This document shows positions 1 to 30,209 of a stretch of DNA of 30,209 bases, in pieces. Source of the DNA: an uncultured Clostridium sp. (GTDB lineage Bacteria; Bacillota; Clostridia; TANB77; CAG-508); NCBI GenBank assembly GCA_900553015.1, contig USBY01000018.1, positions 1-30,209 of the forward strand, read 5' to 3'. The notes beneath the pieces are model-generated. The model was not told the origin of the DNA. It was given only the letters and a program-made list of their open reading frames with translations, and did no database searches. Each line of letters opens with the position of its first letter. Position 1 is the stretch's first letter. The translations under genes were made by a program, and so were the position numbers.

Positions 1-86
1 AAGCAGGAATGGTATTAGGAATTATAGGTGTTTCTCTTTGTTGTTTTATATACTTATGGTTTATATTTGCTATTTTAATGCAATAG
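1..86 (+). CDS. 3' end of an upstream membrane-protein gene (partial; ...AGMVLGIIGVSLCCFIYLWFIFAILMQ*)
   Basis: Open frame 3 runs from the window edge to TAG at 84-86; the translated tail is hydrophobic and helix-like. Confidence 0.35.
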   Translation, partial: AGMVLGIIGVSLCCFIYLWFIFAILMQ

Positions 87-249
87 AAGAAGTGATTAAG
101 CAAAATAAAAAGTGGAATTTATAGTATATGACGAAGAACAAAATAGAAAATTTTTAGCTAGTAAGTTAGATGAACAAAAAATACTGTACATTTTTGAGTT
201 TTTTTGTTATAATATGTAAGAATTTTAAAAGGAAAGGAAACGTGAAATT

Positions 250-312
250 ATGAAAAGACTTGAAACCCTTGCGGGAGTACACACACACACACACACACAC
301 AAGTGCATTTAG
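250..312 (+). CDS. Possible 20-aa leader peptide MKRLETLAGVHTHTHTHKCI carrying the (AC)n tract
   Basis: ATG at 250 follows GGAAAGGAAA about 9 nt upstream; the (AC)11 repeat is read as His-Thr codons; stop TAG at 310-312. A strong hairpin follows at 353-400. Speculative. Confidence 0.2.
   Translation: MKRLETLAGVHTHTHTHKCI
279..300. repeat. Perfect dinucleotide microsatellite (AC)11
   Basis: Directly visible: acacacacacacacacacacac. A 22-nt GC-containing simple repeat in a very AT-rich genome, 140 nt upstream of the ATPase operon. Confidence 0.95.
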
Positions 313-352
313 TGAACTAGTTGTTAAGGCAACAAGTCTTTTTGTCATACAT

Positions 353-400
353 AAAAAGGAACCTAAATTATGGTAAAAACTATAATTTGGGTTCCTTTTG
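353..400 (+). terminator. Strong hairpin with A-tract/T-tract flanks (intrinsic terminator or attenuator)
   Basis: aaaaaGGAACCtAAATT...(loop)...AATTTgGGTTCCtttt: a 12-bp stem with one mismatch, extended by A/T-run pairing, T-run at 396-399. It ends 41 nt before the ATG at 441. Confidence 0.6.
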
Positions 401-440
401 CTGTCTATAAAAAAAGAAAGGAGTAATTAAAGGGTAGAAC

Positions 441-3131
441 ATGAAAAATGATGCTATAATTACAGAACTTGAAGATGGAGAATTTTTGGCAACAGATATA
501 ATAGAAGTATTTGAAATACCGGACATTGCTATTTTAAATACTAATTTAAATGAGAGAGAGACAACGTTAAAGGTAAAAAACACTTTTAAAGAGTTATTAA
601 GTGAAATTTATATAAGTTGCAATCAAAATAGGCCAAAATGGTATGAAAATGATGACTATAGTATAGAAATTGTTTTTTCATCAACTGAAGTCGAAAATCA
701 AACATTTAATGCAAAAGTTAACATTTACATAATTTTAAGAGGGATAAATGAAAATAAAGAATTTCTAGTAAATAAAATATCAGAATTAAAAAATCTAGTA
801 AAAGTAACACTAAATTATAGTAAGTTTTCAATTAAGGAAATAGATAAAAAATTGGAGACTTTAGAACAAATAAAGTATAGATTTAAGCAAAATAAAAGGG
901 CAATTGTAAAAGATACAGAGGTTCAACAACTTCAAAATATGTACATTCCACAAGTAGATATGTTCGATAGATTTGCAGAAAAAATTACTAATTGTACCAA
1001 AATAGTTAATACATTGATGCAGTATCCTAATTCTCAAGTAATAATAGATTTAATACCTACAGTATTAAATAGTACTGAATCAACTGGATTAGAGCAATTA
1101 GTAAATACATTAGATATATTAAAAAACAATCTTCAAAATGCGAACAGCAATTTTTCGACTATGTTTATAGATAAAGTTTTGTCAAACTATAGATATTATG
1201 AAGAAAGAAAAAATGGACCAATGTTTTTGTATAACATAGTTGTTTGTGCTAATGAGCTATTTATAAACAATATAATAAGTAATTTAAATACAGAATTCGG
1301 AATGACAGAAGATGCGAATATTATTAATTTAAAGAATATTAGCATAGATAATACAGAAATTGATATAGATACATACTTTTATAGCTTACCATGGGTATTT
1401 AACGAAATTATTTTAGATAAGACATCAAGTAATACTATAAATTCTGTATTAAAGAGATTGCCATACATGGTTACAATGGAAGAAGCAACCGAATTTTTTA
1501 GGTTACCATATGGTGATAATCGCTTAACTGCGGGAATAAATATAAATAGACTGGAAAGCGGAATAAAGGAATACAGTAAAAAGGTAATCAATAATGGAGA
1601 TATTATTGTCGGAAATTTAAAAAATGCGGGAAATTCGAACACAAAAATAGGTTTTGATTTAGGCGATTTAGTTAAACATATGCTAATAGTAGGAACTCCT
1701 GGATCTGGAAAGACAACTTTTTCAATTGGATTATTAGATAGAATTTGGAAGGAGTTTTCGATACCATTTTTGGTAATTGAACCAGCAAAAAATGAATATA
1801 GAGCTATGATAGATTCAATTCCAGATATACAAGTTTTTACTCCTGGAAAGGACTTTATATCTCCATATATAATAAATCCATTTATTCCACCTAAAAATGT
1901 TAGATTACAAAGTTATAAAACCGTTTTGAAAACAGCATTTTCTGCTGCAATAGAATTAACAACACCTTTAGATAAACTGTTTGAGGAAACATTAGATGAA
2001 TGTTACTCGAATGCTGGGTGGCTACCATATTATACTATTGATGATGGTGGAGACATTTTCACAATGGATGATTTTTTAAAAACATTTATGCAAGTTTTTG
2101 AAAGAATTGGATATAAAGGAGAAGCATCTAATATAGGCAAAGCTGGATATGTAAGATTGAAAAGCTTACTTAGAATATTTGGAAGTTATAATACAATTCC
2201 AGTAGAAGATTTATTAAAAAAACCAACCATAATTGAGCTTGCAGCAATAGAAAATGAAAAACAAAAATCGCTAATTATAGCACTATTACTATTAAATATC
2301 CAATCATATATTAATGCAAATTATATAGGAACTGGAGAAATGAAAAATTTATTATTACTAGAAGAAGCACATGTATTGTTAGGTGCAAGTGACAAACAAG
2401 CTGATGGCGATGCTAATCCTAGTGCAGTAGCAAAAGAATTATTAGTAAGGATGTTTGCAGAAATTAGAGCACTGGGTCTTTCTATGGTAATTGCAGATCA
2501 ATCACCAGAAAAGGTAACAAGTGACATAATCAAATTAACTAATATTAAACTGGCATTTAATCTGGTCGAGCAGAGTGACAGGGTTATCTTAGGAAATAGT
2601 ACTGCAATGAATGATAAGCAAAAGGAAAGGTTAACACAGCTAGGCCCAGGAGAAGCATATTTTTATATGAATGGATTAAAAGAACCAGAAGAAGTAATAA
2701 CAGAAAATTATAGGGAAAAAGTAAATATACGAACCACTATTTCAGATGATGAAATAGCTAAAAGAACTACATATTGGAAGGATAAACAAGATAAATTAAA
2801 GCCATATTTAGAATGCCAGTTTATAAATTGTTGCAATGATGGATGTGATTATAGAATTAGAGCAGAAGCAGATGAATATTCAAGAAGAATATATAGCAAA
2901 TATTTTAACGAAGAAAGTAAAGATAAAGAATTATTAGTACAAGTGTATTCAAATTTTAAAGAAGAATTAGATGCAATTGTAAATAAAGATGTAAATAATA
3001 AATTATTATGGTGTACTAAGGTACATTTCTTAAGAAGAATAATTTATTATACAAAAATAAACTTTTCAAAAAAAGCAGCACGAAAAACATTATTAAACGA
3101 GATTAATAAGGAGGCGAAAGAAAATGAATGA
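441..3131 (+). CDS. HerA/FtsK-superfamily (DUF87-like) P-loop ATPase with a ~400-aa unassigned N-terminal domain and a C-terminal Cys cluster
   Basis: Walker A GTPGSGKTT (nt ~1690-1716) preceded by IGFDLGDLVKHMLIVG, typical of HerA/DUF87. Walker B LLLLEEAHVLL (the 'EEAH' HerA signature). ADQSPEKV resembles the HerA ATQRP/Q-R segment. C-terminal CQFINCCNDGCDY. No hydrophobic segments. Confidence 0.7.
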   Translation: MKNDAIITELEDGEFLATDIIEVFEIPDIAILNTNLNERETTLKVKNTFKELLSEIYISCNQNRPKWYENDDYSIEIVFSSTEVENQTFNAKVNIYIILRGINENKEFLVNKISELKNLVKVTLNYSKFSIKEIDKKLETLEQIKYRFKQNKRAIVKDTEVQQLQNMYIPQVDMFDRFAEKITNCTKIVNTLMQYPNSQVIIDLIPTVLNSTESTGLEQLVNTLDILKNNLQNANSNFSTMFIDKVLSNYRYYEERKNGPMFLYNIVVCANELFINNIISNLNTEFGMTEDANIINLKNISIDNTEIDIDTYFYSLPWVFNEIILDKTSSNTINSVLKRLPYMVTMEEATEFFRLPYGDNRLTAGININRLESGIKEYSKKVINNGDIIVGNLKNAGNSNTKIGFDLGDLVKHMLIVGTPGSGKTTFSIGLLDRIWKEFSIPFLVIEPAKNEYRAMIDSIPDIQVFTPGKDFISPYIINPFIPPKNVRLQSYKTVLKTAFSAAIELTTPLDKLFEETLDECYSNAGWLPYYTIDDGGDIFTMDDFLKTFMQVFERIGYKGEASNIGKAGYVRLKSLLRIFGSYNTIPVEDLLKKPTIIELAAIENEKQKSLIIALLLLNIQSYINANYIGTGEMKNLLLLEEAHVLLGASDKQADGDANPSAVAKELLVRMFAEIRALGLSMVIADQSPEKVTSDIIKLTNIKLAFNLVEQSDRVILGNSTAMNDKQKERLTQLGPGEAYFYMNGLKEPEEVITENYREKVNIRTTISDDEIAKRTTYWKDKQDKLKPYLECQFINCCNDGCDYRIRAEADEYSRRIYSKYFNEESKDKELLVQVYSNFKEELDAIVNKDVNNKLLWCTKVHFLRRIIYYTKINFSKKAARKTLLNEINKEAKENE

Positions 3132-3327
3132 TTTTATGCAAGGGTTAAGAGACATGGTAAAAGACGATGAAGAATACGCAACTGACTTAAGCAAAAAAAC
3201 AGAAATAAATGATGTACAAGATACAAAAGATGATGCAGATGAACCAATAGATGATTTATCAATTTCCAGAACCCGAGATGTACCAAAGGAAAATAAGAAA
3301 AAAGAAGATGATGAGTTAGTAAAATAA
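3124..3327 (+). CDS. Small, highly acidic, probably disordered protein (67 aa), translationally coupled to the ATPase
   Basis: Strong SD AAGGAGG 8 nt before ATG 3124; overlaps the ATPase stop (ATGAATGA); composition D/E/K-rich. Confidence 0.5.
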   Translation: MNDFMQGLRDMVKDDEEYATDLSKKTEINDVQDTKDDADEPIDDLSISRTRDVPKENKKKEDDELVK

Positions 3328-3364
3328 TTAAGTTATAGAAGGGAGATAGTTAGCAAAACTAACA

Positions 3365-4549
3365 GTGAGAGATATGGAGTTATATAGTGTAATAAAAAAT
3401 GATAGTTTGAATAATGAATTAGTTTGGAAATGTTTAAATGAAGATTTTAATAACAATAGCCAATTAATTGTTATGGAATCAGAGGAAGCTTTATTTGTTA
3501 ACAATGGTGTAATAGTTGAAAGCTTTACAGGTGGAAAATATACTTTAAATACAGAAAACTATCCTTTTATAAAAGGCTTAAGAAAGTCTATTTCTGGAGG
3601 CGAAAATGCTTTTAATTGCAAAGTATATTTTGTTAACAAAACTCATAAATTAGAATTACTCTGGGGAACAGATTCTCCTATACAAATAAGGGATGCAGAA
3701 TTTAATTTCGCAGTAGGAGTAAGAGCAAGAGGAAGTTATTCTATACAAGTAGCAGATGCAAAAAAATTTTTAATAAAACTTGTTGGAGTTAATACACAAT
3801 CATTTACAGAAGAGGAATTAAAGAATCAATTTAGAACAGTATTTCAAACAAAAATAAAAGTAATAATCGCCAATGTTATGAAAAATTCACATTATACAGT
3901 TTTAGATATGAATACTGAGTTAGAAAGTATTGGTGATATGGCAAAAGAGCAACTAGCAGAGGTTCTAGATGAATATGGTATTAGGTTAGTTAATTTTTAT
4001 GTTTCTGATATTTCTATACCAGAAAATGATCCAAACTATAAAATAATTAACGAAGCATATGCAAAAGCTCATGCAGGAAAAATAGAAATAGATGTACAAG
4101 GAGAAATGTGGAATAAGCTAACTGCAAAAGAGCTTGCAAAAGATTTAGCAAATAATCCTAATGCAGGTGGAGTAGCTGCAGCAGGAGCAGGTATTGGTAT
4201 GGGAATTGCTTCAGCAGGAGCTTTTGGAAATATTGCTAATCAATTGTTTTCTCCTTTAAATGAAGGAAACAACAATAGTAATAATAATGCTAATACTAAT
4301 ACTAATACACAAATGCAAAGTGAACCTAAAAAATCTAGATTTGCACCTAAAACTGCGAATGTCGAAAATAATACAACAACGGAAAAGATGACCAAATGTC
4401 CTAACTGTGGTAAAGAGATTTCAGAAAATAGTAAATTCTGTAGCAATTGTGGAGCTAAAATAGAAACAAGCTATTGTAAAAATTGCGGAGAAAAATTAGA
4501 ACCAGGAGCTAAATTTTGTAGTAATTGTGGAACTAGGAGGGATGAATAA
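3365..4549 (+). CDS. SPFH/band-7 (stomatin/prohibitin/flotillin-like) protein with C-terminal double zinc ribbon (COG4260/YdjI-like)
   Basis: N-terminal region MELYSVIKND..NELVWK...LIVMESEEALFVNNGVIVESFTGGKYTLNTENYPF matches the conserved COG4260 start. Gly/Ala-rich linker and N/T-rich low-complexity stretch. Terminal KCPNCGKEI...FCSNCGA...YCKNCGEKL...FCSNCG gives two Cys4 zinc ribbons. Start is either GTG 3365 or ATG 3374. Confidence 0.6.
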   Translation: MRDMELYSVIKNDSLNNELVWKCLNEDFNNNSQLIVMESEEALFVNNGVIVESFTGGKYTLNTENYPFIKGLRKSISGGENAFNCKVYFVNKTHKLELLWGTDSPIQIRDAEFNFAVGVRARGSYSIQVADAKKFLIKLVGVNTQSFTEEELKNQFRTVFQTKIKVIIANVMKNSHYTVLDMNTELESIGDMAKEQLAEVLDEYGIRLVNFYVSDISIPENDPNYKIINEAYAKAHAGKIEIDVQGEMWNKLTAKELAKDLANNPNAGGVAAAGAGIGMGIASAGAFGNIANQLFSPLNEGNNNSNNNANTNTNTQMQSEPKKSRFAPKTANVENNTTTEKMTKCPNCGKEISENSKFCSNCGAKIETSYCKNCGEKLEPGAKFCSNCGTRRDE

Positions 4550-5211
4550 TGAAGAATAATAAGGTGGTTTATTCACTAATACTAGTTGTTGCATTAATAA
4601 TAATTAATGTAGTAATTTTTCTATCATTACAAACATATTCAGCAAGTAGAATTTTAAATATTATATGCTTAAATGTAGCTATTATAATTTTATGGTTTTT
4701 TATATTTATAAATTTAAAAGAGGCTAATAATAAATATCTAAATTATACTAAAATACCAATTGTTTTAGTATATGCATTGCTAACAATTATATTAAGTATA
4801 ATTTTAATAATAATTAATCCGGAAACAGTAGTTAGTACTGTAATTATCCAGGTAATTATTCATGGGATATTTGTAATTTCAATACTAACAAACAAATTAG
4901 CAGATAATACAACCGAAAGTTTAGAGAAAAATCAAAATAATAGAGTAGAGGATATAAGAAAAATTTCTAATGAATTAAATACTCTTTTGTTAGGGATAAA
5001 AGATGATAAATTATATAAAAGAATAGAGAAAGTTTATGATTCATCAAGAAGTCTAAAAGTGAATATTAATGGAAATTCAGAAGAAATAGACAATACTATT
5101 TTGAATTTAATAGATTTATTAAAAATAAAAATTAGCGAAAATAATTTAACAGAAATAGAGAATGTTATAACATATATAAACAATAAATTTATGGAAAGAA
5201 ATAATTTATAA
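4549..5211 (+). CDS. Polytopic membrane protein (about 4-5 TM helices) with C-terminal coiled-coil-like soluble tail
   Basis: Start ATG overlaps the previous stop (TAATG). N-terminal 120 aa strongly hydrophobic; C-terminal K/E/N-rich heptad-like sequence. Confidence 0.55.
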   Translation: MKNNKVVYSLILVVALIIINVVIFLSLQTYSASRILNIICLNVAIIILWFFIFINLKEANNKYLNYTKIPIVLVYALLTIILSIILIIINPETVVSTVIIQVIIHGIFVISILTNKLADNTTESLEKNQNNRVEDIRKISNELNTLLLGIKDDKLYKRIEKVYDSSRSLKVNINGNSEEIDNTILNLIDLLKIKISENNLTEIENVITYINNKFMERNNL

Positions 5212-5227
5212 TGGGGGAGAAGATAAA

Positions 5228-6430
5228 ATGGTAAAATTAAAAGATGCAAAATGTCCAAACTGTGGAGCAAATATAGAAGTTAATGATGCGTTAGAAAAAA
5301 CAATTTGTCAATATTGTGGAAGTACAGTAATTATAGAAGAAGCAATAGAAAAATATAAAGTAGAGCTTTCTGGCAAAGTAGAAGTAGAAGGAATAAAAGG
5401 AAGAAATGATAAATTAACACAAGCTAAAAAGCATATGTCATTAGCAGAATATGATGTAGCTAAAAAAATACTATTGGAAATTATTGCTGATGATCAATTT
5501 GATACAGAGGCATATATAGAATTAGTAAAAGTAGATATTGAACTTTTAGAAAAAATGAATTTTGATCCAACTACTTCAAAATTTAGAGATTCAAAAGGAT
5601 GGAATCTATTAGAAGAAGTTGATAAAAATTACGAAAGAATTAAAAAAATAGATGATAATAATATAGCTGAAGGTTTACTTTCAGACTACAAAGAAAAATT
5701 AGATCATTATTGTAATATGATAGAGGAGGCCAAAAATCAAGATAAAAAATTAGCGGAATATGTAGAAATATTAAATGGTCATCTTGAAAAATTACTAAAA
5801 ATATCGGATGAATGTGCAGGAGCATGGATAAATGGAATTTGTGGAAAATATTTTGATATGATTGGACTATATACAAATTATGAAGCTAATGCAATGAATG
5901 GGTCAAATTTTACAGATAGATATAAATTGCGTAAATTTACTAAAATTACAAGAGATGGGATTGTAGAAGGAGAATATCGCAAAGTAAGTAATAATTATAC
6001 GACCAATCCATTAAAAGAAAATTTGCATTTAACAAATCCGAATAAAATATTAACTTTTGATCAAATAGGAGAAAGTATAAAAGAAATAGATGAAATGACA
6101 CCTACATATATAGCAGAATCAACAAATATTAGGAATAAAGAAATTGATAAAGCAAACGGAAAACTTGAAAGAGAAAATGCGTATGCAGATGTAAAAAATA
6201 CTTTAAAATATATTTGGATAGGCTTTCTATGCCTTTGGGTATTAGGTTTCGTTATAGCTACAATAATGACTTTAATAAATAATTTTGTAGCAGGAATAGC
6301 AATGATTATTTTCTTAGATAGTTGGTTAGTATTAATACCAATTGGTTGGATAAGAGATGCAAAAGATGATATTGATTATAATAAAAAATTAAAAGAAACA
6401 AATAAGCTTTTAAAACAAGATAAGGTATAA
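5228..6430 (+). CDS. Protein with N-terminal zinc ribbon, helical/repeat region and two C-terminal TM helices
   Basis: SD GGGGAGAAG upstream. CPNCGANIEV-x-CQYCGS Cys4 ribbon at aa 9-31. C-terminal YIWIGFLCLWVLGFVIATIMTL and IAMIIFLDSWLVLIPIGWI hydrophobic helices. Confidence 0.55.
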   Translation: MVKLKDAKCPNCGANIEVNDALEKTICQYCGSTVIIEEAIEKYKVELSGKVEVEGIKGRNDKLTQAKKHMSLAEYDVAKKILLEIIADDQFDTEAYIELVKVDIELLEKMNFDPTTSKFRDSKGWNLLEEVDKNYERIKKIDDNNIAEGLLSDYKEKLDHYCNMIEEAKNQDKKLAEYVEILNGHLEKLLKISDECAGAWINGICGKYFDMIGLYTNYEANAMNGSNFTDRYKLRKFTKITRDGIVEGEYRKVSNNYTTNPLKENLHLTNPNKILTFDQIGESIKEIDEMTPTYIAESTNIRNKEIDKANGKLERENAYADVKNTLKYIWIGFLCLWVLGFVIATIMTLINNFVAGIAMIIFLDSWLVLIPIGWIRDAKDDIDYNKKLKETNKLLKQDKV

Positions 6431-6458
6431 AATTTAAAGGAGATAATTTATAAAATAC

Positions 6459-6486
6459 TTGCAAAATAAAAATATCATGATATAAT
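6459..6486 (+). promoter_or_regulatory. Sigma-A-type promoter for the ileS leader
   Basis: TTGCAA (6459-6464), 16-nt spacer, TATAAT (6481-6486). Confidence 0.5.
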
Positions 6487-6534
6487 AGATGCACATAAAA
6501 AAGACAAAATAAGGACAACACAGTTATAAATTAG

Positions 6535-6745
6535 TCTTTAAGAGAGCTAGATGTATGCTGAAATTCTAGTAAGATAAAATATAATTGTTATCACCTTATA
6601 TGTTGCGAAACTGAACTAATAGTAAGTTTTGTCGTATATTCTGCGTTAAAGAAATTAGAGAGAATAACGTAAGTTATTAAATTAGGTGGTACCGCGGAAT
6701 TATGCCCTTTTCGTCCTAAACAGGATGAAAAGGGCTTTTTGATTG
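6535..6745 (+). promoter_or_regulatory. T-box riboswitch leader (Ile-specific) with terminator, upstream of ileS
   Basis: AGAGA motif at ~6539. Candidate specifier AUCA at 6590-6593. Canonical T-box sequence AATTAGGTGGTACCGCGG at ~6679-6697. Terminator GCCCTTTTCGTCC...GGATGAAAAGGGC plus TTTTT at 6704-6740. Confidence 0.85.
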
Positions 6746-6809
6746 TTGATTTTACAATACTTTAGTAAAGTGAAATCCCTAATAAAAAATAAAAGAAGGA
6801 GGAATTACA

Positions 6810-9800
6810 GTGTACAAAAAAGTAGAACTTAAAGACGGTTTTGTAGGCATGGAAAATGATGTAGCAAAACTATGGAAAGAAAAAGACATTGTTAAGAAAA
6901 ACTTTGCAATGAACGAAGGAAAAAGATACTTCACATTTTATGATGGACCTCCAACAGCAAATGGAAGACCACATGTTGGACATATCGAAACAAGGGTAAT
7001 GAAAGACATTATACCAAGATACAAAGTAATGAAAGGTTACAAAGTATTAAGAAAAGCTGGTTGGGATACACATGGACTTCCAGTTGAACTAGAAATAGAA
7101 AAAGAATTAGGAATTTCAGGAAAACAACAAATAGAAGAATATGGTGTAGAAAAATTCGTAAAGAAATGTAAAGAAAGTGTTTTCACATATGTTCATCTAT
7201 GGGAAGAAATGACAAACAAAGTAGGATTCTGGGTAGATATGGAAAAACCATATGTAACATATCATAATGAATATATAGAATCTGTATGGTGGGCATTAAA
7301 AGAAATGTGGAAAAAGGGATTATTATATGAAGGTCATAAAGTAATGCCATATTGCCCAAGATGTGGAACAGCACTTTCATCACACGAAGTTGCACAAGGA
7401 TATAAAGATGTAAAAGATTTAACTTGTATAGCTAAATTTAAAGTAAAAGGTGAAGATAATAAATATATATTAGCATGGACAACAACACCTTGGACTTTAC
7501 CATCAAACTTAGCACTATGTGTTAATAAAGCTTACACATATGCAGATGTTAAAGTAAATGTTGGAACTGAGGAAGAACCAAAATATGAAGTATATGTTTT
7601 AGCTAAAGATTTAGTAGAAACCGTTTTAAAAGACAAAGAATATGAAGTTTTAAAAGAATATAAAGGAACAGAATTATTAGGAACAAAATATGAACAATTA
7701 ATGCCATTTGCAAAAGTAGATGGAAAAGCATTCGAAGTAATCCATGGGGACTATGTAACATTAACAGATGGTACAGGAATAGTACACATTGCACCAGCAT
7801 ATGGTGAAGATGATAGTTTAGTTGCAAAACAAAATGGAATAACTTTTGTAAATTTAGTAGATAAAGAAGGAAAATTTGTTCCAGAAGTAGAACCTTGGGC
7901 AGGTAAATTCGTAAGAGATTGTAACGAAGGTATCTGTAAATGGTTAGAAGAAGAAAATAAATTGTTCAGTAAAGAAAAACATCTACATTCTTATCCACAC
8001 TGCTGGAGATGTGACACACCACTTTTATATTATCCAAAAGAGAGTTGGTTTGTTGCAATGAGCAAACTAAGAGACAATTTATTAAAAAATAATGACACAA
8101 TAAATTGGATGCCAGAAACAATAAAAACAGGAAGATTTGGAAAATTCCTAGAGAATGTTATAGATTGGGGAATCTCAAGAGATAGATATTGGGGAACTCC
8201 ACTTCCAATTTGGACTTGTGAATGTGGTCACCAAGAATGTATTGGAAGTATAGCAGAATTAAAAGAAAAAGGAATAAATGTACCAGACGATATAGAACTT
8301 CATAAACCATATATTGATGATGTACATTTAAAATGTCCACACTGTGGAAAAGAAATGACAAGAGCAAAAGAAGTTATAGATTGTTGGTTCGATTCTGGTT
8401 CAATGCCTTTTGCACAATGGCATTATCCATTCGAAAACAAAGAAATATTCGAAGCAAACTTCCCAGCTCAGTTTATTTCAGAAGCTATAGACCAAACAAG
8501 AGGATGGTTCTATACACTACTTGCAGTTTCTACATGTTTATTTGATAAATCATCATATGAAAACTGTATAGTATTAGGACATGTTCTAGATGATAAAGGA
8601 CAAAAAATGTCTAAATCTAAAAAGAATGGTGTAGATCCATTTGAATTATTAGATACAGTTGGAGCAGATGCTACGAGATGGCATTTCTATACATGTAGCG
8701 CACCATGGATTCCAACAAGATTATCTGTAAAAAGTGTACAAGAAACACAAAGAAAATTCTTAAGTACATTATGGAATGTATATTCATTCTATGTTCTATA
8801 TGCAGAAATAGACCAATTTAATCCATTAAACTACAAAGACTTTAAAGTAACAAATGTAATGGATAAATGGATACTTTCTAAAATGTATACATTAATAAAA
8901 GAAGTAGATGCAAAATTAGATAAATATGACATAACAGGAGCTGCTTTATTAATAGAAGACTTTACAGATGAACTTTCTAATTGGTATGTTCGTAGAAATA
9001 GAGAAAGATTCTGGGCAAGCGGAATGGAAGATGACAAAGTTGGAGCATATGTAACTTTATATAATGTTTTAGTAAATTTAGTAAAAGTTGCAGCACCATT
9101 TGTACCTTTCATAACAGACGAAATTTACCAAAACTTAGTTGTTAATTTAGATAAAGAAGCACCAGAAAGTGTACATCTATGCTTATGGCCAGAAGTAAAT
9201 GAAGCTGAAATAGATAAAGACTTAGAAAAAGAAATGGACTTAGCATACAAGATTGTTAAATTAGGTAGAAGTGCAAGAAATGCAGCTAATATCAAAAATA
9301 GACAACCACTTTCAGAAATGCTAATTTCTGTAGGAACACTTCCAGAATACTATGGAGACATCGTAAAAGATGAATTAAATGTAAAAGAAGTTGTTCTAGG
9401 AGCAGATATGTCTAAATATGTTGACTTCGAAATAAAACCAAATCTACCAGTTTTAGGAAAAGAATATGGAAAACTAATACCAAAAATAAGAGAAGCAATC
9501 TCTAAACTAAATCAAATGGATTTAGCAAACAAAGTAAAAAACGGTGGAGTAGAATACATCGAAGTAGAAGACGAACAAATACCATTAGACGAATCTAACT
9601 TATTAGTAACAATGCAAGGTAAAGAAGGATATGCCTTCGCAGGTGAAGGTGAACTTGGAGTTGTATTAGAAACAACAATAACACCAGAACTAAAAGAAGA
9701 AGGATATTTAAGAGAAATTTTATCTAAAGTACAAAACATGAGAAAAGATAGAGACTTCGAAGTATTAGATAGAATAAACTTATACTTTGCAAATTGTGAT

Positions 9801-9950
9801 ACATTAAAAGAAGTTATAGAAAAATATAAAGAACAAATAATGAAAGACACATTAGCAGACAACATCTTCTACAATGAAAAGAGAGACAACTATGTAGAAA
9901 CAAAAATAAACGATGAAAAAATAGATATAGATGTTGAAGTAGTAAAATAA
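6810..9950 (+). CDS. ileS: Isoleucyl-tRNA synthetase, type 2 (long, eukaryote-like form)
   Basis: HIGH motif [17 protein letters not shown] motif, length 1046 aa, zinc-finger-like CPHCG. GTG start with AAGGAGG SD. Confidence 0.95.
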
Positions 9951-9961
9951 AAATAAAAAAA

Positions 9962-10019
9962 GGGATTTGGGGACGTTCTTTCGCAGGGATTTGGGGGACG
10001 TTCCTTAAATCCCTTTTTT
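9962..10019 (+). terminator. ileS terminator built from two tandem GGGATTTGGGGACGTTC(C) direct repeats; the second forms the hairpin GGGATTT...AAATCCC plus T6
   Basis: Repeat 1 at 9962-9978, repeat 2 at 9987-10004, AAATCCC at 10007-10013, T-run at 10014-10019. Confidence 0.7.
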
Positions 10020-10046
10020 GAACTTTAGGGACGGAGCTTAAAGTTC
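10020..10046. repeat. Palindromic element GAACTTTA-GGGACGGAGC-TTAAAGTTC (copy 1)
   Basis: 8-bp perfect inverted arms; near-identical copy at 10790-10816. Confidence 0.6.
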
Positions 10047-10219
10047 ACTGGGTAGACATAAATAAAAAGTAAGAGAAAAGTCTTAAAAACTTTATTAAAA
10101 AAATCATAATAAAAATATATAAAGAAGTAGAAAATTAAGAAGATACTTAAAATTTCTACTTCTTTATTAAGTTTGTTGAAATTAAAAATATAATAAAAAA
10201 ATTTTTAGTAGTTAAAAAA

Positions 10220-10681
10220 TTATCGATTAAGTAAATAAACTCCGAAATTTAAATATGTTGCAAATAATGTCCATAATAAGTATGGAACCTGTAACCATGC
10301 AGCAGTTTTATGCTTTTCATAAAATCTAGCTATCATAATAATGATTAAAATTGCAAGAATTATAATCCATATAAAAGCAAATAATCTCCATTTGAATAAG
10401 AAGAAAGCAATAGGCCAAAGAGCATTAAAAAACAATTGTAAATAGTAGATAGAATTTATTTTTGAATCTACCAATGAATTACTTGCTAATATTCCGTATG
10501 AAATCCCCATTAAGATATAAAGAATTGTCCATACAATAGGAAAAGTCATACTAGGTGGTGATAAAGGTGGCTTTTGCAAAGAATTATAATCAATGCTTCC
10601 AGAAATAATAAATCCAACTATACTACCAATAAGAACAGGAACTATTATTGATTTTAAATAAGTTTTAAATTTTTTTGACAT
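10220..10681 (-). CDS. tspO: TspO/MBR family tryptophan-rich sensory protein
   Basis: 153 aa with 5 TM helices. Signature segments PIVWTILYILMGISYG, LFFNALWPIAFF, AAWLQVPYLLWTLFATYLNFGVY. Confidence 0.85.
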   Translation of the reverse strand: MSKKFKTYLKSIIVPVLIGSIVGFIISGSIDYNSLQKPPLSPPSMTFPIVWTILYILMGISYGILASNSLVDSKINSIYYLQLFFNALWPIAFFLFKWRLFAFIWIIILAILIIIMIARFYEKHKTAAWLQVPYLLWTLFATYLNFGVYLLNR

Positions 10682-10789
10682 TTCGAACCTCCATATTACT
10701 ATTTTATTAAAATAAATAGAAATTATACATTATAAAAAAACTAATTTGCAAGCTGGAAGCTAGTAATATAAATCGATACAAAGGAAAAT

Positions 10790-10816
10790 GAACTTTAAGG
10801 AGTGCACTTAAAGTTC
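10790..10816. repeat. Palindromic element GAACTTTAAG-GAGTGCA-CTTAAAGTTC (copy 2), followed by tandem TAAAGTTCA
   Basis: 10-bp perfect inverted arms with a 7-nt spacer; lies in the divergent intergenic region between tspO and the 10920 ORF. Confidence 0.6.
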
Positions 10817-10919
10817 ATAAAGTTCACATTGAAAATTAACATAATGTGTAGTATAATTATAAAAGATTGTAAAATGCAATTAGCCACGTTTTTATAGTTA
10901 AAAGAGGAAAAATAAGGAA

Positions 10920-11282
10920 ATGAGAAAAACGGAAGTAACCAATCTAATGTTACTCTCTTTAGACCTAAAGAGAGTAGATGAGTTTAAAGTTGCAGAAGAG
11001 GCAGAGAACTTGAAGAATGTGATAACTATTCAAGGAATAGAAAACACAATAGTTTACTTCTGCAGAAATTCCGAAGTGTCAGAATGCCTTGTTTCTGAAC
11101 TTACAATGCTTGAAGTCTGTAGCATAATTATTCTATCTATAATGGGATATGATTATGCTTGGTTATTAAAAATATTTGATATGCCAATTGACTTTAAGAA
11201 AGAATTGTCTAAACAGGGAAAGACTCAAATTCAAAGATGTAAAACTGTGAAACAGTTCATTGAAGAATATATTAAAAAGTAA
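10920..11282 (+). CDS. Hypothetical protein (120 aa)
   Basis: ORF with SD AAGAGGAAAAATAAGGAAATG; no motifs recognised. Confidence 0.4.
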   Translation: MRKTEVTNLMLLSLDLKRVDEFKVAEEAENLKNVITIQGIENTIVYFCRNSEVSECLVSELTMLEVCSIIILSIMGYDYAWLLKIFDMPIDFKKELSKQGKTQIQRCKTVKQFIEEYIKK

Positions 11283-11314
11283 AGTAACTGTTAACCACGT
11301 GGCCGAAAAATATA

Positions 11315-11338
11315 CCAGCTTTATTGCTGGTTTTTTTC
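11315..11338 (+). terminator. Intrinsic terminator
   Basis: CCAGCtttattGCTGG followed by T7. Confidence 0.7.
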
Positions 11339-11478
11339 GTTATATTCAACCAAAATTAGACTATTAAAAATTTATAAATATAATAATGATTAATAAGTCT
11401 ATAAAATTTATTAAATTTATTGTAAAAAAAATGCTATTTTTATATAATATTTTTAGTTTGTAATAGGGGGAATAAAAA

Positions 11479-12054
11479 ATGGCAAATTCAAAATTAATAG
11501 TAGTAGAAGGACCACAAGGCGCAGGCAAAACAACAATTACGGATTATTTAAGATATACAATTCCATATACAAATTTATATAGATTGTGTGGAACCGCAGA
11601 TAGTACGCCTGCAGGAAAGAAAAAAGCAGAAACAATGTATAGGGATTTAGTAGAATATTTAAAAAAATTAGGAAATCAAAGTATAAATTTAGTATTTGAT
11701 AGAACATTTTTTACAGAAGAAAATTATTGTAGATTAAAATATAAAGAGTACTCATTTACAGATGTTTATGAAGAATTACTAGCTGATTTCGCTAAATTAG
11801 ACTTTGAAATTTACTATGTTACACTATTTTTGGAAGATGAAAGTTTATATGCTCAAAGACTAAAAAGGGAGAATAAAGCAGTACCAAAATACGCTAAATT
11901 CGAAGCAGAGAAAAGTATAAATCAACAAAAAGTATATTTAGAAATGTCTGATGAAATAGCAAAGAAATATCCTAATATACATTGTTTAAAAATAGAAAAT
12001 AGTAAAGATTTAGAATTAATAAAGCAAGAATTAAAAGAAAAAATAGGGTTTTAA
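11479..12054 (+). CDS. P-loop NTPase, putative (deoxy)nucleoside/nucleotide kinase-like
   Basis: N-terminal IVVEGPQGAGKTT Walker A at the position typical of dNK/TMK-like kinases; 191 aa. Confidence 0.5.
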   Translation: MANSKLIVVEGPQGAGKTTITDYLRYTIPYTNLYRLCGTADSTPAGKKKAETMYRDLVEYLKKLGNQSINLVFDRTFFTEENYCRLKYKEYSFTDVYEELLADFAKLDFEIYYVTLFLEDESLYAQRLKRENKAVPKYAKFEAEKSINQQKVYLEMSDEIAKKYPNIHCLKIENSKDLELIKQELKEKIGF

Positions 12055-12162
12055 ACCTTGAGTATACATAAAAAATATAGTATAATAAGTTTGGAATTTT
12101 GTTGAATTTTCTATTATACAGAAAACTCAATTTACAATATATATAGATAGGAGATTTTTAAA

Positions 12163-13185
12163 GTGAACGTTTCAGATTTTTATTATGACTTACCAGAAGA
12201 ATTAATAGCACAAACACCTATAGAAAAAAGAGATGAATCAAGATTAATGGTTTTAAATAGAGCAAGCCAAACTATAGAACATAAAACATTTAAAGACATA
12301 ATAGAATACTTAGAGCCAGGAGATTGTTTAGTAAGAAATAATACAAAAGTAATACCAGCAAGATTATATGGTAAAAAAGCAACCGGAGCAAAAATAGAAT
12401 TTCTTCTATTAAATAGAATAGAAGGAGATATATGGGAATGTATTGTAAGACCAGGACATAAATTAAAACCTGGTACAGAAGTAGAATTTGGAGATGGAAT
12501 ATTAAAAGCAAAAGTACTAGATGTAATGGAAGGTGGAACAAGAAAAGTAGAATTTAAATATGAAGGAATATTTAACGAAATTCTAGATAAAATTGGTTTA
12601 ATGCCACTTCCACCATATATTCATGAATCTTTAAAAGATAATGATAGATATCAAACTGTTTATGCCAAATATGAAGGTTCAGCAGCAGCACCAACAGCAG
12701 GATTACATTTTACTCCAGAACTTTTTGAAAAAATAAAGGCAAAAGGAATTGATGTAGCAAATGTAACATTACATGTAGGAATTGGAACTTTTAGACCAGT
12801 AAAAGTAGAAAATGTAGAAGAACACCATATGCATTCAGAACATTTCTATATAAAACAAGAAGATGCAGATAAAATAAATAATGCTAAGAAAAATGGAAAA
12901 AGAGTTATAGCCGTAGGAACTACTTCTTGTAGAGTACTAGAAACAATAGCAGACGAAAATGGAATGGTAAAACCTACAGAAGGAGACACACAAATATTTA
13001 TTTATCCTGGTTATAAATATAAATGTTTAGATGGTTTAGTAACAAATTTCCATTTACCAGAATCAACACTAATAATGCTTGTATCTGCATTAGCAGGTAG
13101 AGATTATATTATGAAAGCATATAATGAGGCTGTCAAAGAAAGATATAGATTTTTCAGTTTTGGAGATGCAATGCTTATTTTGTAA
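12163..13185 (+). CDS. queA: S-adenosylmethionine:tRNA ribosyltransferase-isomerase
   Basis: N-terminus [29 protein letters not shown] is the hallmark QueA start; GTG start; 340 aa. Confidence 0.9.
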
Positions 13186-13199
13186 GATAGGAGAAAATT

Positions 13200-13961
13200 A
13201 TGGTTATACATACAAAAAAGCAAGTTAAAACAAAAACTATTCATAAAAAGATGAATTTGCCACAAAGTTTACGAGATAAAATAGATAAATTTTGGAAAGA
13301 ACAAGTAAAAGAAAATCCAAACTTATTTAATGGGGAAGTTTGGAATGTAACAAAAATGGAAGAAAATAAAGCTGATATACTTCTAACAATAGAAAAAACA
13401 GATTATGCACACTACTTATATGATGAAAGACATGGCATAGAAGAAAAATATGCTTGCCACAATCTTGCAGGAGGAACATATATTGTTACTAAAGATGGAT
13501 ATGCTGTTGTAGGTGAACTAGATAACACAACTTCTTATCCTAGGATGATGCAAGTTTCTGGTGGAGGTATAGACGAAAAATTTGATATAGTAAATGGTGA
13601 ATTTGATTTAATAAAAACAGCAAAAAGAGAATTAAAAGAAGAATTAAATTTAGATTTAGACAATAAAGAACAAATAGAAAATTACAATTTCGAATATATA
13701 GAAAAACCAGAAGGAAAAAGACATTCATACTGTGTAATATTAAAAGCATATTCAATGTATACAAAAAATCAATTAGAAGAGCATTTTAATAAGTATTATC
13801 AATTTTTAGAAGAAACAGAAGGAGAAAAGGAATTTAAAAAATTACATTTTTTAAAACTAGGTAGAGCAGTAGAAGAATTGGACAAGCTAGATAATCCAAA
13901 AAGATTATATGTAAGACAACTTCTAGAAATAGAAGATAGAGGGGTGTTGAATAATGAATAA
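13200..13961 (+). CDS. Nudix-like hydrolase family protein (degenerate Nudix box)
   Basis: SGGGIDEKFDIVNGEFDLIKTAKRELKEELNL contains a REuxEE core with imperfect spacing. Confidence 0.4.
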   Translation: MVIHTKKQVKTKTIHKKMNLPQSLRDKIDKFWKEQVKENPNLFNGEVWNVTKMEENKADILLTIEKTDYAHYLYDERHGIEEKYACHNLAGGTYIVTKDGYAVVGELDNTTSYPRMMQVSGGGIDEKFDIVNGEFDLIKTAKRELKEELNLDLDNKEQIENYNFEYIEKPEGKRHSYCVILKAYSMYTKNQLEEHFNKYYQFLEETEGEKEFKKLHFLKLGRAVEELDKLDNPKRLYVRQLLEIEDRGVLNNE

Positions 13962-14406
13962 AAAAGAATTTGAAAAATATTTAGACAGCCTAGAGCTAGA
14001 TAAAAAAGAGTACTGTATAATAAGTGGCGGAAGTTTATTAATGCATAATTTAAAAGAAGAAACAGATGATGTGGATTTATATGTAACACAAAATTCGTTT
14101 GATAAGTTAAGTAAAAGATTTAATGTACATATAAGTGGAAAGCCATTTCCAAACCATTATACTGTAAACGAAAAAACTGAGGCTGTTTTAGTTAAAGATT
14201 TACAAAACGAAAAAATATATAATATAGATGGATATCCTTGTCGTTCTATAATAGATGATTATAATTGGTATAGACAAAATGGTAGGCCAAAGGATTTAGC
14301 TAGTGCAGATAAGATAGATACCATGTTTGAAAATATAGCCAAAGAGTTCAATTGTAAAAAAGAAGAGGTCACTGAAAGCGAAATTTTTAAATATGTAAAT
14401 AAGTAG
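13954..14406 (+). CDS. Minimal nucleotidyltransferase (Pol-beta superfamily)-like protein
   Basis: ISGGSLLMHNLKEETDDVDLYV matches the hG[GS]-x(9-13)-DhD NTase motif; overlaps the previous stop by 8 nt. Confidence 0.4.
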   Translation: MNKKEFEKYLDSLELDKKEYCIISGGSLLMHNLKEETDDVDLYVTQNSFDKLSKRFNVHISGKPFPNHYTVNEKTEAVLVKDLQNEKIYNIDGYPCRSIIDDYNWYRQNGRPKDLASADKIDTMFENIAKEFNCKKEEVTESEIFKYVNK

Positions 14407-14414
14407 GTGATTAT

Positions 14415-16023
<1,609 letters not shown>

Positions 16024-16041
16024 TTAAATAGGGGGAAAGTT

Positions 16042-17493
16042 ATGGATTTATTTGATAATGAGGAATTGTTCAAAGAAGAAAAAAAGAAAGTAAAGAAAAA
16101 AGGAATAATAATTATTTCATGTATAGTTGTAGCAATTCTTTTAATAATTGGAATAGTTGTAGCAATGATGTATTTCCAAAGTTTACAATGGGGAATTACA
16201 GTTGATGGAGTGGGAGTTTCAGTAAAAGATACAACAATTATAACAGATGAGCAAACAGGTAAAGTATTTATATCTATTTCAGATGTGGCACCATATGTAA
16301 CAGGATATACTTATTTACATGGTGAATATGGTAAAAATTCTGAAGACAATAATTCAGGTGTTGTTCAATGTAATGATGAAGCAGTAGAATTCCATGCTAA
16401 CCAAAATAAAATAAATAAAGTCTTATTAAAAGAAGACACTAATGATAACGAATATGGTTATATGTATTTATCAGAAAGGATAAAATATGCAAATGGACAA
16501 CTATATGCATATGTAGAAGATTTACAACCATTATTAAATGCAAAAGTAAATTATAACCAAGCAACGAATAAAATAACATTAGCAGGAACAGAATATTTAT
16601 ACGAACAATATCAAACAAGGATTGCAAGTTTAGGATATAATGCAGTAGATTCAAACTTTGTTAATAAAAAAGCTTTAGCTTCAGATATGATTGTTGCTCA
16701 AAAAGAAAATGGATTAACAGGAATCATTAGACCAGATGGAACAGAAATTGCAGGTCCACGTTATACAAGTGTACAATGGTTAGAAACAACAGAAGAATTT
16801 TTAGTAGAAAATAATGACAAATATGGAATTATAAGTGAATTAGGACAAACCAAAATCACTATGAGTTATGATTCTATAAAGTTATTAGATAAAGATGCAG
16901 GACTTTACATAGTAGAAAGCAATGATAAATATGGTGTAATTAACAAGAGTGAAAGACAAATACTATATGCCGAATTTGATCAAATTGGTGTAGATAAAAA
17001 TCAATATCCAAGTGTACAAGATGGAAATCAATATTTATTCTATGATTCTATTATACCTGTAGAAAGAGATGAAAAATGGGGATTATATAACATAAATGGA
17101 GAAGTTATATTACCAGTAGAATATGACAGTATCGGTTGTATAGTAACTTCAACACAAACAAAATCTGCAAACAATGCAGTACTACTAGAAGACTACGAAG
17201 GAATTATAGTAGGAAAAGAAATAAGTGAAAATGATACAAATAAGAAATATGCAGTATATAACCCATTAGGAGAACAATTAGTTGGATTCTTATTAGATAA
17301 TATTTTCTATAGAACAGAAAATGGAAAAGATGTTTATTATCTAGAGATGAATGGACAACAAGGAAACTTAGATGAAGTATTTAAGGCAAATGGAATTAAG
17401 AAAGTTAATACAGATGTTAATGATTCAAATTTAAATAACAATATGAACATTAATAACGGAACATCTGATACAAATGAATTAGTAAGAAATTAA
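16042..17493 (+). CDS. Membrane-anchored WG-repeat (KWG/WG_beta_rep-like) protein
   Basis: N-terminal TM helix; repeated DKYGII/DKYGVI/EKWGLYNINGEVILPVEYDSIG modules. Confidence 0.55.
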   Translation: MDLFDNEELFKEEKKKVKKKGIIIISCIVVAILLIIGIVVAMMYFQSLQWGITVDGVGVSVKDTTIITDEQTGKVFISISDVAPYVTGYTYLHGEYGKNSEDNNSGVVQCNDEAVEFHANQNKINKVLLKEDTNDNEYGYMYLSERIKYANGQLYAYVEDLQPLLNAKVNYNQATNKITLAGTEYLYEQYQTRIASLGYNAVDSNFVNKKALASDMIVAQKENGLTGIIRPDGTEIAGPRYTSVQWLETTEEFLVENNDKYGIISELGQTKITMSYDSIKLLDKDAGLYIVESNDKYGVINKSERQILYAEFDQIGVDKNQYPSVQDGNQYLFYDSIIPVERDEKWGLYNINGEVILPVEYDSIGCIVTSTQTKSANNAVLLEDYEGIIVGKEISENDTNKKYAVYNPLGEQLVGFLLDNIFYRTENGKDVYYLEMNGQQGNLDEVFKANGIKKVNTDVNDSNLNNNMNINNGTSDTNELVRN

Positions 17494-17506
17494 AGTAATA
17501 ATTAAT

Positions 17507-17538
17507 AGCCTCCCTAAATAGAATTTATTAGGGAGGCT
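17507..17538 (+). promoter_or_regulatory. Perfect 11-bp hairpin sequestering the SD of the downstream gene
   Basis: AGCCTCCCTAA-atagaattta-TTAGGGAGGCT. The GGGAGG SD (17531-17536) lies in the 3' arm, 8 nt before ATG 17545. No U-tract follows. Confidence 0.6.
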
Positions 17539-17544
17539 TAAATT

Positions 17545-17934
17545 ATGGAAGAAGGAATATTAAAAAAGAATGGAATTGCTATATTAAAAGGGGAAATAAT
17601 AGCTTTTATAATAAATATCTTTGGACTAATAATTTTATCATTAATAATGACATATTCTAGTATTTCGGATAATAATATACCAACATTAGTAATAGCAGTA
17701 AATACATTAGCAATTTTAATAGGAAGTTCAATTGCAACTATTAAGTTAGAAAAGAAAGGAATAGTAAATGGCTTAATAATAGGTGTATTATATATGCTTA
17801 TTTATTTATTAATTTCTTTAATATTTTCAGGAAATATTAATTTTTCTAGCAAAACTATTTTATTAATTATTTTAGGTGTTATTGCTGGGGGAATAGGAGG
17901 AATAATAGGAGTTAATCTTAATAGGAAAAAATAG
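17545..17934 (+). CDS. Small integral membrane protein (3-4 TM), possibly TIGR04086/YrzE-like
   Basis: 129 aa, Gly/Ile-rich TM segments. The YrzE assignment rests on my memory that such a protein lies near queA/tgt in Firmicutes; I cannot check it here. Confidence 0.4.
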   Translation: MEEGILKKNGIAILKGEIIAFIINIFGLIILSLIMTYSSISDNNIPTLVIAVNTLAILIGSSIATIKLEKKGIVNGLIIGVLYMLIYLLISLIFSGNINFSSKTILLIILGVIAGGIGGIIGVNLNRKK

Positions 17935-18004
17935 GATAATAAAGTGATGTTTAAATCGTAGATTTATCTACGGAATCAATAACTAAAGTTTACCAATTAT
18001 AAAA

Positions 18005-18039
18005 TTCAACTATTTAGGAAAAAGTAGTTGAATTTTTTT
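18005..18039 (+). terminator. Intrinsic terminator
   Basis: TTCAACTA-tttaggaaaaag-TAGTTGAA followed by T7. Confidence 0.7.
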
Positions 18040-18100
18040 ATGATTTAAGATAGAATTTAACAAGACTATATTCAATGTTTTTAACTAAGGAGGAGAAAAA

Positions 18101-19672
18101 GTGAACAAAGAGGAAAAACTAAAAAAAGAGCAAAAAGCAAAAGAAATAAACAAATTGAAAGGTTTAAGAATAACATTAATAGTATTTATTATAATTTTGT
18201 TATCTTTAATATCTTTTGTAGGCATATATGTAAAAGATAAAAACGAAATGTCAGATGTTATTCCAGACTTCATATTAGGTTCAGATATAGAAGGAAATAG
18301 AATAATTCAATTAAATGTCGAACAAGACGAAACAGTAACGTTAACAGATTCAACAGGTGCTAAGATTGCATCAGGAACAGAAGAAGAGCTTTCAAGCCAA
18401 GGCTATACGGAAGATGTTATTACAGAGAATGGTTATACAAAAACATCAGAAGAAACAAATAAGGCAGAAAATTTAACTGCTGAAAATTATGAAAAATCAA
18501 AACAAATATTAATAAATAGACTAAAAACATCTGGAGTTACAGATTACAAAGTAAGACAAGATAAAGACAATGGGAATATAGTTGTAGAATTAAAAGAAGA
18601 CAAGTTAACAGATGATATAATATCAACATTATCAGAAGTAGGAAAATTCGAATTAAAAGATTCAGATACAGAAGAAATATTATTAAACAATGATGATGTA
18701 AAAGATGCTAGAGTTTTATATAATAATACACAATCAGGAGTTAACGTGTATTTAGAAATAGAATTTAATAAACAAGGAAAAGAAAAATTACAAGAGATAT
18801 CAAAAACATACAACAGTAATGCAGAAACAGAGGATACAACAAATACAGTAGATAACAATACAGTATCTAATGAAATAACAGAGGAAGACTTAAATGCTGC
18901 AGAAACAGCAAATGAAGCTACAAATACAACAACTGACGGAACAACAGATACAGAAGAAACATCATCTAAGAAAATAGATATGGTAATAGATGGAACTACA
19001 ATTGCACCAGGACAACAATTTTCTGAGGAAAATACAACAGGAACATTAGACTTGTTAATTGGAACAGGAAGTGCATTAAGTACAGATGATGAAAACAACA
19101 AATTAGATACATATATAACACAAGCTCAAACAATGGCTTCATTAATAAAAAATGGTGTAATGCCAATTACATATTCATTAGAAAGCAATAAATATATAGA
19201 ATCTCCAATAACAGTAGATTTATTAAAAAATGTAATTATAGTATTAGGAGCTATTGCAGTAGTATTATTTATCTTCTTAATAATTAAATTTAGAGTAAAT
19301 GGAATACTTGCAACAATATCTAATGTTGGATTTATTGCAGTTATATTATTAATTTTAAGACTTACTAATGTAGAAGTAGGAATTGGTGGAATTATAGGAT
19401 TAGCATTAATACAATTATTAAATTATGTATTACTTTACATGTTATTAAAAGCTGTAAAAGGTAAGAAAGATAATGACAAAGTAATGAAGAGTGTACTTGT
19501 AAAATTCTGTATGATGTCTGTACCAGCATATATAATTGCTATTGTATTTGCATTCAACTCATTTATTCCAATATATAGTTTTGGAATGGTTGTTTTCTGG
19601 GGAATTACAGCATCAGTTATATATAATTTACTTGTAACTAAAAATTTAATTATAAAAGCAGAAGAAAAATAA
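18101..19672 (+). CDS. secD: SecD-like protein-export membrane protein (divergent, with acidic Thr-rich insertion)
   Basis: ILINRLKTSGVTDYKVRQDKDNGNIVVELKEDKL resembles the SecD periplasmic P1 head region (compared from memory to E. coli SecD). One N-terminal TM plus 5-6 C-terminal TMs. Synteny queA-tgt-...-secD-secF. GTG start with AAGGAGG SD. Confidence 0.5.
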   Translation: MNKEEKLKKEQKAKEINKLKGLRITLIVFIIILLSLISFVGIYVKDKNEMSDVIPDFILGSDIEGNRIIQLNVEQDETVTLTDSTGAKIASGTEEELSSQGYTEDVITENGYTKTSEETNKAENLTAENYEKSKQILINRLKTSGVTDYKVRQDKDNGNIVVELKEDKLTDDIISTLSEVGKFELKDSDTEEILLNNDDVKDARVLYNNTQSGVNVYLEIEFNKQGKEKLQEISKTYNSNAETEDTTNTVDNNTVSNEITEEDLNAAETANEATNTTTDGTTDTEETSSKKIDMVIDGTTIAPGQQFSEENTTGTLDLLIGTGSALSTDDENNKLDTYITQAQTMASLIKNGVMPITYSLESNKYIESPITVDLLKNVIIVLGAIAVVLFIFLIIKFRVNGILATISNVGFIAVILLILRLTNVEVGIGGIIGLALIQLLNYVLLYMLLKAVKGKKDNDKVMKSVLVKFCMMSVPAYIIAIVFAFNSFIPIYSFGMVVFWGITASVIYNLLVTKNLIIKAEEK

Positions 19673-19689
19673 TATGAGAGGGTGAAAAG

Positions 19690-20376
19690 ATGGAACGCAA
19701 AAAAACTAATATGAAAAATAAAATACTATATCTTTTAATAGCAATTATAATAATTGCAGGTATAGTTGTTGGATGTACAGCAAAGTTTAAATTTAGTTTA
19801 GCATATGATGATTCTAATAGAATCGAAGTTTATATTGGTAAAGATTATACAAAATCTGATGTAGAGTCTATTGCTAAAGAAGTGTTTGGAACAAATGATG
19901 TATTAATACAAAAAATAGAATTCTTTAATGATTCTGTAGCAATTACAGTAAGAGAAAGTAATGATGAACAATTAAATAACTTAGTAACAAAAATAAATGA
20001 AAAATATGAAACATCTTTAACAAAAGATGATTTAACTGTAGTAGAAATACCTCATTACAGAGGAAGAGACTTAATAGCAAATTATGTTTGGCCTATAGCA
20101 ATTTCAGCTGCTCTAATTATTGTTTATGAAGCAATAAGATTTAGAAAATTAGGAGTAGTAAAAGTTGTAGCAAAATTAATAATTTGGCCAATAGTAATAG
20201 AAGCACTATATTTAAGTGTTTTAGCAATAACTAGAATACCTATTAGTTATTACACATTACCATTAGGAATTATATTAGCAGTATTAACATTAACAATTAT
20301 TACATATAAAAATGAAAAGAAATTAGTAGAATATAATAGAAAGAAAAATAAGGCTAGTGAAGAAGAAAAAGAATAA
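19690..20376 (+). CDS. secF: SecF-like membrane protein (short form)
   Basis: One N-terminal TM, a soluble domain, then 3-4 C-terminal TMs; position immediately after the SecD-like gene. Confidence 0.4.
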   Translation: MERKKTNMKNKILYLLIAIIIIAGIVVGCTAKFKFSLAYDDSNRIEVYIGKDYTKSDVESIAKEVFGTNDVLIQKIEFFNDSVAITVRESNDEQLNNLVTKINEKYETSLTKDDLTVVEIPHYRGRDLIANYVWPIAISAALIIVYEAIRFRKLGVVKVVAKLIIWPIVIEALYLSVLAITRIPISYYTLPLGIILAVLTLTIITYKNEKKLVEYNRKKNKASEEEKE

Positions 20377-20385
20377 AATAATAAA

Positions 20386-20462
20386 CGGGATTTGGAAACC
20401 TCATGTGGGATTTGGAAAAGTTCCTTCGGGATTTGGGGACGTTCCTTAAATCCCGTTTTTTA
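20386..20462 (+). terminator. Three tandem ~21-nt GGGATTTGG(RR)A(MN)TTCCTTC direct repeats; the last forms the terminator hairpin CGGGATTT...AAATCCCG plus T7
   Basis: Repeats start at 20386, 20407 and 20427; T-run at 20456-20462; same family as the ileS terminator. Confidence 0.7.
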
Positions 20463-20567
20463 TTATATAGGAAAAATCGGCAGATTTTTCCGGAGTAACA
20501 AGGTTAAGTTACCTTAGTCAGTACGATTGCGAAGCAATCGTACATGCGGAGAAGCACTTTTCTTATT
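20461..20567 (+). repeat. Conserved ~100-nt hairpin-containing intergenic element, copy A
   Basis: Starts TATTATATAGGAAAAA immediately after a terminator. Contains the perfect 10-bp hairpin GTACGATTGC-GAA-GCAATCGTAC and ends CTTTTCTTATT. About 75% identical over ~80 nt to copy B at 23421-23518. Confidence 0.6.
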
Positions 20568-20580
20568 AGATATAAGACCT

Positions 20581-20619
20581 AAAAAATACAGGATAAAATA
20601 TTTCATCCTGTATTTTTTA
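20581..20619. terminator. Bidirectional terminator (tyrS 3' end)
   Basis: A6-ACAGGAT-(loop)-ATCCTGT-T7. Confidence 0.7.
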
Positions 20620-21831
20620 CTATTTTTGTAATTTGTAATAAGATTTCTTTCCTTTTTTTAGAATTGCAAATCCATCTTTAAAATCTGTATCTGAAAGTAT
20701 ATAGTTTGTATCAGATATTTTTGTATCATTTAAAGATATACCGCCTTGTGTAATTAATTGACGTGCTTGACCTTTTGATGGTGCAAATCCAACTTGAATT
20801 ATTGCATCTAATATAGAAATATTACCTGCAACTGTTGCAGTTGGCATATTGTCTAAACTACCTTGTCCACCAAATAGAGCATTAGAAGCTTCTTCTGCTT
20901 TTTTAGCTTCTTCTTCGCCATGAATTAATTTTGTTATTTCGTATGCAGCTACTTTTTTAGCTTCGTTTATTTTTTCATCTTTTAGATTAGAAAGTTCTTC
21001 AACTTTTTCCATAGGTAAGAAAGTAAGTAAACTTAAAACAGTTTTTACATCAGCATCATCAATATTTCTCCAATATTGATAAAAATCATATGGTGATGTT
21101 TTTGTTGCATCTAACCAAAGAGCACCTTTTTCTGTTTTACCCATTTTTTTACCTTCTTTTGTTGTAAGAAGTTTAAATGTAAGACCATAAGAATCAGAAT
21201 GTCCAATTCTTCTTATTAAGTCAACACCACCTAAAATGTTTGACCATTGGTCGTTTCCACCCATTTGTAATTTACAACCATATTTATCATGTAAATATAA
21301 GAAGTCATATGATTGCATTAACATATAGCTAAGTTCGAAGAATGTTAAACCTCTTTCCATTCTTTGCTTATAACATTCTGCAGCAAGCATTTTATTAACA
21401 GAAAATAATGAACCGATTTCTCTTGCAAAGTTAATAAATTTTAAATCTAGCAACCAATCTGCATTGTTAACTATTATTGCAGCATTTTCACCTTCGAAAG
21501 ATAAAAATTTAGCAATTTGCTTTTTAAAACATTCAACATTATGATCTATTTCTTCTCTAGACATCATTCTTCTCATATCTGTTTTACCAGAAGGGTCACC
21601 TATTGTAGCTGTACCACCACCAATTAAAATAATTGGTCTATGTCCTGCTTTTTGCATATGTGATGCAACCATTAAAGAAATAAAATGTCCTACATGTAAA
21701 CTATCTGCAGTTGGATCAAATCCTATATAAAATGATATTGATTCATTATCTAATAAATTTTTAATTTCTTCTGGATGTGTTAATTGTTCTGTATAACCTC
21801 TTTGTGTTAATTTCTCAAAAATATTAGACAT
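20620..21831 (-). CDS. tyrS: Tyrosyl-tRNA synthetase
   Basis: HIGH motif [16 protein letters not shown]-type KMGKT, C-terminal S4-like domain; AGGAGG SD. Confidence 0.95.
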
Positions 21832-21843
21832 AAAACGTCCTCC

Positions 21844-22101
21844 TTATAAATTGATATCTATATTATTTTTTTCTTTTTTTACAGCTTTAATAAAGTCTTT
21901 ATTATTCATAAATCTATTTATATTTGATTCATCAATTCCAGTACCTTTACTTATATCTGCAACTGAAGCATCTTCTATTTGATTAGTTAAAAAAGTTTTT
22001 AATTTTGACATTTCAAAATTATCTTTTGGTGCACAATTTGGGCAAATATCATCTACTGATGAAAAAAAGCATCCACAACGTAAACATTTCTTAAAATTCA
22101 T
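21844..22101 (-). CDS. Small zinc-ribbon / HTH-like protein (YvyF/TIGR03826-like)
   Basis: CLRCGC-x-CPNC Cys4 ribbon, then FLTNQ...ADISKGTGIDESNINRF helix-turn-helix-like segment. Start probably the second ATG (MNFKK), 12 nt after an AAAGGA SD. Ends 12 nt upstream of tyrS. Confidence 0.45.
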   Translation of the reverse strand: MNFKKCLRCGCFFSSVDDICPNCAPKDNFEMSKLKTFLTNQIEDASVADISKGTGIDESNINRFMNNKDFIKAVKKEKNNIDINL

Positions 22102-22228
22102 AATTAAGTTCATTCCTTTCTAGTTTGATTATAAATTAAATAAATTTTCTAGCAGTATTCTATCATAAAATACTACAAAAAAAAACTAAATATTACAAAA
22201 AACATATATAAATTTATTAAAAAAAGTG

Positions 22229-22271
22229 TTGACAATTATTTGTTGTTATGCCATAATGATAATGGTTATCA
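22229..22271 (+). promoter_or_regulatory. Sigma-A promoter with overlapping Fur/PerR-type box
   Basis: TTGACA (22229-22234), 17-nt spacer, CATAAT (22252-22257). TGATAATGGTTATCA (22257-22271) is a 7-1-7 Fur-box-like inverted repeat at the -10/+1 position. Confidence 0.6.
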
Positions 22272-22285
22272 CTTAAGGAGATGTT

Positions 22286-22690
22286 ATGGAAAGATATAGT
22301 AAGCAAAGAGAGTTAATATTAAACGTTTTAAAAGAAAGAAACGACCATCCAACTGCAGAAATGCTATATAAAGATATAATAAAAATTATGCCAACTATAG
22401 GTATTGCAACAGTATATAGGAATTTAGCAGCATTATATGAAAGTGGTCAGATATTAAAAATAGAAACTAAACAAGGGGAATCAGATAGGTTTGATGGAAA
22501 TCTTACACCTCATCTTCATTTTCAATGTTTAGAATGTAATGAAATACAAGATATCTTTTTAGATGAATGTGATAATGAAAAACTTAACGAAAAACTAAAA
22601 GAATTTGCGAATATTATCAATGCAGAAGTAACAAGTTCCAAAATTATTTTAAAAGGAAAATGTGAAAAATGCAAAAATAAGGAAAGATAA
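22286..22690 (+). CDS. Fur family metalloregulator (PerR-like by context)
   Basis: 134 aa; N-terminal winged-helix region; HLHFQCLEC and C-terminal CEKC give the Cys4 structural Zn site; adjacent to rubrerythrin. Confidence 0.8.
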   Translation: MERYSKQRELILNVLKERNDHPTAEMLYKDIIKIMPTIGIATVYRNLAALYESGQILKIETKQGESDRFDGNLTPHLHFQCLECNEIQDIFLDECDNEKLNEKLKEFANIINAEVTSSKIILKGKCEKCKNKER

Positions 22691-22799
22691 AATCCATATA
22701 TGCAAATCTCACAGGTTTAGGTAGCCTAACTTTGTTGTTTCAGAAAAATCTAACGATTTTTCTTACAAAATAAAATTTTATATTATAGGAGGAATAAAA

Positions 22800-23351
22800 A
22801 TGAAAGCTTATGTATGTAAAGTATGTGGATATGTACACATTGGAGATGAAGCTCCAGAAAAATGCCCACAATGTGGAGCTAGCAAAGACAAATTTGAATT
22901 AAAAGATATGAGTGGAGATAAAGACTATGCAGATGAACACAAAATCGGTGTAGCTCAAGGTTTAGATGAAGAAGTTGTTAAAGGATTAAAAGATAACTTT
23001 ATGGGAGAATGTACAGAAGTTGGTATGTACATAGCTATGAGTCGTCAAGCTGATAGAGATGGATACCCAGAAATAGCAGAAGCATTTAAAAGATATGCTT
23101 TAGAAGAAGCTGAACATGCTGCTAAATTTGCAGAACTATTAGGAGAAGTTGTTTATGCAGATACTAAGAAAAACTTAGAATTAAGAGCAGCTGCAGAACA
23201 AGGTGCTTGCATGGGTAAAAAAGAATTAGCTACAAGAGCTAAAGAATTAGGATATGATGCTATACATGATACAGTTCATGAAATGGCTAAAGATGAAGCT
23301 CGTCATGGAAGAGGATTTGACGGATTATTAAAAAGATATTTTTCTAAATAA
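22800..23351 (+). CDS. rbr: Reverse rubrerythrin (N-terminal rubredoxin-like domain, C-terminal diiron ferritin-like domain)
   Basis: CKVCGYVH...CPQCG rubredoxin Cys4 at the N-terminus; E-x-x-H diiron motifs ([15 protein letters not shown]) in the C-terminal half. Confidence 0.85.
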
Positions 23352-23378
23352 TATTTATTAATAATCAGTATGATAAAA

Positions 23379-23421
23379 CGAATATAGGATGTTAATATTA
23401 CACATCTTATATTCGCTTTTT
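23379..23421 (+). terminator. Intrinsic terminator of rbr
   Basis: CGAATATAGGATG-ttaatattaca-CATCTTATATTCG (one G.U pair) followed by CTTTTT. Confidence 0.7.
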
Positions 23422-23518
23422 ATTATATAGGAAAAAGCATATATAACAAGGATAAGTTACCTATATTCGTGAGATTGCAAAGCAATCTGCCCATATAGCG
23501 AAGCTACTTTTCTTATTT
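23421..23518 (+). repeat. Conserved ~100-nt hairpin-containing intergenic element, copy B
   Basis: Starts TATTATATAGGAAAAA directly after the terminator; hairpin AGATTGC-AAA-GCAATCT; ends CTTTTCTTATTT. Confidence 0.6.
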
Positions 23519-23577
23519 ACAAATAAAAAACAGTTATGGTATAATTAAATGGACTTAAAATTTAAGAAGGTGTGTTT

Positions 23578-23952
23578 ATGGCAGTATTATTATTTATCAT
23601 ATATATGCTAGTGCTGATAATCTTTGGTTTAGTCGTATTTGCTGTTATGCAAATAAAGATGGCGGGTTTAACAGTAAAAGACTTCTGGTCATTTATAGAG
23701 GCAAACCAAGAATTAGATAAATTAGACAAAATTGCAAAGAAATATGAAAAAATGACTACTCCTCAACAAATAATGTTCTTAAAAGAAGCTGAAAAGATAT
23801 TTAGTGCTTTTGATAAAGTACCTGCTTCTATTTGGGAAGAAGAAACAAATAAATATCAAAATGTTTTAGAAGCATATAAAGATATAAAAGTTATGAGATG
23901 GATAGAAAATGATAAGAGTAATGTAAAAGAGGAAGTTACAGATACAAAATAA
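23578..23952 (+). CDS. Hypothetical membrane-anchored protein (about 124 aa)
   Basis: SD AAGAAGG 7 nt before ATG 23578 (the GTG at 23572 is too close to the SD); N-terminal TM helix. Confidence 0.45.
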   Translation: MAVLLFIIYMLVLIIFGLVVFAVMQIKMAGLTVKDFWSFIEANQELDKLDKIAKKYEKMTTPQQIMFLKEAEKIFSAFDKVPASIWEEETNKYQNVLEAYKDIKVMRWIENDKSNVKEEVTDTK

Positions 23953-23978
23953 AAATTTAAAAAAAATGAAAAATTGTA

Positions 23979-24008
23979 TTGACAAATTATATATAAAGGT
24001 ATTATAAT
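23979..24008 (+). promoter_or_regulatory. Strong sigma-A promoter for tRNA-Leu
   Basis: TTGACA (23979-23984), 18-nt spacer, TATAAT (24003-24008). Confidence 0.65.
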
Positions 24009-24035
24009 AAGCATTGTCAGTTGCAAGACATTCAT

Positions 24036-24124
24036 GCAGATGTGGCGGAACTGGCAGACGCACAGGACTTAAAATCCTGCGAGGGTTAAACCTCGTGCCG
24101 GTTCGATTCCGGCCATCTGCACCA
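24036..24124 (+). tRNA. tRNA-Leu (anticodon UAA), CCA encoded
   Basis: Acceptor stem GCAGATG/CATCTGC, D-arm GGCGGAAcTGGcAGACGC, anticodon loop cUUAAaa, long variable arm CGAGGGTTAAACCTCGTG, T-arm GGTTCGATTCC, 3' ACCA. Confidence 0.9.
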
Positions 24125-24156
24125 AAAAAGAGTAGTTTAAAAACTACTCTTTTTTT
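24125..24156 (+). terminator. Intrinsic terminator after the tRNA
   Basis: AGAGTAGTTT-aa-AAACTACTCT followed by T7. Confidence 0.75.
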
Positions 24157-24182
24157 AGATGAAATAAAAGGGGAGAGTATAA

Positions 24183-25121
24183 ATGGAAGAAAAAAATAAA
24201 ACAGGAAAAAGGATATCTAATGTATTAAGGTATATTTGTGGAGTGTTTTTTATATTAACAGGATTTAGTGGAATGTTAATTAATAATATTTTGGCAGGAT
24301 TTTTTATGATGTTATTTGGAATATCTTTATTACCAGTACTATATAAAAAAACAAAATTAAACCAAATTAAGCATATACAAATTATTTTACCAATCATATT
24401 AATAATTATATATGGAATGAGTATGCCGGATGTACCAAATGTGACGTATACTAATATAATTGCCGATGTAGATACCAATACAAGTATAAGTACAAATATA
24501 GTGCAAGAGACTAAAAATATCGATATAACAAATTTAAAATTTAATGAAGCTGAAATAGAATTAGATATAAATGAATCAAAGAATATTACTTTAGAAATAG
24601 AACCAGAAAATGCTAATATTGACAGTTTAGAGTATTGTTCATCAAATGATAAAGTAGCAACTATAGAAAGAACAGATACAGACATAATTAAAAATAAAAT
24701 TACATTGAAGATAAATCCGATTGCAGAAGGAAATTGTGAAATTTTTGTTAAAACAAATAATGGACTAGAAAGTAATAGAGTAACAGTAAAAATAATTGAT
24801 AATAACAGAATAGAGCAAGAAAGAATAAAAGCAGAAGAACAAGCAAAGAAGGAAGCAGAAGAGCAGAAACAAAAACAAGTAGCTGCAGAAAGTGCAAGCA
24901 CAAAGAAAGAAGATACATCAACTTCTAAAACTACTACAACGACAAAGAAGAAAAATTCAAAAAGTACGTCGAATAATTCAAATGGAAAAACAGTATACAG
25001 AACTCCAACTGGGAAAAGATATCATTATGATCCAGATTGTGGAGGGAAAAATTCGTATTCAACAACTTTAGACGCGGCTTTATCAGCTGGATTAACACCT
25101 TGTAAAAAATGCGCTCAATAA
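24183..25121 (+). CDS. Membrane protein with Ig-like (Big_2-type) domain, K/E/T-rich linker and C-terminal Cys motif
   Basis: Two N-terminal TM helices; LEIEPENANIDSLEYCSSNDKVATIER resembles Big_2; C-terminal YHYDPDCGG...TPCKKCAQ. Confidence 0.5.
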   Translation: MEEKNKTGKRISNVLRYICGVFFILTGFSGMLINNILAGFFMMLFGISLLPVLYKKTKLNQIKHIQIILPIILIIIYGMSMPDVPNVTYTNIIADVDTNTSISTNIVQETKNIDITNLKFNEAEIELDINESKNITLEIEPENANIDSLEYCSSNDKVATIERTDTDIIKNKITLKINPIAEGNCEIFVKTNNGLESNRVTVKIIDNNRIEQERIKAEEQAKKEAEEQKQKQVAAESASTKKEDTSTSKTTTTTKKKNSKSTSNNSNGKTVYRTPTGKRYHYDPDCGGKNSYSTTLDAALSAGLTPCKKCAQ

Positions 25122-25175
25122 AAAAGTATATTCAGAAAAAATATTAAACCTCCTATTATAAAATAGGAGATTTAA

Positions 25176-25466
25176 TTATATTTCTAATTCTTTTAGTATC
25201 TGCTTATTCTGTTTTGTAGCAGGCCAAGAAATTGTAAAAAATAATATTATAAAGATAATAGCTAAAACTCCACCAATAATTGAGCTATAACGCATTATAG
25301 CTAAAGACTCGAAAAGAGCTATTAAAATAGCGTAAATTTTTCTATAATTTTTTACAAGAATTTGTTTTTGTTCATCTGAAGCTTTTTCTTTAACATTTTT
25401 TGCTAATAAAATATCTGGTTTAGCTATACTTATTATTAAAATTATTATTAAAAATAAATCTAACAT
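25176..25466 (-). CDS. Small membrane protein (about 97 aa, 2 TM)
   Basis: AGGAGG SD 7 nt upstream of the ATG for MLDLFLII...; the ORF track's longer N-terminal extension lacks an SD. Confidence 0.45.
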   Translation of the reverse strand: MLDLFLIIILIISIAKPDILLAKNVKEKASDEQKQILVKNYRKIYAILIALFESLAIMRYSSIIGGVLAIIFIILFFTISWPATKQNKQILKELEI

Positions 25467-25659
25467 AATATTTCCTCCTTTTTTAATTTTATTTAATATA
25501 TCATAAGAAAATAACATGAACAATACTAATTTGTCAAAAAGAGGATTACGTACTATTTTTGCTTTTTATAAGTAAATGTGCTATAATAAAGTTTGAGAAA
25601 CTCGTAGATTTATCACATCGCACATTAAGTGCAAAGCATAATAGGAGGAAGAAAGAAAT

Positions 25660-26025
25660 ATGAGAGAAATTGTAGCAGAAAGGGATGTAGTAGAAACAAT
25701 TAGGAAAGTAATTGTTAATTGCATTCGGGACAACAAGTGCGAAGGTACACAAATTTGGTTATCTGACGAAGTAGTACAGAAAATTAAAGAGCTTCAGATA
25801 TATGGAACCAGTAATTTTCCGTACGAAGGATATACTATGGCTGCTTTTAAGTTAAAAAGCGGAGAGCCGATGGAGATAACCTATAGTAGGGAAAAGAGCC
25901 TTGCTATAAAAAATTGGCATAACAATTGGAGCAACATGAATATTATAAAATTTGTGTACTTCCCAAACAGCGAAGAATATTTCTTCTTTGGAGCTACAAA
26001 GGAGAATATCTTAGTAATTAAGTAA
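25660..26025 (+). CDS. Hypothetical protein (121 aa); visibly more GC-rich than its neighbours
   Basis: SD AGGAGGAAGAAAGAAATATG. Possible extended -10 TGTGCTATAAT upstream. Followed by a long imperfect hairpin ACATGGCTTTCCTAC...GTAGGGGAGCCATGT. Confidence 0.5.
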   Translation: MREIVAERDVVETIRKVIVNCIRDNKCEGTQIWLSDEVVQKIKELQIYGTSNFPYEGYTMAAFKLKSGEPMEITYSREKSLAIKNWHNNWSNMNIIKFVYFPNSEEYFFFGATKENILVIK

Positions 26026-26092
26026 TCTCATGTTTCGTACATGGCTTTCCTACGTAAAAGTAGGGGAGCCATGTATTAGTTTATATAAAAGA

Positions 26093-27625
26093 TTAAGGTA
26101 ATTCTATCTTTAAATGTTCGTTTTTCAAATCTTTTAATTTATTATTTATACAATTGGCAATTTTATCATTATAATCATTATGTTTTTCGATTAGATTAAT
26201 ATAATAATTTAATTTCTTTAAATAATTTTCTGAATTATTATTTTTTAAATATAAATCATAATAAATATAAATTAATTCCTCTAAAGATTCAGTAAGCTCA
26301 TCAGAAGATTCTTCAAATAAAGAAATTGCTTTAGTTAAATCTTTATGAATTCCAATTTCTAAACAACCATCTTTATAAAAATATTTTGCTAAATTATATT
26401 TAGCCCAATTACACAAAGTAAATTTTGGTGATTCGCTAGACAAAGTGTAATAATCAAAAGCCTTTTGTAAATTTATATTTCCTATTTTTCCTAGTCTGTA
26501 AAATTCACCAACTCTATTTTGAGCCCAACTATCACCTAAATTAGCAGATTTCATATAATAATCAAAAGCAAGTTTTAAGTCATTTCGAGCCTCGTAAATC
26601 TTACCAAGATTATTAAATGCATATACATGTCCCATATCTGCTGCAATTTTAAACATTTCAATTGCTTTTTCTTCATTTTTAGAAATATGGGGAATAGTAC
26701 CACAAAGTAGCATATTACCAATACTTGTGTAAGCGTTGGCACAATTTAGTTTCCTAGCTTTGTTAAAATATTTTAAAGCTAAATATATATCATGTTTAGA
26801 TTTAGTACCAATATGCCCTTCATAATATAAATAACCAATAGCCCAATTAGCTATGGGATGATTAGCCTTTGCAGCGACTTGATAGTAATCATAAGCTTTT
26901 TCATATCTAGCAATTCCTGTTATAATTCCATAACATTCCATAGAAGCCATCTCAAAACACGCAAAAGGATTGCCATGCCTTGCTAATTCATAAATGCCTC
27001 TAATAGACCAAATGCCAGAAGTTAATTGGATATTAATAAAATCTTCAATATCATTTACAGAAATATTTGTATCATATATTTTCTTTTCAATTATATTATT
27101 TAAATTTTCGTCAATATAAATAGGTTGTTTTTTATCTAAAACAGTATAAAATAAAACTTCTGCTATAAAATTATATAAATCGTTATTAGCCAAATTTGAA
27201 TGTAATCGATTAGAAAGATTAGTTGTAATATCCGAGTCATTTTTACTAATAGAATATAGTCGTGTACAAATATGACGCATTTTTTCATTTGTATTAAAAA
27301 TATTAATTGTAATTTTTGCTGGAACATTAATATCTATTAATTTTAATATTTCCGAAAAAATAGGGAGTAAAGTGTTAGGATTTTTAATATATTCACTTTT
27401 TAAACTTTTAACATAATTTTTATATGTAGAATTAATTGCTCTAAAACCTGTACAATAATTATTAACAGTGCTATCTGCAATTGAATCTGTATTAAAAATT
27501 ATAGAGAATAAATCTGCTTGCCAAAAGCTTGCCGAATTATTGCTTTCTTCTTTTAAAATTCTAAAAAAATTACCAAAAGATAAATAATTATCATTTATAT
27601 TTAAACGAATAAAATTCTTTTTCAT
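26093..27625 (-). CDS. Sel1-like/TPR repeat protein
   Basis: Repeated A..Y..G.G......A..W/YF.KAA..G...A...LG..Y modules through the C-terminal 300 aa; 510 aa. Confidence 0.6.
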   Translation of the reverse strand: MKKNFIRLNINDNYLSFGNFFRILKEESNNSASFWQADLFSIIFNTDSIADSTVNNYCTGFRAINSTYKNYVKSLKSEYIKNPNTLLPIFSEILKLIDINVPAKITINIFNTNEKMRHICTRLYSISKNDSDITTNLSNRLHSNLANNDLYNFIAEVLFYTVLDKKQPIYIDENLNNIIEKKIYDTNISVNDIEDFINIQLTSGIWSIRGIYELARHGNPFACFEMASMECYGIITGIARYEKAYDYYQVAAKANHPIANWAIGYLYYEGHIGTKSKHDIYLALKYFNKARKLNCANAYTSIGNMLLCGTIPHISKNEEKAIEMFKIAADMGHVYAFNNLGKIYEARNDLKLAFDYYMKSANLGDSWAQNRVGEFYRLGKIGNINLQKAFDYYTLSSESPKFTLCNWAKYNLAKYFYKDGCLEIGIHKDLTKAISLFEESSDELTESLEELIYIYYDLYLKNNNSENYLKKLNYYINLIEKHNDYNDKIANCINNKLKDLKNEHLKIELP

Positions 27626-27783
27626 ATATAACCTCCAATAAATATATAAACATTATATTTACATAATATATAAAAGTCAATATAGAAGCGTGAAATAAAC
27701 GTGAAATAAAACAAAATACGTGAAAAAGTATGAGTTGATATTAGCATACAATAAAATATAGAATAGTAAAAAATAATAAGGAG

Positions 27784-28554
27784 TTGATTAATATAAATAT
27801 TTTAGGATTAAATATTAATTACATAGAGCAAGGCGAAGGAGATAATGTCTTAATTTTACCAGGTTGGGGAACAAATTATAATGTATATAAAAATTTAATA
27901 GACAATATCTCTAAATATGCAAAAGTATACTATTTTGATATGCCGGGTTTCGGAAAGTCCGAAGAACCTAAAGAAGCGTGGAATACTGATAATTTTATAG
28001 AATTAGTAAAAGAATTTATTAAAATAAATAAAATAGATAATATAACATTAATAGGACATTCAAATGGTGGAAGAATTGCAATAAAAATGTTAAGTGAAGG
28101 AAATTTAGAATTTAAAGTAAGAAGACTAATTTTAATCGGAAGTGCAGGAATAGTTCATAAAAAAACAGCGAAACAAAAAGTAAAATTATCTATAGTAAAA
28201 TTGGGTAAAAAACTATTAAATACGGGAATTGCAAAAAAGATTGCGCCAAATGCGCTAGAAAATTTAAAGAAAAAAATGGGATCAGTAGATTATCGTAATG
28301 CAACACCTGTTATGCGAAATACATTAGTAAAATTAGTAAATGAAGATTTAAAAGGAAGACTACCAAAAGTAAATGTTCCAACATTACTATTATGGGGAGA
28401 AAATGACACAGAAACACCATTTGATGATGCTAAAATCATGGAAAAAGAAATACCAAATGCAGGGTTAGTACCTTTTAAGGGGTGTTCTCATTATGTGTTT
28501 TTAGAAAGACCAGTACAAATAAATAATATAATTAAAAATTTTATGGGAAAATAA
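27784..28554 (+). CDS. Alpha/beta hydrolase fold protein
   Basis: Nucleophile elbow GHSNGG; C-terminal GENDTETPFDD ... H. The start codon is not canonical, see findings. Confidence 0.7.
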   Translation: MININILGLNINYIEQGEGDNVLILPGWGTNYNVYKNLIDNISKYAKVYYFDMPGFGKSEEPKEAWNTDNFIELVKEFIKINKIDNITLIGHSNGGRIAIKMLSEGNLEFKVRRLILIGSAGIVHKKTAKQKVKLSIVKLGKKLLNTGIAKKIAPNALENLKKKMGSVDYRNATPVMRNTLVKLVNEDLKGRLPKVNVPTLLLWGENDTETPFDDAKIMEKEIPNAGLVPFKGCSHYVFLERPVQINNIIKNFMGK

Positions 28555-28569
28555 ATTTGGAGGATATTT

Positions 28570-30114
28570 ATGAAGATAATAATTATAATAGAACTTATTA
28601 TAAATTATATATTATTGCTAATATTTAACACACATATGTTACAACTAAATTCATATTTCTTCTTAAAACATTTTAAATGGATGAGAAAAAATATAAAGAA
28701 ATTATTATTACAACTAATTTTAGTAATACCAACAATATTAATATATTTTAATAATACCATATTAAATATAGCTATAATAATTATTTTAGGAATTTCAATA
28801 ATATATAATATTCCAAAAAGAAATTCAAAAATATCATTAAAATATACTGGTAGAGTAAAAAGATTAATATTTACAGATATGCTAATATCACTATTAATTT
28901 TATTCGTTGGAGGAATACGAAATTATATAATAACTAAATTAATAATTATAAATGTATTTGCAAATATGCTAATAATATTATCAAATTTAGTAAATCACCC
29001 TATAGAAATGTTAGGAAGAAAGAGATACATAAACGATGCAAAAAGAATATTAAACGAAATGCCAAATTTACTAGTTATAGGAATAACAGGAAGTTATGGA
29101 AAAACTAGTATGAAAAATTTTTTGTATAGTTTATTATCAGAAAAATATGATGTTTTAAAAACTCCAAAAAACTATAATACAACAATGGGAGTTGTAAAAA
29201 CTATAAGAGAGAAATTAAAGCCAACTCATCAAATATTTTTGTGTGAGATGGGAGCAACAAATGTTGGTGATATTAAAGAAATATGTGATATTGTAAATCC
29301 AAAACTAGGAGTAATTACCTCTATAGGTCCACAACATTTAGAAAGTTTTAAAAGCATAGAAAATATAATAAAAACTAAATTTGAATTGGCAGACAGTGTA
29401 AAACAAAATAATGGAACTATATTTTTAAATTATGATAATGAATATATAAAGAATAAAGAATTAGATATGAACAAGATAACATATGGAGTAAATGATAAAT
29501 CACTAGATTATAATTCATATGATTTAGAATCTTCTTATAAAGGGCTAAAATTTAAAATTTTAGATAAAGAAGCTAACGAAGAAAAAGAATTAAAAACTAA
29601 ACTAATAGGAAGACACAACATTGTAAACATTACGGGTGCAATAGCTGTAGCAGATTATTTAAAAGTTCCAATGAAAAAAATTGCAGTAAAAGTAAGAGAA
29701 ATACAAAATGTAAAACATAGGTTAGAACTATTGCCAAAAGGTAATATTACGATAATAGATGATTCGTATAATGCAAATCCAATAAGTTCTAAATCAGCAG
29801 TTGATACATTAGGAGAATTTAAAGGAATAAAGATAATAGTTACCCCAGGTCTTATAGAACTTGGTAAAGAACAAGAAAAATATAATTATGAATTTGGAAA
29901 ATACATGGCGGATATTTGTGATTATATTTTCTTAGTTGGAACAGATAATTACGAAGCCATGCTTAAAGGAATAAAAGAAAAAAATTATGATGAACAAAAA
30001 GTATTTAAGGTGAATTTGCCACAAGAAGCTGTTAGTCAAATTATAAGTTGGAATTTAAAAAAAGAAGTAACAGTTTTATTGGAAAATGATTTACCAGATA
30101 ATTATAATTTATAA
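28570..30114 (+). CDS. MurF-like Mur-ligase (D-Ala-D-Ala-adding enzyme family) with an N-terminal polytopic membrane domain replacing the usual N-terminal domain
   Basis: ~150-aa hydrophobic N-terminus; Mur ligase P-loop GITGSYGKTS; ITSIGPQHLE; GRHNIVNITGAIAVA; MurF-typical DDSYNANP. Confidence 0.65.
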   Translation: MKIIIIIELIINYILLLIFNTHMLQLNSYFFLKHFKWMRKNIKKLLLQLILVIPTILIYFNNTILNIAIIIILGISIIYNIPKRNSKISLKYTGRVKRLIFTDMLISLLILFVGGIRNYIITKLIIINVFANMLIILSNLVNHPIEMLGRKRYINDAKRILNEMPNLLVIGITGSYGKTSMKNFLYSLLSEKYDVLKTPKNYNTTMGVVKTIREKLKPTHQIFLCEMGATNVGDIKEICDIVNPKLGVITSIGPQHLESFKSIENIIKTKFELADSVKQNNGTIFLNYDNEYIKNKELDMNKITYGVNDKSLDYNSYDLESSYKGLKFKILDKEANEEKELKTKLIGRHNIVNITGAIAVADYLKVPMKKIAVKVREIQNVKHRLELLPKGNITIIDDSYNANPISSKSAVDTLGEFKGIKIIVTPGLIELGKEQEKYNYEFGKYMADICDYIFLVGTDNYEAMLKGIKEKNYDEQKVFKVNLPQEAVSQIISWNLKKEVTVLLENDLPDNYNL

Positions 30115-30171
30115 ATATCTTAAGCTAAACGAAATATTCATAAAGAGATTAAAGGAAGGTAGGTAATTTTT

Positions 30172-30209
30172 ATGAAAATTAAATTAGGTGTTTTCTTTGG
30201 GGGAAAGAG
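30172..30209 (+). CDS. ddl: 5' end of a gene, probably D-alanine--D-alanine ligase (MKIKLGVFFGGK...)
   Basis: SD AAGGAAGGTAGG; the N-terminal MKIKxGVxFGG pattern is typical of Ddl. Only 12 codons visible. Confidence 0.3.
   Translation, partial: MKIKLGVFFGGK

Follow-up and report, generated by a model that had tools for sequence, protein, structure and literature searches.

The question raised by this locus is whether an 896-aa HerA-like ATPase with a long and unassigned N-terminal region serves in antiviral defence or does other work. A preliminary description of the window (the whole stretch of 30,209 nt that was analysed, from an uncultured Clostridium sp.) had placed the protein among HerA defence systems, with the N-terminal domain itself as a possible effector or sensor. 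Public assemblies have this gene call as well (100% identity at locus L001, 98% at L012), and public annotation of the family is limited to 'ATP-binding protein', 'DUF87' or 'hypothetical protein'. The gene and its parts are as follows.

441..3131, + strand: VirB4-like / HerA-superfamily ATPase, 896 aa, ATG start, no TM helix predicted
441..1595, + strand: N-terminal domain, aa 1-385, predicted VirB4-NTD-like fold, proposed membrane-complex docking domain
1596..2720, + strand: RecA-like ATPase core, aa 386-760, Pfam DUF87/HerA central domain
1692..1715, + strand: Walker A, G418 T P G S G K424 T425; G418, G423 and K424 invariant (60/60), T/S425 60/60
2349..2366, + strand: Walker B, L637 L L L E641 E642, then A643-H644; E/D641 60/60, E642 59/60, A643 60/60, H644 59/60
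2721..3128, + strand: all-helical C-terminal tail, aa 761-896 (AF2 secondary structure, pLDDT ~84-94)
2814..2846, + strand: Cys cluster C792-x4-C797-C798-x3-C802 (CQFINCCNDGC), with C858 (nt 3012-3014) a putative 4-Cys metal site

The ATPase core does begin near aa 400 with a DUF87 signature, as had been described: Pfam assigns aa 390-617 to the DUF87/HerA central domain (E 6.4e-11, above cut-off) within a core of aa ~386-760, and both Walker A (G-x-P-G-S-G-K-T) and Walker B (hhhh-E-E) are invariant or nearly so across 60 diverse homologues. The protein is a member of the HerA/FtsK superfamily, and its catalytic motifs are intact. HerA-specific models were matched only in part and at the C-terminal end (NCBIfam HerA_antiphage, 34.5 bits vs a cut-off of 800; helicase_HerA, 24.1 vs 970), and PADLOC gave weak partial matches to the ATPase core only (mad8, E 2e-14; HerA models, E 1e-10). 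In structural comparisons of the ATPase domain, HerA, DptH and the VirB4 CTD score equally well. A phage origin was considered and rejected: two partial matches, both to unannotated faecal contigs labelled 'Bacteriophage sp.', and a weak match of the ATPase core to one terminase-like PHROG were all that was found.

The N-terminal domain has no counterpart among Pfam, NCBIfam, PADLOC or PHROG families, in keeping with the first impression that the N-terminal ~400 residues match no known sequence family, and phmmer and profile searches of the PDB were also empty. A library-wide phmmer search with aa 1-400 gave matches confined to the N-termini of ~860-945-aa family proteins, or to fragments, forming 145 clusters at 50% identity. 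The AF2 model is mixed alpha/beta, as had been judged by eye, and the modelled fold is VirB4-NTD-like, unlike the HAS barrel of HerA. When a 60-sequence family alignment was compared with TrwK of plasmid R388 by hhalign, only the ATPase core was aligned (E 0.068), so the VirB4 relationship is one of fold only. Neither Pfam nor NCBIfam matched the window protein to the VirB4, CagE or TraC families, and VirB4-family models are absent from the 25 commonest families over 55 ATPase-family members. The suggestion that this domain is an effector or sensor was not supported: nuclease, Sir2, TIR and protease folds were not matched, almost no polar residues of the domain are invariant, and the effectors of relatives appear to be encoded by the next gene, as polymorphic toxins. 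Considered together with its context, the product of 441..3131 is probably a secretion-type (VirB4-like) motor ATPase and not a HerA defence helicase.

The C-terminal tail likewise has no sequence relative in the PDB and no Pfam family. The C-x4-CC-x3-C cluster noticed earlier is present and marks a conserved Cys site, but the second member of the pattern, C797, is poorly conserved (8/60 homologues), in contrast to C792 (59/60), C798 (52/60), C802 (56/60) and C858 (56/60). The family-wide pattern is C792-x5-C798-x3-C802 plus the distal C858, and these four Cys residues could bind a metal.

The ATPase heads a five-gene operon (441..6430) in the order ATPase, acidic protein, YdjI-like SPFH/Zn-ribbon protein, 4-TM protein and Zn-ribbon/TPR membrane protein. 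The genes downstream of the ATPase are the following.

3124..3327, + strand: 67-aa acidic protein (33% D+E), toxin-less stub, translationally coupled to the ATPase
3374..4549 (alternative GTG start 3365), + strand: YdjI-like SPFH protein (Band_7_1), present in 51/56 loci
4549..5211, + strand: 220-aa membrane protein, four TM helices and a ~100-aa cytoplasmic helical tail, predicted from hydropathy
5228..6430, + strand: 400-aa protein with an N-terminal CxxC...CxxC zinc ribbon, a helical (TPR-like) region and two C-terminal TM helices

The SPFH protein matches PF13421 (E 5.4e-44), of which YdjI is presumably a member, as well as Zn_Ribbon_1 (E 2e-18) and DZR (E 1e-11). Its Band_7_1 domain is followed by a Gly/Ala-rich hydrophobic stretch, a low-complexity linker and two C-terminal zinc ribbons, with no predicted TM helix; the acidic protein is therefore not the sole soluble partner of the ATPase, as had been thought. 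The 4-TM protein has no Pfam family above cut-off, and the 400-aa protein (TM helices at 329-347 and 357-375; weak Zn-ribbon Pfam matches) is found by the same iterated HMM as a 197-aa Zn-ribbon/TPR protein encoded upstream of the ATPase elsewhere. Across 56 non-redundant loci, the acidic ORF is conserved in 52, the SPFH gene in 51, the Zn-ribbon/TPR gene in 42 and the 4-TM gene in 41, each time directly 3´ of the SPFH gene. Seven components recur beside the ATPase, including these four, a 208-aa protein (P208) and a YidD-domain protein, the last two accompanying the operon in many lineages. The window copy is surrounded by the housekeeping genes ileS, queA and tgt, and no Rfam family was found in the 5´ leader. 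Scans of the four downstream proteins with Pfam, PADLOC and NCBIfam, and the neighbourhoods of the 56 loci, gave no adjacent NurA, Sir2 or DUF4297, so the reported lack of a NurA-like nuclease gene stands. The HerA-defence framing was not supported: the genes conserved beside the ATPase encode membrane and SPFH proteins instead of defence effectors.

The operon family is present in at least 544 species genomes from monoderm and diderm phyla. Carriers are found among anaerobes, monoderm and diderm alike, of gut, rumen and termite microbiomes, with Ruminococcus, Faecalibacterium, Lachnospiraceae, Bacteroidales and Treponema as examples, and among some Actinomycetota. Cultured carriers include Ruminococcus albus AR67, Faecalicatena contorta ET55, Bengtsoniella intestinalis BP47G, Faecalibacterium prausnitzii, Fretibacterium fastidiosum SGP1, Paludibacter sp. 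221 and Microbacterium sp. HA-8. Some loci lie in mobile islands beside recombinases, WYL regulators or AAA_14 genes, and in spirochaete loci a relaxase and serine recombinases lie ≤6 kb away. A near-full-length homologue, followed by a 1135-aa acidic repeat protein, is encoded on a mobilizable Priestia megaterium plasmid; as the only such plasmid homologue, it does not make plasmid origin a general feature. Full-text literature searches found no description of this gene set, and the operon is apparently a widespread, membrane-associated and undescribed one.

The nature of the acidic protein emerges from its relatives, which range from 63 to 1374 aa. Their N-terminus is conserved and of the MDEEF type, they contain poly-acidic repeats, and at the C-terminus their toxin domains are shuffled. 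The N-terminal motif M-[DGSE]-[DE]-E-[FY] is present in 33 of 58 acidic proteins vs 64 of 1487 ORFs overall. Clustering of the C-terminal domains from 52 proteins gave 32 unrelated groups, and those recognised belong to established toxin families, namely DUF6782 (7), Gln_amidase (Tox-PL1; 4), SprT-like zincins (4), WHH (2), Colicin-DNase (2) and single instances of Endonuclea_NS_2, TNT, ADPrib_exo_Tox and Peptidase_C39_2. The commonest of these, the DUF6782/SprT-like zincin, comes with a conserved partner of 98 aa and may act as a processing peptidase rather than as a toxin. Where ATPases are 86-93% identical and toxin N-termini 62-80% identical, the C-termini are nevertheless unrelated; in the opposite case, loci whose ATPases are only 69% identical share a toxin domain at 70% identity. 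Acidic repeat number also varies at identical ATPase (687 vs 750 aa at L010 and L011). In 29 cases the acidic gene is followed by a small ORF that co-varies with the toxin type; these immunity-like ORFs were placed by position and size, with weak Pfam matches to Imm-NTF2-2 (E 0.035) and, for one, DUF7675. A conserved N-terminal region joined to exchangeable C-terminal toxins is, as judged from sequence, the signature of polymorphic toxins in the relatives. Pfam scans of four full-length acidic proteins found no LXG, WXG or RHS family, and the N-termini of the acidic proteins open with acidic residues, unlike a signal peptide. Because signal peptides and known trafficking domains are lacking and the genes are linked to an ATPase and membrane proteins, we infer a dedicated secretion route for these acidic-leader toxins.

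The preliminary description had pointed to the 67-aa acidic protein as a partner of the ATPase, and it is indeed the key one. It is a real ORF, coupled to the ATPase gene, and its counterpart in relatives is the toxin gene. The ORF overlaps the ATPase stop by 8 nt and is preceded by an AAGGAGG ribosome-binding site. Compared with the 98%-identical locus L012, it shows 7 synonymous and 3 non-synonymous codon differences, and the ATPase 78 and 19, respectively. The protein aligns with the C-terminal ~70-aa module of 73-367-aa proteins from the same ATPase clade, with which it shares the motif R-[DN]-[DE]-F-[LM]-x-[GS]-L-R ... K-EDDP, and its NDF motif is also found in the toxin-bearing L009 and L015 proteins. 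As a family-wide signal, the pre-toxin motif NDF[LMV]xxL[RK] was rejected, being limited to the window's ATPase clade; other clades have a DYMNSHNYG repeat or neither motif. We found neither a toxin domain in the 67-aa protein nor an immunity gene in the window. By these alignments, the protein is best described as the conserved pre-toxin stub of an acidic-leader polymorphic protein. The window's client lacks a toxin, and 5/8 members of this ATPase clade are toxin-less too, so the acidic protein may do something other than serve as cargo.

These observations led us to a model in which the operon would use ATP to export polymorphic toxins with acidic leaders, the window having a toxin-less form of this apparatus; we favour this reading over the others considered. 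The ATPase would assemble into a ring, as its relatives HerA and VirB4 do, and its VirB4-like N-domain would dock that ring onto a platform of the 4-TM and Zn-ribbon/TPR membrane proteins, with the YdjI-like SPFH protein as scaffold; the docking is suggested by the role of the VirB4 NTD and by the YdjG/H/I precedent. The client would be encoded by the next gene, which is translationally coupled to that of the ATPase, and ATP hydrolysis would drive its export. In relatives this client would be a protein without a signal peptide, having an M-D-E-E-F N-terminus, a long and presumably disordered poly-acidic region and an exchangeable C-terminal toxin, and followed by an immunity-like gene; one may speculate that the polyanionic leader is threaded through the pore. 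The window would hold a maintained toxin-less form. Its stub keeps only the pre-toxin motif and an acidic C-terminus, and therefore a small acidic peptide might be exported, the stub might act as a plug or regulator, or the apparatus might be disarmed. That no channel-forming component was recognised counts against export, as does the observation that diderm carriers have no obvious outer-membrane component.

Among the alternatives, it is rather unlikely that the operon is a membrane-maintenance or stress module, in which the SPFH, 4-TM and Zn-ribbon proteins would make up a YdjI/H/G-type surveillance platform, the ATPase, replacing PspA, would remodel or disassemble that platform or extract the acidic protein, and the toxins of relatives would be secondary passengers. 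The strong Band_7_1 match and the YdjI-like low-complexity and Zn-ribbon tail of the SPFH protein fit such a module, as do partners that parallel YdjH (membrane) and YdjG (N-terminal CPNC zinc ribbon), the retention of the operon without a toxin in the window's clade and the apparent purifying selection on the acidic stub. However, it leaves unexplained the shuffled toxin domains and immunity-like genes after the ATPase as well as the VirB4-type N-domain, and there is no PspA/ESCRT-III gene in the window operon and no PspA among the Pfam families recorded at eleven relatives' loci (L001-L011). We consider it quite improbable that the locus is a HerA-type anti-phage or abortive-infection system, whose ATPase would sense infection and unleash either its N-domain or a neighbouring toxin freed from immunity. 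The weak PADLOC matches, the HerA defence complexes among the best structural matches of the core and the mobile islands that harbour some loci would agree with defence; the VirB4-NTD-like fold of the N-domain, the missing Sir2, NurA and DUF4297 partners, the HerA_antiphage score far below cut-off, the membrane and SPFH partners and the housekeeping surroundings of the window copy would not, and toxin/immunity polymorphism with conserved leaders is the mark of exported competition toxins. A remnant or minimal type IV (conjugation-type) apparatus for DNA or protein transfer, with the acidic proteins as transferred DNA-mimic or polyvalent-type proteins, would account for the VirB4-like two-domain architecture, the spirochaete relaxase and recombinases and the Priestia megaterium plasmid, but is very improbable given that a VirD4-type coupling protein and a relaxase are both missing from the conserved neighbours (relaxase in L005-L007 only among L001-L011), that VirB4 family models find no sequence match and that the window copy is chromosomal.

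Beyond the export function itself, we tentatively propose that the apparatus could be a secretion system of an unrecognised type, in which a VirB4-like ATPase on an SPFH-scaffolded platform, built of the 4-TM and Zn-ribbon/TPR proteins and in many lineages also of the YidD-domain protein and P208, recognises an MDEEF-type signal, threads a poly-acidic, DNA-like leader and exports polymorphic toxins. If the operon does export the acidic-leader toxins, it would provide a new ATP-driven route of interbacterial antagonism in gut anaerobes, most of the carrier groups named above having no characterised toxin-delivery machines. It would also mean that a two-domain motor of the VirB4 kind has been put to use outside type IV secretion, that an SPFH/YdjI-type scaffold is tied to a translocation ATPase and that a motor family known for DNA pumping may handle a polyanionic polypeptide. 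The toxin-less form in the window offers a natural control, an apparatus without cargo.

Comparison with known systems brings out what this apparatus shares and where it departs. With VirB4/TrwK (PDB 7o42, 4ag5) the window ATPase has in common the two-domain architecture of a VirB4-type NTD and a RecA-like CTD, but not membership at the sequence level (no Pfam/NCBIfam VirB4 model; the hhalign match confined to the CTD), and VirB4/TrwK lack the extra ~135-aa Cys4 helical tail. Among the seven components that recur beside the ATPase, none was recognised as a type IV partner (VirB2/3/6/8/9/10/11, VirD4, relaxase or lytic transglycosylase); unlike VirB4, the window-family ATPase is found next to genes for SPFH, 4-TM, Zn-ribbon/TPR, YidD-domain and acidic toxin proteins. 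HerA, as in archaeal HerA-NurA, bacterial defence HerA-Sir2/HerA-DUF4297 and the DptH C-domain, shares the ATPase core (DUF87, Walker A/B), whereas the window protein has no HAS-barrel (~100 aa) and no nuclease, Sir2 or DUF4297 partner, scores far below the equivalog cut-offs, and belongs to a family found instead with membrane proteins and polymorphic toxins. In type VII secretion, the FtsK-like ATPase EssC/EccC exports LXG/WXG polymorphic toxins, assisted in S. aureus by flotillin. The window ATPase has one ATPase domain, not three, and neither TM helices nor FHA; the four full-length acidic proteins of relatives that were scanned with Pfam lack WXG100/LXG, the leader is poly-acidic vs a helical hairpin, and the membrane components differ.

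Polymorphic toxin systems (Zhang, Aravind et al., 2012; PMC3482391) resemble the relatives in that an N-terminal region for trafficking is conserved while the C-terminal toxins vary, drawn from the known repertoire (WHH, colicin DNase, TNT, ART, Tox-PL1 deamidase), and in having a small downstream gene; the window copy has no toxin domain. The MDEEF plus poly-acidic module and its linked apparatus are absent from the trafficking modes surveyed there: SPFH, Band-7 and YidD never occur in the text, and HerA/FtsK is mentioned for T7SS and T4SS only. [quoted passage not shown] Like PspA-YdjGHI, the window operon encodes a polytopic partner in the membrane and another membrane protein that starts with a CPNC zinc ribbon, which we liken by architecture to YdjH and YdjG, together with a YdjI-type SPFH protein (Band_7_1) ending in a Zn ribbon; in place of PspA, it has a VirB4-like ATPase and an acidic (toxin) protein.

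In the window, which has a G+C content of 27%, the ATPase gene is part of an operon that ends ahead of ileS:

441..3131, + strand: ATPase ORF (ATG start, 896 aa)
3124..3327, + strand: acidic 67-aa protein
3374..4549, + strand: SPFH protein
4549..5211, + strand: four-TM-helix (4-TM) protein
5228..6430, + strand: Zn-ribbon/helical/2-TM protein
6498..6721, + strand: T-box leader (RF00230; 94 bits, E 3e-20) upstream of ileS

The T-box leader of ileS (6810-9950), which carries a terminator-like hairpin (6704-6735), delimits the operon downstream; no obvious mobile island surrounds the operon in this genome. Public assemblies call the same ATPase gene in two relatives' loci, L001 (100% identical) and L012 (98%; an uncultured Clostridia MAG), and name family members 'ATP-binding protein', 'DUF87 domain-containing protein' or 'hypothetical protein'. 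The surroundings at 12163-16023 and 24036-24124 are housekeeping in character (queA, a NUDIX protein, a GNAT acetyltransferase, tgt and tRNA-Leu(TAA)).

The same neighbourhood was found around distant ATPase homologues (46-61% identity) in Clostridia, Spirochaetia and others, and a genome scan gave at least 544 species-level genomes with an ATPase relative. Among the matches listed, carriers are Clostridia, Bacilli, Bacteroidales, Spirochaetes, Planctomycetes, Kiritimatiellia, Opitutaceae, Synergistetes, Fibrobacteria, Desulfovibrionaceae and Actinomycetota, mostly gut, rumen or termite MAGs with several isolates. ORFs were called in 92 sources, crudely for high-GC loci, neighbours were found with iterated HMMs, and counts were made over 56 non-redundant loci for which 4 kb or more of downstream sequence was available. 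At 52/56 loci, an acidic ORF (≥18% D+E) lay among the first seven ORFs following the ATPase, in most cases as the very next gene; the HMM-based counts, which are lower bounds, were 51/56 for a Band_7_1 SPFH protein, 41/56 for a ~225-aa 4-TM protein immediately after the SPFH gene, 42/56 for a Zn-ribbon/TPR protein, 30/56 for a 208-aa protein and 14/56 for a TM-anchored YidD-domain protein. In many lineages (L005:7507-7974; L008, L010, L025 and others), the gene immediately upstream of the ATPase encodes a 150-180-aa protein in which 2-3 TM helices are fused to a YidD domain (PF01809, E 6e-20); YidD is otherwise known as a small stand-alone membrane-insertion factor. The window operon has no YidD-domain gene.

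In the window SPFH protein, which has no predicted TM helix, a hydrophobic Gly/Ala-rich stretch is conserved, and an N-rich linker and two zinc ribbons are also present. [quoted passage not shown] By architecture alone, the 4-TM protein is likened to YdjH and the Zn-ribbon membrane protein to YdjG; the latter pair start ..KCPNCG and, judged from a primer sequence, MIISYKCPNC, respectively (PMC8581546). These likenesses would suit a YdjGHI-like membrane-stress machine, which we consider unlikely; the window operon has no PspA gene.

Pfam assigned a DUF87/HerA central domain to aa 390-617 of the ATPase (E 6.4e-11) and no family to aa 1-385, and the sole PDB match by phmmer was HerA 4d2i (E 1e-3). 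The PADLOC mad8 and HerA models matched partially, over the core (aa 386-760) only, as did NCBIfam CedD (NF053655, 'DNA-translocating ATPase CedD'; E 5e-18, 65 bits vs a cut-off of 600); NCBIfam HerA_antiphage also matched partially (34.5 bits vs 800). The C-terminus of NF033849, a 'serine-rich protein' of anaerobes, partially matches the core as well (E 4e-11); this and the CedD match hint at other membrane-linked or low-complexity-linked relatives of the clade. In a 60-sequence family alignment with identity down to 26%, Walker A G418, G423 and K424, Walker B E641/E642, A643 and H644, and R572, K609, R676, D686, Q687 and K703 are invariant or nearly so. Given this conservation of catalytic motifs and further residues, the ATPase is expected to be enzymatically active.

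Searched with phmmer against 1.8 billion representative proteins, aa 1-400 matched 145 clusters, each either the N-terminus of a ~860-945-aa protein with this architecture or a fragment of such a protein; at the sequence level, the N-domain (aa 1-385) is restricted to this family. AlphaFold2 models built with a 60-66-sequence alignment were confident for the full-length ATPase (pLDDT 89) and the N-domain alone (pLDDT 93.8, pTM 0.92). The structural match list for the N-domain contained no HerA, FtsK or TrwB chain, from which we infer resemblance to the VirB4 N-terminal domain rather than to a degenerate ATPase fold. The preliminary description had suggested that the N-terminal domain of a HerA-like ATPase might be a defence effector or sensor, an idea that was not supported: folds of nuclease, Sir2, TIR or protease type are missing from the same list. 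Abortive infection or defence of the HerA type seems improbable. The protein thus combines VirB4 architecture with a core whose sequence is HerA-like, and its relationship to VirB4 is at the fold level only. A T4SS in minimal or remnant form is considered very improbable. Extra to this architecture is an all-helical Cys4 tail (aa 761-896), for which PDB gave no sequence relative. The cysteine cluster first noted is present there, with C797 variable and C792-x5-C798-x3-C802 plus C858 as the family-wide pattern.

The downstream acidic proteins range from 63 to 1374 aa. Typically, an N-terminus such as MDEEFDTSVDTSD is followed by hundreds of D/E-rich repeat residues, a short repeated linker motif and a globular C-terminal domain, with a small ORF 3' of the gene. 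Pfam, run on the C-terminal 280 aa of 52 of these proteins, identified DUF6782 zincin (7 of 52), Gln_amidase/papain-fold toxin 1 (4), SprT-like (4), WHH nuclease (2), Colicin-DNase (2), and ADP-ribosyltransferase exoenzyme, Endonuclea_NS_2, TNT NADase and Peptidase_C39_2 (1 each); their last 200 residues formed 32 unrelated clusters. At loci with ATPases 86-93% identical, toxin N-termini are 62-80% identical and C-termini unrelated; conversely, a 70%-identical toxin domain is common to loci with ATPases 69% identical. Conserved N-termini with unrelated C-termini, and a toxin domain common to diverged loci, are the signature of polymorphic toxins, as which we read the acidic proteins of relatives. 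Repeat number differs even under an identical ATPase (687 vs 750 aa; also 689, 701 and 725 aa). The start M-[DGSE]-[DE]-E-[FY] occurs in 33/58 acidic proteins vs 64/1487 of all ORFs. No signal peptide was found on these proteins, whose N-termini begin with acidic residues, and four full-length ones scanned contained no LXG, WXG or RHS module. By position, and with weak Pfam support, the small ORFs are candidate immunity genes.

Many loci (L023, L024, L041, L049, L050, L052, L075 and L080; e.g. L050:3205-3918, 3921-4214) encode short acidic proteins with a DUF6782/SprT-like HExxH zincin C-terminus (...HEMWHAxQQQ...YDFEGYENQMVEAEAR...). A conserved ~98-aa protein invariably follows, and such loci often encode another, longer acidic protein too. 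The zincin protein and its ~98-aa neighbour, instead of being toxin and immunity protein, may act as a conserved processing peptidase or accessory factor. One to five paralogous ~170-210-aa multi-TM proteins lie between the ATPase and toxin genes at L049:11604-14822, L043 and L008:10693-11208; they may serve as membrane immunity proteins or as additional subunits of the apparatus. On the mobilizable Priestia megaterium plasmid pN447-3.1 (L092:7713-14186), a 963-aa ATPase homologue (31% identity) is followed by a 1135-aa protein with ~20 acidic repeats and a helical C-terminal domain. The plasmid's annotation calls each a 'hypothetical protein' and shows no SPFH gene nearby.

The window's 67-aa protein aligns with the C-terminal ~70 residues of same-clade 73-, 109-, 175- and 367-aa acidic proteins, with R-[DN]-[DE]-F-[LM]-x-[GS]-L-R and a terminal K-x-EDDP in common, and the same NDF motif is found in one to five copies immediately before the toxin domain of the clade's 755- and 1274-aa proteins. 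The window's protein thus represents the pre-toxin stub, without acidic repeats, toxin or immunity gene. An AAGGAGG site precedes its start, which overlaps with the stop of the ATPase gene (ATGAATGA); relative to L012, it has 7 synonymous and 3 non-synonymous codon differences (ATPase, 78 and 19); and the short form recurs in species with ATPases only ~61% identical. These three features mark the stub as a maintained gene. The window apparatus is without toxin cargo.

Upstream of the ATPase, a promoter-like site (185-213; TGTACA-17-TATAAT with extended TG) precedes a ~230-nt leader (214-440) containing a perfect (AC)11.5 dinucleotide tract (279-301). Among near-identical loci its length varies, from (AC)11 for the window and (AC)10 for L001 to (CA)6 for L012, and the tract lies inside a possible 24-codon leader ORF from 250 (MKRLETLAGV(HT)n...), so that slippage would cause a frameshift. 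The leader RNA (215-440) matched no Rfam family, is more stably folded than its shuffled counterparts (MFE -51.5 kcal/mol, z -3.4) and ends in a 21-bp hairpin (about 355-398), after which a U-run lies shortly before the ATPase RBS. The tract may provide phase-variable or attenuator-type control of the operon.

An active-looking ATPase of VirB4 architecture is encoded in a conserved operon with membrane and SPFH proteins, and its coupled acidic client bears toxins in relatives. The ATPase would form a ring and dock via its N-domain; in the R388 structure, the VirB4 NTD reportedly contacts VirB3/VirB8. ATP would drive export of the acidic client, and, more speculatively, the pore might handle the polyanionic leader as related motors handle DNA. 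The literature searched, largely outside subscription journals, contained no description of this ATPase/SPFH/acidic-toxin gene set, nor does the 2012 polymorphic-toxin survey (PMC3482391). We rate the gene set as probably a form of ATPase-driven delivery of polymorphic toxins, itself already known, with a substantial chance that it represents a distinct secretion-system type.
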